Notes under the pieces: generated by a model | The model's input: only the letters and a program-made list of their open reading frames with translations | What the model was told of the DNA's origin: nothing | Databases searched by the model: none | In this document: piece after piece, positions 1-64,000 of the stretch | Position numbering within the stretch: position 1 is the stretch's first letter | Layout of the letters: each line of letters opens with the position of its first letter | Source of the DNA: a virus | Taxonomy: Duplodnaviria; Caudoviricetes | Length of the DNA: 64,000 bases | IMG/VR virus record: IMGVR_UViG_3300031851_000001 | Direction: 5' to 3' (one strand) | Made by a program: the position numbers and the translations under genes

Positions 1-177
1 ATCTATTATTTCTGGCAAAGACTCGTGGTTTATATGTAGGAGTGCTTCGTATTCATAATACGCTTGGTCTTTGTAACAGTAAGTTACATTATCTTTTTTA
101 ACGCGATATACGTTGCGCGTTGATTTTGGTTTAACACGCAAATGCTCGTCGAACATGACTTCATAGCCTGTTAACAT
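1..177 (-). CDS. partial ORF running off the left edge; protein-kinase-like N-lobe
   Basis: Hand translation MLTGYEVMF...NVYRVKKDNVTYCYKDQAYYEYEALLHINHESLPEIID resembles kinase subdomains I-IV; minus-strand TATAAATA at 204-211 upstream. Confidence 0.4.
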   Translation of the reverse strand, partial: MLTGYEVMFDEHLRVKPKSTRNVYRVKKDNVTYCYKDQAYYEYEALLHINHESLPEIID

Positions 178-189
178 TTTTTAATATCC

Positions 190-197
190 TATAAATA
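190..197 (+). promoter_or_regulatory. T4-type late promoter TATAAATA
   Basis: Exact TATAAATA upstream of the radical SAM operon. Confidence 0.7.
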
Positions 198-203
198 CAT
201 CTA

Positions 204-211
204 TATTTATA
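204..211 (-). promoter_or_regulatory. T4-type late promoter TATAAATA (minus strand)
   Basis: TATTTATA on the plus strand, upstream of the leftward ORF starting at 177. Confidence 0.6.
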
Positions 212-219
212 ATGAAAGT

Positions 220-1413
220 ATGACAATGAAATGTATAGTTCCGGAAACCGGGATTACAATTAATCCTATTGGCGAAATGGTTATATGTTGTGCAGGTGAC
301 AACGTAGCGCTTTCGCATATCAAAGATGTGGATAACCTTACCGAGTTTTTTAATGGCGAAGTGTATGATAAACTTCGTTCTGACTTCAAAGAAAAGTCGT
401 TTCCAAAACAATGTAACGTATGTTGGAGACATTGGGATGCAGGTCGTATTGCTAGGTTTGACTCATACAACCGATTTAGCTTTCCTACATATGAAGAAGA
501 TTTAGCGTCTGACGTTATTCCTATTAGATTTCTTGAGATCACAACAAGTAACATATGCAATCAAATGTGTGTCTCTTGTTCTGGTAAGTATTCTTCTAAG
601 TGGTCGCCATATGAAAAAATGGCGGTTGAGTCTGGTCTAACATGGCGCAACGAAAACCACAAGTTCCATACCAAAATGTATAAAATGACTAAGGCTGATG
701 TTGATAAGGTATTGGATATAGTTCCACACCTGCAGCATTTAACTATTAAGGGTGGTGAACCTTTTGCTGATCCTAATAACATAAAGATACTAAAAAAGTT
801 AGCCGAAACTAATCCCGGCTGCAGGGTAGAGATATGCACAAACATGCAACTCGTAACTAACACAGTTATTGAAATATTGCATCAGATAAACGAAGTACAT
901 ATTCAAGCAAGCATTGACGGCATACATGAAATGTATGATTGGATACGTGGAGGTAACTTTAAGAAGACAGTAAACAACATTAAGAGATACCACGAACACT
1001 CTGGACGTAAGGTAGTTATTGTATCAACAGTATCTGTATATAATTGGATGCACCTTCCAGAACTTATCGACTATTGGAAAACTATTGAGGGCGTGGATAG
1101 AATTAGCATGGCTAACCTTGTTACATTCCCTAAATATTGTAGTCCATGTTACCTAGACGAACACCACATAGAAGAAGGCAGAAACAAACTATTTGATTAC
1201 TTAAAAGATTGGGATAAAAAGTCAGACACTTATTATACGACAGACAACCTACATTTATCAGGCATGAATAATGTATTGAGTGTGGTACAAGGTGATGATG
1301 ATATTAAACTAATACAAAAACGAATGATACAATGGATCGACTTTTGTTTAGTCGCTCGTGAAAACAATGAAGATATATATGAGTTAGCACCATACTTAGA
1401 GGATTACAGATGA
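220..1413 (+). CDS. radical SAM protein with N-terminal SPASM/twitch-like Cys domain
   Basis: CNQMCVSC (CxxxCxxC), GGEP, N-terminal C..P...I...GEMVICC...CNVC. Confidence 0.85.
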   Translation: MTMKCIVPETGITINPIGEMVICCAGDNVALSHIKDVDNLTEFFNGEVYDKLRSDFKEKSFPKQCNVCWRHWDAGRIARFDSYNRFSFPTYEEDLASDVIPIRFLEITTSNICNQMCVSCSGKYSSKWSPYEKMAVESGLTWRNENHKFHTKMYKMTKADVDKVLDIVPHLQHLTIKGGEPFADPNNIKILKKLAETNPGCRVEICTNMQLVTNTVIEILHQINEVHIQASIDGIHEMYDWIRGGNFKKTVNNIKRYHEHSGRKVVIVSTVSVYNWMHLPELIDYWKTIEGVDRISMANLVTFPKYCSPCYLDEHHIEEGRNKLFDYLKDWDKKSDTYYTTDNLHLSGMNNVLSVVQGDDDIKLIQKRMIQWIDFCLVARENNEDIYELAPYLEDYR

Positions 1414-2480
1414 GTTGGGATTTTTTTCAATCCAATAGAACAATACCATCTCAACATAAGATGGTTTCTTGTTATGCTCCATTTAATCATATGCGAATCC
1501 GTAGAAACGGAGAAATGCACCCATGCTGTTTTTCAACACAAAAAACACGTTGGAAAAAAGATGAAGTTAGCCTAAAAGATTATTGGTTTGGAGAGTTAAA
1601 CCAATCATATCAAGAAGCATTATTAGAAAATACTCTACACGACGGTTGCCAAAAAGTATGCGGTGCTAGAATAAATTCTAAAATAAAGCCGCCTATCAAT
1701 GAATACGATCATAATGTTGGTGACGATAGACTTAAACACGCATTATCATTATCTTATCCTAGAATTTTTGAGTTCGAAATATCAAATCTTTGCAACATGG
1801 CTTGTCCAATGTGTATGGGTGAGTTAAGTTCAAAGCATATGTTAGGACGCGATAAAAACTTAAAAGTTTATGACCCAAACACATTTGACGATGATGAAAA
1901 TTTACAATCGTTACTAGAAGAATTTAAAGAATTTGTTCCACACCTTGATGAAATAAGATTTGTTGGTGGAGAACCTTTTTCGCACAAAGCGTTATATAAA
2001 CTATGTAGTATGATTGCTAAAATTAATCCTAGTATGCGTATTCAAGTGTGTACTAATGGAAGTGTGTTTAATAAAAAAGTTCTTAAAATATGTAATGAAA
2101 ATAATTTAAAGTTAACCATATCTGTTGATACAGTTGTTCCAAAAGAATATAGCCAGATTAGAATTGGTGGTAATTATGAAGAGACTTATAATAATGTGAA
2201 GAGATTTGGCGAACGTTGCAAAGTTACAGTAAACGCGACTCTTATGTCTATAAACGCATTGAATATAGACAAGTTATTTGAATATGCTATGGAAAATGAA
2301 TATGGTGTTTTCATAAACACTTATGATAGATCAGGCAGAAGTCATACTGAAGATTGGAGCATAAGTACAATGAAAATGGTTGACAGGCAAGCTTCAGTTG
2401 ACAGGCTTACTGCTTTATTGGGTGATGAAAATTATAAGAGACACTATGAAGAAATTAGAAAGATTATTAATTTGTTATGA
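1410..2480 (+). CDS. radical SAM protein with N-terminal SPASM/twitch-like Cys domain
   Basis: CNMACPMC, GGEP, N-terminal CYAPF...NGEMHPCC...CQKVC. Confidence 0.85.
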   Translation: MSWDFFQSNRTIPSQHKMVSCYAPFNHMRIRRNGEMHPCCFSTQKTRWKKDEVSLKDYWFGELNQSYQEALLENTLHDGCQKVCGARINSKIKPPINEYDHNVGDDRLKHALSLSYPRIFEFEISNLCNMACPMCMGELSSKHMLGRDKNLKVYDPNTFDDDENLQSLLEEFKEFVPHLDEIRFVGGEPFSHKALYKLCSMIAKINPSMRIQVCTNGSVFNKKVLKICNENNLKLTISVDTVVPKEYSQIRIGGNYEETYNNVKRFGERCKVTVNATLMSINALNIDKLFEYAMENEYGVFINTYDRSGRSHTEDWSISTMKMVDRQASVDRLTALLGDENYKRHYEEIRKIINLL

Positions 2481-3085
2481 AACCAGATAATATAATATTC
2501 GTAAAGCATGGTGATAAGTATACTGCCGAACATGTCAATAGATTAAGAGATCAGCTTAGAGAATATTACCCTAAGGCTCAATACCTGTGTTATACAGAAG
2601 ATCCGTCTGGCGTTGAAATCGAAAAAATTCCATGTTTTAAAAAACCAACACTCAGATTTTGGTGGAATAAACTTGCAATGTTTAGTGCAGACTTTCCTGT
2701 AGAAGGTAAGTGTTTATTTTTTGATTTAGATATGGATATTAAAGAAGATCCATCGACATTTTTAAAATGGGACGGATTAACAATACTTAAAGATTATTGG
2801 AAAGACGATTTGTACATGGCCGCGCATGCTTATGATGTTCACATAAATAGTTCTGTGATCACGTGGACTGCTGGAGAACAGACGCACATATGGGATCACT
2901 TCTTATCTAACAAAGATTACTTCATGCGTAAGTATAAAGGTATAGATAGATTTTTAGTCCACGAAGGATTAGAGTTTAATACCTTTGAGCATGGTTTAGT
3001 AAACAGTGTCGCTAATGAATTTAGGAATGCACCAATTGATATGTATAATGGAATGAAATATGAGCTACCTAGAAACAATCTATAA
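2477..3085 (+). CDS. GT-A fold glycosyltransferase-like protein
   Basis: VKHGDKY...HVNRL N-terminus, WWNKL, FFDLD DxD motif. Confidence 0.65.
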   Translation: MKPDNIIFVKHGDKYTAEHVNRLRDQLREYYPKAQYLCYTEDPSGVEIEKIPCFKKPTLRFWWNKLAMFSADFPVEGKCLFFDLDMDIKEDPSTFLKWDGLTILKDYWKDDLYMAAHAYDVHINSSVITWTAGEQTHIWDHFLSNKDYFMRKYKGIDRFLVHEGLEFNTFEHGLVNSVANEFRNAPIDMYNGMKYELPRNNL

Positions 3086-3725
3086 AAATGCATTAAACGA
3101 ATGTGAAAATATTTACAGAGAATCACAGTACAATAAAGACGTAGATTTATATAGAAGCTACGACATTATGAACTCTGTCAACGAAACACAGTTGAAAAGC
3201 AAGCAATGGCTTGTTGACACCCTAGTACCTTTTCTTACAGACAAACAATTTAGATGGTGTCCACTGCAAGATATTATTATTCTTGGCGGGTGGTATGGCA
3301 TGAATGGAATGTTGCTTCGCCAAAAGATCGACAACGATATTAATATATGGAACGTTGATACAGACCCACTATGTTTAAAATATTCATATGCACTACAGGC
3401 TGGCAACGATGATTACAAAAACAATCATTCAATTACTGATGATGCTTTAGACTATTTTTTTACTAGGTCCGATGCATATCAACTTATTATTAATACAAGC
3501 TGTGAGCATATGGAACCAGATGATATACGTTTAATCCTTGGTGCTAAGACACGAGAAACTGTGATTTGTTTTCAAAGCAATAATTACCATTCTATCCAAA
3601 GTCATATCAATACACACAATAGCCTAGATGAGTTTGTTGAGTCGCTAGACTTAGCTGGTGTTTTGTGGAAGGGTGAAATGCAAGTTAATGAGGAATGCAC
3701 ACGTTATATGGTGATAGGCGTATGA
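3060..3725 (+). CDS. class I SAM-dependent methyltransferase-like protein
   Basis: IIILGGWYG glycine loop, NVDTD acidic strand, INTSCEHM. Confidence 0.65.
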   Translation: MSYLETIYKNALNECENIYRESQYNKDVDLYRSYDIMNSVNETQLKSKQWLVDTLVPFLTDKQFRWCPLQDIIILGGWYGMNGMLLRQKIDNDINIWNVDTDPLCLKYSYALQAGNDDYKNNHSITDDALDYFFTRSDAYQLIINTSCEHMEPDDIRLILGAKTRETVICFQSNNYHSIQSHINTHNSLDEFVESLDLAGVLWKGEMQVNEECTRYMVIGV

Positions 3726-5437
3726 AGAGAGTTATTTTCACAACATATGACGATATAAAAAAAGAGAACGACCAGTGGGGAATGAATTATTACGCTACTG
3801 AGTCTATTAATGAATATTTTGATAGGTTAATCTCAAACAAAGAAGAGTATGCCAACAGTCTAATCAATGTTGAGTTTAAGTTTTATCACAATACGATGAA
3901 AGACTTTAATGTTGACACTGAACTAGAGTTTACAAAGGCTAATATATACAAACACCATATTATGGCAGAGTTAGCTGAAGAGTTTGACGAAGTTATGTAT
4001 GTAGATATGGATGTTGTTTTCAATACGGAAAAGAACGTGTTTGATGAATTGGATTTGAGTAAAGGCATTCACATCCAAGTACAGACACACGAAGTTACAA
4101 GCAAGGACATTGAAGGTGTTATGTTTGAAAATATCGGAAACCGTTCTCCTACATTGAAATACCACATCACAAAAGATTTATTAAATGGTAAAGATAACCA
4201 CGTAATGAATACTGGTATTATGATCGCCAAGTCTGAGCATATCAAGAAAATTAAATACATTGAAAGACTTCCTAGCATCATAAAAAGAATACAAGATATG
4301 CGAGTTTCTGGAGTAAGCAATGATGAATACAAATTTCTTAGAATGTATTACTACCCAAACAACGAAAGCATTTTTTCGTATATCATGGAAAGTACAGACA
4401 TTCCTTATGAGATTATGGATGAGAGATGGCACAAGATCATCAAAGATACCCCGCAACCATTGGATTGGGATAACATTGAGATTGCGCATTTCATAGGTAA
4501 AAAGTTTAGCACGTTCTTCCAAGATAAGACAAAGTTAATATATTCTATTTACATTGAAATACCCGATGAACACTTAGATAATCCAAGAGGACCTAAAGAC
4601 GATCCTGTAAACAAAAGCAAGCGAACTAAAGAAAGGCTGGCTGCATATAAAGATAAGCTGTACGACAACCATCTTGAATATGCACATGCTCAAAAGGCAA
4701 CTTATATTCACTTTGGCAGAGATGATAGATACGAAAAGTTTCGTGCTAGGTTTCCCGATTTGTCAGAATATGATATAATCAATTTATATAAGGTATATCT
4801 TTTAGATTACATGACGCACTATTATGATTTAGTATTGTACGTGGACTTTGATGTTTGGTTTGATAAATTCGAAGTTAACACCTTTGATTGGTTAATGGGT
4901 GAGCATCTGCTTTGTTGTGATGCAGCTAACGCTGAAAATTCTGGCGTAAAACTTTGGGATGCATTATATCTTAAAAACTATGATAAAGACTTTAGGTCAC
5001 CAGAAGCCAAGTATTGGAACTGCCATGCAATGTTATCTGAAGAAGATGTTGAGCCTGACAATTATGTTTTCAATACAGGTATTATGATGGCAAGTAAAAA
5101 GGTTATGGAACAGTTAGATTACTTTTCTGATATAGATGAAACCCTTGCTATGATGAAAGAACTAAAGGAAGACTCCATATATCCACCACAAGTGCAAGAA
5201 TCATTTGGGTACGACAATGAAACAATCATGGCGTACAAAGTTAAAATGAATAATGTGTTTGTGCAAAGATTATCTCAGACGTGGCATCTTAAACATATGA
5301 GCGAAAAAATTCAAGCGTTTGATAAAAATACAAATGAATATGAAATTAGTAAACAAAAACTAAAAGCAGAAATGGCTGAACACAATACAGTAATGGTTCA
5401 CATGATTTCTAAGAACTTTGGATTACTGGTCGAGTAA
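3722..5437 (+). CDS. tandem two-domain GT-A glycosyltransferase
   Basis: Two repeated halves with YVDMDV / YVDFDV DxD motifs, MNTGIM / FNTGIM, and NNESIF / DNETIM. Confidence 0.7.
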   Translation: MKRVIFTTYDDIKKENDQWGMNYYATESINEYFDRLISNKEEYANSLINVEFKFYHNTMKDFNVDTELEFTKANIYKHHIMAELAEEFDEVMYVDMDVVFNTEKNVFDELDLSKGIHIQVQTHEVTSKDIEGVMFENIGNRSPTLKYHITKDLLNGKDNHVMNTGIMIAKSEHIKKIKYIERLPSIIKRIQDMRVSGVSNDEYKFLRMYYYPNNESIFSYIMESTDIPYEIMDERWHKIIKDTPQPLDWDNIEIAHFIGKKFSTFFQDKTKLIYSIYIEIPDEHLDNPRGPKDDPVNKSKRTKERLAAYKDKLYDNHLEYAHAQKATYIHFGRDDRYEKFRARFPDLSEYDIINLYKVYLLDYMTHYYDLVLYVDFDVWFDKFEVNTFDWLMGEHLLCCDAANAENSGVKLWDALYLKNYDKDFRSPEAKYWNCHAMLSEEDVEPDNYVFNTGIMMASKKVMEQLDYFSDIDETLAMMKELKEDSIYPPQVQESFGYDNETIMAYKVKMNNVFVQRLSQTWHLKHMSEKIQAFDKNTNEYEISKQKLKAEMAEHNTVMVHMISKNFGLLVE

Positions 5438-6281
5438 GTGGACTCCAAGGAGTATAATGTCCTTTTATACTATTCTTATAACTATCATCCTGCTTCATAA
5501 GATGTAATGTTAAACCAATCTTAGAACCCTCAAATTCGGTTGGCGCATGCAGCACTGATGTATCTTGTACGATTGCATGGCAATGTTCCCACGGAAATAT
5601 ATTTTCAATACTTAACCCATCGTATACAGATAAAGGAATATGTTTAGGCATGATTTCTTTCAACTTATGTACGTCTCTATTACCAACATCAATATTATCC
5701 ACTCCATAATATGAGTAGTTCATATGCTTAATCACGTTATGGTAATTTGCAAAGGAAGCTATTTCCCTTCCCTTCATAAACATAGTTGCATGTCCACGAT
5801 ACCTTTGATGGAACGTTACATAAGTGCCGGGACCATTAATTTCTAGTGGTATAATAATATCTTTGTATGGTCTGTAACCATCTAAGTGCGTAACGGCGTC
5901 GGTATGTAAACCATATGGCTTTACAGCTTTAAACATTTGATCGCCAACACTCATAGGATCATCGCCAGCTATATCCGAATAGAATATTGTATCCTCACCA
6001 AACTCTTCATATATTTTTGGTCTGATAATATCTGATATTTCTTTGATAAGCATTGGATATACTATTCTATAAATATGTTCGTTAATTATTTCGCCATTTG
6101 TATTAAAGTGGTAATCCCATGCACATAGTAATTGTTCTCTTTCCGTGTCTGTTATGAAATCATGAATTACATAGGAAGGCTCGTTTTGATCTTTGAACAT
6201 CTTAACGTTTGGGTTATGTATAATGTCCATAGTTCTGAGTTCATCATCAGAAAAAGGTCTATCAGTTCTGTATATATTCAT
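5409..6281 (-). CDS. 2OG-Fe(II)/cupin oxygenase-like protein
   Basis: LHTD (HxD) with distal VLHAP His. Confidence 0.55.
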   Translation of the reverse strand: MNIYRTDRPFSDDELRTMDIIHNPNVKMFKDQNEPSYVIHDFITDTEREQLLCAWDYHFNTNGEIINEHIYRIVYPMLIKEISDIIRPKIYEEFGEDTIFYSDIAGDDPMSVGDQMFKAVKPYGLHTDAVTHLDGYRPYKDIIIPLEINGPGTYVTFHQRYRGHATMFMKGREIASFANYHNVIKHMNYSYYGVDNIDVGNRDVHKLKEIMPKHIPLSVYDGLSIENIFPWEHCHAIVQDTSVLHAPTEFEGSKIGLTLHLMKQDDSYKNSIKGHYTPWSPLTRPVIQSS

Positions 6282-6741
6282 TAGGTATTGCCTCTATTAC
6301 TTCTTGCCAAGTTTCTCTCATTACAAATTTCATCTGCAGCCTTTCATACGGTACTGGGTCAACCCAATGTCTTATATCGCCATTGTTAATTGCCATTGCT
6401 TCGTAAGGTACGTTGCCTACACCTTCAATACCTATAACTGGCGTTTGATCCATTAAGTTTATTTGTATAGATGTAACATGATCTTCATCATAGTGTATAG
6501 GTATGTCGTTATTAGTTTCTAACCAATAAAACCTTGGTCTATTATCAAACTGTTGAATATTCAAAGCCTCTGCTACTTCATTTATATTAGGGTCCTCACC
6601 TTGTTGCGGATAAGTCTGCCACCATTTATCTACTTGGTCAAACTGTTTCCACTGATACCAGCGTCCGGTATTTCGCCATGCCTCTGCTACTTCTCTAAAG
6701 CGCGGTTTATCTATTTTAAAGTTAAGATGTAGTAAATTCAT
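6262..6741 (-). CDS. 2OG-Fe(II)/cupin oxygenase-like protein
   Basis: IPIHYD (HxD), distal RHWV, C-terminal RLQMKF. Confidence 0.6.
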   Translation of the reverse strand: MNLLHLNFKIDKPRFREVAEAWRNTGRWYQWKQFDQVDKWWQTYPQQGEDPNINEVAEALNIQQFDNRPRFYWLETNNDIPIHYDEDHVTSIQINLMDQTPVIGIEGVGNVPYEAMAINNGDIRHWVDPVPYERLQMKFVMRETWQEVIEAIPNEYIQN

Positions 6742-7165
6742 ATTCAGATAATTCGTTAAAAATTTCTATTGCTTCATTAATTGGTTCTTGGAATGATATA
6801 TTGATACTATACCTAGTATGTTCGTTATTAAATACAGCATGCCTAGATTGAGTATTCAACAACATTACACCACTAAACGTTTCATCCTCAAAAGAGCAGG
6901 GTGCATAATGGCCAGATAGCGGATAGCTTAGTGCAGCGTTTCGTTTACCATCAACATGCCAATCCATAACGTCGTGTGGTTCTAACTTTATGAGTGCAAC
7001 ATTACGATTTGCAAATTTTAATCCTGTTTGATAATAATACATTCCCATACGATTACCTGATACTGTGGATTGATATGGTGTCCACTCTTTAACACTTTCA
7101 GCCATGTTTAAAAAATCGTTGTGACGCTCTTCCGATAAAAACCGTGGCAATTCATAATAATTCAT
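6722..7165 (-). CDS. 2OG-Fe(II) oxygenase-like protein
   Basis: DWHVD, distal RHAVFN, TRYSINISF. Confidence 0.7.
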   Translation of the reverse strand: MNYYELPRFLSEERHNDFLNMAESVKEWTPYQSTVSGNRMGMYYYQTGLKFANRNVALIKLEPHDVMDWHVDGKRNAALSYPLSGHYAPCSFEDETFSGVMLLNTQSRHAVFNNEHTRYSINISFQEPINEAIEIFNELSEYEFTTS

Positions 7166-7881
7166 TTGTAAAATCCTTTAAATATTCTAAATATTTCTTG
7201 GTGACCTTTTGCATTAGGGTGTCTATCTTGTTTGCTAATCATACAATCCCCTTGCATTAATTCTTCAAAACAACAACCGCCATATTGCCAGTGAAAAGGC
7301 CAACCAAACATATTGCCTTTTCTCTTGTGTATCATATTAAAGTAATTAGAGTCTAACATATCATATACATCTTTGTTTTCAACAAGTGGATATATCATTT
7401 GAAACACAATAAGTTCTATATTTTTGTGTGAACATAAATCCATTAATACATATAATTGAAATAGAGTTTCTTCTACAAGGCATTTTTTAGTATTATCATC
7501 AAATGGAATAATATTAAAATAATCGTCGTGTCTATTTGTCCATTTTTGATGTTTGGCTTTTTGTTCTTCAGACACGTCATTATCCCATACAACATTTTTG
7601 TTTGTGTTTGGATTAAAACGATTGTCACCGGGAGTAGAAAATCTATACCACTGAGATAAGGCTATAATACATCTAGTAGTATTACATGTATATATTTGTT
7701 TTATTGCTCTCTTTATTATTTCTACATTACCGAGAGCATCTCCATAAACGTTAACAACGTCCCAGTCATAATAATCTTGTAATAACTCATCCCACTTTGG
7801 ATATGATGTGTCGTAGCTGGGGTGGATCCTTGGAAAATAATTTCTGTTAGACCAACTGCAGCCAGACAGTATTGTTTTCAT
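7162..7881 (-). CDS. SGNH/GDSL hydrolase-like protein
   Basis: SGCSWS block I, DRHPNAKGH block V. Confidence 0.65.
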   Translation of the reverse strand: MKTILSGCSWSNRNYFPRIHPSYDTSYPKWDELLQDYYDWDVVNVYGDALGNVEIIKRAIKQIYTCNTTRCIIALSQWYRFSTPGDNRFNPNTNKNVVWDNDVSEEQKAKHQKWTNRHDDYFNIIPFDDNTKKCLVEETLFQLYVLMDLCSHKNIELIVFQMIYPLVENKDVYDMLDSNYFNMIHKRKGNMFGWPFHWQYGGCCFEELMQGDCMISKQDRHPNAKGHQEIFRIFKGFYK

Positions 7882-8372
7882 AACATAGTGCCGACGATAT
7901 GAGTTCGAGATGATGTAGAAGCATTAACAAATGTGTGAATGTTTGTTGTGTCTACCTCATAAACACTGCCATCTGCCGGCAGCCTAAAGATTTCATCGTT
8001 CATAACAAAGAAGTTATTATCGTTGGTTTCAATTGGTATATGTATTCTTTTAGTAAAGTCTTTGTGATAAGTATAACATGTTTTACCATTCAATATCATA
8101 ACCCTACTATATGCCAGATTGTATTTTCCTAACAAAGAGTTGATATATGGCAATGCAAAATGAAACTCAACCAAGTCTTTGGCTGTTACTTTCGTTTGTC
8201 TTTCCCAAGCGTTAGTTTGGTTTGTTGCAGGTACTATATGTTTAAATACACTATCTTCAACACGTTCACCTTGAAGTGCGTAAGTCGTTTCATGGTGAAT
8301 AAGAGATAACTCACTCTTAATTTTTTCGAGATCAACTGTATCAATTACTCTATAATAAGATTGTCTATCCAT
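7878..8372 (-). CDS. aspartyl/asparaginyl beta-hydroxylase family 2OG oxygenase
   Basis: YHKD..RIHIPIETN...HTFVNASTSSRTHIV. Confidence 0.8.
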   Translation of the reverse strand: MDRQSYYRVIDTVDLEKIKSELSLIHHETTYALQGERVEDSVFKHIVPATNQTNAWERQTKVTAKDLVEFHFALPYINSLLGKYNLAYSRVMILNGKTCYTYHKDFTKRIHIPIETNDNNFFVMNDEIFRLPADGSVYEVDTTNIHTFVNASTSSRTHIVGTML

Positions 8373-8809
8373 GCTTGTTCGCTCACTGTAAAATCATTTG
8401 GATGGTTAATTGTTATAGCGGTTTGTGTACCCGTAATTCCAGAAACGGAATTTTTAACGTGCGAGTCAATAAGATACCATTCTCCTGCTACCGCTGTAAT
8501 AGAAGACGTAACATTATCGTCAGCATCGTGAGCATGTAATATTGTGCCTACAGGATCAATAATATATAATATTCTCCAACGCGACTCCGTTGTAAAAATT
8601 CTACTATTTTTAGTCGAGTCTGACTCCTGATAACGAGTGTGTGAGTTATTTAAAATCTCTTCTAATATTTGTTCGTCTACTAAAGTTGATGTTGCGTCTG
8701 CAAGAGTCCAAGCAGTGTAATTGATAATTGAACTATCGTATTCAATTTCTAGTGCGTTGTGGATTGGCGAAGGCATTGTCAACTGTGGTAAGTTTAGTTT
8801 TTTAATCAT
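8345..8809 (-). CDS. cupin/oxygenase-like protein, possibly degenerate
   Basis: LHAHDAD and WYLIDSHVKNSV resemble the neighbouring oxygenases, but the distal His position appears to be Asn. Confidence 0.4.
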   Translation of the reverse strand: MIKKLNLPQLTMPSPIHNALEIEYDSSIINYTAWTLADATSTLVDEQILEEILNNSHTRYQESDSTKNSRIFTTESRWRILYIIDPVGTILHAHDADDNVTSSITAVAGEWYLIDSHVKNSVSGITGTQTAITINHPNDFTVSEQAWIDNLIIE

Positions 8810-9333
8810 TTTAGTTCTCCGAATGGAATGTCGTGTATCCCCATATGAAAGACGATACGTTCCTTTGTTGGCGATTTTACACCATGTGGTTTTTTTGTAT
8901 TAAGTACAGTCATAGTGTCATATACTATGGAGTCTCTTGTATTCCCATCATCAACATATAATTCGCCAGTATTTTCAGTTACAGGTATCAGTACTGAGCA
9001 ATGGCTCTTAACATCAACATGAACTGGCAACTCTCCACCTTCTAATACTCTAAAAAAGTTGCAGCGGAATTCTTGTGGTCTTATTTCAAATGTATTCCAT
9101 ATTTTTTTAATCAACCTAAGAAGTGGTCTATTAAAATTGTGTATCTCTTGGACAAAGAACTTATTCATTTCTTTACCACCTGTTGCATCACTAACATATT
9201 CTGAATATAGTTTATTACTATCAGTCCATTCGCCAGTTATATAATTTTCCCAAAAAATTGGGTCAACCTTATAATCAGTTTTTATAAACGAATCATTTAT
9301 CCATGTTTTATCCATGTAAATCTTCCTGACCAT
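8806..9333 (-). CDS. 2OG-Fe(II) oxygenase-like protein
   Basis: LPVHVD, distal KPHGV, ERIVFHM; true start may be the ATG at 9315. Confidence 0.7.
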   Translation of the reverse strand: MVRKIYMDKTWINDSFIKTDYKVDPIFWENYITGEWTDSNKLYSEYVSDATGGKEMNKFFVQEIHNFNRPLLRLIKKIWNTFEIRPQEFRCNFFRVLEGGELPVHVDVKSHCSVLIPVTENTGELYVDDGNTRDSIVYDTMTVLNTKKPHGVKSPTKERIVFHMGIHDIPFGELK

Positions 9334-10111
9334 TAACTGATATAATAATATGTGACCGTGTAGTCGTACCTTTGTTCCAAGCCGAATGCCTCATGCCTTG
9401 ATTTAAAAACCATAGTGATCCCGGTTCCATAGTCTGATTTATTTTGCTCCCATCTTTATCTATACAATAAAATCCACAATCATCATTTGTTGTAATCGGA
9501 ATATGAAACCGAATAGAATAATCGGTATTGTAGTCGATATGCTCGGCAACGTAAGCACCCGGCTCCATAATAGCAATTCTTGCTCGTGTAACTTCGCCTT
9601 TAAATGTTTTAAGTATTTCTTCTAGGTAAGTACCCTTTACCCAGTCTTTCATTAAGTTATAGTGTCTTTCGTCAAGTCTGCTTTTAGGTATTTTCTTTTC
9701 ATAGATCCGATCTTCTTCATCTGGGTTATATTTAGTCAAAGCAATTTGTTTATATGGCGATCCATTAACTTCAAATTTGCCCTTGCCATCTTCTACAATA
9801 TAATCTTCAAATGGCTTTACATAGTTTCTAAAATCCCAAGCCATACGCTTGCCGCCTAAACCATTACGGAACTCAGACTCTTTTACATCGTTATCTTGTA
9901 AGAATTGATAAGCATCTTCAATCGTATCAAATTTTAAACCAAAAGCTTTTTGTAACTTTGCAGTTTTTCCACCAACCAAATCTCCATAGCCATCTTTTTC
10001 TTTTAGATCGTCATTTTCTGGTGGCATATTACGAACAACTTCAATGATTTTGTTTACATCAAAATGTGCGTCAAGTTTTTGAAACGGTGGCAGCTCATAT
10101 CTGGTTTTCAT
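9308..10111 (-). CDS. aspartyl/asparaginyl beta-hydroxylase family 2OG oxygenase
   Basis: VAEHIDY..SIRFHIPI...HSAWNKGTTTRSHIII. Confidence 0.8.
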   Translation of the reverse strand: MKTRYELPPFQKLDAHFDVNKIIEVVRNMPPENDDLKEKDGYGDLVGGKTAKLQKAFGLKFDTIEDAYQFLQDNDVKESEFRNGLGGKRMAWDFRNYVKPFEDYIVEDGKGKFEVNGSPYKQIALTKYNPDEEDRIYEKKIPKSRLDERHYNLMKDWVKGTYLEEILKTFKGEVTRARIAIMEPGAYVAEHIDYNTDYSIRFHIPITTNDDCGFYCIDKDGSKINQTMEPGSLWFLNQGMRHSAWNKGTTTRSHIIISVNGQEDLHG

Positions 10112-10635
10112 AATTTTGTATATCCTTTATATTGTAAACATCCATGACCGTCACAAACCGGTACTTTTTTGTCATGCATATTCCATATTGTATCTGTTGC
10201 CATTGCCACTTTATTTATAAACTCTCGCAGCATTCTGGGGTTCTTTTCTCTACTTATAAATGCTGAGGTATATCCGAGTTCTTTTGCAAACTTCAATTGG
10301 TCTTTGACGGTAGATATAATATGGCTTCTTGCTAATTCTCTACCGATACGACGCAATTCTTGGTTTTCCCAATAACGATTTAATATTCTAACCTCACCCT
10401 TTTCATAATATTCAGGTCTATGCCATATAGAACTAAATCCTACTATGTCGTCACCATTTTGTAATATAGAAACACAATCAAACTGAAACCAGTCTAAACC
10501 ATCATAATTAACGTGGTCATAAACTGTTTCTGATAATTGCTTTATAATGTCTGGCCTATCCTCTGGAAAAAAGCTAGTGACACTACATTCTGAGTTCAGC
10601 AATGTCATTCCAAAACTCTTTCTTTTTCTTACCAT
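10108..10635 (-). CDS. GNAT-like acyltransferase (tentative)
   Basis: GDDIVGFSSI strand, RILNRYW...LRRIG, AKELGYTSAFIS pattern typical of GNAT folds. Confidence 0.45.
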   Translation of the reverse strand: MVRKRKSFGMTLLNSECSVTSFFPEDRPDIIKQLSETVYDHVNYDGLDWFQFDCVSILQNGDDIVGFSSIWHRPEYYEKGEVRILNRYWENQELRRIGRELARSHIISTVKDQLKFAKELGYTSAFISREKNPRMLREFINKVAMATDTIWNMHDKKVPVCDGHGCLQYKGYTKL

Positions 10636-11152
10636 GAATTAATAAATGTAATCTGTCTTCGTCAGAATTATTTTCAACCATATGTGGGTAGTGAATGTTT
10701 AAAACAAACGATGAACCGGGATGATATGGTATTTCCTCGCCGTCCATAACAAACTTACTTCCCTTTGGATATGTAATAGATATATTAAGAGGATCCAGCC
10801 AGTTATGTTCTGGCACATCGATATGTTCAGCAATATAACCACCAGATTTTATAACAAGATATCTGACATCATCTATTCGAGCATATGGTAATGAATTAAC
10901 AAAATCCATAGTTGCAGGACATTGCTTTCCAATTTCAGTAATATCCTTTTTAACTTTACGTCCATATTCCCAATGACTATTTGTATTATCAGAAGCAGTG
11001 CCGTATAATGTCATAGCAAACCAATCCTTATGACCATCCTCTGGTCTATGGATAACTAATGAGTCTTTGACTAATTTATATTCTTTTTCTATATCAGAGC
11101 AAGGAACATTAAAGTTCATCTTTACCCAATGTGCGTCGCTACTTCTTTGCAT
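10583..11152 (-). CDS. aspartyl/asparaginyl beta-hydroxylase family 2OG oxygenase
   Basis: IAEHID, HMVENNSDEDRLHLLIHG. Confidence 0.8.
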   Translation of the reverse strand: MQRSSDAHWVKMNFNVPCSDIEKEYKLVKDSLVIHRPEDGHKDWFAMTLYGTASDNTNSHWEYGRKVKKDITEIGKQCPATMDFVNSLPYARIDDVRYLVIKSGGYIAEHIDVPEHNWLDPLNISITYPKGSKFVMDGEEIPYHPGSSFVLNIHYPHMVENNSDEDRLHLLIHGKKKKEFWNDIAELRM

Positions 11153-11693
11153 GATGATCACTGTGGTTTCCTTCAAGTGGAGCAAAAAGATTTATCCACC
11201 ATTTATTAGCAGCGCCGTCGTCGTCATGGGCTACCAAATTAAGTAATCCGTAAAACATAAATGATGTTGGTAATAATAACAATAAATGCGCAAGAAATAT
11301 TGGATTTATATAAAATGCTACAATATAAGTTATAACGAAAACATATAATTTGTTCTTGTGGAAAAACATAACTCTTGGATTATTATAAAGGTCCTTTACA
11401 AACTTTCTTGGTATATGCTTTACTTTATAAGCCGAAAACAATACTTCATACCATTTTTTATATTTTGGACTATGTGGGTCTAACTCAGTATCAGCATATG
11501 CGTGATGCATACGATGAACGCCTGCCCAACTTAATGGCGAACATGCGCTAGCCATAGTACCTAAGTAAATTATTATTGTTTCTAATATTGGGTGCAGTTT
11601 TATTTGCTTATGTGATATGCATCTATGATACCCTATCGTCAACCCGACAGCAGCTACTACCCAATAAAATATATAAAAGTGGACTAAAAACAT
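11139..11693 (-). CDS. compact membrane fatty-acid desaturase (delta-9-like)
   Basis: Three His boxes YHRCISH, HRMHH, NHSDHH; hydrophobic segments; GAGG SD before the ATG at 11693. Confidence 0.85.
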   Translation of the reverse strand: MFLVHFYIFYWVVAAVGLTIGYHRCISHKQIKLHPILETIIIYLGTMASACSPLSWAGVHRMHHAYADTELDPHSPKYKKWYEVLFSAYKVKHIPRKFVKDLYNNPRVMFFHKNKLYVFVITYIVAFYINPIFLAHLLLLLPTSFMFYGLLNLVAHDDDGAANKWWINLFAPLEGNHSDHHAKK

Positions 11694-11720
11694 AATTATC
11701 CTCAAAAACCTTCATGTAGT

Positions 11721-11728
11721 TATTTATA
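11721..11728 (-). promoter_or_regulatory. T4-type late promoter driving the oxygenase cluster
   Basis: TATTTATA on the plus strand, 28 nt upstream of the desaturase start. Confidence 0.65.
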
Positions 11729-11732
11729 TCTA

Positions 11733-11760
11733 TTGACATTGTTTGAAAACCGTATATAAT
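11733..11760 (+). promoter_or_regulatory. sigma70-type promoter
   Basis: TTGACA-N16-TATAAT. Confidence 0.55.
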
Positions 11761-11844
11761 AGATTTATCTACTAAACAATAATAATAGTTGTTATAATGG
11801 CTGTAACAAAATAGTAACAGTATTTTTATTAAAATGGAAATCTA

Positions 11845-11873
11845 TTGACATTTTAGCTCTACTGTATTATATA
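11845..11873 (+). promoter_or_regulatory. sigma70-type promoter of the tmRNA gene
   Basis: TTGACA-N17-TATATA just upstream of the acceptor piece. Confidence 0.6.
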
Positions 11874-11879
11874 TAACTA

Positions 11880-12162
11880 GTGAACGTTGAAATGACGTGA
11901 ATACGGATCGGACCTCGGGGCAGTACCGAGCATCTCCACCAAATTTACTCTGTAGGGTAAAAACTGATAATTTACTTTGTAGAGTAAATTTGATGGGGAT
12001 GAACAAGGATCGACGGACGGAATAGCTTAATGGAGTTCATCGGGTGATCGCGTATAGATCAATTAAACTAAATGCAAATGAAAATTTCGCACCATCTGGA
12101 TTTGCTCTAGCAGCATAATCACAGGGGGGTTGTCCACTTACCTAGCAACAGAAAAGTGGTAC
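11880..12162 (+). ncRNA. ssrA: circularly permuted (two-piece) tmRNA
   Basis: T-arm and acceptor 3' end GACCTCGG-GGCAGTA-CCGAG-CATCTCC-ACCA (11911-11941) precede the 5' end GGGGATGAACAAGGATCGAC (11995); acceptor stem has G3:U70; tag ANENFAPSGFALAA* at 12074-12118 follows TAAAT; 3' pseudoknot at 12129-12159. Outer ends are approximate. Confidence 0.93.
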
Positions 12163-12193
12163 TTAATAAAACTATTACAAGGAAAAAGGTAAC

Positions 12194-12982
12194 ATGGGTA
12201 AATTCTTATTAACAACGGCACTAACTTTGGTAGCCGGTGCAGCGATTGCACAGGAAGTAACCGAAGCACCAGTAGGATTAACTGGTAAAATTGAAACAGT
12301 AATTGCTGAAGGTGCTGGTGGAGATTGGGGTGCAACGTCATCTTTTGATCTTGGCGTATCTGCAGGATCTGGCTTAGCATCAGGTTCTATGTCTTTCGTC
12401 GTTGACTCAAATAACGATTTGGCTTTAGACGAATATTCAATCGGTACATCAATCGGTGGAACTGAATTGTCATTTGGAGACCAAGGCAATATTTGGATTG
12501 ACACAGAAAACGGTTCTTCTATTGAAGAAGCAAAGATTGCTGATGAAAGCATTCAAGCAACTATCGCAGGTGTATCAGTAGCAGCCGGCTTAAACATGGA
12601 TGATTTAACTGACATTCAAAACGTACAAGCTGGTTACGGTATTCCATTAGGAATTGCTAACATCAACGCAGTAGGTGACTATAACCTAAACAGTGAATCA
12701 TGGATTGTAGCAGGTCGCGCAGACACAGACGGTATGTTGGAAAATGTACGTATCGGTGGTGCAGTATCATACGGTTCAATTTCAGAAAAACTTGGCTTTG
12801 AAGCTGACGCTACAGTAGGACCATTAACTGGTTATATTGGCGGTGACCAAGATGATCTAATGAAAGATGCAGGCGTTAATGGTGAAGTTGCTGTTGCAGG
12901 TATCGATGTAGAAACTAAATTGAACTATAACTTTGACAGTGAAGAATTAACACCATCAGTTGGTTTAAGTTTCAACTTCTAA
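12194..12982 (+). CDS. outer-membrane porin-like beta-barrel (alphaproteobacterial type)
   Basis: Signal peptide ending AAIA-Q, acidic Gly/Asp-rich alternating beta-strands, C-terminal GLSFNF. Confidence 0.75.
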   Translation: MGKFLLTTALTLVAGAAIAQEVTEAPVGLTGKIETVIAEGAGGDWGATSSFDLGVSAGSGLASGSMSFVVDSNNDLALDEYSIGTSIGGTELSFGDQGNIWIDTENGSSIEEAKIADESIQATIAGVSVAAGLNMDDLTDIQNVQAGYGIPLGIANINAVGDYNLNSESWIVAGRADTDGMLENVRIGGAVSYGSISEKLGFEADATVGPLTGYIGGDQDDLMKDAGVNGEVAVAGIDVETKLNYNFDSEELTPSVGLSFNF

Positions 12983-13004
12983 GTTTATAAAAAATCAATA
13001 CTTT

Positions 13005-13027
13005 AGAGGGGCTTCGGCTCCTCTTTT
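13005..13027 (+). terminator. intrinsic terminator with UUCG loop
   Basis: AGAGGGGC-TTCG-GCTCCTCT-TTT. Confidence 0.8.
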
Positions 13028-13033
13028 AGTTTG

Positions 13034-13041
13034 TATAAATA
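13034..13041 (+). promoter_or_regulatory. T4-type late promoter
   Basis: TATAAATA upstream of the heme oxygenase. Confidence 0.6.
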
Positions 13042-13074
13042 AAAGGTACACCATAAAATAGAGGGCATTATATT

Positions 13075-13617
13075 ATGACTAATAAATTGAAGCAACTCAC
13101 ATGGGCACATCACCAAGCAGCTGAACGTAGAAAATTTGCTAAGCAACTAATTAGTGGTGGCATAGACCCATTCGTATATTATAAGTTTTTAAATTGTCAG
13201 TACTTAGTATACAGACTATTAGAAGACATTGTAATTATTCCACCAAACCTTACTGCAATTTATAGAGCTCCGCGTATTCTTCAGGATATGGATGAGTTAT
13301 CAGAAATTTATGGATTTGACGATATTGATAGTTATCCAGAATCAGTTGGCAGATGTATGACACACATGCAAGGATTGGCTGATGCAGACGATAACGATAG
13401 TCTATTAGCACATATGTATGTAAGGCATTTTGGTGAACTTCATGGTGGACAAATCATTAAAGCTAAGACACCCGGAAAAGGGATTATGTATGAATTTGAA
13501 GGTGACACAAAAGTACTTATCGAAGAATTTAGAAAACTATTGCACGATGGTATGGAAGTAGAAGCTAAGAAATGCTTTGATTTCGCATCAGAATTATTTG
13601 ACGAATTATCCAAATAA
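13075..13617 (+). CDS. hemO: heme oxygenase
   Basis: LKQLTWAHHQAAE proximal His helix; AHMYVRHFGELHGGQII distal helix. Confidence 0.9.
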   Translation: MTNKLKQLTWAHHQAAERRKFAKQLISGGIDPFVYYKFLNCQYLVYRLLEDIVIIPPNLTAIYRAPRILQDMDELSEIYGFDDIDSYPESVGRCMTHMQGLADADDNDSLLAHMYVRHFGELHGGQIIKAKTPGKGIMYEFEGDTKVLIEEFRKLLHDGMEVEAKKCFDFASELFDELSK

Positions 13618-13620
13618 CTA

Positions 13621-13649
13621 TTGACATTCTTAGCTATTTGTTATAAAAT
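13621..13649 (+). promoter_or_regulatory. sigma70-type promoter
   Basis: TAACTA-TTGACA-N17-TAAAAT. Confidence 0.55.
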
Positions 13650-13683
13650 ACTAATATAAATCAAAACATATAAGGAGAGTAAA

Positions 13684-13851
13684 ATGCAAGATGACGCATT
13701 AGATACAGTTAACCTTAAACCAAAACCGCGCGCTGAACGAATGCTTAAAAGTAACAGCGCACGTCGGCGGCGAAGTGTACTCAAATCAATTAGAGAAACA
13801 CGTTTGTTAAATGAATTCGCAAAACTCCGAAGATTAAGAAAAAGCAAATGA
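13684..13851 (+). CDS. 55-aa Arg/Lys-rich hypothetical protein
   Basis: AAGGAG SD, ATG at 13684, stop overlaps the next ATG (ATGA); absent from the ORF track because it is under 60 aa. Confidence 0.6.
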   Translation: MQDDALDTVNLKPKPRAERMLKSNSARRRRSVLKSIRETRLLNEFAKLRRLRKSK

Positions 13852-14534
13852 CTCCATTATGGGATAAATTGAATGATTACGCTGCGCATATTCGTGGCAA
13901 GTTTCAAGACAACTTTACTGAATATGAAGAGCCTGCTATGAACGATCTTTATTTTAAAGATTGGGATGATAGGTTTTGGCATTCACCCATTGTTAATAAA
14001 GCACATTTAAAGACTATCGTACCAGCAGATGGTAAAGGTCTTTGGTTGATGCACGTTAATGTTTTCCCTAAGGCTGGTTTAGAATTGCCAATCTTAGGGT
14101 TTGACATCGTTGCTGGACCAAAGAAAATTACTGGTTCGTTTATGGATTTCTCTCCGCTGCATGGCTTTGAGCATCCATATAGTGATTACATGGCTAATAA
14201 GGTTAAAGACTTAGAATGGAATAAACCAAGAGAACTACCAGATTGGGCAAAAGAAATATTTTCAAAATCAATGATTGCAGTTGGAAATATTAATACTGAT
14301 AAAGAATTAGACCAATTCATTGCTGTAACATCAGATCTAGTTAATTATTATTTAGATAATTTAAAAGATATGACTTATGTATCAAATCGCGATACATCAC
14401 CTTTATTAAACAAATATTGTGTTAACCAAAAGAAAAATCCGCACCTTCATCGGTCAATACTTGCTATGGGTATTACTGAAGAAGACAAAGACGATTATGT
14501 AAATAATGTTCTTTTTGCGGAGATTAACGGTTGA
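13848..14534 (+). CDS. pcyX: ferredoxin-dependent bilin reductase, PcyA/PcyX group
   Basis: KAHL, LWLMHVNVFP, LPILGFDIVAG, MDFSP, RELPDWAKEIFS, YCVNQKKNPH. Confidence 0.85.
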   Translation: MTPLWDKLNDYAAHIRGKFQDNFTEYEEPAMNDLYFKDWDDRFWHSPIVNKAHLKTIVPADGKGLWLMHVNVFPKAGLELPILGFDIVAGPKKITGSFMDFSPLHGFEHPYSDYMANKVKDLEWNKPRELPDWAKEIFSKSMIAVGNINTDKELDQFIAVTSDLVNYYLDNLKDMTYVSNRDTSPLLNKYCVNQKKNPHLHRSILAMGITEEDKDDYVNNVLFAEING

Positions 14535-14677
14535 CACTTTACGGTTGTTGTGATACAGTAGATATAAATCAAGGTTATGAGTATATAGAAATTGGCGGTT
14601 ATCATTTTAAGGTAACTGTCACGTACTGCTCTAACTGTGGGTCAATGAAATCAACTTCAAATATTAAGGAAAGTAAA

Positions 14678-14878
14678 ATGGCAGGCGACACTATTATTAT
14701 GGAAAAAGCAGGTAAAACACTTAAGGCTGAATACTTCAGTACAACTGATGGCAGCGGATGCCGGTTTTTTATTAATGAAGAATTTATTCAAGAAGAACTA
14801 TATGAAGGTAAGTCAATTCATTGGGCAGAAAGCGCGGCTGAAAACTGGCTTAGTGGGGTTAAATCATTGAATGGATAA
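14678..14878 (+). CDS. hypothetical protein
   Basis: AAGGA SD before the ATG at 14678; ends WAESAAENW; overlaps the gp33 start. Confidence 0.6.
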   Translation: MAGDTIIMEKAGKTLKAEYFSTTDGSGCRFFINEEFIQEELYEGKSIHWAESAAENWLSGVKSLNG

Positions 14879-15134
14879 AGGCAATTCCCAAGAAAAAGTT
14901 ATTAACCCTCGTACGCCTGAAAAGGTACATCACGAGATTTCAAGCATGTTATCAAATGGAGTTAATTATATTGATGCGTTAGTTGAATACGCGCGACAAA
15001 ATGGATTGGAAATAGAGGCAGTAGCCGATATAGTCAAAAAGTCTTCTATCCTAAAAGAAAAAGTTAGGACTGAAGCAGTGAAAATGAAAATGGTGATAAA
15101 AGATGATCAAGACATCACAGAGCTTTGCGAATGA
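14871..15134 (+). CDS. gp33: late-promoter transcription coactivator
   Basis: NYIDALVEYARQNGLEIEAVADIV...LKEKVRTEA; synteny with 59 and 32. Confidence 0.85.
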   Translation: MDKGNSQEKVINPRTPEKVHHEISSMLSNGVNYIDALVEYARQNGLEIEAVADIVKKSSILKEKVRTEAVKMKMVIKDDQDITELCE

Positions 15135-15705
15135 GGAATCATTTAACTGTTACGTAAAATACCTTGCAATGAAAAAGCATTTTACTACAGATGGATATGA
15201 TTATCATAAGTACAGAGGAAAAATTAGAGCATCGTTTGAGACATACCGTACTCGGAACGATGTTTTCTTTTTTCACAAACTCGCTCAAAAGGAAGACCCT
15301 GAAAAATTGTTAATGGCTAACATGATAGTCAAACCAAACATATGGATTAGGGAAATCGTTGAGCAAGACGGAGAAGATCGTTATGTGGAATGGACCAAGA
15401 AACGGGATTCATTATCACGCGTCGTTAAAGACGATCTTAATAAACTTAGAGACGAATACCAAGATAACTTTGTGTCTGTTCAAGGACAGCATCCAGCTAT
15501 TATGACTCTCTATATTCAACGGCAAATAACACTTGAGACGTTTACTATTTTAACCCATTGCGCAAATATTTTTTCGTATTGGGACCAAAAAGTAGTTGAC
15601 AAAATCGTAGCAAGTGATATAATTAGATTATCTAAGAAGTACTATCCTTTCTTAGAAATCGAACAGAAAAAGTTTAAAAATATTATACGTGAACACTTTT
15701 TCTAA
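15103..15705 (+). CDS. gp59: helicase loader
   Basis: YVKYLAMKKHF..YDYHKY.GK, ITLETF; lies between 33 and 32. Confidence 0.9.
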   Translation: MIKTSQSFANEESFNCYVKYLAMKKHFTTDGYDYHKYRGKIRASFETYRTRNDVFFFHKLAQKEDPEKLLMANMIVKPNIWIREIVEQDGEDRYVEWTKKRDSLSRVVKDDLNKLRDEYQDNFVSVQGQHPAIMTLYIQRQITLETFTILTHCANIFSYWDQKVVDKIVASDIIRLSKKYYPFLEIEQKKFKNIIREHFF

Positions 15706-15713
15706 TATAAATA
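15706..15713 (+). promoter_or_regulatory. T4-type late promoter
   Basis: TATAAATA upstream of gene 32. Confidence 0.6.
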
Positions 15714-15786
15714 GATGGTCGGCTTAACGACAAATACATCGCAATATAAACAAACGCTATACACAGCAAAATTAGGAGATATAACC

Positions 15787-16725
15787 ATGTCAATGGATTT
15801 CAACGCACTTAAGAAGAATCGTTCAGCTTCTCTAAACAAATTGAACTCACAGCTCGAGAAAATTCAAACTAAGAGCTATTCAGATCCCAACGAAGGTAAA
15901 ATGTGGAAACCAACGCGCGATAAAGCGGGTAACGGTTTTGCTATTATTCGATTCTTGCCAGCCGCGCAAGGTGAAGAAATGCCATTCGTTCGCATCTGGG
16001 ACCACGGTTTTCAAGGACCAACAGGATTATGGTATATTGAAAACTCACTTACGACCGTTAACCAAGACGATCCAGTATCCGAGTACAACTCAAAGTTGTG
16101 GAACTCTGGTCTCGAGTCTGATAAAGAGTTAGCTCGTAAACAAAAGCGTCGACTAAAGTACGTGGCAAATATCCTCGTCGTAAAAGACGGTGCAAACCCT
16201 GAAAATGATGGTAAAGTCTTTATGTACCAATTTGGTAAAAAGATTTTTGACAAACTAAACGATCTGATGAACCCAACGTTCGAAGACGAGAGACCAGTCA
16301 ATCCATTTGATTTCTGGGAAGGCGCTAACTTCCGTTTGAAAATTCGTAAGTTTGAAGGATATCCTAACTATGACAAATCTGAGTTTGACTCACCATCGGC
16401 TATTGCTGATGACGACTCAGTAATCGAAGGTATTTGGAACCAACAGCACAAGTTGCAAGAGTTGGTAGATCCAAAGAACTTCAAATCATACGCAGAGTTG
16501 AAAACAAAACTTTATCGTGTACTTGCTTTAGGTGAAGAAGCTGCAGTGCCAGCCACCGCTGAGGAAAATGATGATTTGGATTTGAGCAGCTTTGGTAATA
16601 CTAGCAAGTCAGCTCCAGAACCAACCTTGAAAGAAGCAATGCCTGAGGCAAGCACTTCGCAAGGAATGTCAATGGACGATGACGACGATGATCTATCTAT
16701 TTTTAAGGAACTAGCAAATGGCTAA
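15787..16725 (+). CDS. gp32: single-stranded DNA-binding protein
   Basis: DKAGNGFAIIRFLP, YKFGKKI-like YQFGKKIFDK, NPFDFWEGANFRLK, acidic C-terminal tail; AGGAG SD. Confidence 0.95.
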   Translation: MSMDFNALKKNRSASLNKLNSQLEKIQTKSYSDPNEGKMWKPTRDKAGNGFAIIRFLPAAQGEEMPFVRIWDHGFQGPTGLWYIENSLTTVNQDDPVSEYNSKLWNSGLESDKELARKQKRRLKYVANILVVKDGANPENDGKVFMYQFGKKIFDKLNDLMNPTFEDERPVNPFDFWEGANFRLKIRKFEGYPNYDKSEFDSPSAIADDDSVIEGIWNQQHKLQELVDPKNFKSYAELKTKLYRVLALGEEAAVPATAEENDDLDLSSFGNTSKSAPEPTLKEAMPEASTSQGMSMDDDDDDLSIFKELANG

Positions 16726-17044
16726 TAAAGTCTACGAAGAAGTTCTAGACTTTGACTTTGGTTTCAGCTTTATTGATGAAGAGCTTCAAGAAAAAGAAGC
16801 TGAAGCCAAGGACGCCATTCAAAAAGTCAGCAGCGAGAAGCAAACACTTGAGGATCAACTCACTGATGCTAAACTTGCGGCTGACGACCTTGAATATCGT
16901 TTAGAACTATTATTTAAATCGGTAACACCGTTCTTGGATAACTTATGTAAGAATTCTGAGAAATCAACAATTTATTGGCCTGATCGCGTAAGTAAGATTG
17001 AGGCTTATAAGAGTAAACTTAAATCAATAGTAGAAGGTAGTTAA
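16718..17044 (+). CDS. hypothetical coiled-coil protein
   Basis: Tightly packed ORF between 32 and uvsX; FDFGFSF and IYWPDR motifs. Confidence 0.7.
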   Translation: MANKVYEEVLDFDFGFSFIDEELQEKEAEAKDAIQKVSSEKQTLEDQLTDAKLAADDLEYRLELLFKSVTPFLDNLCKNSEKSTIYWPDRVSKIEAYKSKLKSIVEGS

Positions 17045-17045
17045 T

Positions 17046-25731: not shown

Positions 25732-26378
25732 ACATTCCAAAAAGACTAAGCCAAATATGGGTTGGACCACGCCCTGCTCCACTCCAATGGCTTCACACTT
25801 GGAGAGACAAACATCCTGAGTGGGAATACTCTATATTTACTGATGAAATGTTACGATCGCGTAAATGGCATAATAGTCATTTGATTGAACACTATTATAA
25901 CACAGGTAAATTCCCAGGAGTATCCGATCTTATCCGATACGAACTGCTATACGAACATGGTGGATTTTGGCCTGAGGCTGATATGACTTGTTTAGAAAAT
26001 ACTGATGAGTTATTTACATCACCAGAGAATTACGCTTATTCTTGTTACGAAAATGAAAAACTACCAACACCAAACATTCAACCTATTATGGCATGTAATC
26101 CTGAGAATGTATTCGTCAAACATGTTATTAATACACTCCATAAATTAAAACCAACTGATTTAAGCCCAGAGCCATTTAGATCCACGGGTAATCTATTTCT
26201 ATCTAAACACCACCCAAATTTTAAACATATGATAACTATATGGCCAAGTCATTATTTTATTCCGTTGTTTTATATTGGTGGCGCAAAAAGATATAATGGA
26301 CCAGATAAAGTTTATGCAGACCATAAATGGGGATCTACTGGACATGCAAATAGTATAACATATGATAAGGGTATATAA
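25728..26378 (+). CDS. glycosyltransferase, GT32/DxD-type
   Basis: IPKRLSQIWVG, SDLIRYELLYEHGGFWPEAD. Confidence 0.8.
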   Translation: MNIPKRLSQIWVGPRPAPLQWLHTWRDKHPEWEYSIFTDEMLRSRKWHNSHLIEHYYNTGKFPGVSDLIRYELLYEHGGFWPEADMTCLENTDELFTSPENYAYSCYENEKLPTPNIQPIMACNPENVFVKHVINTLHKLKPTDLSPEPFRSTGNLFLSKHHPNFKHMITIWPSHYFIPLFYIGGAKRYNGPDKVYADHKWGSTGHANSITYDKGI

Positions 26379-27049
26379 TGTACATATCTCACAAATATAA
26401 ATTAATATTTTTACGAACACCAAAAACTGCGAGCAGCAGCTTATCTGAGTTCTTTATTAAAAACATTCCTGATCCTAACGCAATTTATACACCGGTTGAA
26501 GATTCTAATATACCAGCCACGTTAAGCCAAGATATAATTAATAAGTATAAATTAAACTTTAAATATTATCATTTTACATTACAGGATTTAGTTGAAAATC
26601 GTATTATAACTCCAATGGCTGCTATTGAATATAAATCTATTGCGGTCGTAAGAGATCCTGTTGATAGACAAAAAAGCTTTTACTATTTCTATAAGAGGTG
26701 GACTAATAATCATATACCGCCGTCAATAGAAGAATATAATTCTTGGACACCAAAAGGTCCTTTTATTGGCGAACCAAACTCTGGTATATTACAATCCGAT
26801 ATATTAAAATATAATAACGAAATACACGGTGAGTATTGGCTATACGAAAACATAAGCAACGACTTAAGTGCTCTTATGCGCGAATTAAATATACAAGTAA
26901 AGCATATGTTACCTAACCATAAAAACGATTTTAGAAAAAACCGAAATAACGAAATAACTTTTGATAATAGAGCGATGGATGTTATGTTAGAATACTTTGC
27001 AAACGATATAACTTTATATAACGAACTTGCTGAGGAAACATACGTATGA
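26378..27049 (+). CDS. sulfotransferase family 2 protein
   Basis: ISHKYKLIFLRTPKTASSS (5'PSB), VVRDPVDRQKSFY (3'PB). Confidence 0.8.
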   Translation: MYISHKYKLIFLRTPKTASSSLSEFFIKNIPDPNAIYTPVEDSNIPATLSQDIINKYKLNFKYYHFTLQDLVENRIITPMAAIEYKSIAVVRDPVDRQKSFYYFYKRWTNNHIPPSIEEYNSWTPKGPFIGEPNSGILQSDILKYNNEIHGEYWLYENISNDLSALMRELNIQVKHMLPNHKNDFRKNRNNEITFDNRAMDVMLEYFANDITLYNELAEETYV

Positions 27050-27735
27050 AGGCGTATATTTTAAAAATTGATAATAAGTTATCGCACGATTATGCAAAAG
27101 TTGCTGCTGACTCTTGTGATAAGATTGGTTTACCTTGGACATATCATTTAGGATATAGTAATCAGTCAGGTAAAGCAGCATTTAAAGATTTAGGTATACC
27201 TAGATTACCAACTGAAAATTATGAATATATTGCGGAACCAACTAATGGTCAAAAAGCAATGTGTTGTACCGCTGGTCATTTTGCTATATGGAAAAGGATT
27301 GCTGAAGGTACTGACAATATAGGGATTGTACTTGAACACGATGCAATAATGCTCCAACGCCCTTGCAAATTTATAACTATACCAGAAAATACTATTGTTG
27401 TGTTAGGATATAAAATATCAGATCCAGAAAATTATAAACATGAAGAGGCTGGTCCACCAACTGATTTGATACCAATTATTGGTCATGAAGGAGCTCATGC
27501 ATACGCTATGACTAGACGAACTGCACAGTTTTTAATTAACGAAATATCCCAAAAAGGTATAAGAAGCGCAGTTGATAATGATTACTTTATTCGTGGTCAG
27601 CGTAGAACAGCCATGCCATTACACATAGCCTCGCCAACTCCTGCACTTGGATGGATTAGGGAGTCGACTATTTGGGCAAAATCGGCTTCTAATAACTATG
27701 AATTCATACCCTCTTTTCAAAAATATTATAAATAG
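27046..27735 (+). CDS. glycosyltransferase family 25-like
   Basis: CCTAGHFAIWKRI, IVLEHDA, GAHAYAMT. Confidence 0.75.
   Translation: MKAYILKIDNKLSHDYAKVAADSCDKIGLPWTYHLGYSNQSGKAAFKDLGIPRLPTENYEYIAEPTNGQKAMCCTAGHFAIWKRIAEGTDNIGIVLEHDAIMLQRPCKFITIPENTIVVLGYKISDPENYKHEEAGPPTDLIPIIGHEGAHAYAMTRRTAQFLINEISQKGIRSAVDNDYFIRGQRRTAMPLHIASPTPALGWIRESTIWAKSASNNYEFIPSFQKYYK
27727..27734 (+). promoter_or_regulatory. T4-type late promoter
   Basis: TATAAATA upstream of 27767. Confidence 0.65.
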
Positions 27736-27766
27736 AATTAAATCTAATATACTAGGATCTACAATT

Positions 27767-30118
27767 ATGGTTGACGAACCGCAAGACATTAATGACCCGA
27801 AGAATAACGATGAAGACGAAGTCAAACCTAAGCCAAAGGCGAAGGATAAAGATGGCAAGCGAAAACTTCAAAGCTTTAAAGGATTTGATGCAAACAAATA
27901 TGTTGATGTTGAACCAACATTAGCTGAGGCAGCTGGCGACGATAAACCAGCAGTCGTAACATTTGGCAGAATGAATCCAATTACAGTAGGTCATGAAAAA
28001 TTAGCAGCCGCTGTTATTTCAAACGCGAAGCAACGTGGTGGTACCCCTTATATTTACCTTTCGCAATCACAAGATAAAAACAAAAATCCATTAAGTTATA
28101 ATGATAAAATCAAATACGCGCAAAAGGCGTTTGGGCCAGCAGTCATTAAATCAAAAGCTCGTACTATCATTGAAGTGATGGTTGAGTTAAGTGGCAAACA
28201 TAAAGATGTTATAGTAGTTGTTGGTTCTGACAGGGTAAAAGAATTTGATAGACTATTAAACAAATATAATAAATCCTCTGCTGGCTATGTATTCAATAAT
28301 ATAAAAGTTGTATCAGCAGGCCAACGCGATCCTGATGCCGAAGGCGTTAAAGGAATGTCTGGAACTAAAATGCGTGGCTACGCCGCGGATAACGATGTTA
28401 AGAAATTCGCAACCGGATTACCAAGTAAACTAAAAACAAGCGCAGCCGCGATATTAGCCGACGTGCGAAAGGGAATGAACATGTCAGAAGATAACGATAA
28501 CGAATTTGAAAACATTGAGGAAATTGTAGAAGATACACAAGATCTCGATGAAGTATTAGACCGTATGCAGCGCCGAGCTATTGGTATTAGAATGCGTAAA
28601 AACAGACATAAAATGAAACGTGGTAGAGAAAAAGCGGCTCGACGAACTGCAACTATGGAAGTACTTAAGAAACGTGCTCGCAAACAGGCAATCATAAATC
28701 TTAAAAACCGTTTTGCAAAAAATAAACGATATGCTGATATGTCGTCTGGTGAAAAGATTGTAATTGATAAGCGTGTTGCTAAATTCTCTAAACAAAGATT
28801 AGATGCAATGGCGCGTAAGTTATTACCAAAAGTTAAAATTAAAGAACGCGATCGTAAAAGAGCTAAGAATAAAAATGAAAATTTGGATATGAATACGCAG
28901 TTCCAAAACTTTATGACAGAAAAAACTGGACCATATTATAAAGGTGTAGCTCAGGATAAAAAAGACGATCGTGAAGATCACTTTGAGCGTAATGCCAAAA
29001 AGGCTGATAACGATGCCTCTGCATATAAGCCGGCTCCCGGAGATAAAGAAGCAAAGACTAAAGAGTCAAAGCATACTAAAAAAGCTCGTGCAATGGGTTA
29101 TACTGAAGAGTTGGAAGAAAGCCATATCTGGGGACAACGTCAAGGTAAACGCCCTCATATGCTTTTAGACAAAAATGGCAAGACAAAGTTTGATAAGCGT
29201 TTCAAAATGTATAAGCCAAAACTTCAAGAAAACGTTGATGAGTTTAACATTGAAGATATTACAGATTTAATGGAATCAACAGAGTCATATATTAAAGAAG
29301 ATGCTGCTGATAAATCTTTGGCTAAAAAAGCTGACAAATCTGGTATGCCACAAGGTGTTTTAAAACAAGTATATAACCGTGGTGTAGCTGCGTGGAAAAC
29401 TGGTCATAGACCGGGAACTACACCAGAACAATGGGGACATGCTCGAGTAAACTCTTTTATTACTAAATCTTCTGGTACATGGGGCAAAGCTGATAAAGAC
29501 TTGGCTGCTAAAGTACGTAAAGAAGAAGTAGAACTTGAAGAAACATATAAGATTACTAAAGTATATAATCCAACTACGAAAAAATCTCGTGCAGCTGGAA
29601 AAAGTACAGCAACGTTTGCGGTACATACACATGATCGTAAATACTTTAAAGAGTTTCCAAATCAAAAAGATGCTGAAAACCATATGAAATCTCTCGGTAA
29701 AAAAGAAGAAACCAACCTCGACGAAATGGATTTTTCTATTAAATCAGTAAAGAAATCTGGTTTAGCCAATGTTAAAAAGGCAAATAACTTTGATAAATTA
29801 AAAGCTGATATTGCTAAAATGAGAAAAAATCTCAATAAAGGTAAACCACTTCAAGCTGAAGCAGAAATTAATGAGTTAGATAAAGATACGCTTGCTAACT
29901 ATGCCAATAAGGCTATTAAAGATAAAGAGCAAGCTCAATATAACAAAAGCCGTGCTCAAAATTCTAGAGCAGCTAATGTTGTTCGTGGTAACTCAGACGG
30001 CATCAAAAAAGATGTTAAAGATATTGACAAAGCTGATGCGAGAATTAAACGTCGCGAACGTGGCGCAGCAAACTTCACTCGTAAAATATTAAAGGGTGAT
30101 AAGGAAAACGAAGAATGA
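27767..30118 (+). CDS. HxGH nucleotidyltransferase (cytidylyltransferase-like) fused to multiple small basic modules
   Basis: FGRMNPITVGH, VVVGSDRV, MSGTKMR; later module KQVYNRGVAAWKTGHRPGTTPEQWGHARVNSF (DUF5824-like). Confidence 0.75.
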   Translation: MVDEPQDINDPKNNDEDEVKPKPKAKDKDGKRKLQSFKGFDANKYVDVEPTLAEAAGDDKPAVVTFGRMNPITVGHEKLAAAVISNAKQRGGTPYIYLSQSQDKNKNPLSYNDKIKYAQKAFGPAVIKSKARTIIEVMVELSGKHKDVIVVVGSDRVKEFDRLLNKYNKSSAGYVFNNIKVVSAGQRDPDAEGVKGMSGTKMRGYAADNDVKKFATGLPSKLKTSAAAILADVRKGMNMSEDNDNEFENIEEIVEDTQDLDEVLDRMQRRAIGIRMRKNRHKMKRGREKAARRTATMEVLKKRARKQAIINLKNRFAKNKRYADMSSGEKIVIDKRVAKFSKQRLDAMARKLLPKVKIKERDRKRAKNKNENLDMNTQFQNFMTEKTGPYYKGVAQDKKDDREDHFERNAKKADNDASAYKPAPGDKEAKTKESKHTKKARAMGYTEELEESHIWGQRQGKRPHMLLDKNGKTKFDKRFKMYKPKLQENVDEFNIEDITDLMESTESYIKEDAADKSLAKKADKSGMPQGVLKQVYNRGVAAWKTGHRPGTTPEQWGHARVNSFITKSSGTWGKADKDLAAKVRKEEVELEETYKITKVYNPTTKKSRAAGKSTATFAVHTHDRKYFKEFPNQKDAENHMKSLGKKEETNLDEMDFSIKSVKKSGLANVKKANNFDKLKADIAKMRKNLNKGKPLQAEAEINELDKDTLANYANKAIKDKEQAQYNKSRAQNSRAANVVRGNSDGIKKDVKDIDKADARIKRRERGAANFTRKILKGDKENEE

Positions 30119-30690
30119 AAAAATTTAAACAACACGTTCAATCAAAAGCTGGTGCCGGTGATATTGGTACTGATGAATTAGTCAAAACTCTTAAGTCTGA
30201 TACTCCAATGGAAGAAGCTTGTTGGAGTACTCACAAACAAGTTGGTATGAAGAAAAAAGGGGACAAGATGGTTCCTAACTGTGTACCTAAAAATGAAGAT
30301 GCTGAATACGATAACGAAGGTGGCATGTCAAAAAATCAATTAAAGACTATGATTGATGCTGCACAAGAGTTACATAGTATGCTTGACGACGACGAGAATA
30401 TGCCTGAGTGGGTACAATCAAAAATTACAAAAGCAACTGATTACATTGATACTGTTAGAGATTATATGAAATCAAACGATGTAAGTGAAGGTTCTGAAAC
30501 TTGGGAAGCTGGTTATAAACGTCGTGTAGTTAAAACAACTAGTCCTGAACATAAAGAGGCTGGTCACAAATGGCGCATCAAAGGTAAAGATAAAGCAAAC
30601 CTTTCTATTAAATTATATAAAGAAAAACCATCTCAACAAGAGTTTAATAAGCAAATGAAAAGAGTTGCTGGCCACGAGTTTGGCGGTTAA
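30115..30690 (+). CDS. modular putative internal head protein
   Basis: MKKFKQH; modules EEACW...VPNCVP, MPEWVQSKITKATDYI, WEAGYKRRVV. Confidence 0.6.
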   Translation: MKKFKQHVQSKAGAGDIGTDELVKTLKSDTPMEEACWSTHKQVGMKKKGDKMVPNCVPKNEDAEYDNEGGMSKNQLKTMIDAAQELHSMLDDDENMPEWVQSKITKATDYIDTVRDYMKSNDVSEGSETWEAGYKRRVVKTTSPEHKEAGHKWRIKGKDKANLSIKLYKEKPSQQEFNKQMKRVAGHEFGG

Positions 30691-30691
30691 T

Positions 30692-31138
30692 GTGTTACGG
30701 TTTAAACAATATATGACTGAATATACTGTTAAGTCAATGGCAAAATACCATGAAATAACAGGCACAGAATTTATTAAGCCTAAGGTTAAATTATTAAAGT
30801 TACCAACAAAAAACGTAACTGATAATGATTTAATATATGCTCATTTAATGTATGGTCACCTAGAAAGCTATCAGTATGCGGAACTTGCATTTCCGGGTTC
30901 TACCAGAAAGACTAATGCGTGGTTTAGTAAATATTCTAAAATGGCTAAAGTATATGGCGAAGAAAACGACGCAGGCGACCATTTATCTGTTATGAGAAAA
31001 GCTGCTGAAATGACTAGTGAACGTAGTAAAAACTTTAAATTAAATGGTAGAGAATGGAAATCTAGTAAACAAGGTAAAGCTTGGAATGCATGGGAAACTG
31101 AGCAAAGAAAAATTTATCCGGAGCAATGGAATGATTAG
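30692..31138 (+). CDS. putative internal head protein
   Basis: GTG start giving MLRFKQYMTE. Confidence 0.55.
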   Translation: MLRFKQYMTEYTVKSMAKYHEITGTEFIKPKVKLLKLPTKNVTDNDLIYAHLMYGHLESYQYAELAFPGSTRKTNAWFSKYSKMAKVYGEENDAGDHLSVMRKAAEMTSERSKNFKLNGREWKSSKQGKAWNAWETEQRKIYPEQWND

Positions 31139-31895
31139 GTTTAAACGTTATATAACAGAAAGTGCTAACTCTTCGCACGATCACCATCATACAAGTTCTA
31201 GTAAAATTGATACTGATAAGCACAATGCAGGTAAGGGTAAAAACCCAGAGCATCCTATGTGGTTATCTCATAATGCTCACCAAGCTGCGGGTTGGCATAA
31301 AAATCATGAACAAGAAAATGGTTCAGCGCATACCTATAAGGTAAAAGTAAAGAACGTTGCTCATCATACAGACCCAAAGGTTAAAGCCTTATTTAAAAAG
31401 CATGGTCATAGTATGAAAGATTATCACTCTGAGCTTGTTAGCAATCCAAGCCATAAAGAAGTACATAACCACCCAGCAACAAAAATGCTCAAGAAGGCTG
31501 GTTATCATGGGCATACTCACTCAGATTATCATTCACATGACTTTTCTAAGGACCATGACTCAACTGTAGTATTTCACAGAAAACATGCGACAATGCACGA
31601 CGCAAATAAAGAACCAGCTCATAAGCATGCTGATACTAAACACACCGTTGGAAATCATAGTGTTACACATAAAACTCATCAGGAATATATGGACGGAAGT
31701 CACCGACCACTAGACCATGGTGGTACAGAGTCTAGGCTATCAACATCACACGATCATGCCAAAACTCTTAAAGCAAAACTTAAAGGTACTGGTAATAAAA
31801 TTAATATAACTAAAAATAAATCTGGATCTAGGATAAAGGTTACGCATTCTGATAGTGCTGCTCGAGACACGTTCCATAAACACTTAAAAGGGTGA
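31131..31895 (+). CDS. His-rich putative internal head protein with ADP-ribosyltransferase-like pattern
   Basis: MIRFKRYITE; about 41 His in about 254 aa; HHT...WLS..A..W...TYKVKV...LKKAGYHG...TVVF. Confidence 0.5.
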   Translation: MIRFKRYITESANSSHDHHHTSSSKIDTDKHNAGKGKNPEHPMWLSHNAHQAAGWHKNHEQENGSAHTYKVKVKNVAHHTDPKVKALFKKHGHSMKDYHSELVSNPSHKEVHNHPATKMLKKAGYHGHTHSDYHSHDFSKDHDSTVVFHRKHATMHDANKEPAHKHADTKHTVGNHSVTHKTHQEYMDGSHRPLDHGGTESRLSTSHDHAKTLKAKLKGTGNKINITKNKSGSRIKVTHSDSAARDTFHKHLKG

Positions 31896-31899
31896 AAGT

Positions 31900-32256
31900 A
31901 TGAAAAGTTTTAAGGTGCATTTAAACGAGGCGGTAGATAGACCACCTAGATGGAAAAAAGATACTTCTATGGGAGAGGGCGGCGCTCAAACTATTGAATT
32001 TCCAAAGACTAAGGGTAAGTACAGAGTTTCAAAGTTCCTTGATCATAATGAACGCCATAAAGGTGAATGGAATTTAGAAGTTTGGGACCCTCGGCGTAGA
32101 GAGTTCGTATGGTCTGAGACTCTTGCTCCAAAGGCTTGGGTAAAAGAACTTTGCATATACAGAGGTCAGTTCAAACACGATGCGCGTGGGGATTTTGATA
32201 AAAAACAACAAGTAGCAGATTATAGTAAAACATTTAAATTTGACGGGCATTACTAA
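31900..32256 (+). CDS. putative internal head protein
   Basis: MKSFKVHLNE N-terminus. Confidence 0.55.
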   Translation: MKSFKVHLNEAVDRPPRWKKDTSMGEGGAQTIEFPKTKGKYRVSKFLDHNERHKGEWNLEVWDPRRREFVWSETLAPKAWVKELCIYRGQFKHDARGDFDKKQQVADYSKTFKFDGHY

Positions 32257-32813
32257 TGAAAAGATTTAAAGAATTCACATCACACGATCTTAATGAAAGC
32301 GCCCTAACGGCACTTAGGGTCGCGACAAAGGCCCATTCTGGTCAAACACGTAAAAGCGGCGGTCAATATATTGAACATCCAAAAGAAGTTGCGCGATTTG
32401 TAAAAAAGTTTAAAAAATCTAATAACCTTTCTGCATTAGTACAAGCGGCGTACTTGCACGATACTATTGAAGATACTGATACTACATATGCAGATTTAGT
32501 TAAACAGTTTGGTGCTCTCGTGGCTGACATGGTTAAAGAATTAACTACTGACAAAGCTGCATCTGATGCTATCGGTAAAGGCGAGTACATTGCTAATAAA
32601 ATGGCTAAGATGTCAAGTTGGTCTTTAGTTATTAAACTTGCTGATAGATTAGCAAACGTACAGGATATTGATACACGACCAGCAGCTTTCCAGAAAAAAT
32701 ATGCTGCAGACACTACATTAGCAATAAAACGTTTAAGATCTGATAGATATTTAAGTAAGACTCACAATAAAATCATTTCAGCTATCGAAAAGAAAATTAA
32801 GGAATACGTATAA
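32256..32813 (+). CDS. HD-domain (p)ppGpp hydrolase-like protein (RelA/SpoT HD, MESH1/SAH type)
   Basis: AHSGQTRKSGGQYIEHP, AAYLHDTIEDT, VKELT, IKLADRLAN. Confidence 0.88.
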   Translation: MKRFKEFTSHDLNESALTALRVATKAHSGQTRKSGGQYIEHPKEVARFVKKFKKSNNLSALVQAAYLHDTIEDTDTTYADLVKQFGALVADMVKELTTDKAASDAIGKGEYIANKMAKMSSWSLVIKLADRLANVQDIDTRPAAFQKKYAADTTLAIKRLRSDRYLSKTHNKIISAIEKKIKEYV

Positions 32814-33457
32814 TGAAAAGTTTTAAAACACATATTAGTGAATTATATACTATCGGACATACGAGATCCTATGATGCTGTCGCCAATCGAGCAAAGCAAA
32901 ATGTAAAACATGGTTCAACTGATCCAAAGGATAAAAGATTTGGTACTAAACTTGGTGGTCAAAAAGGTGAGCATGGAGGTGCAGCGTATAAAACTCCGGA
33001 AGATGCTACAAAAGGTGCTAAGGCGTTAAAGAAAGAGTTTCCGGGCAGAAAATACAGTGTATATAAAATGAAAGGTGATTTTGATAAAGACACTTATCAT
33101 AGCAATAAAACTGGTATGAACCATGTAAAAAAAGATACTGAAATTACTCATAAAGTAGCTCATAATGTATCAGAAGAAAAAGATCCACGTTTAGCTCGAG
33201 CTGGCGTAAAAGGTTTTAACAAAGCCAAAGGTACTCCCTCGCATCCTACTAAAAGTCATATTGTTGTTGCTAAAGACGGCGACAAAATAAAGACTATTCG
33301 TTTTGGTGAGCAAGGTGCTTCGACTGCAGGCGATCCTAAAAAGGGTGAGTCTGATAAAATGAAAGCGAAACGTAAATCATTTAAGGCACGCCACGGTAAA
33401 AACATTGCTAAAGGCAAAATGTCAGCTGCATACTGGGCTGACAAGGTCAAATGGTAA
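32813..33457 (+). CDS. two-module putative internal head protein
   Basis: MKSFKTHISE; second module after VSEE: IRFGEQG...RKSFKARH...SAAYWADKVKW. Confidence 0.6.
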   Translation: MKSFKTHISELYTIGHTRSYDAVANRAKQNVKHGSTDPKDKRFGTKLGGQKGEHGGAAYKTPEDATKGAKALKKEFPGRKYSVYKMKGDFDKDTYHSNKTGMNHVKKDTEITHKVAHNVSEEKDPRLARAGVKGFNKAKGTPSHPTKSHIVVAKDGDKIKTIRFGEQGASTAGDPKKGESDKMKAKRKSFKARHGKNIAKGKMSAAYWADKVKW

Positions 33458-33463
33458 TTATTT

Positions 33464-33471
33464 TATAAATA
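33464..33471 (+). promoter_or_regulatory. T4-type late promoter
   Basis: TATAAATA. Confidence 0.65.
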
Positions 33472-33499
33472 GACAGTAATATATCTAAAGGAAATCACA

Positions 33500-34159
33500 A
33501 TGAAACGGTTTAAGACACATTTTAACGAAGCTAAAGACACACATTGTTCAGACAAGTGTTGTGGCGCTGATGTAAAAGCAGAAGATTGTGATTGCCCTGC
33601 TGATTGCGCTCACTGTAATTGTAATGCCAAGAATGAAGCGTTTGACCCTAAACATCCAAAGGTTGTAGCTGCTCGTAAAGCTGTTAAAAACGGTACTTAT
33701 AATGGTAATATGGATACGAATGGTAATGCTATTGTACACATTGATGGTAAACCTCATACAGTAACTAAAGGCGATCCTGCTGCAAAGAATGAAGCAACTA
33801 ACGAAGACATTATTGCTATTATTAACGAACATAATATTACTCTAGAACAATTAGAGAATATGACCGAAGAAGAACTTAACGAATTACTAGGAAAAGCAAT
33901 TGGTGGCGTGGCTAAGGTTATTGGTGGGGTTGCCAAAGGCGCCGGAAGATTGGCGGGCGCAGGTATTAAACGAGCAGTAATGACAAAGCAAGGTAGTATT
34001 CGTGGTACTAAGGCTGCAAAACAAGATAAAGCAGGCGATAGAGCAGAAAAAATGGCTAGAGAAAGAGAAAAAGAATTCAAGCGCAAAAAGCGGATTTCTG
34101 ACATGAAGCAAAGAGCTAGTGACTTGGATCAAAAAATCTCTGACTTAAATAATAAATAA
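33500..34159 (+). CDS. modular putative internal head protein with Cys-rich segment
   Basis: MKRFKTHFNE; HCSDKCC...CDCPADCAHCNCN. Confidence 0.6.
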   Translation: MKRFKTHFNEAKDTHCSDKCCGADVKAEDCDCPADCAHCNCNAKNEAFDPKHPKVVAARKAVKNGTYNGNMDTNGNAIVHIDGKPHTVTKGDPAAKNEATNEDIIAIINEHNITLEQLENMTEEELNELLGKAIGGVAKVIGGVAKGAGRLAGAGIKRAVMTKQGSIRGTKAAKQDKAGDRAEKMAREREKEFKRKKRISDMKQRASDLDQKISDLNNK

Positions 34160-34196
34160 ATACAACTATAACTAAACCTCATTAAGGAGAACTACA

Positions 34197-34505
34197 ATGG
34201 GATCATGGGCAAAATTGGATAACGCAGCATCGGCACCGAAATGGCTTTCTGCTGACGCTAATAATCCAAATAAATCAAACGATAAAGATAACGCAATCTT
34301 TGTTTCTGATGAAGAAGCAGCTGTTGCATCAAACCGTGCCAAAGGTATTACAGGACCGGGTTGGTGGTTGTATCATACAGATGGTGGAAGACACCACGCT
34401 GAATGCTTAGTGCCAATGAAAGGCGGAACAGTGGATCAAGCTACTGTCGGCGATGATGGTGTTACTGGTACAGGCGACGATACAATCGTAGCAGATCCTG
34501 CATAA
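34197..34505 (+). CDS. hypothetical protein, possibly structural
   Basis: AAGGAG SD; MGSWAKLD, GITGPGWW. Confidence 0.6.
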   Translation: MGSWAKLDNAASAPKWLSADANNPNKSNDKDNAIFVSDEEAAVASNRAKGITGPGWWLYHTDGGRHHAECLVPMKGGTVDQATVGDDGVTGTGDDTIVADPA

Positions 34506-34523
34506 TAGAATAGAAGATAAATT

Positions 34524-34898
34524 ATGAAATTGACAGAATCAACCTTTCTGTTGTTTGCTTCGAAATATTACGACAATCCTAATTGTACTGATATAGTCGA
34601 ATTTGATGAGGACTTGAAAAGATTTCAGTATTTACGCAAACTATTTGGTAGATACAAACAAGATAATGATTTGAAAGAAAGGTTGATCCTGAACCACTTG
34701 ATCGTTATATACAATATCTTTGGGCCTGAAGCAACTAACATGCTTTTTATGAAACTCCATGAATACCATGGGTTTTTAAAACCATTCGTGGAATATTTAA
34801 ATTTCATGCCACAGGTCGTTATGTACGACGAATTTGTAATACATAGAGATAGTATAGAATCAGATAAATACATTAGCGATAAGCTAAAAGGAATATAA
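34524..34898 (+). CDS. conserved T4-like hypothetical protein
   Basis: KYYDNP...EFDEDLKRF..L..LFGRY...ERLILNHLIVIYNIFG. Confidence 0.7.
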   Translation: MKLTESTFLLFASKYYDNPNCTDIVEFDEDLKRFQYLRKLFGRYKQDNDLKERLILNHLIVIYNIFGPEATNMLFMKLHEYHGFLKPFVEYLNFMPQVVMYDEFVIHRDSIESDKYISDKLKGI

Positions 34899-34900
34899 AC

Positions 34901-35620
34901 ATGGTAGTAGATCTATTTTTAGTATACCAATTTATCCGTCGTCTAGCAACTCCATTTGAAAAATGGGATGCATACAAAGAAGGCATTATTGATAAAAATG
35001 GTAAGGTACTAATTAAATCAAAGAATTTTACAACGAAAAAGCAACGTGCTGCTTGGCGTATTTTTGATCGTATGATTGCTAACCTGAAAAAATTATTGGC
35101 TAAAGTACCGGGTGGTAGTTCAAAACTAGCATCATATGCGGCTGCCTTATTTTTAATTAAAGAATATAAAGCGTTTACCGACGAGTCAATGTTAAATGAA
35201 GATATCACTGATGAAAAACTAGATGAATCAATACAATTATTTTCTAGTAGATATAATCATTATACCACACTTGCAGAAAATGTCAATAGAAAAAATGAAG
35301 CGTTTGGCAGAGCAAGGTTTAGACAACAATTGGCAAAACGTGGAATGGACGTTGATAAACTCCATACTCAAAATGTTAAAGACGCTGATGCTGCAAAGAA
35401 AAGACAGCAAGCCGCGTCAGCTGATTTAAAATCGTTTAGAAAAAAATATAAAATCAATACAAAACCAGAGATCCAAGAAGAACCTACAAATAGCGTTAGT
35501 AGTGGAAACATTGCTGGCATGGATGGCGGTCATATGTCTAAAGAAGGACAAAAGAAATGGACGTCAAGTAATAAAAGTTCAAAGAAAAAGAGACTAAGAG
35601 ACATAATGGGAGACAAATAA
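34901..35620 (+). CDS. conserved T4-like hypothetical protein
   Basis: YQFIRRLATPFEKWDAYKEGIIDKNG; C-terminal EEPTNSVSSGNIAG module. Confidence 0.65.
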   Translation: MVVDLFLVYQFIRRLATPFEKWDAYKEGIIDKNGKVLIKSKNFTTKKQRAAWRIFDRMIANLKKLLAKVPGGSSKLASYAAALFLIKEYKAFTDESMLNEDITDEKLDESIQLFSSRYNHYTTLAENVNRKNEAFGRARFRQQLAKRGMDVDKLHTQNVKDADAAKKRQQAASADLKSFRKKYKINTKPEIQEEPTNSVSSGNIAGMDGGHMSKEGQKKWTSSNKSSKKKRLRDIMGDK

Positions 35621-36469
35621 GTGATTACTTTAGAACAATTTAGTGCAATGATTCCTTCAAATAAAGATCCCGAGGCTTGGTACGAAGCAGCGGTTCCGAT
35701 GTTTGAAAAATATGAAATCAATACAAATAATCGTATCGCTGGCTTTATGGCACAATGTGCACATGAGTCATTAGACTTTACCCGCTTAGTAGAAAATCTT
35801 AATTATTCAGAAAAAGCATTGAACTCAGTGTTTGGTCGTTATTTTGGAAAAGGAAAACGTGATGCAAAGGAATATGCAAGAGACCAAGAAAAAATCGCAA
35901 ACTATGTCTACCAAGATGAGTTTAGATCCAAACGAGGAGCCTTGGGAAACGTTAATCCCGGCGATGGCTGGCTCTTTAGGGGTAGAGGTATCAAGCAGCT
36001 TACAGGAAGAAATAATTACGCACAATTTGGAAGTTCAATCGACATAAGTGCTGAGGAAGCTGCTGAATATGTATCAACACCAAAAGGCGCTCTCGAGTCT
36101 GCTTGTTGGTTTTGGTCTACTAATAAATTAGAAAAGTGGGCTGACAAAGGTGACAATAAAGGTTTAACCAAAAAGATTAATGGTGGTACAATTGGATTAG
36201 AAGATCGTAATCGCCGTTGGGACGAAGCGTTAGCAATCCTTGGTGGTAAAGTACCAGCTCCTAAGAAAACAACAAAAGGCGCAGTACGTACTCTACGTAA
36301 AGGTATGCAAGGCGATGACGTTAAGAAAATGCAAAAAGCAATTGGCGTAGCAGCTGACGGCGATTTTGGATTTGGAACTCTTACCGCCGTAAAGAAATGG
36401 CAAAATGTAAATGGATTAGTTGCTGATGGCATTGTAGGTCCTGCTACCCAGACTAAAATGTTTAAATAG
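35621..36469 (+). CDS. endolysin, GH19 with C-terminal peptidoglycan-binding domain
   Basis: AQCAHES, FRGRGIKQLTGRNNY, KKINGG; LRKGMQGDDV..Q...ADGDFG..T..AVKKWQ..NGLVADGIVG. Confidence 0.9.
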   Translation: MITLEQFSAMIPSNKDPEAWYEAAVPMFEKYEINTNNRIAGFMAQCAHESLDFTRLVENLNYSEKALNSVFGRYFGKGKRDAKEYARDQEKIANYVYQDEFRSKRGALGNVNPGDGWLFRGRGIKQLTGRNNYAQFGSSIDISAEEAAEYVSTPKGALESACWFWSTNKLEKWADKGDNKGLTKKINGGTIGLEDRNRRWDEALAILGGKVPAPKKTTKGAVRTLRKGMQGDDVKKMQKAIGVAADGDFGFGTLTAVKKWQNVNGLVADGIVGPATQTKMFK

Positions 36470-36507
36470 ATAAATAGAATATAGAAATCAACCAAAAGGA
36501 GATAGAA

Positions 36508-36876
36508 ATGTCTTTAGAAAAAATTATCAAAGAAGCGTTGGATAAAAATCCATTGGAAATGAAAGACGCATTCGCAGAAGAAATGGCAACACGTATTGCC
36601 GCTGCTTTAGAAGAAAAATATAAATCAGCTTTAAAAGAAGATTTAGAAGAAGCAAAAGACGACGATGATGAAGACGAAGATGATGATGATGACGATGACG
36701 ACGACGACGATTCTGACGACGACGATGACTCGGACGACGACGCTAAAATCGGCGCTGACATGAAAAAATTAAATGCATCTTGCACAAAAACAGAAATGTA
36801 TGGTAAGATGAAAGAAAAGTATGGCTGTTCAAAAGGAAAATTTGAAGGTCTATACGCATCATATTGCTCAAAGTAA
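36508..36876 (+). CDS. acidic prohead-core-like protein (gp67-like N-terminus)
   Basis: LEKIIKEA...KDAFAEEMATRIAAALEE followed by a poly-Asp tract. Confidence 0.5.
   Translation: MSLEKIIKEALDKNPLEMKDAFAEEMATRIAAALEEKYKSALKEDLEEAKDDDDEDEDDDDDDDDDDDSDDDDDSDDDAKIGADMKKLNASCTKTEMYGKMKEKYGCSKGKFEGLYASYCSK
36658..36741 (+). repeat. GAY-codon low-complexity tract (poly-Asp)
   Basis: 28 codons: 26 acidic and 2 Ser. Confidence 0.9.
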
Positions 36877-36888
36877 TAAGGTGTCAGG

Positions 36889-37332
36889 ATGGCTAAACTA
36901 TATCTATTAATTATTGTCTGTGGTTTATTTGCAGGTGTAGGATATGGTGCCAAACAGTATTACGATTGGTCTGAGGAAACGATAAGCGTTCTTCGGACCA
37001 ATAACGTTAAACTAGTAGCGGCTACTGAAACATTACAAAATACTGTGGACACAATGGTTGCCGATGCCCAGAGAAACGAAAAATTAAACCAAAATCTTAC
37101 AAAACAATTAGCAGAGTCGCGTGAGTATTTAAATACATTGCGTAACAAATTTGCTCGCATTGATTTAGACATGGAAGCGTTAACTGACCCTGTTGATCTA
37201 GAAGAAAGAGTACAGAATGCAGTTAACAAACTTATTGACGAAATCGCCGAAGATACTACTCCTCCTTCCGATGTTGATGATACTGACGGGGTGTCTGAGC
37301 CAACCGGAACCAGTAGTGGTAACTCAGACTGA
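36889..37332 (+). CDS. i-spanin (Rz-like)
   Basis: N-terminal TM helix, coiled coil, overlap with a downstream lipoprotein gene, next to the endolysin. Confidence 0.65.
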   Translation: MAKLYLLIIVCGLFAGVGYGAKQYYDWSEETISVLRTNNVKLVAATETLQNTVDTMVADAQRNEKLNQNLTKQLAESREYLNTLRNKFARIDLDMEALTDPVDLEERVQNAVNKLIDEIAEDTTPPSDVDDTDGVSEPTGTSSGNSD

Positions 37333-37591
37333 ATATCAAAAACAAAATATCCCAATACAAGAGAGACCGCCTTTAGTTGACTTCCCTCCTATGGAGTGGA
37401 TGGTTATTACTGAGGATAACCTTGACGAAAAAGTAAATGAGCTCAAAGGTAAAAATGGAAATTTTGTAGTATTTGCTATTAGCTCAAAAGGTTATGAAAA
37501 CCTTGCTATTGGTATTGGAGAATTGCGAAGATATATAAACGAACAAAAAGCAATAATTGTCTATTATGAAGAGGCGTTGCGTGATAAATAG
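37217..37591 (+). CDS. o-spanin (Rz1-like) lipoprotein
   Basis: Lipobox ILTGC after a hydrophobic run; Pro-rich; overlaps the i-spanin. Confidence 0.65.
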   Translation: MQLTNLLTKSPKILLLLPMLMILTGCLSQPEPVVVTQTEYQKQNIPIQERPPLVDFPPMEWMVITEDNLDEKVNELKGKNGNFVVFAISSKGYENLAIGIGELRRYINEQKAIIVYYEEALRDK

Positions 37592-37685
37592 TAGCGTATA
37601 CAAATTATATTATTTTAAGTGATTAAGTTAATCATGGAGTTCGCCACTAGCCTCCGTTATCAAAAGGCATTAAAGGAATAATATT

Positions 37686-38177
37686 TTGGCTACAGAAAAA
37701 AATTGGGAAACCGATATACGGTTAATCCAAAGTGATATTAAACAAATTCAAAAGTTCTTTAACAAGGTTGAAACATCAATGGATGTTATGGTTGACCTTA
37801 GCAAGAACGTAGCTGTTCAATCAGAAGTAATTGCTTTTACTAAAGAAAAGCTTGAAGAAATTGAAAGAACAGTAGACGAAACGCGAAAAACTGAAGATTT
37901 ACGTTTGCAAGTATTGAGCGATAGGCTCGAAGAATATAGGCGATCGTCACGTGGTGACCATGAAAAACTTGCTCAGCACAACGCTGAAAAACGAGCTATG
38001 AGTAATAAAGAAATACTCGAAAAGCTTGAAATCATGGAGCGTGGTTTGCATTCTCGTATTAACGATCAAACAAAAAAGATTTCAACATTGGAAAACTGGC
38101 GTTACTATATCATGGGTGTAAGTGCTGTTATTATGTTTTTCTTTGCTAAATGGTCTTGGCCTGATCTATTTGGTTGA
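37686..38177 (+). CDS. coiled-coil protein with C-terminal TM helix (holin-like, tentative)
   Basis: TTG start with AAGGA SD; C-terminal WRYYIMGVSAVIMFFFAKW. Confidence 0.5.
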   Translation: MATEKNWETDIRLIQSDIKQIQKFFNKVETSMDVMVDLSKNVAVQSEVIAFTKEKLEEIERTVDETRKTEDLRLQVLSDRLEEYRRSSRGDHEKLAQHNAEKRAMSNKEILEKLEIMERGLHSRINDQTKKISTLENWRYYIMGVSAVIMFFFAKWSWPDLFG

Positions 38178-38268
38178 CATACAATTAAATCTGTGATATA
38201 CTAAATTAACGGTTGACATTATAGCGCTCTATTGTTATAATGTTTATATTCAATATGGAAAGTATATA

Positions 38269-39288
38269 ATGGTAGATTTTGTCGACATTCAGTATGCTCA
38301 GATGTTATCTGGCAGACTTGATAACTTTAAAATACGTAACACAAATCCCTATAAAATTAACTTCCGCTGCCCTATTTGTGGTGACTCTCAAAAGTCCCGC
38401 TCAAAGGCACGTGGTTGGTTATTGGAGCGGGATAATAAGTTCTCTTTTTACTGTCACAACTGTGGTACATCTCAGGGCTTCTCGTACTTCCTTAAAGGAC
38501 AAGACCAGCAACTATATAATGACTATGTGGCTGATAAGTTTGTAGGTAAAGCCAATAATACTATCAAGGATACTAAAGATAAAGAAGTTGACGATAGTAA
38601 GTTTAAAACAAAAGCACCTACGTTTAAAAAACAAAATCCCCTTTCTAAAATCAAAAAAGTTAGTCAATTAAAACATGACCACCCAGTCAAGTATTATATT
38701 GAACAACGCAAAATCCCTACAAGTCACCATTATCGTTTATACTATGCTCCTAAGTTTAAGACATGGATCAATAGTATTATACCAAATAAATTTCCAAATT
38801 TTAAAAAAGACGAACCGCGTTTAATCATACCATTTCTTGATGAACGTGGCAATTGCTTTGGTGTATCCGCTCGTGGTTTTGATCCAGACGGAATTAGATA
38901 TATAACTATATTGTTTGAAGAAAGACCAAAGATTTTTGGTTTGGACAAAGTCGATTTCAGCCAACCTTATTATATTGTTGAAGGCGCCATAGACAGTATG
39001 TTCCTCGAGAATGCTATCTCTATGAATGGCGCAGAAGGCAATGGCAACTCTGCAAGTGATAATGCGATATATGTATTTGATGCTGAGCCACGTAATAAGG
39101 AAATTTGCGATCGTATGGAAAAAGTAATCAAAGCTGGATATAAAGTATGTATTTGGCCTGAGAACGTTCCCGCGAAAGACATAAACGATATCTATATGAA
39201 AGGGTATGATCCTGAAAAAATGATAGAAGAAAATATCTACCAAGGTTTGGTAGCTGAATTAAAATTTGCTAATTGGAGGAAATCTTGA
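38269..39288 (+). CDS. gp61: DNA primase
   Basis: FRCPICGDSQK...YCHNCG zinc finger, VEGAIDS, VFDAEPRN, KDIND. Confidence 0.95.
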   Translation: MVDFVDIQYAQMLSGRLDNFKIRNTNPYKINFRCPICGDSQKSRSKARGWLLERDNKFSFYCHNCGTSQGFSYFLKGQDQQLYNDYVADKFVGKANNTIKDTKDKEVDDSKFKTKAPTFKKQNPLSKIKKVSQLKHDHPVKYYIEQRKIPTSHHYRLYYAPKFKTWINSIIPNKFPNFKKDEPRLIIPFLDERGNCFGVSARGFDPDGIRYITILFEERPKIFGLDKVDFSQPYYIVEGAIDSMFLENAISMNGAEGNGNSASDNAIYVFDAEPRNKEICDRMEKVIKAGYKVCIWPENVPAKDINDIYMKGYDPEKMIEENIYQGLVAELKFANWRKS

Positions 39289-39436
39289 ACTTACTTAATT
39301 TAAAACCAGAATTAATAGAAACTATAATTAAAACACTTGAACCATCAAAAGATAAAGAGTGGCTTGAGCTGCAATTTAAAGAACAACAAAATGGCGGCGC
39401 ATGGAAGGCCCGCATCCGCGAACAAGGATACGTAAT

Positions 39437-40105
39437 ATGAAAGCTAGACTAATTGCATACTCACAACCAGTTAAAGATGAAATCATTGGCTTAGATGATG
39501 TACAAGATTTGATTGCATATTGTGCTAGAGTATCAAATCCATCCAATCAGTTAAACCAAGAGACTGCGCCTAAACTGCTCAACTATCTATCAAAACATTC
39601 TCATTGGTCTCCATTTGAAATGGCTAATGCAACATTGGAAATTGAAACAACTCGTGATATCGCTCGCCAAATGTTACGCCACCGTTCATTTGCATTCCAA
39701 GAGTTTAGTCAACGCTATGCCGATATTCGTGACTTAGATAGTAAAATGGTTGTTCGTAAGGCTCGATTGCAAGATCCAAAGAACCGTCAAAATAGTGTTA
39801 TGACTGATGATGTTTCTCTGCATATGGCTTGGGAAGTTCATCAACGAAAGGTTTGGAACGAAGCTATGAAATCATATGCTTGGGCTATTGAAAACGGTAT
39901 CGCAAAAGAACAAGCTCGTGCCCTTTTACCTGAAGGTAATACACCAAGCCGTTTATATATGCAAGGTTCTATTCGTTCATGGATCCATTATGTTGAACTG
40001 CGTTCGTCTAATGGAACACAACAAGAACATATGGAAATTGCTATAGCTTGTGCCGAAGCGATTACAAAAATCTTCCCGTCAATGGATAAGTTTATTGAAA
40101 AATAA
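39437..40105 (+). CDS. thyX: flavin-dependent thymidylate synthase
   Basis: HWSPFE, RHRSFAFQEFSQRYA, KEQARALLP, TQQEH. Confidence 0.95.
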   Translation: MKARLIAYSQPVKDEIIGLDDVQDLIAYCARVSNPSNQLNQETAPKLLNYLSKHSHWSPFEMANATLEIETTRDIARQMLRHRSFAFQEFSQRYADIRDLDSKMVVRKARLQDPKNRQNSVMTDDVSLHMAWEVHQRKVWNEAMKSYAWAIENGIAKEQARALLPEGNTPSRLYMQGSIRSWIHYVELRSSNGTQQEHMEIAIACAEAITKIFPSMDKFIEK

Positions 40106-40163
40106 TGTTTCCAAAATAAATTTATTTTTATTGACATTTAGGGATATATGTAGTATAGTAACT

Positions 40164-40171
40164 TATAAATA
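40164..40171 (+). promoter_or_regulatory. T4-type late promoter
   Basis: TATAAATA in the nrdB leader. Confidence 0.5.
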
Positions 40172-40281
40172 TAGCTACCAGTTGACTGTAGAAGTCAATG
40201 AATATCCAATTAGAATAAACAATATAGTGCCTTATGGGTGCCGTGTTGTTTATACACATTAACATATAAGAGGCGCCAAGG

Positions 40282-41574
40282 ATGTTAGAAAACACTCAAT
40301 CAATTTCAAATGTAATAGAATTACCTAGACTAGTTAATTATGTAACTAAACGTGACGGGACCACTAAGGACTTCGATAAAAATAAGATTACATATGCAGT
40401 AGAAAAGGCAATGAAAGGAATTGGTATTCGAAGTAAAAACTTATCAAGTGAAATTACTTCAGAGGTGGTTGAAACCATCAACAACGAATCAACTGACGTT
40501 ATTGTGAGTGTTGATACTATTCACAAAACAGTTGAAAACGTTATTATGGATATGGGATTACACGACTTGGCGAGAGAGTATATCCTATTCCGTTTTAACA
40601 ATAAGCCTGACATCTTTCGTAAACGTACGAGTCTTAAACCATACGAATATCCTCAGCTGGTAGAATTTACTGATGCTATTCGCCATTCATATTGGGTACA
40701 TACAGAGTTTAATTACTCGTCAGATATCCAAGATATGAAAGTTAAAATGACAGAGCCAGAAGTTGAAATCGTAAAGAAAGCTATGTTGGCTATCTCTCAG
40801 ATTGAAGTTGCGGTTAAAACATTTTGGGCTAAGATTGGCGACCGTTTCCCTAAACCAGAAGTAGCAGCGGTAGGCATTACGTTTGGCGAATCAGAAGTAC
40901 GTCATGCTGATGCGTATTCAAATCTAATTGAAATCATGGGTCTTAACGAAGAGTTTGAAAAGGTAGTCGAAGTACCGGCTATGAAAAAGCGTATCGCTTA
41001 CCTTGAGCAATCAATCGGTGCCCCCGCAGATGATAAAGACTATTTCCACAAAATTATTCTATTCTCTATGTTTGTGGAAAACGTTTCATTGTTTAGTCAA
41101 TTCCTTATTATGATGGCTTTCAATAAACATAAGAATGTTCTCAAAGGTATTTCAAATGCTGTTGAAGCAACATCAAAAGAAGAAGATATTCACGCTCGTT
41201 TTGGTTTTGAACTAGTGAATATTATTAGAGAAGAAAACCCAGATTGGTTCGACAAAGATAGTAACAATGAAGTTAATCGTCTTTGCCGTGACGCATTCAA
41301 AGCAGAGTCTGCTATCGTTGATTGGATTTATGCCGACCACGATTTAGACTTTTTACCTAAAGCAACAGTGAAAGAATTCTTAAAGCATCGTTTCAATCAA
41401 TCATTGAAAGCAATTGATATGAAGCCTTTATATGAGGTAGACGAAGAGGCAGTCGCAAGTACTGACTGGTTTGTAGAAGAAATCCTAAGTACTAAAAATG
41501 TTGACTTTTTCGTCAAGCGTTCAACCGCTTATTCAAAGAAAACAAAAGCCTTCACCGAAGACGACCTCTTTTAG
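40282..41574 (+). CDS. nrdB: ribonucleotide reductase class Ia beta subunit with N-terminal ATP-cone
   Basis: VTKRDG...FDKNKI...IHKTVE..LAREYILFR (ATP-cone); QIEV, ESEVRHADAY, VENVSLFSQF, EEDIH. Confidence 0.92.
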   Translation: MLENTQSISNVIELPRLVNYVTKRDGTTKDFDKNKITYAVEKAMKGIGIRSKNLSSEITSEVVETINNESTDVIVSVDTIHKTVENVIMDMGLHDLAREYILFRFNNKPDIFRKRTSLKPYEYPQLVEFTDAIRHSYWVHTEFNYSSDIQDMKVKMTEPEVEIVKKAMLAISQIEVAVKTFWAKIGDRFPKPEVAAVGITFGESEVRHADAYSNLIEIMGLNEEFEKVVEVPAMKKRIAYLEQSIGAPADDKDYFHKIILFSMFVENVSLFSQFLIMMAFNKHKNVLKGISNAVEATSKEEDIHARFGFELVNIIREENPDWFDKDSNNEVNRLCRDAFKAESAIVDWIYADHDLDFLPKATVKEFLKHRFNQSLKAIDMKPLYEVDEEAVASTDWFVEEILSTKNVDFFVKRSTAYSKKTKAFTEDDLF

Positions 41575-41585
41575 AAAGATATATT

Positions 41586-43283
41586 ATGAGAAAATACAAG
41601 AAATTTTATTGGCTAAACGATGATGCGCGTACATTTTTGTCGCGCGGTTATCTAGAAGAAAAAGAAAAGCCACAAGACCGCATCCGTGTCATTGCTGATA
41701 AAGCTGAATGGTACCTAAAGGATATGGCAAAAACAAAAGCAAGTAAAGCCAAATACGATGGCTTTGCTGATAAATTTTATGACTATATGAGTCGTGGATT
41801 TTATTCATTAGCATCACCTATATGGGCTAACTATGGTAAAGAACGAGGTTTACCAGTATCATGTTTTGGCTCATTCATTGATGATAGTATGCAAGCTATT
41901 TTATTTGGTCATGCCGAGAATGGTATGTTAATGAAAAACGGTGGTGGTACATCGGGTTACTTTGGTGCAATTCGTCATCGTGGTGCTCCTATTAGAGACT
42001 CAGGTGAATCTTCAGGTTCAGTACACTTTATGCAAATGTATGATACGTTGGCGTCAGTTGTATCGCAGGGTTCAGTACGTCGAGGCTTCTTCGCTGCCTA
42101 CCAAGATATTGAACACCCAGATGCTGATGAGTTTTTAGATATTGGTACAGAAGGTAATCCTATCCAAGGCTTAACGACTGGTATTAATGTTAGTAACAAA
42201 TTCATTGACGAAATGAAAGCTGGCGATCCAGAAAAACGTCGTCTATGGGCAAAGGTATTACAACGTCGTTCTGAAATTGGTTTCCCTTATATTCTATTCT
42301 CAGATAACGTAAACGATGGTAGACCACAAGTATATAAAGATAAAGATATGCGAGTACATGCTTCAAATATGTGTGCTGAAATCGCATTGCCATCTTCGCA
42401 CGAAGAAACGTTTACATGCGTATTATCATCTCTTAATGTTTTACATTGGGATGAAATTAAAGAAACAGACGCGATTGAAACATTGACTATGTTCCTTGAT
42501 ACAGTATGCGAAGAGTTTGTTCGTAAGACTGCTGGTCAAATATATATGAAACGTGCTCGTGATTTTGCTATGAAACACCGTGCCCTTGGTGCTGGTATTT
42601 TAGGTTGGCATTCGCATTTACAATCTAAAATGATTTCTTTTGAGTCAAAAGAAGCAGCTCAGTTAAACCTCGAGATTGCCAAAACGATGCAGGAAAAATC
42701 ATATGAAGCTTCTCGTCAAATGGCAAAAACATTAGGTGAACCAGAGTTGCTTGAAGGTTATGGAATGCGTAATACCACAACAATGGCTATTGCTCCAACA
42801 AAATCATCAAGCTTTATTCTTGGTCAAGTATCACAGTCTATTGAGCCAGAATTCTCTAACGCGTATGTTAAAGATTTGGCGAAAATGAAAGTTACTATTC
42901 GTAATCCATACCTAAAAGAATTATTAATTGAAAAAGAACAAGATACACCAGATGTATGGGAATCAATTAAAAATCGCGACGGTTCAGTTCAGCACCTTGA
43001 GTTTTTAACTGAAGACGAACGCGCAGTATTTAAAACATTCTCAGAAATTAGTCCAAATACTATTATTGACCAAGCTGCTATTCGTCAAGAATACATTGAC
43101 CAATCTCAAAGTTTAAATCTTATGCTTGATCCAGATATGACAGTTAAAGATATTAACGCGTTATATCTATATGCAAATGAAATGGGTGTGAAAAGTTTAT
43201 ATTACGCTTACTCAATGTCAGCGGCTCAATCATTAACAAGAAAACGCGTTATGAGCGCAGATTGTGCGGCATGTGAAGCATAG
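41586..43283 (+). CDS. nrdA: ribonucleotide reductase class Ia alpha subunit lacking ATP-cone
   Basis: SCFG, GGGTSG, SNMCAEI, AIAPT, DQSQSLN, C-terminal CAAC. Confidence 0.93.
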   Translation: MRKYKKFYWLNDDARTFLSRGYLEEKEKPQDRIRVIADKAEWYLKDMAKTKASKAKYDGFADKFYDYMSRGFYSLASPIWANYGKERGLPVSCFGSFIDDSMQAILFGHAENGMLMKNGGGTSGYFGAIRHRGAPIRDSGESSGSVHFMQMYDTLASVVSQGSVRRGFFAAYQDIEHPDADEFLDIGTEGNPIQGLTTGINVSNKFIDEMKAGDPEKRRLWAKVLQRRSEIGFPYILFSDNVNDGRPQVYKDKDMRVHASNMCAEIALPSSHEETFTCVLSSLNVLHWDEIKETDAIETLTMFLDTVCEEFVRKTAGQIYMKRARDFAMKHRALGAGILGWHSHLQSKMISFESKEAAQLNLEIAKTMQEKSYEASRQMAKTLGEPELLEGYGMRNTTTMAIAPTKSSSFILGQVSQSIEPEFSNAYVKDLAKMKVTIRNPYLKELLIEKEQDTPDVWESIKNRDGSVQHLEFLTEDERAVFKTFSEISPNTIIDQAAIRQEYIDQSQSLNLMLDPDMTVKDINALYLYANEMGVKSLYYAYSMSAAQSLTRKRVMSADCAACEA

Positions 43284-43286
43284 ATT

Positions 43287-44483
43287 ATGAACTATCTGAA
43301 ATACTTTGAAAAAACAGTTAAAGAATTTAAAGCCGATGGCAGATATAGAGTCTTTAACGATATACTTAGAGAGCGAGGGTCTTTCCCTCGTTCAATATGG
43401 TATGGTAAGTATGCTCCAAAAAATATAGTGAACTGGTGTTCTAATGATTATTTAGGTATGGGTCAAAATCCATATGTTATTGATTCAATGCATACAGCTT
43501 TGGATCAGACAGGTGCTGGATCAGGCGGTACTCGTAATATAGGTGGAACATCACATTACCATGTTACATTAGAGCGAGAGATAGCATCTTTACATAAAAC
43601 TCAATCGGCATTAATATTTACAAGCGCATATGTTGCTAATGAATGGTCACTTATAGCCTTATCTAAAATTATACCAAATATATGTTTTGTTTCTGATAGC
43701 AAAAACCATGCTTCAATTATTATGGGTATGGTAAATAGTAGAGCAGAAAAACTAATATTTGAACATAACGATATGTCTGATTTGGAAACAAAACTCAAAC
43801 TGGCGCTTAAACGTAAACTAAACCCCGTAATTGTATTTGAGTCAATATACTCGATGGACGGAGATGTATCACCTATAAAATCAATAGTTGATCTGGCATA
43901 TAAATATAAGGCAATGACTTATATAGACGAGGTCCATGCAGTAGGTCTTTATGGTAAAACAGGCGCTGGGTATTGTGAAGAGCTAAACTTATATTCTGAT
44001 AGTATCGACATTGTGAACGGTACATTGGGAAAAGCTTACGGCGTCCAAGGAGGTTACATTGCAGGTAATCAAACTATTATTGACGCTATTAGGTCGACGG
44101 CAAGTGGTTTCATATTCACTACCAGTATGTCACCAGTTATATGCGCTGGGGCACTCGCCAGTATAAATTATCTAAAGGATCACAACTCCCTTAGAGAAAA
44201 ACATCAAGAACGTGTTGCCAAACTCAAAGGCATGCTTATTGATGCAGGAATAAATATCCATCCAAACGCTTGTACTCACATTATACCAGTGATGGTCAAT
44301 GATGCGTTTAAATGTAAAGAAGCTTCGGATAGATTAATAAACGAATTCGGTATATACATACAACCAATTAATTCTCCAACAGTGGAACAAGGGACCGAGC
44401 GATTACGTATCGCACCTACTCCATACCATACCGATATAATGATGGTAGAATTAGTTGAAGCGCTGAAAGAAGTATTGAAATGA
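43287..44483 (+). CDS. hemA: 5-aminolevulinate synthase (Shemin pathway)
   Basis: [61 protein letters not shown]. Confidence 0.92.
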
Positions 44484-44524
44484 ATCAATTAGAAAATGCA
44501 TTCTTCAGTAAAAAGGAAAATAAC

Positions 44525-44944
44525 ATGACTAGAATTAAAAAAGCTTTTTGGTTTACACTTGGAATTCTATTAGTCGGCGTAGCTTACCTCGGTGTAATAC
44601 TACCCGGACTACCTTGGAGTACACCAATCTTAGGCGCAACATTTTGTTTTGCAAAGTCAAGTGATAGGCTACACGGTTGGATTATGAATCATCCAAAGTT
44701 TGGTCCGTTTGTTAAAAACTGGTCAACATACAGAGTTTATCCAACCTTAGCAAAATGGGCAATGGTTGGCGTTATGTCAACATCATTAGCATTTATGTAC
44801 TTTGGTACAGGTAATGAAAAAGCAACATTATATATGTTTATTACTTTTGCACTTATAGTTTTTTGGGCATGGCGTTACCCAGGATCGCAAGCTGAAGCTG
44901 AACGTCGTATTGAAGCCGGTGAAAAAATCGGTTGGTTGAAATAA
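44525..44944 (+). CDS. DUF454 (YbaN-like) inner-membrane protein
   Basis: GVILPGLPWSTP....CFAKSSDRLHGWIMNHPKFGP. Confidence 0.85.
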   Translation: MTRIKKAFWFTLGILLVGVAYLGVILPGLPWSTPILGATFCFAKSSDRLHGWIMNHPKFGPFVKNWSTYRVYPTLAKWAMVGVMSTSLAFMYFGTGNEKATLYMFITFALIVFWAWRYPGSQAEAERRIEAGEKIGWLK

Positions 44945-44955
44945 AGGATTAAGAT

Positions 44956-45900
44956 ATGAAAACACTTACAAGTACTATTATTGCATCACTTATGGCATCA
45001 GGTGCCATAGCTGGTGGACATGACCATGCAGAAGCAAAGGATGGTCCTTTCATTAATGGTACATTTGAAATCTATATTGATGATACGAATACTGAAGGTC
45101 ATGTAGACACTCGATTTGAAGCAGTGGGAGGTTATGAAACAGAACTTGACCATCCATTAGCAAATTGGGCAGGATTTTCAGCCAAGTTTGATACAAATTA
45201 TGCGTTAGATCGTAACCTTGATAATACCATTACTGAAAAGCAAATGGGTTTAGGTGTCGGTAATAACGCAAGAATTTGGTTTGGTGAAACTGACATTCAG
45301 CGTTTAGGATTTGCCAAGACATCAAAAATTGGTGCACCAGTGATTATCACAAAACAAAATTCGCGTATTGACCACCAAGAAAAGATTGCGCTTACATTTG
45401 GTGGATGGGGATATAATGATGAGTTTGCATTTAATAACTATCGTTTACAAAGAGATATGCCATATGCTGGTGTAGTCGCTTGGGATCCGGAAACAAAAGC
45501 AATGTATTACGGCGTAACTGCTCGTGCAAAAATTGTTGATGTATCATATATGCAAATTGATACAGATGGTGAAACACAAACAGGTTATTCAGTAGGTACC
45601 TCGTTGCATCGTATGGGTATACCAATTGGTATAGGATATGAACAATGGGAAGATGCCGAAAATACTCGTAAAGATATTGGTGTAATGTATAACTATAGCA
45701 AAGAATTAATGTTTACTGCGCACAACGTAACGGACGATGATTTAGGATTTACATATAATTACCTAGCAGCCATCCATACAAAAGGTCCAGTAGAGTTAGG
45801 TCTATATTACCATAATGATAAGGTACAAGTTAGTCCATGGACAGGCCAAACATCAAACATTGATGATAGTGTGAAGGCAACAATCAAATATAAATTCTGA
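44956..45900 (+). CDS. outer-membrane beta-barrel / porin-like protein
   Basis: Signal peptide ending GAIA-G, alternating aromatic strands, C-terminal IKYKF. Confidence 0.65.
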   Translation: MKTLTSTIIASLMASGAIAGGHDHAEAKDGPFINGTFEIYIDDTNTEGHVDTRFEAVGGYETELDHPLANWAGFSAKFDTNYALDRNLDNTITEKQMGLGVGNNARIWFGETDIQRLGFAKTSKIGAPVIITKQNSRIDHQEKIALTFGGWGYNDEFAFNNYRLQRDMPYAGVVAWDPETKAMYYGVTARAKIVDVSYMQIDTDGETQTGYSVGTSLHRMGIPIGIGYEQWEDAENTRKDIGVMYNYSKELMFTAHNVTDDDLGFTYNYLAAIHTKGPVELGLYYHNDKVQVSPWTGQTSNIDDSVKATIKYKF

Positions 45901-45901
45901 T

Positions 45902-45909
45902 TATAAATA
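45902..45909 (+). promoter_or_regulatory. T4-type late promoter followed by an 8-bp hairpin (45921-45949)
   Basis: TATAAATA; ACAACCAC / GTGGTTGT. Confidence 0.6.
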
Positions 45910-45982
45910 CAATTAATATGACAACCACCTCTGATTATCACGTGGTTGTTCTTTACACTATGATTTTGATGAAGGAGATATT

Positions 45983-47008
45983 ATGTCAAAAAGAATTCTG
46001 ATTACCGGCGGTGGTGGTTTTATCGCACACCATTTAATTAACCGAGTACTTAAACAAACTGACTGGGAAATTATTACAGTCGATCGTTTAGACTATAGCG
46101 GTAATTTAAACAGATTACATGATCTCTTACAAGAACGTACTGCAGAAGAACGCAAACGTCTTCGTACAATTTTCCACGATTTAAAAGCTGAATTTAATCC
46201 AATGCTTATTGCTGACATTGGACCAATTGATATTGTAGCACACTTGGCTGCAGGTTCACACGTAGATCGTTCTATTGATTTTCCAATGGAATTTGTTATG
46301 GATAATGTTGTCGGTACATGTAACATTTTAGAGTTTGCACGTAAACAAGAAAACCTTGAGCGTTTCCTATATTTCTCAACTGATGAAGTATTTGGACCAG
46401 CGCCAGAAGGTGTTAATTATGATGAATATGATCGTTACAATTCAACTAATCCGTACTCGGCTTCAAAGGCTGGTGCTGAAGAGCTTTGTGTAGCATATCA
46501 GAATTCTTATAACATGCCAATTTATATTACACATACTATGAATGTATTTGGCGAAAGACAACATCCCGAGAAATTTATTCCTATGACTATTCGTAATGTA
46601 CGAGATGGTGGTAAGGTAACAATTCATAGTGATGCGTCAAAAACAATCCCAGGATCTCGTCATTATATCCATGCTGAAGATGTGGCAGATGCAACTCTGT
46701 TTTTATTAGAACATGAGGGTACTCTTAATATTACTAATAACTCTGGCGTCAAATGTCCAAAGTTTAATATCTGTGGTGCAACTGAATTGAATAATTTAGA
46801 ATTGGCTCAAATGATTGCTGACGCTCAAGGTAAGCCACTCAATTATGAGTTTATGGATTTCCATAGTTCTCGACCTGGGCATGATTTGCGTTATGCATTA
46901 AGTGGTAATAGAATGAAAGAAATGGGATGGGAACCAAAGCCAGTACAAGAACGTATTGCTGAGGTAGTTAACTGGACATTAAACAATACAAGGTGGTTAG
47001 ACATATGA
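45983..47008 (+). CDS. NDP-sugar 4,6-dehydratase (RfbB-like extended SDR)
   Basis: ITGGGGFIA, HLAAGSHVDRS, FSTDEVFG, PYSASK, RPGHDLRY. Confidence 0.9.
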   Translation: MSKRILITGGGGFIAHHLINRVLKQTDWEIITVDRLDYSGNLNRLHDLLQERTAEERKRLRTIFHDLKAEFNPMLIADIGPIDIVAHLAAGSHVDRSIDFPMEFVMDNVVGTCNILEFARKQENLERFLYFSTDEVFGPAPEGVNYDEYDRYNSTNPYSASKAGAEELCVAYQNSYNMPIYITHTMNVFGERQHPEKFIPMTIRNVRDGGKVTIHSDASKTIPGSRHYIHAEDVADATLFLLEHEGTLNITNNSGVKCPKFNICGATELNNLELAQMIADAQGKPLNYEFMDFHSSRPGHDLRYALSGNRMKEMGWEPKPVQERIAEVVNWTLNNTRWLDI

Positions 47009-47583
47009 GTTTCGTACAATTTATAGAAGGCGAATATAATAACGCCAAGAATACATTTTCTGATATTAATGAGCATCTCGAGCTGCTATTTAATTTAGGA
47101 ATGGAATGTGAACATATTACAGAAATGGGAGTGCGTGATGGTCAAAGTACTAAAGCATTCCTTAATACAAATGCAGCTTTAAGATCATACGATATTGAAT
47201 TGAACTGGGAAGTAAGCGAGTTATTTAAACGAGCTAAAACCGTAGGTAAAGATGTTGTATACGAAAAAGCAAACGTATTGAATATTGATATAGAACAAAC
47301 TGATTTACTCTTTATTGATACATGGCATTCTGGTTCCCAACTAAAACGTGAGCTAGCAATGCATGGTAATAAAGCAAATAAGTATTTGGTTTTCCACGAT
47401 ACTCAAACATATGGCTGCAGAGACGAAAAAGAAAACTGGAGAGATTTCGCTGATAAACGACCAATGCCTAATGAAGGTTTAATTGGACCAATCGTTAACT
47501 TTGTTATCAACAATCCTGAGTGGAAATTTAAAGAATTCCGAACTAACAATAACGGACTTACTGTACTTGAAAGGACTAAGTAA
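47005..47583 (+). CDS. class I SAM methyltransferase (Methyltransf_24-like)
   Basis: TEMGVRDGQST, LLFIDTWH, VFHDT, NNGLTVL. Confidence 0.75.
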   Translation: MSFVQFIEGEYNNAKNTFSDINEHLELLFNLGMECEHITEMGVRDGQSTKAFLNTNAALRSYDIELNWEVSELFKRAKTVGKDVVYEKANVLNIDIEQTDLLFIDTWHSGSQLKRELAMHGNKANKYLVFHDTQTYGCRDEKENWRDFADKRPMPNEGLIGPIVNFVINNPEWKFKEFRTNNNGLTVLERTK

Positions 47584-49121
47584 TGATTGTTGATTGCTTT
47601 CCATTTTTTGCTCCTACTGGAGTTGAACTCTTAAAACTTAGAGTTAATCTTTTAAAAGATGTAGTGGATAAGTTTATTATTGTTGAGTCTAATAAAACAC
47701 ACAGCGGTAAACCAGTTGAACGTAAATTTTTAGAGATTGCACGCCAGCAAGGTTTACCAATGGAAAAAATCCATTATGTTGAACACGATATTGCTGAACA
47801 AGAAGACTTAGTAATTGAAAAGGTTGATAGGATTAATGCTGGTGCAAATAGAGACAGTGAAAACTCTTTATATGCTAGGGTACGTGAGCGTTTACAAAAA
47901 GACGCTGTTATGCAAGCCATGGATAACTTTAATGACAACGACGTATTCATATATGGTGATGCAGATGAAATCATTAAACCAGAAAATGTTAAATGGGTTG
48001 CTCAGATGTGCAGGAATAATCCAGAAATTATTCTTAAAATACCATTAGCATATTTGCAAGGTCGCGCAGATTTACGAGCATTTAATACTGATGGCAGCCA
48101 CGTAGTTTGGTGGAAAGCCATGTTCTTTGCAACTAAGTTTCAGATTATGAAAACGTCTGTAAACAGAATACGTTGTGGGTCAATGCATTATCCTGTTCGT
48201 TGGCCTACTCATCAAAACAAAATCATTCAAGATATGGGTTGGCATTTCGCATGGATGGGTGGAGCTGAAACGCGAAAAGTTAAAGCCGACTCTTTTGCTC
48301 ATGCCTTTGACTCTTTTAAATGGATGGAAGATATTAGAGGTTATAGTGAATACTCTAAACTTGACGAGAGTCTAATGGAAGAAGGTCCTGCGCCAGATGG
48401 TAATAACACACATATCTTAAAAAGATTTCCAATTGATAAATTACCAGCATTGGCACTTGAAGATCCTGAGATTAGAGAATTCTTATTGCCTACAACCAAA
48501 TTAGACAAAGACTTTCAATTTAATAAATGTAATTGTTTTTGGTGTCAAAAGCTTAAGTTCCCATTAATGTATAACCTTGATGGTAAACGAAATTGGTTTG
48601 AAATACCAAGAAGCTGCAGTGTAACAGTTAAAGAAACATTCCCAGATCGTAAACAGGTATTTAGAGATACTGATGAATACGATGATGCACGAGGCAGACC
48701 TCTTGTTGTATATTCAGATCCTGTTGAAAGGTTCGTTTCATGTATTAATGCATATGTTACTGAAAAGCAAAGATATTATCATTATGGTGAAGATATATTT
48801 TCTACCTTTGGAGTTGAACTAAGTAAATGTACTAAACAGGAAAAGATTGACTACTTCTTTGCTAATTTACATAAAATTGGTTCAGCACATCAATTACATC
48901 ATTTCCACCCACAGGCATGGTTTATTGATATTGATAAATTCGTTGGATTTACGGTAATTAAAAAGCATGACGTTTGCAGCCACTTTGGAATAACACAGAA
49001 GCTAAATCAAACTAAAAAAGAAATCACTGCTGATGATTTTAGTGAAGAGCAAATCGCGTTTATTAAAAAGGTTTACCAAATAGACTACGATTTTTACGAG
49101 AAATACGGTAATGAAAGTTAA
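47583..49121 (+). CDS. GT17 glycosyltransferase fused to a sulfotransferase-2-like domain
   Basis: IVDCFPFF..ELL..R...VDKFIIVES..THSG; GDADEI; GWHFAW; C-terminal FEIPRSCS, SDPVERFVS, HFHPQ. Confidence 0.75.
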   Translation: MIVDCFPFFAPTGVELLKLRVNLLKDVVDKFIIVESNKTHSGKPVERKFLEIARQQGLPMEKIHYVEHDIAEQEDLVIEKVDRINAGANRDSENSLYARVRERLQKDAVMQAMDNFNDNDVFIYGDADEIIKPENVKWVAQMCRNNPEIILKIPLAYLQGRADLRAFNTDGSHVVWWKAMFFATKFQIMKTSVNRIRCGSMHYPVRWPTHQNKIIQDMGWHFAWMGGAETRKVKADSFAHAFDSFKWMEDIRGYSEYSKLDESLMEEGPAPDGNNTHILKRFPIDKLPALALEDPEIREFLLPTTKLDKDFQFNKCNCFWCQKLKFPLMYNLDGKRNWFEIPRSCSVTVKETFPDRKQVFRDTDEYDDARGRPLVVYSDPVERFVSCINAYVTEKQRYYHYGEDIFSTFGVELSKCTKQEKIDYFFANLHKIGSAHQLHHFHPQAWFIDIDKFVGFTVIKKHDVCSHFGITQKLNQTKKEITADDFSEEQIAFIKKVYQIDYDFYEKYGNES

Positions 49122-49359
49122 GGCAGGCAGTGCTAGTATAGACATATTAAGACTTGAAATTAAAGATTTAAATAGAGAAATTAATGAGTTATACAAAGAA
49201 CATGATATAATAAAGAATCAAAATATGATGTTACTTGAAGTACTATCGGATCTGACTGGCGACGAGAGTTATTGGTCAGATGAAGCCAAAAAGTCAGGCT
49301 TGATATTTAAACTAACAAACGTTTTAACTCAAATAAAAAGTAACTTTGGACACAATTAA
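49111..49359 (+). CDS. hypothetical protein
   Basis: Coupled ORF, coiled-coil-like. Confidence 0.55.
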   Translation: MKVKAGSASIDILRLEIKDLNREINELYKEHDIIKNQNMMLLEVLSDLTGDESYWSDEAKKSGLIFKLTNVLTQIKSNFGHN

Positions 49360-49400
49360 CTATTGACATAGCGTATAGAATCAGTTATATTAGAATCAAC
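49354..49400 (+). promoter_or_regulatory. early promoter cassette
   Basis: AATTAACTA-TTGACA(49363)-N17-TATATT-AGAATCAAC. Confidence 0.75.
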
Positions 49401-49425
49401 AAATATAAAAACTGAGGCAAAAACT

Positions 49426-49941
49426 ATGAAACTTAAAACAGCAATTTGTGCACTTCTTATTAATACCACTGCGTTTGCAGGATTTATTCAATTGGGCTCC
49501 GAATTAAAGGCTCAGGAGGTTGATGCAGCATTAGCTGAGTTCCACGCAGATGAACTTGAGTGTATGGCTCTAAACATCTATTATGAGACCAGAGCGTCTT
49601 CACTTATTGACGCAGTATCAGTATCTGATGTGGTATTAAACCGTGTTGAAAGTTCACGTTATCCAAATACAGTTTGTGGTGTAGTACAAGACGGTTATAA
49701 ACCTAATCGTGTGACATGCCAGTTTTCTTGGTACTGTGATGGTAAGTCAGATGTACCACAGGATGATGAGTCTTGGGAAAAGTCACGTAAACATGCTCGT
49801 GATATGTATGTACACCAAACACATCGTGGCATTACAGAAAGCGCAACACACTACCACGCTACATACGTATCGCCATACTGGGCACCTTCTATGCATAGAG
49901 TAGCACGTATGGGTTCACATATTTTTTATAGAGAAGACTAA
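49426..49941 (+). CDS. cell wall hydrolase (SleB / Hydrolase_2)
   Basis: CMALNIYYETR, VVLNRV..RYPNTVCGVV, CQFSWYCDG, ATHYHATYVSP.W, HIFY. Confidence 0.9.
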   Translation: MKLKTAICALLINTTAFAGFIQLGSELKAQEVDAALAEFHADELECMALNIYYETRASSLIDAVSVSDVVLNRVESSRYPNTVCGVVQDGYKPNRVTCQFSWYCDGKSDVPQDDESWEKSRKHARDMYVHQTHRGITESATHYHATYVSPYWAPSMHRVARMGSHIFYRED

Positions 49942-50082
49942 TATGGTACAAATTAAAGCATATTATGGGAATGTAAAAGTTAATAAATACTTCGCGTGCC
50001 AAATTGACGCGCAAGAATATCGAGAATGGCTTGACGCAAGATATGCTAAAGTCATTTGGATAAATCACTAAGGAGAATACAA

Positions 50083-50412
50083 ATGTCAGAAGATAACGAC
50101 GAACGTTATGTCGTGACTACTGTGGTGTCTACACATCGCATGCGTTACCTCGTACCTATGAGTGCGTTGGAAGAAGACGGAAAAGTTCCATCAATCGCAG
50201 AAGCTATTGAATGGACAAACGACTCAGTAACTATGGAAGAAGTTAAAGAATTTTCGCAACACTGGTTAGGTGAGCAAATTCTAGACACGTTTATTTTAGA
50301 TGAAGAACGTGTATTACAATTATGGGACAGAGATAATCCCCACATGGTAGAAGGTGTTTCAAAAGAAGAAAAGCTTAAACTAATTCATAATTGGAAAGAG
50401 GTTCGTGAATAA
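50083..50412 (+). CDS. hypothetical protein
   Basis: AAGGAG SD; HRMRY...EFSQHWLGEQI. Confidence 0.6.
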   Translation: MSEDNDERYVVTTVVSTHRMRYLVPMSALEEDGKVPSIAEAIEWTNDSVTMEEVKEFSQHWLGEQILDTFILDEERVLQLWDRDNPHMVEGVSKEEKLKLIHNWKEVRE

Positions 50413-50743
50413 TCACGAATATTTGCCAGATTGTTGGGTTCTGATAAAGGTTACGAAGGAACAAGGATCCCACTACAGAGTACTCGCAGGGTTTAACGAA
50501 AAACCTAGAAATAGCGACGATTGGAGAATAAGCAACGATATTACGTCAATAGATTGTATAGATAATGTATATCATTTTAATTGTTCATCAGGATCATTAT
50601 ACATGTGTCGTAAATCGGAATATAATTTAACAAAGAAGATTGACCACGTTTGGAAAGCATTACAAAATCAAAAACCAAACGAGGTAGAATTAATGAAGAG
50701 CCATCCTAATTGGCTAAAATATGAATGGACTTATATGGAATGA
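50405..50743 (+). CDS. hypothetical protein
   Basis: PDCWVLIK...YRVLAG...F...SGS.Y pattern typical of myophage small proteins. Confidence 0.55.
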   Translation: MNNHEYLPDCWVLIKVTKEQGSHYRVLAGFNEKPRNSDDWRISNDITSIDCIDNVYHFNCSSGSLYMCRKSEYNLTKKIDHVWKALQNQKPNEVELMKSHPNWLKYEWTYME

Positions 50744-51489
50744 AAATTGTAATATGTGGTCATGGTTTTGTTGGTAAGGCTCACGGGCTATTTTTATCAA
50801 CAGACCATGATATTAAAGTTTGGGATCCGCAATTAGGTTATAAAGATAAATCAGTATTTAAAAATGCTGATGCCGTGATTATTGCAGTGTCAACGCCAGA
50901 AGGCGAAGATGGCATGTGTGATATGAATAACGTATATAAATGTTTAGAATTGTGTAACGATGTTCCCATATTAATAAAATCAACTATCAGCATAGAAGGC
51001 TGGAGATTACTCAACCGTGGATATGGTAATAGACAAATAACGTTTTCACCAGAATACTTACGAGCAGCTCATGCCTTTGAAGATTTCAGAAAGCACTCGT
51101 CAATTTCTATTGGCGGTGGCGATACTGGTTTTTGGCTTGAGGTATTATCCAATTCGTTAAATGTACGTGTTGATGTTAAAGATCCTGAAGTTTTAATTTT
51201 GACTAAATATTTTAGAAACGCGTTCTTAGCAACAAAGGTGGCGTTTTTCAATCAGATATATGATATGGCAAAAAATGCTGGTGTTGAACCAAATGAACTA
51301 TTAATGAATGTTAGTGACGATCCACGTATCGGTAAAAGCCATACATACGTTAATGAAGATGATCGTGGATTTGGAGGGCACTGTTTCCCTAAGGATACAA
51401 ATGCCATTGTGTATAGCGCAAATAAATCTGGTTATGATTTAAGCATTATACGCAAAGCAATAAGTTATAATAAAGGAATACGTGAATGA
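50740..51489 (+). CDS. UDP-glucose/GDP-mannose dehydrogenase family (no C-terminal domain)
   Basis: GHGFVG, AVSTP, IKST, FSPEYLR, KVAFFN, GFGGHCFPKD. Confidence 0.85.
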   Translation: MKIVICGHGFVGKAHGLFLSTDHDIKVWDPQLGYKDKSVFKNADAVIIAVSTPEGEDGMCDMNNVYKCLELCNDVPILIKSTISIEGWRLLNRGYGNRQITFSPEYLRAAHAFEDFRKHSSISIGGGDTGFWLEVLSNSLNVRVDVKDPEVLILTKYFRNAFLATKVAFFNQIYDMAKNAGVEPNELLMNVSDDPRIGKSHTYVNEDDRGFGGHCFPKDTNAIVYSANKSGYDLSIIRKAISYNKGIRE

Positions 51490-51893
51490 TTGTTGGTTTC
51501 ACGGCATCAGCATTTGATTTGCTCCACGCTGGGCATGTTCAAATGTTGAGAGAAGCGAAAGAGCAATGCGACTATTTACTATGTGGTTTACAAATGGATC
51601 CTGCAACGGATCGTTCTCACAAGAATGCTCCTATCCAAAGTATTGTTGAAAGATACACGCAATTAAAAGCTGTAAGTTATGTTGACGAAATCATTCCGTA
51701 TTTGACAGAATCAGATTTATGTGATATATTATCAATGTACCATATAGATATACGAATTCTTGGCGAAGAATATAAAACGCAAGATTTTACCGGTAAAGAC
51801 ATTTGTAGGTCTCGTGGTATAGAATTATATTTTAATAAAAGAGATCATCGGTTTAGTACGAGTGATCTAAGAAAGAGAGTATGTAATGACTGA
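51486..51893 (+). CDS. TagD-like cytidylyltransferase
   Basis: SAFDLLHAGHV, YVDEII, RFSTSDLR. Confidence 0.85.
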   Translation: MIVGFTASAFDLLHAGHVQMLREAKEQCDYLLCGLQMDPATDRSHKNAPIQSIVERYTQLKAVSYVDEIIPYLTESDLCDILSMYHIDIRILGEEYKTQDFTGKDICRSRGIELYFNKRDHRFSTSDLRKRVCND

Positions 51894-52061
51894 AGGACCA
51901 TTTAAAAGTGCGTTTGACGCAGATACTAACGGTGTTATTCGTAGAGAAATTGTAACCTATCGTGTTAAGAATGGAATTATGACTAAAGAAAGCGCAACCC
52001 GCGATTACTATGGTGATAACGATTATAACGACAGCATATCGTCACAACCTCTGGTGCAAAG

Positions 52062-52256
52062 ATGATTGAAAAACGCGAACCATATGATGTCAACAAAGTA
52101 ATGCAAGAAGACTTAAAATTAATTGATGTTATGCAAGTATTGGCTAATGAAGAAACAAATCCAATTGCGAAAAAGACATTGAAAAAAGTAATCGGCAGAC
52201 TTATTGATTTAACTAGCAAAGCACATACTCGTGGTCATTGGACTGGTAGCGAATAG
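52062..52256 (+). CDS. hypothetical protein
   Basis: Short ORF in the coding orientation. Confidence 0.45.
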   Translation: MIEKREPYDVNKVMQEDLKLIDVMQVLANEETNPIAKKTLKKVIGRLIDLTSKAHTRGHWTGSE

Positions 52257-52427
52257 TGAGTTTTATTTGGGCACTTACGGTTATCACTACGGTTTCTGCT
52301 GAAGTAAATAACTATTCTTATATCAAAGAATATGACGATCGTACTAAATGCGAAATAAATAAAGCTGTGTTTATTGTTAATTATAGACCATTTAATAATA
52401 ACGAACAAGTAAAGTGTGTAATTGTTT

Positions 52428-53789
52428 ATGAGTAAAATATTGGGTTTAAGCGAAGGATTTCACGACGCTGGCGCAACATTGATACAAGATGGAAATATAC
52501 TATCAGCCACCCATGCTGAAAGAATAAGTCGTGTTAAAAACGATAGATGGTTACACTACACTCAAATAGATGATGCCGATACCACTGCCTTTTATGAAAA
52601 GGATTGGTTGAAAAGAACACGACAAATATATGCTGGTCAACCTTATGCAAAGCCACGTATTAAAACTGATGTTTCTTTTTACCATCATCAATCGCATGCC
52701 GCTGCAGGTTTCTATACTTCAAAGTTTGACGAATGCAACATATTGGTTGTTGATGCCATTGGCGAATGGGACACTGTTTCTGTTTGGAAAGGTTGGACTA
52801 AAAACGATAAACCTCAAATGAAAAAGATTAAATCATTTAAATATCCGTACTCAATTGGATTGTTTTATTCAGCAATTACAAAGTACTTAGGTTTAAGACC
52901 GATGGAAGATGAATATATAACAATGGGTATGGCAGCCTTTGGTTTTCCAACTGAAACGTTATTAATGGAAAATATATTAGAAAATGTTAATTGTCATAAA
53001 GGTTTGCCTGATATTCCAGAGTTACGTTATATAAGTAAAGAGAATTTGGCGTCCTCTGCTCAGAGTGTGGTCGAAGCCAAACTTACTAATTTAGTATTAA
53101 AACACTGCCCTTCTCGTAATCTCGTTATGATGGGTGGCGTGGCTCTTAATTGTGTTGCTAATAGTAAAATAGCAGGACTAGGTAAAAATATTTGGATTAT
53201 GCCAAACCCAGGTGATTGTGGATCGTCTCTTGGTGCTGCAGCGTTAGCATATGGTAAAAAGTTAAATTGGGTTGATCCATACCTTGGAACGGATATAAAA
53301 AATGATATTAAAATTAAAGAAGTTGTTAGCCATCTTATTGACCATAGTTATTGTGGTATTGCAAATGGTCGTAGTGAGTTTGGCCCTCGTGCCCTTGGCA
53401 ATCGTAGCCTTATCGCTGACCCTAGACGAGATATTAAGGACACTATTAATCAAGTTAAACGGCGCCAACAGTTTCGACCCTTTGGACCTGCGATCTTGGA
53501 AGAATACGCTTATGAATATTTCAAAGGACCAATGAACGAGTATATGCAATTCGTGGCAAAGGCAAAGCATGATTATAAATCAGTAACACATGTTGATGGC
53601 ACTGCACGAGTTCAAATAGTTAAACCAAATTGTAAATCTATAATAAGACCAATCCTTGAAGAATGGTATGAGCAAACTAAATGCCCAATGTTATTAAACA
53701 CAAGCTTAAATATTAAAGGTCAGCCAATGGTTGATACGTGGAAAGATGCTCTAAAATTTCAAAAGGAATATAATGTCAAAGTCTTCTAA
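52428..53789 (+). CDS. carbamoyltransferase (NodU/CmcH family)
   Basis: GFHDAGA, HHQSHAAAGFY, VDAIGE, GGVALNCVAN, EFGPRALGNRS, THVDGTARVQ, LLNTSLN. Confidence 0.92.
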   Translation: MSKILGLSEGFHDAGATLIQDGNILSATHAERISRVKNDRWLHYTQIDDADTTAFYEKDWLKRTRQIYAGQPYAKPRIKTDVSFYHHQSHAAAGFYTSKFDECNILVVDAIGEWDTVSVWKGWTKNDKPQMKKIKSFKYPYSIGLFYSAITKYLGLRPMEDEYITMGMAAFGFPTETLLMENILENVNCHKGLPDIPELRYISKENLASSAQSVVEAKLTNLVLKHCPSRNLVMMGGVALNCVANSKIAGLGKNIWIMPNPGDCGSSLGAAALAYGKKLNWVDPYLGTDIKNDIKIKEVVSHLIDHSYCGIANGRSEFGPRALGNRSLIADPRRDIKDTINQVKRRQQFRPFGPAILEEYAYEYFKGPMNEYMQFVAKAKHDYKSVTHVDGTARVQIVKPNCKSIIRPILEEWYEQTKCPMLLNTSLNIKGQPMVDTWKDALKFQKEYNVKVF

Positions 53790-54585
53790 GTACATTTTAG
53801 CTGCTGGGTGTAGTTTTACCGATAAAGACTTTAAGTCTACAATACACAAAGACTATGACACATCGTATCCAAAATGGCCTGAGATATTTGGCGAATACCA
53901 AGGCATGGATGTAGTTAATCTTGGTAAATCTGGTGTTGGTAATGATTACATTTGTAACGTATTAACTAAGCGTATTCTTGAAGATCAAAAAAATATAGAC
54001 ACTGTTGTCGTAGGTTGGTCAGAAGTGTATAGGTATGGAATGTTTGGTGGTAACTACCGATTAAATCCAATAACCGCGTTATACAGACCTGACCGCAAAC
54101 AAGATCCATGGCAAGAAGCATCACGCCCTATGTTTGAGCTTATGTTTGATGGAGATTTGCTAAAGAAATCACATAATGTTAATGATATGAATAATCTAGC
54201 AGTATGGATGTTAAGTAGTTGGTTGGAATCCATGTGGCAAATCCAAGAACTTTGTAAGGTGTTAAATATAAAATATATTCAAACTAAGCTTTGTGGCAGT
54301 ATTACGCTTGCTAAATTCAGACAAATAGAAAATTCTTTTTCTGAACCGCTTGGGTTTACAGAAAAGGAATGGCACGTTCAATTTGGTAGGATTAAAACTC
54401 TTTTTGAACTTGACAGAAGCCACTACATAGGGTATCCATTTCTAAACACATTTAATGGTTTTTGTCTTCAAGATAAACTTATTAGTGAGTTAACTATAAG
54501 TAATGGAGACGCGCATCCAAACGCTGAAGGTCATGAATTTATAGGAAGGAAGTTCTATGAACACTATACAAAAATTTATCCTTAA
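53773..54585 (+). CDS. SGNH/GDSL hydrolase-like protein
   Basis: AGCSFTD, NLGKSGVGN, DAHPNAEGH. Confidence 0.7.
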   Translation: MSKSSKYILAAGCSFTDKDFKSTIHKDYDTSYPKWPEIFGEYQGMDVVNLGKSGVGNDYICNVLTKRILEDQKNIDTVVVGWSEVYRYGMFGGNYRLNPITALYRPDRKQDPWQEASRPMFELMFDGDLLKKSHNVNDMNNLAVWMLSSWLESMWQIQELCKVLNIKYIQTKLCGSITLAKFRQIENSFSEPLGFTEKEWHVQFGRIKTLFELDRSHYIGYPFLNTFNGFCLQDKLISELTISNGDAHPNAEGHEFIGRKFYEHYTKIYP

Positions 54586-54665
54586 GTTAAAGTTTAAATT
54601 TATTATTTTTAAAATGAGATTTACAAAGCACGAAACAGAGGCTGATAAGAGTGAGGGGTTTATAT

Positions 54666-55382
54666 ATGAAAGAGACGAAGATTAGATATATTTTTGATGT
54701 TGATGGTACACTTACGCCAAGCCGACAAAAGATGGATCCTAAATTTAAACATTTCTTTTTAAAGTTTATAGAAACGAATAAGGTATGGTTGGTAACAGGA
54801 TCTGACTATGCCAAAACAAAAGAGCAGCTTGGCGCAGACATTACTGAAAACGTAGTTACTTGCTACAATTGCAGTGGATCCGAAACAAGGCATCGTGGTA
54901 AAATTGTCAATGCTTCAAGTTGGACATTACCTGACGGAGCGAGATCTTGGCTTGATACACAGCTTTTATTATCAGATTTTAAATTACGTACAGGCAATCA
55001 TATTGAAGAACGTCGTGGTTGTGTTAATTACAGTATCGTTGGTAGAAACGCTACGTTTAAGGAACGCAATGAATATATTGAATATGATAAGAAATACAAA
55101 GAAAGAAGTAATATCGCCAATACATTTAATTATATTTTTGGTAAAGAATCACTAGGTTTGCATGCAGCGATTGGCGGCGAGACTGGTTTGGATATATATC
55201 CTATAGGTAAAGATAAATCGCAAATACTTGACGACTTCGACGAAGATGATAACATTCATTTCTTTGGAGACAAAATGGATATGAGCGGTAACGATTATCC
55301 ACTAGCACGAGCAAATAAAGCAGGAACCAATCACCACGTAAAAGATTGGCAACACACATTTAAAATATTGAGGAGTTTATAA
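54666..55382 (+). CDS. HAD-IIB phosphomannomutase-like enzyme
   Basis: FDVDGTLT, VTGSD, HIEERRG..NYSIVGR, GGETGLDI...DK, FFGDK..SGND. Confidence 0.85.
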   Translation: MKETKIRYIFDVDGTLTPSRQKMDPKFKHFFLKFIETNKVWLVTGSDYAKTKEQLGADITENVVTCYNCSGSETRHRGKIVNASSWTLPDGARSWLDTQLLLSDFKLRTGNHIEERRGCVNYSIVGRNATFKERNEYIEYDKKYKERSNIANTFNYIFGKESLGLHAAIGGETGLDIYPIGKDKSQILDDFDEDDNIHFFGDKMDMSGNDYPLARANKAGTNHHVKDWQHTFKILRSL

Positions 55383-55613
55383 ATGTTTACAATAGAAATG
55401 GATTGGGATGAAACAGCAATCACCGTATTAGACCAAACAGGCGAAAATGAAGATGTACAATTTTTGATATATGATGACATAGCATATATACGTCAATTTG
55501 ATAACGACACAAATAGGTTTAGTATAATCACAATGTCACCAGACCAAATTGGAGAAATCATAGCTTCAATGAACTTGCCAGAAGGCGCATATTTAATGGG
55601 AGAAACGCGATGA
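55383..55613 (+). CDS. hypothetical protein
   Basis: GAGGAG SD; acidic small protein. Confidence 0.6.
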   Translation: MFTIEMDWDETAITVLDQTGENEDVQFLIYDDIAYIRQFDNDTNRFSIITMSPDQIGEIIASMNLPEGAYLMGETR

Positions 55614-55864
55614 TTTTGATATATGGGACACCAACCTGTGGATATTGTTTAAGGGCTAAAAAGTTAGCAGCGCGGTACGACTTACTACATGAATATAAAG
55701 ATATTACATACTCTGCTAATAGAGATGAAATGATTAACCGCCTTGGTAAAAATGCTAAAACAGTTCCTCAAATTTTTTGGTATGGAAAACATATTGGTGG
55801 TTATAATGAGTTTGCTAGTGAAGTAGAAAATACACGCAATTATGGTGATGGTGATTTAAGCTAA
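55610..55864 (+). CDS. glutaredoxin
   Basis: CGYC active site, TVPQIF, HIGGY. Confidence 0.92.
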   Translation: MILIYGTPTCGYCLRAKKLAARYDLLHEYKDITYSANRDEMINRLGKNAKTVPQIFWYGKHIGGYNEFASEVENTRNYGDGDLS

Positions 55865-55878
55865 ATTAATTTCGTATG

Positions 55879-55944
55879 AAATGAAATTAACTATTGACAT
55901 TCCTACATTTAGTTGGTATATTAGAATCAACAAATAAAGGAATA
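55879..55944 (+). repeat. 66-bp early promoter/RBS cassette, copy 1
   Basis: Identical to 56510-56575 except for an 8-nt stretch in the spacer; TTGACA-N17-TATATT plus AAAGGAATA. Confidence 0.9.
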
Positions 55945-55949
55945 CTAAA

Positions 55950-56138
55950 ATGCATAAAACGTTATCAAATAAAATCGAATTAATTGCTGAAATTTTACTT
56001 TTCAACTGTGAGTCAACATGGAATGAAGTAAAACCATCGCTTGAAAAAATGTCAATCGTAGCTTTACAAGATCACTTGTTTTATGACCTTACTGAAGGTA
56101 CTATGTACACTTATACATACACAGGAGAATTAGCATAA
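55950..56138 (+). CDS. small early hypothetical protein
   Basis: Directly downstream of the promoter cassette and SD. Confidence 0.6.
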   Translation: MHKTLSNKIELIAEILLFNCESTWNEVKPSLEKMSIVALQDHLFYDLTEGTMYTYTYTGELA

Positions 56139-56515
56139 TGTCTTATACATTTTCTACTGAAATCTTTTCAGACCTTCATAAAGATGCTTTTGGTTACCGT
56201 CCAAGTAGTGTCCACCCTTTTTACTCTTCAGATGATGCCAGCAAACAAGAATGCTGGGATTACACTATCGAGCGATTAGAAGCTCGTGAGCTTGAAGAAA
56301 AAGAAGCTGAAGCTGAAGCCGTTAAACAATTTAAGATAGATATGTTTAGTATCAACTCAATGGATACAAATGAGCAAGCCTTAGCTCGAATGGTAAATGT
56401 TGATACTTTAGAGCATGACCAAGCTATTGAGCATTGGGTATGGTCTTTTGGAATTCTATTCACACCATTCGGTAAAGAAATTGTTGAAACTTTAAAAAAT
56501 ATGAAATTAAAATGA
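56138..56515 (+). CDS. early hypothetical protein
   Basis: GGAG SD; FSDLHKDAFGYRP motif. Confidence 0.65.
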   Translation: MSYTFSTEIFSDLHKDAFGYRPSSVHPFYSSDDASKQECWDYTIERLEARELEEKEAEAEAVKQFKIDMFSINSMDTNEQALARMVNVDTLEHDQAIEHWVWSFGILFTPFGKEIVETLKNMKLK

Positions 56516-56575
56516 AATTAACTATTGACATTCCTGTTTATATTTGGTATATTAGAATCAACAAATAAAGGAATA
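56510..56575 (+). repeat. 66-bp early promoter/RBS cassette, copy 2
   Basis: Direct repeat of 55879-55944 at an offset of 631 bp. Confidence 0.9.
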
Positions 56576-56581
56576 TATAAT

Positions 56582-56794
56582 ATGTCAAATTTTAACGTAT
56601 ATCAAGTAGATGGTTCTCACGATGGTCCATTAGGAATTTATTCATCTAAGAAAAAAGCATTAGCAGCGGCTATTGCATATGTTCAGTCAAATGGTGATGA
56701 TAACTACGATATTGATGATGTTAGTTGGAATACTATAACAACAATTTCAAATGATGATAACTCAGCTGACGTAATTCAGTGGGGAGTAAAATAA
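56582..56794 (+). CDS. small early hypothetical protein
   Basis: Follows cassette copy 2. Confidence 0.6.
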   Translation: MSNFNVYQVDGSHDGPLGIYSSKKKALAAAIAYVQSNGDDNYDIDDVSWNTITTISNDDNSADVIQWGVK

Positions 56795-57045
56795 TGTCTT
56801 ATCAAATGACTAATTTAAATACGATGCAATTTATTACTGAGGACGTTGTGTTCTCTTTCCAAAAAGCAATCGCAAATAAAAATAACTTAGAACAAAAATT
56901 TGGTTCAACAAACTTTTGGAACTTTGTTTCAGCTGATATGCATATGGATCTAAAAAAGAGATATGATACAAAGTACATTGATGAGTCTTTTGACTTTTTG
57001 ACTGAGTGTGAAATAGAAGACCGTAGGGTTGAAGCCTACTGGTAG
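56794..57045 (+). CDS. hypothetical protein
   Basis: TAATG coupling; NFWNFVSADM. Confidence 0.55.
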   Translation: MSYQMTNLNTMQFITEDVVFSFQKAIANKNNLEQKFGSTNFWNFVSADMHMDLKKRYDTKYIDESFDFLTECEIEDRRVEAYW

Positions 57046-57056
57046 TAGGATATAAA

Positions 57057-57266
57057 ATGGTTAGAGTTGTACACTACGTTGGTATGACTGAAGAAAAGTA
57101 TCAACGCGCACGTAGGGTCTTTGGAGGTCCTGCGTATTTCCACCGTAGAATGGACGACAGAGTATTTTCTGAAGTTGGTCCAGAAGACATGGTGGTTTTT
57201 GATGATGAGAGACGTTGTCCTTATGTGTGGGATGCGTCTGCAGTTCCGAGGAGATATACAGAATGA
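57057..57266 (+). CDS. hypothetical protein
   Basis: AGGA SD; VHYVGM...AYFH. Confidence 0.55.
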   Translation: MVRVVHYVGMTEEKYQRARRVFGGPAYFHRRMDDRVFSEVGPEDMVVFDDERRCPYVWDASAVPRRYTE

Positions 57267-57595
57267 GTATGCATATGATACGTGGAGTTCAAGTCCACGG
57301 CAAGATGAAAAAGAAACTAACACCAAAGGATCGTTTGGCTGCAATCGAGCACGAGAAGTTCCTTAAGAAAATGGGTGTTGGTAAAACTAAAGCTCGGAAT
57401 ACAAATACAATTCCAGACTATTCATCTAATAATAAAGTCGAGCTCAGCAATAAAATTGCTGGGAACGGCACTGCTAAAGAAAGCACTCAATATACTGGTG
57501 ATTATATCATTGGTATTGGTCAGATGCATAAAAGTAATGGTGTTCCTATTACACGTAAAGAAGATGCCGTTGCCATCGCAAACATGAGGAGATGA
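57263..57595 (+). CDS. conserved basic hypothetical protein
   Basis: GAGGAG SD; YTGDYIIGIGQMHKSNGVPI motif. Confidence 0.65.
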   Translation: MSMHMIRGVQVHGKMKKKLTPKDRLAAIEHEKFLKKMGVGKTKARNTNTIPDYSSNNKVELSNKIAGNGTAKESTQYTGDYIIGIGQMHKSNGVPITRKEDAVAIANMRR

Positions 57596-57596
57596 T

Positions 57597-57794
57597 ATGA
57601 AAACAACATGGGTAGATCCACCTAAAGGATGGAAATATGGTTTTCCAAAATCATTACCAAATCCGTTACCAGAACCTTGGAGTTTAAATCTATGGCTAAT
57701 GTCAGAGGGTTATCCAATGGCAGAGTTTGCTAACTTTGGTGATAACTTCAATGATTACGTGAGAGTGTGGTATACATATGACTGGCAAGATTGA
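57597..57794 (+). CDS. hypothetical protein
   Basis: WVDPPKGWKYGFPK motif. Confidence 0.55.
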   Translation: MKTTWVDPPKGWKYGFPKSLPNPLPEPWSLNLWLMSEGYPMAEFANFGDNFNDYVRVWYTYDWQD

Positions 57795-57981
57795 TTTAGA
57801 CAAAGTTACTCGAGTTGAAGTAATTGATAATAAAGGAAGGTCATATGCCAAACATAATGTTGAACGCGTATGGCTTTCCTTGCAAGATGATAACCAAACC
57901 TTAAAGGTAATGGTCACATATGAAGACGAAGAGGAAATCTGTATAGATTGATAAATAGCTCTATTACTATGGAGTTATTAC

Positions 57982-58416
57982 ATGTGGCACTACAAGGGTG
58001 AGGAATTCACCTCTGAAATGATTGGTGATTATATTGGATTTGTTTATATAATCACTGATGGTTCAAACGATAAAAAATATATCGGTAAAAAGATTTTCAA
58101 ATCAAAAAGAAAACTTAAACCTTTGAAGGGTAAGACTCGACGAAGGACCAAGATAGTTGAGTCAGATTGGCAAAAGTACTATGGTTCATCAGAAGAAGTC
58201 AAACTTATGGTTGAAGAAAAAGGTACAGACAACTTTTACCGAGAGATAATCCACCTTTGTGATAAAAAAGGCGAAATGGGTTACCTTGAACTTTATGAGC
58301 AAATTACACGACATGCTTTACTTGACGATTCATTTTATAATGGTATATGTCAAGCCAAAATCCACAGAAGCCACGTTAAAGGATTAAAATGGCTTATGGA
58401 CAAAAATAATAGTTGA
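57982..58416 (+). CDS. GIY-YIG family nuclease-like protein
   Basis: GFVYII...KYIGKK, WQKYYGSS, FYREII, YLEL..Q, YNG. Confidence 0.75.
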   Translation: MWHYKGEEFTSEMIGDYIGFVYIITDGSNDKKYIGKKIFKSKRKLKPLKGKTRRRTKIVESDWQKYYGSSEEVKLMVEEKGTDNFYREIIHLCDKKGEMGYLELYEQITRHALLDDSFYNGICQAKIHRSHVKGLKWLMDKNNS

Positions 58417-58441
58417 CATTTCATAATACTTGGTTTATATT
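58413..58441 (+). promoter_or_regulatory. early promoter
   Basis: TTGACA-N17-TATATT. Confidence 0.65.
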
Positions 58442-58476
58442 GGTAGTATACTAAGAATCATTCCATGGAGCATATT

Positions 58477-58704
58477 ATGATCATCAAACGTTCATCAGCA
58501 TATAGCGGCAAAGTTCGCCAAAAGAATATACCTGTAGATCCTCAAGACTGGGCAATGTACCAAGGCGGTTACGCATCTATCCACGAGGTTATGCCTTATC
58601 TTACAAATGAAGACCGCGAGTTTATTTTGTCAGGTATGGTACCTTCTGAATGGAAAGAAGCATGTGCTGAAATTAACGCAATCGTGGAAGACACATTCGC
58701 ATGA
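58477..58704 (+). CDS. hypothetical protein
   Basis: GGAG SD; MPYLTNEDREFILSG. Confidence 0.6.
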   Translation: MIIKRSSAYSGKVRQKNIPVDPQDWAMYQGGYASIHEVMPYLTNEDREFILSGMVPSEWKEACAEINAIVEDTFA

Positions 58705-59342
58705 TAGTTTTATTTAATGGTCCTCCTCAGTCAGGTAAAGATGCTGCAGCCGACTACTTTAAAGCAAAAGGTTGGAAACATCTTTCGTTTAAATACCAAT
58801 TATATAAAGAAACATGCAAATACTTTGGATGTGATTACGAATGGTTTATGGAAAGATATGATGATCGTTCCGTTAAAGAAGTTCCTCATATGGATCTTGG
58901 TCATATGTCTTGCCGTGAAGCAATGATATACGTATCGGAAAAAATTGTAAAGCCTAAACGTGGTTTAGATTACTTTGGAAAACAAGTTGCTAATGAAATT
59001 GATTTGAATAAAAATTACGCAATTTCTGATGGTGGTTTTGTTGATGAACTTATACCTATTATAAATAAAATTGGAGATAACAATTTCGTACTTGTTCAAC
59101 TTACACGAGATGGCTGTGATTATTCTACTGACTCTCGAAGATATTTTGATGGCGATGTCCAACAGGAATACATAAATTCCCATCGTACAGAAATAAACAA
59201 AAAGTATGTGTTACCTCATAAGTTTAATGTAAAGACTTACAGGATTCACAACAACTCTACTATTGAATCATTTCATTCAGTGTTAGAACAGATACATAAG
59301 AAGGAATTTTATGGAAGAGGAGCGAAATGCGAAGCAGCCTAA
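58701..59342 (+). CDS. P-loop deoxynucleoside monophosphate kinase-like protein
   Basis: NGPPQSGKD, REAMI..SE, ISDGGF..E, DSR. Confidence 0.75.
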   Translation: MIVLFNGPPQSGKDAAADYFKAKGWKHLSFKYQLYKETCKYFGCDYEWFMERYDDRSVKEVPHMDLGHMSCREAMIYVSEKIVKPKRGLDYFGKQVANEIDLNKNYAISDGGFVDELIPIINKIGDNNFVLVQLTRDGCDYSTDSRRYFDGDVQQEYINSHRTEINKKYVLPHKFNVKTYRIHNNSTIESFHSVLEQIHKKEFYGRGAKCEAA

Positions 59343-59556
59343 ACCAAAGCCAACTCTTAAGCCGATATTTTACGAAAACCCTTACGACATAGAAACGTTT
59401 TTTGAAGGTATGAATATCGCAATAGAGCATGGAAAAGAGTTTCAATATGTTGATAGATTTATTACTCATATGAGAATAGATCCGATGCAAGACACTGCAG
59501 ATATATCTTTTAAGGTTTTAAACCACGATTTAAAATTATTAGATTTCTCTGACTAA
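59311..59556 (+). CDS. hypothetical protein
   Basis: ORF in the coding orientation. Confidence 0.5.
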   Translation: MEEERNAKQPKPKPTLKPIFYENPYDIETFFEGMNIAIEHGKEFQYVDRFITHMRIDPMQDTADISFKVLNHDLKLLDFSD

Positions 59557-59557
59557 G

Positions 59558-59565
59558 TATAAATA
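59558..59565 (+). promoter_or_regulatory. T4-type late promoter
   Basis: TATAAATA. Confidence 0.6.
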
Positions 59566-59594
59566 AAATAGTTGACAATGAAAAGGAATACATT

Positions 59595-59852
59595 ATGGAA
59601 ATCAACAAAGAACAAGCAATCGCACAATTAGTCGCAGGACCATGTGATATTGTATTTACAAAAAAGAATGGTGACAAGCGCGAAATGCGTTGTACACTCG
59701 AAGCTTCAATGCTTCCTCCTCAGCTTCCACTTGAAGAAGGTCAGGAAAAACAAAAACGTACAGTTAACCCAGATGTCCTAGCAGTGTTTGATCTTGAAGC
59801 ACAAGGCTGGCGTTCATTCCGATGGGATAGCCTACAATCAATCAATACATAA
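59595..59852 (+). CDS. WYL-like/SH3-fold phage protein (DUF2693-like)
   Basis: VFTKKNGDKREMRCTL...VFDLEAQGWRSFR. Confidence 0.7.
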   Translation: MEINKEQAIAQLVAGPCDIVFTKKNGDKREMRCTLEASMLPPQLPLEEGQEKQKRTVNPDVLAVFDLEAQGWRSFRWDSLQSINT

Positions 59853-59866
59853 TTTGGAGCTAACAT

Positions 59867-60823
59867 ATGAGTATGATTCATAAAGGTCATATCGTCGAGT
59901 CAGAACTATCTAAAAACTCAAAAGGCGGTACTGAAATGATGCGCAAACGCGTACTCGATAACGTTAATTCTGAATTGCTATCAAACGTAGCAATTCATTT
60001 TTCACGTCCACGGGAAATCCCTACAGATGTAAAAAACATCATGTATTGCCACGATCTTGCTGAAGATCCAGAAAACAATATTTTAAAAGATGGCGGTTGG
60101 AAAACATTCGACCATTTTGTTTTCGTATCACAATGGCAGCGAGATCAATACATTACATATTATGGATTACCATACTCAAAATGTACAGTAATTCCAAATG
60201 CGGTAGAGAAAGAATTTTCTGCTCCAGAGAATATGAGTCACGAAGGTAAAGTACGATTTATTTACCATACAACACCACATCGTGGATTGGAATTACTATA
60301 TCCAATCTTTGATGAACTCAGTAAACACCATAAAAATATCCATCTTGATGTTTATTCATCATTTGCAATTTATGGTTGGGCACAACGTGATGATCCGTAT
60401 GTTGGATTATTTACAGAAATTCATAACCACCCAAATATGACATACCATGGATCAGTTCCAAACTCGGATATCATATCAGCATTAGAACAAGCTGATGTAT
60501 TCTTATATCCAAACATTTGGAAAGAAACATCGTGTATTGCTCTTATTGAAGCAATTAAATGTGGTGTGTTATGTATCCATCCAAACTATGGTGCTTTAAC
60601 AGAAGTATCAGGCGGTCAGACATTAATGTATGATTATAGTGAGGATAACAATGCGAATGCAAACGCTGCTTATAGTATTGCTGACCAAGTGTTAAACACA
60701 CAAAAGGAAGATAACGAATTCCTTAAACGGTTTACTACAACAGATAGAGCATTCTTATCTAAGAATAGTATTCCTATTTTCGCGAATAACTGGAATAAAC
60801 TATTGAAAGAACTAAATGGCTGA
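59867..60823 (+). CDS. GT-B glycosyltransferase (GT4-like)
   Basis: GGTE, FVSQWQ, VIPNAV, YHTTPHRGL, YPNIWKETSCIALIEA. Confidence 0.85.
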   Translation: MSMIHKGHIVESELSKNSKGGTEMMRKRVLDNVNSELLSNVAIHFSRPREIPTDVKNIMYCHDLAEDPENNILKDGGWKTFDHFVFVSQWQRDQYITYYGLPYSKCTVIPNAVEKEFSAPENMSHEGKVRFIYHTTPHRGLELLYPIFDELSKHHKNIHLDVYSSFAIYGWAQRDDPYVGLFTEIHNHPNMTYHGSVPNSDIISALEQADVFLYPNIWKETSCIALIEAIKCGVLCIHPNYGALTEVSGGQTLMYDYSEDNNANANAAYSIADQVLNTQKEDNEFLKRFTTTDRAFLSKNSIPIFANNWNKLLKELNG

Positions 60824-61178
60824 TATTATAGAATTTCCAAAGGACAAGCAAAATAGTCCGCCGCAGTCCCAAGAAGAAGTTGCTGAAAAGCTGCTTGAAT
60901 TTAAATTAGGACACGCGGACCAAATTTCAGAAGCACTTTGGCAATATGTATTAACAGAGCTCATTAGAGCTGGATGTATCTTTACCTCAGAAGGACCTGC
61001 AGAGACAAATAAACATTTTCCTGCAATGGTTTTAGTATTAGAGGCAATTAAATCACTTCACCTGTCAACGTACGGGATACATCACCCTTTACAAGACTTC
61101 GCTGGAGATTCAATTAATATTGATGATTATAGGGAAGAACAAGAAATAACCGTTGACATTGATGAAGATATAGATTAG
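60816..61178 (+). CDS. hypothetical protein
   Basis: MADIIEFP N-terminus; HHPLQ motif. Confidence 0.6.
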   Translation: MADIIEFPKDKQNSPPQSQEEVAEKLLEFKLGHADQISEALWQYVLTELIRAGCIFTSEGPAETNKHFPAMVLVLEAIKSLHLSTYGIHHPLQDFAGDSINIDDYREEQEITVDIDEDID

Positions 61179-61217
61179 AATGGATCTATAAATTAAACTA
61201 TAACATGAGAAAACAAA

Positions 61218-62078
61218 ATGGCTATACTAGTAGACTATAATCAGGTTATCTTAGCCTCGCTGTTCGCGAGTATCGGTAACCACCACAACATTGACATTGA
61301 CGAGAATATCATTCGTCATATGTTTTTAAATTCAATACGACACAACCGTAAAAAGTTCCATAAAGACTTTGGTGAAATCGTAATTTGTGCTGATGGTAAA
61401 AATACATGGCGCAGAGAAGCATATCCTTATTATAAAGGTAACCGTAAAAAATCACGCGATGAGTCTGATTTAGATTGGAATAACCTTTTTAGTATTATGA
61501 ATACTATTCGTGATGAACTCAAAGAATACTTTCCTTATAAAGTAATTCATATTGACCATTGTGAAGCCGATGATATTATCGGTACTATTATTCATGACAA
61601 TGGAACAGAATTGAATATGGGGTCAGAACCTTACTTGGTTCTATCAGCTGATAAAGATTTCATTCAGCTTCAGACATACGCCAATGTTCAGCAATTTGAT
61701 CCAATTCGCAAACGTTGGATTAAAAACGATAACCCATCTATGTACCTTGAAGAACATATTCTAAAAGGCGATACTGGTGATGGTGTACCAAATATCTTAT
61801 CACCAGATAACTGTTTGGCAATTGGTCAACGGCAAAAGCCAATGACTCAAAAACGTCTTGCTCAATATAGAGGTGGCACAGAAGAAATGGATGAGGAAAC
61901 TCTACGTCGTTTTCATAGAAATAAAATGATGATTGACCTTACTCAAATTCCTCAGAAACTCCAAGAGCAAATTCGTGCAGAATATAACCAAGAGAAAGAT
62001 GTTGGACGGTCTCAACTGTTTAACTTCTTTGTTCAGAAAAAACTTAAAAACTTAGTTTCAGATATACAGGATTTCTAA
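61218..62078 (+). CDS. rnh: T4 RNase H (5'-3' exonuclease/flap family)
   Basis: ILVDYNQ, WRREAYPYYKGNRKK, EADDIIG, SADKDFIQL, GDTGDGVPN. Confidence 0.93.
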   Translation: MAILVDYNQVILASLFASIGNHHNIDIDENIIRHMFLNSIRHNRKKFHKDFGEIVICADGKNTWRREAYPYYKGNRKKSRDESDLDWNNLFSIMNTIRDELKEYFPYKVIHIDHCEADDIIGTIIHDNGTELNMGSEPYLVLSADKDFIQLQTYANVQQFDPIRKRWIKNDNPSMYLEEHILKGDTGDGVPNILSPDNCLAIGQRQKPMTQKRLAQYRGGTEEMDEETLRRFHRNKMMIDLTQIPQKLQEQIRAEYNQEKDVGRSQLFNFFVQKKLKNLVSDIQDF

Positions 62079-62506
62079 TGGCAATACGTAGATCAATTTC
62101 AGAAATAATTAACCACTGCTCTACTATTAAAAGTAAGAGTGACAAAGTTGCGTGGCTGCAGGAAAACACCTCCCAACCATTGCAAGTTGTGTTAAAAAAT
62201 ATATATGATAGTAGAGTTGAATTTTTAATACCTGATACAGCCCCTCCTTGGACTCCTAATGAGTTTGAGGATGAGGCAAAATCATTACTATTCAGAGAAG
62301 CTCGAAGACTCAATATTTTTATTAAAGGTGGAGGATATGATAATTTAAACAAAATTAAACGAGAGACACTGTTCATTAGTTTACTTGAGGATTTAGACAA
62401 TGATGATGCTAAATTATTAGCTAACCATATGATTTCTCAAAAACCAGTTAAAGGTTTGACTAAAGCAGTCGTTAACGAAGCATTTCCAAATTTAATAGAA
62501 GAATAA
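62078..62506 (+). CDS. conserved T4-like hypothetical protein
   Basis: KRETLFISLLEDL...DAKLL, AFPNLI; lies next to rnh. Confidence 0.7.
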   Translation: MAIRRSISEIINHCSTIKSKSDKVAWLQENTSQPLQVVLKNIYDSRVEFLIPDTAPPWTPNEFEDEAKSLLFREARRLNIFIKGGGYDNLNKIKRETLFISLLEDLDNDDAKLLANHMISQKPVKGLTKAVVNEAFPNLIEE

Positions 62507-62511
62507 GATTT

Positions 62512-62685
62512 ATGGCCAAAACATTTAGAAAATTCCGTGAAGATTACGATGATTGGGACGAGGTAGGCGATGACGATGTATCGTTGAAAGAACAACGCCT
62601 TAAAAATCGCAGAGATCGTAAGCGAAACAAAAGAGAAGAAAAGAATAAAACTTTTGATGAAAAAGTTGATATGAAACGAAAATAA
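62512..62685 (+). CDS. 57-aa highly charged protein
   Basis: Hand translation MAKTFRKFREDYDDWDEVGDDD...RRDRKRNKREEK; absent from the ORF track. Confidence 0.55.
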   Translation: MAKTFRKFREDYDDWDEVGDDDVSLKEQRLKNRRDRKRNKREEKNKTFDEKVDMKRK

Positions 62686-62688
62686 CTA

Positions 62689-62717
62689 TTGACATTTGAG
62701 TTCTAATAGTGTATATT
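62689..62717 (+). promoter_or_regulatory. early promoter
   Basis: TAACTA-TTGACA-N17-TATATT. Confidence 0.7.
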
Positions 62718-62751
62718 GATTCTATAAGGTAAACAAAAAGGAATCAATACT

Positions 62752-63126
62752 ATGGGTACTTCATCAATGATCGGTTATATTAAAGAAGACGGTACAGTTG
62801 CTACTACATATTGTCACTATGATGGTTATGTAGAGTATAATGGCCGTCTTCTTTTAGATTCATTTAACACTCCAGAAAAAGCAAAAGAAGTTGCCGAAAC
62901 AGGTTACCTTTCTGGTCTAAAAGCTGACTTAGAAATGTCTAAATCAGAGTCTGTTCACAAAGAAGAACCTTCAGTATATCTTACACCAAAATTGTTCATA
63001 GATAATGGCGACATAACACATGGCGCTCAGTATCTTTACCTTTACGATGGTGAAGATTGGTTGATTACTTCAACTGAAAATCTTGAAAACCGTAAGTGGT
63101 CATTAGTAGAAGATAAATTAAATTAA
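62752..63126 (+). CDS. early hypothetical protein
   Basis: MGTSSMIG...YCHYDGY...G..L, YLYLYDG.W. Confidence 0.7.
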   Translation: MGTSSMIGYIKEDGTVATTYCHYDGYVEYNGRLLLDSFNTPEKAKEVAETGYLSGLKADLEMSKSESVHKEEPSVYLTPKLFIDNGDITHGAQYLYLYDGEDWLITSTENLENRKWSLVEDKLN

Positions 63127-63168
63127 ATGAAATTAACTATTGACATTCTCAATAGAATCAGTTATATT
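63125..63168 (+). promoter_or_regulatory. early promoter cassette
   Basis: AAATGAAATTAACTATTGACATTC shared with 55879/56510; ATAGAATCAGTTATATT shared with 49375. Confidence 0.8.
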
Positions 63169-63203
63169 GTATATATCAAATGAAAACAAATAGGAAAAAT
63201 AAA

Positions 63204-63563
63204 ATGACAAAGACAATCACAAAATTCGACAAACCAACACTTCGCAATCTTCGTGTTGAAATGCAAGCATTGCTTGAGGCATATGGAGTTGAAACTAATT
63301 TGGAGATTTCTGTAGGAAACATGAGTTACTCAGATGCTGAAGTCAATATTAAAATCCAAGCAAAAGTAAAAGGTGCAGTTACTATGACTGACCGAATTCT
63401 TCAAATGGAAGTTGATCGTCTTGGTCTAAAAATGGTAAACTTTGCAGGTGATAAACTTGTATCGTATAAAACACGAGCTCAAAAATACTCATTTGTATAT
63501 GAGTCTCACGGAAAATTGTATAAGACTGATGAGCGTGGTGTAAAAGCACGTTTCGCAGCTTAA
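63204..63563 (+). CDS. early hypothetical protein
   Basis: AGGA SD before the ATG at 63204. Confidence 0.6.
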   Translation: MTKTITKFDKPTLRNLRVEMQALLEAYGVETNLEISVGNMSYSDAEVNIKIQAKVKGAVTMTDRILQMEVDRLGLKMVNFAGDKLVSYKTRAQKYSFVYESHGKLYKTDERGVKARFAA

Positions 63564-63581
63564 GTTAAGAAAGAATATAAT

Positions 63582-64000
63582 ATGAAATTAAACGAAAAAC
63601 TAATACTCGTTGATTGTGATGGGGTACTGCTTGATTGGCAGTACTCCTTCTATAAATGGATGGCTGAACGTGGTCATAATCCAGTTGCCGATGGTGTTTA
63701 TGACATGGGTAAAGTCTTTGATATGTCATATGACGAAGCCAAAAAAATGTGTGAATATTTTAATTGTTCGGCTGCCATTGGTTGGTTAACACCTTTCCGA
63801 GATGCAGTGAAATATGTACGAAAGTTACATGAAGATCATGGCTTCGTATTTCATTGTATTACATCTCTGTCTACAGATAAATATGCTGGTAAACTACGGA
63901 CTAAAAACCTTGAAGCAATCTTTGGTAAAAAGGTTTTTGAAGAAGTGATTTGCTTAGAATGTGGCGGTGACAAAGATGAAGCTTTAGAACCATACCGTGA
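63582..64000 (+). CDS. HAD 5'(3')-deoxyribonucleotidase-like protein, partial (runs off the right edge)
   Basis: Hand translation MKLNEKLILVDCDGVLLDW...PFRDAVKYV..LHEDHG..F..ITS. Confidence 0.7.
   Translation, partial: MKLNEKLILVDCDGVLLDWQYSFYKWMAERGHNPVADGVYDMGKVFDMSYDEAKKMCEYFNCSAAIGWLTPFRDAVKYVRKLHEDHGFVFHCITSLSTDKYAGKLRTKNLEAIFGKKVFEEVICLECGGDKDEALEPYR

Follow-up and report, generated by a model that had tools for sequence, protein, structure and literature searches.

A complete circularly permuted, two-piece tmRNA gene in an uncultured marine T4-like phage

The stretch of DNA analyzed here, called the window throughout, comprises 64,000 nucleotides and is part of an 81.9-kb IMG/VR virus record whose completeness is estimated at 38%. 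Sequencing runs of marine and seawater samples, from about 15 studies, contain DNA almost identical to this stretch. When ARAGORN is applied to the whole window, a single RNA gene is called, a permuted tmRNA (tmRNA*) at 11849-12209 with the tag ANENFAPSGFALAA. The permuted order is apparent from the two tRNA-like halves, since the CCA of the 3' half ends at 11941 and the 5' half begins with GGGGAUG at 11995. On the plus strand, the RNA gene is followed by a gene for a 262-residue protein, a terminator, heme oxygenase (hemO), a bilin reductase, a gp33-like coactivator, gp59, gp32, UvsX and the gp41 helicase. On the other side, tightly packed minus-strand genes (5409-11705) point away from the tmRNA promoters; TATAAATA also occurs on the minus strand at 11721-11728. 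The coordinates of the individual features are collected in Table 1.

Table 1. Features of the tmRNA locus and its neighbours in the window.
Feature	Coordinates	Strand	Basis or remark
Asp/Arg beta-hydroxylase-like (2OG-oxygenase) cupins	9308-10111, 10583-11185	-	
Fatty-acid desaturase	11139-11705	-	
P1, perfect sigma-70 consensus TTGACA-16-TATAAT	11733-11760	+	12/12 consensus matches
P2, TTGACA (11845-50), 17-base spacer, TATATA (11868-73)	11845-11873	+	Conserved in relatives
Acceptor piece (3' part of the tRNA-like domain)	11880-11941	+	tmRNA_permuted model begins at 11880
Intervening spacer	11942-11994	+	Expected to be removed during maturation
Coding piece	11995-12163	+	Rfam alignment
Tag frame ANENFAPSGFALAA plus UAA, resume codon GCA	12074-12118	+	ARAGORN
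3' H-type pseudoknot	12127-12159	+	Stem 1 12127-30/12140-43; stem 2 12134-39/12154-59
262-residue protein, signal-peptide-like N-terminus	12194-12982	+	RBS and ATG about 30 bases past the pseudoknot
First intrinsic-terminator-like site downstream of the tmRNA	13005-13034	+	8-pair stem, 5 G-C pairs, T-rich tail
Heme oxygenase (hemO)	13075-13617	+	PF01126
Ferredoxin-dependent bilin reductase	13848-14534	+	PF05996
gp33-like late-transcription coactivator	14871-15134	+	

The original prediction for this locus, made from the letters of the DNA, had proposed a phage-encoded, circularly permuted two-piece tmRNA with an intact tag ending in ALAA, and had named ARAGORN and the Rfam alpha_tmRNA model as means of examining it. 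Both bear the proposal out, as does a second Rfam model. ARAGORN returns the permuted gene with the very same tag. The alpha_tmRNA model (RF01849) aligns over 11825-12163 with 104.5 bits (E 1.8e-27; curated cut-off 50 bits), and the tmRNA_permuted model (RF04321) over 11880-12118 with 100.7 bits (cut-off 47 bits). The beta (RF01850) and cyano (RF01851) models reach 29 and 17.2 bits, both below their own cut-offs, and the tmRNA is therefore of the alphaproteobacterial type. Such agreement among detectors on a permuted tmRNA is far above chance. What lies at the locus is a complete two-piece (circularly permuted) ribosome-rescue RNA gene, real and well formed, in an uncultured marine T4-like phage. 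It is a divergent tmRNA, given that its score of about 105 bits compares with 284 bits for the bacterial alpha tmRNA in assembly FZLS01; in the Rfam alignment it also lacks about 40 model positions past the stop codon.

The T-arm of the acceptor piece is made up of CUCGG (11914-18) and CCGAG (11926-30), which enclose the loop GGCAGUA (11919-25). It is followed by the 3' acceptor strand CAUCUCC (11931-37), the discriminator A11938 and an encoded CCA (11939-41). The coding piece opens with the 5' acceptor strand (11995-12001), where GGGGAUG forms seven pairs with CAUCUCC, among them G3 (11997):U70 (11935). In addition, the acceptor piece holds strands of helices that join it to the coding piece, whose own strands of these helices lie at 12008-11 and 12035-40; the pre-resume region, the tag frame and the 3' pseudoknot complete the coding piece. 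The resume codon GCA is preceded by UAAAU. The T-arm, acceptor strands, CCA, GGGGAUG, resume site and tag frame all stand exactly where the original prediction had placed them, and the alanyl wobble G3:U70 that it had noted is read in the window as well.

Comparison with other viral sequences supports these assignments. Scanning IMG/VR by pattern for an alpha-type T-arm and acceptor end yielded at least 119 viral contigs, and ARAGORN found permuted tmRNAs in 71 of 120 loci examined. About 17 of these 71 form a close family with the window gene, being 73-88% identical over the aligned parts. For the analysis of covariation, 16 viral copies were aligned and a consensus fold was derived, in which 26 of the 56 predicted pairs show compensatory changes. 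The acceptor stem occurs in the variants AUG/CAU, CUG/CAG, GCG/CGC and GUG/CAC, two of its pairs having undergone 4 and 8 two-sided changes, and the T-arm contains three covarying pairs (9, 8 and 5 two-sided changes in the 16 sequences). The inter-piece helices 11880-85/12035-40 and 11906-09/12008-11 are kept and covary across the 16 copies, and G3:U70 is invariant (G:U in 16/16). The family alignment defines the promoter, the likely ends of both pieces, the spacer stem and the pseudoknot.

The family tags fit the form AN[E/D/N]N[F/Y][A/K]PSG[F/Y/L]ALAA. Among 14 relatives with tags of equal length, the variable sites are distributed over the first, second and third codon positions as 4, 5 and 12, and the codon differences over all pairs comprise 406 synonymous versus 177 non-synonymous changes. 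This bias toward third positions points to selection on the peptide. Near the end of the tag, a hairpin (12104-06/12112-14) covaries at synonymous sites.

The spacer of the precursor forms a hairpin with about 22 pairs (11940-61/11971-92), stacked on the acceptor stem, and the precursor has a minimum free energy of -84.7 kcal/mol and a z-score of -4.66. Relatives have spacers of about 25 to 170 bases, yet the outer stem (11943-52/11980-89) is kept by many compensatory changes. A segment that is excised but whose structure matters for processing would be expected to show this combination of variable length and covarying stem. The tetranucleotide UGAU directly before G1 is invariant among relatives. 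An arrangement of the spacer as two tandem hairpins was considered and rejected, as both folding and covariation favour one long hairpin. A promoter-like site within the spacer (11944-71, 9/12 matches) is at chance level (5 sites vs 6.5 expected), and separate transcription of the two pieces was thus dropped as a reading.

Upstream of the resume codon, a hairpin, one stem of a putative pseudoknot, covaries between UGAUC/GAUCA in the window and UUGGC/GCCAA in relatives. At the 3' end of the coding piece, the original prediction had drawn an H-type pseudoknot, of which the knot type and stem 2 are upheld by covariation (three covarying pairs in stem 2). Its stem 1 was not retained, because the first-drawn pairing (12129-32/12146-49) is broken without compensation in two of 16 relatives. 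The replacement pairing given in Table 1 is kept in 16/16 with two covarying pairs by column-pair count (GC 10/AU 6 and UA 14/CG 2) and none broken.

Two sigma70 promoters had been proposed upstream of the gene, and both withstand closer inspection, P1 by its perfect consensus and P2 by its conservation in relatives. P1 lies about 112 bases upstream of the acceptor piece, and its -35 box falls inside the recurring motif CTATTGACAT. Ten exact copies of this motif are present in the window, mostly intergenic, and with one mismatch allowed there are 18 matches vs 7.6 expected, a number reached by none of 100 shuffles. About 17 bases after the motif follows TATATT or TATAAT (-10 consensus TATATT), and CTATTGACAT looks like the early promoter of the phage. 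Sites on the plus strand include those at 11730, 11842, 13618, 49360, 55891, 56522, 62686 and 63137.

P2 was missed by a strict consensus scan; its -35 motif and spacing match the other early-type CTATTGACAT promoters of the phage. In 11 of 17 copies, namely the window, nine of 15 relatives and the isolate phage Melnitz, which is discussed below, an exact TTGACA, a 17-base spacer and a TATA[T/A]AT-like -10 box occupy the same position relative to the acceptor piece; TTTACA or TTTACT variants occur in two more. The geometry of P2 predicts that transcription starts at about 11880, where the acceptor piece begins, and with such a start this piece may need no 5' trimming. In a subgroup of loci (L040, L042, L045, L117, L123, L146), the -10 box of the tmRNA promoter is TATAAATA and the TTGACA -35 box is retained. 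In these loci, TATAAATA, the T4 late-promoter consensus, precedes the acceptor piece by about 5-8 bases, and its combination with the -35 box suggests that expression both early and late is possible.

Downstream, the terminator scan found nothing ahead of the next gene (12194), which leaves the coding piece without a defined 3' end. The protein encoded by that gene has no Pfam or PHROG match. An atlas feature search returned viral-only clusters first and then Gram-negative porin (Porin_4) clusters at 0.94, so the protein is possibly porin-like. Homologues with 35-93% identity come after the tmRNA in 11 related viral loci. Linkage of the tmRNA to the hemO-bilin reductase cassette is seen in most close relatives whose contigs reach that far, with hemO in 16 and bilin reductase in 14 of the 23 loci searched. 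The locus order of the family is tmRNA, (porin-like gene), hemO, bilin reductase, gp33 and gp59. In four loci (L040, L042, L045, L123), hemO begins right after the tmRNA. Papers on hemO-pcyX phage scaffolds may also mention a tmRNA.

The original prediction knew of no characterized permuted tmRNA in a phage, and the novelty thus implied does not hold. Marine-phage two-piece tmRNAs were described and surveyed in 2022 (PMC9004378), and a 2025 database catalogues phage tmRNAs (PMC11915505). In the earlier study, Buchholz et al. described a two-piece tmRNA in the OM43 phage Melnitz and reported tmRNA genes in 402 of 18,146 phage genomes, which correspond to 133 unique structures. Of these structures, 53 are two-piece, 50 of the 53 originate from marine or aquatic phages, and permuted tmRNAs were present in 17 of 47 contigs of the cluster of Melnitz and pelagimyophages (PMC9004378). 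The tmRNA database of 2025 holds 79 unique bacteriophage sequences and describes that permuted tmRNA precursors are cut by tRNA-processing enzymes (PMC11915505). Two-piece tmRNAs seem to be concentrated in marine phages. Since the kind has been described and catalogued, the window gene is a further member from a different uncultured lineage. For phage two-piece tmRNAs, no direct evidence of processing, charging or tagging was found in the literature.

Melnitz EXVC044M (MZ577097) offers the closest point of comparison. A blastn search of the gene against 50,697 phage records gave no match at E 1e-5; at E values up to 10, Melnitz ssrA matches best among isolate phages, with 72.8% identity across 62% of the query. 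Like the window phage, Melnitz is a marine T4-like phage (Kyanoviridae), and its ssrA is likewise a permuted tmRNA of alpha type with a similar alpha_tmRNA score (106.7 vs 104.5 bits). It shares TTGACA-17-TATA[T/A]AT just upstream, the spacer stem and AUGAU before GGGG. Its annotated SsrA lies upstream of gp33-gp59-thyX-gp32, as the window tmRNA lies upstream of gp33-gp59-gp32. The two nevertheless differ in several respects. The tag of Melnitz is ANDNYVPVDYALAA instead of ANENFAPSGFALAA, and the porin-like gene and the hemO-bilin reductase cassette stand between the tmRNA and gp33 in the window but not in Melnitz. Conversely, a glutamine riboswitch (RF01739, 52.8 bits, L146:4367-4415) is located, as already published, just 3' of the tmRNA pseudoknot in Melnitz, whereas a search for it in the window found none. 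Matches to MIR5380 and CrcZ in the riboswitch search were far under their cut-offs and were discarded. The two phages are distant, with 34% identity in gp59 and 33% in gp33.

With the alphaproteobacterial two-piece tmRNAs (RF01849), whose function was shown in Caulobacter according to the work of Keiler et al. (2000) as cited in PMC9004378, the window gene has in common the order of acceptor piece, spacer and coding piece, the T-loop GGCNGUA, G3:U70, the encoded CCA, a tag of the form AN-N...ALAA and a 3' pseudoknot with the conserved ...GCAACAGAA... loop. Unlike them, it resides in a lytic-type phage and has a protein gene directly after it. Other phage ssrA genes are further removed. Those of the mycobacteriophages of the Bxz1 group and of Bacillus phage G, for which no phage smpB was reported, are one-piece, and phage DS6A, also with no phage smpB reported, carries a tagless ssrA consisting of the tRNA-like domain only (PMC4131195). 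The hosts of these phages are Gram-positive or actinobacterial, and the sequences are unrelated to the window gene. Against this background, the window copy is a well-supported member from an abundant uncultured marine lineage and opens no new category. The additions to what was known are modest and consist of a tag family confined to phages, a 5' end defined by a promoter, a spacer hairpin that covaries and linkage to the hemO-bilin reductase cassette.

The original prediction had further tied the phage to an alphaproteobacterial host. The RNA is of alpha type (104.5 bits), and this part of the claim stands. The host assignment does not follow from it, as the Melnitz tmRNA is also of alpha type and its host is a gammaproteobacterial OM43 strain (PMC9004378). 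In a BLAST search against 400 sampled alphaproteobacterial genomes, matches were confined to about 35-50 bases around the T-arm. Taken together, the host of Melnitz and the restriction of the matches to the T-arm indicate that the tmRNA type records the ancestry of the gene and not the present host. The case for an alphaproteobacterial host is accordingly weak, and the comparison serves as a warning that the tmRNA type alone is unfit to predict the host of a phage. By UvsX, the closest isolate is phage C48C1 (Kyanoviridae, 65% identity), in which a permuted tmRNA was not found; the gene therefore is dispensable in this phage group. SmpB was not found in the 82-kb record (38% complete), in the complete Melnitz genome or in C48C1, and its absence from the record and from Melnitz fits a reliance on host SmpB.

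A degenerate search for the tag family AN[E/D/N]NFAPxGxALAA across 185,579 species genomes retrieved only two phage-like contigs, both from one assembly (FZLS01, 'Rhodobacteraceae bacterium Water_Bin34'). The two contigs have a G+C content of 35-36% and carry the phage cassette, and it appears that phage contigs have been binned into the FZLS01 genome. In this assembly (L122-L130, L134), the alpha_tmRNA model gives seven matches above the cut-off and one weaker match. The bacterial-type tmRNA among them, with 284 bits and the tag ANDNKAPMALAA, lies on a stretch of 34% G+C, and there are several copies of the phage type with 51-114 bits. Three of the four FZLS01 contigs searched for the cassette contain hemO.

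The T4-like flanking genes (gp33, gp59, gp32, UvsX and gp41), the virus record and the position similar to that in Melnitz support the reading of the locus as a phage ssrA. With the identity of the gene, its structure, its conservation under selection, its phage context and the conservation of its promoter documented above, the locus is probably a functional ssrA gene by which an uncultured marine T4-like phage encodes an alpha-type two-piece tmRNA. Transcription would start at or next to 11880 from P2, a conserved promoter of host type, backed by P1. In the folded precursor, the long spacer hairpin would extend the acceptor stem; host RNase P would presumably cut 5' of G11995, and trimming would lead to the encoded CCA at 11941. 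The acceptor piece of about 62 bases and the coding piece would be released in this way and remain base-paired. Host alanyl-tRNA synthetase could then charge the RNA via G3:U70, and host SmpB would bring it to stalled ribosomes, where translation is predicted to resume at GCA 12074. The addition of ANENFAPSGFALAA to the nascent chain would mark it for ClpXP-type proteolysis. The likely benefit is that ribosomes are kept free during infection, when the decay of host mRNA generates many non-stop messages and the expression of host ssrA may fall.

Other readings of the same gene were weighed against that of a working phage ssrA. It is unlikely, on balance, that the phage RNA interferes with host trans-translation or redirects it, instead of merely adding to rescue, be it by competing for SmpB or by means of a phage-lineage tag that alters the fate of tagged proteins, e.g., degradation to recycle amino acids. 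The occurrence of the tag family on just the two phage-like contigs among the 185,579 species genomes would suit such a role. So would the strong inhibition of tmRNA by a DS6A-like molecule consisting of the tRNA-like domain only, perhaps through titration of SmpB (PMC4131195), and the selective tagging of host proteins proposed by Buchholz et al. (PMC9004378). However, the canonical ALAA end and the alphaproteobacterial AN-N start are kept, so that a different fate is not indicated, and selection of the tag frame for its peptide argues against a tagless decoy. A related and equally doubtful conjecture is that the phage lineage evolved a private tag (...NFAPSG[F/Y/L]ALAA), absent from all cellular genomes searched, together with the placement of the tmRNA first in an early operon with the porin-like gene and the hemO-bilin reductase cassette. 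If this were true, the role of the RNA would go beyond that of a reserve factor for rescue. The RNA could be a phage-specific tool for re-tagging host nascent chains for proteolysis or for outcompeting host tmRNA, and the downstream mRNA could also owe its 5' end to processing of the tmRNA.

Little weight is likewise given to the possibility, raised in the original prediction, that the phage copy replaces a host tmRNA which is destroyed or depleted during infection, whether by a defence nuclease or by phage shut-off. The early-type promoters that drive the tmRNA gene are in line with it, and T4-like phages shut off host transcription, which also counts in its favour. On the other hand, no report of a tmRNA-targeting defence system was found and nothing in the window suggests one. 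Replacement is in any case a special case of the working phage ssrA and is inseparable from it by sequence data.

Distinctly less probable than either is a tmRNA-like element that acts mainly as a 5' processing or stabilizing module for the downstream mRNA, i.e., that of the porin-like gene or, in some relatives, of hemO directly, with rescue being secondary or lost. The missing terminator ahead of the next gene and the linkage of the tmRNA to the hemO-bilin reductase cassette in close relatives would agree with such a module, as would contigs from RNA runs that span the end of the tmRNA and the downstream gene, one of them joined to an adapter at 12039. Yet a conserved tag frame, G3:U70, an encoded CCA and the resume context are all kept although a module of this kind would need none of them, and the downstream neighbour in Melnitz is a different one. 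Finally, the idea of a passenger, be it a fragment of host ssrA, the remnant of an attachment site or a bacterial contig miscalled as viral, could appeal to tmRNA genes being common integration sites (PMC4383910), and to some of the at least 119 viral-contig pattern matches lying at contig ends and perhaps being such remnants, but it is contradicted by the data and barely credible, as the gene is complete, is flanked by T4-like core genes downstream and densely packed genes upstream, is conserved, with covariation, among lytic-type phage contigs that have diverged, and is without a close counterpart in cells.

The RNA-run data consist of assembled contigs of metatranscriptome runs, which are blind to RNA ends, strand and level and may include DNA carry-over, and they provide weak hints of the transcription and structure of the tmRNA. 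In four runs from four studies, contigs extend from 12031-12039 through the tag and the pseudoknot into the downstream gene, and the end of the neighbouring minus-strand gene (11600-11723) is without cover in three of the four. The starts at 12031, 12033 and 12039 differ from each other and may represent breaks between strains or points at the inter-piece helix where reverse transcription stopped. Contigs hardly cover the acceptor piece and the 5' part of the coding piece (11848-12030), an absence that is uninformative, and short contig pieces at 11909-42 and 11754-86, whose flanks are unlike, come from relatives. The contig with the adapter measures 1002 bases and meets the Illumina sequence exactly at the edge of the inter-piece helix; if it is colinear with the window, it ends at about 13018, inside the predicted terminator. 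In another contig, 12134 C>T and 12159 G>A occur side by side, so that stem 2 of the pseudoknot is naturally compensated.
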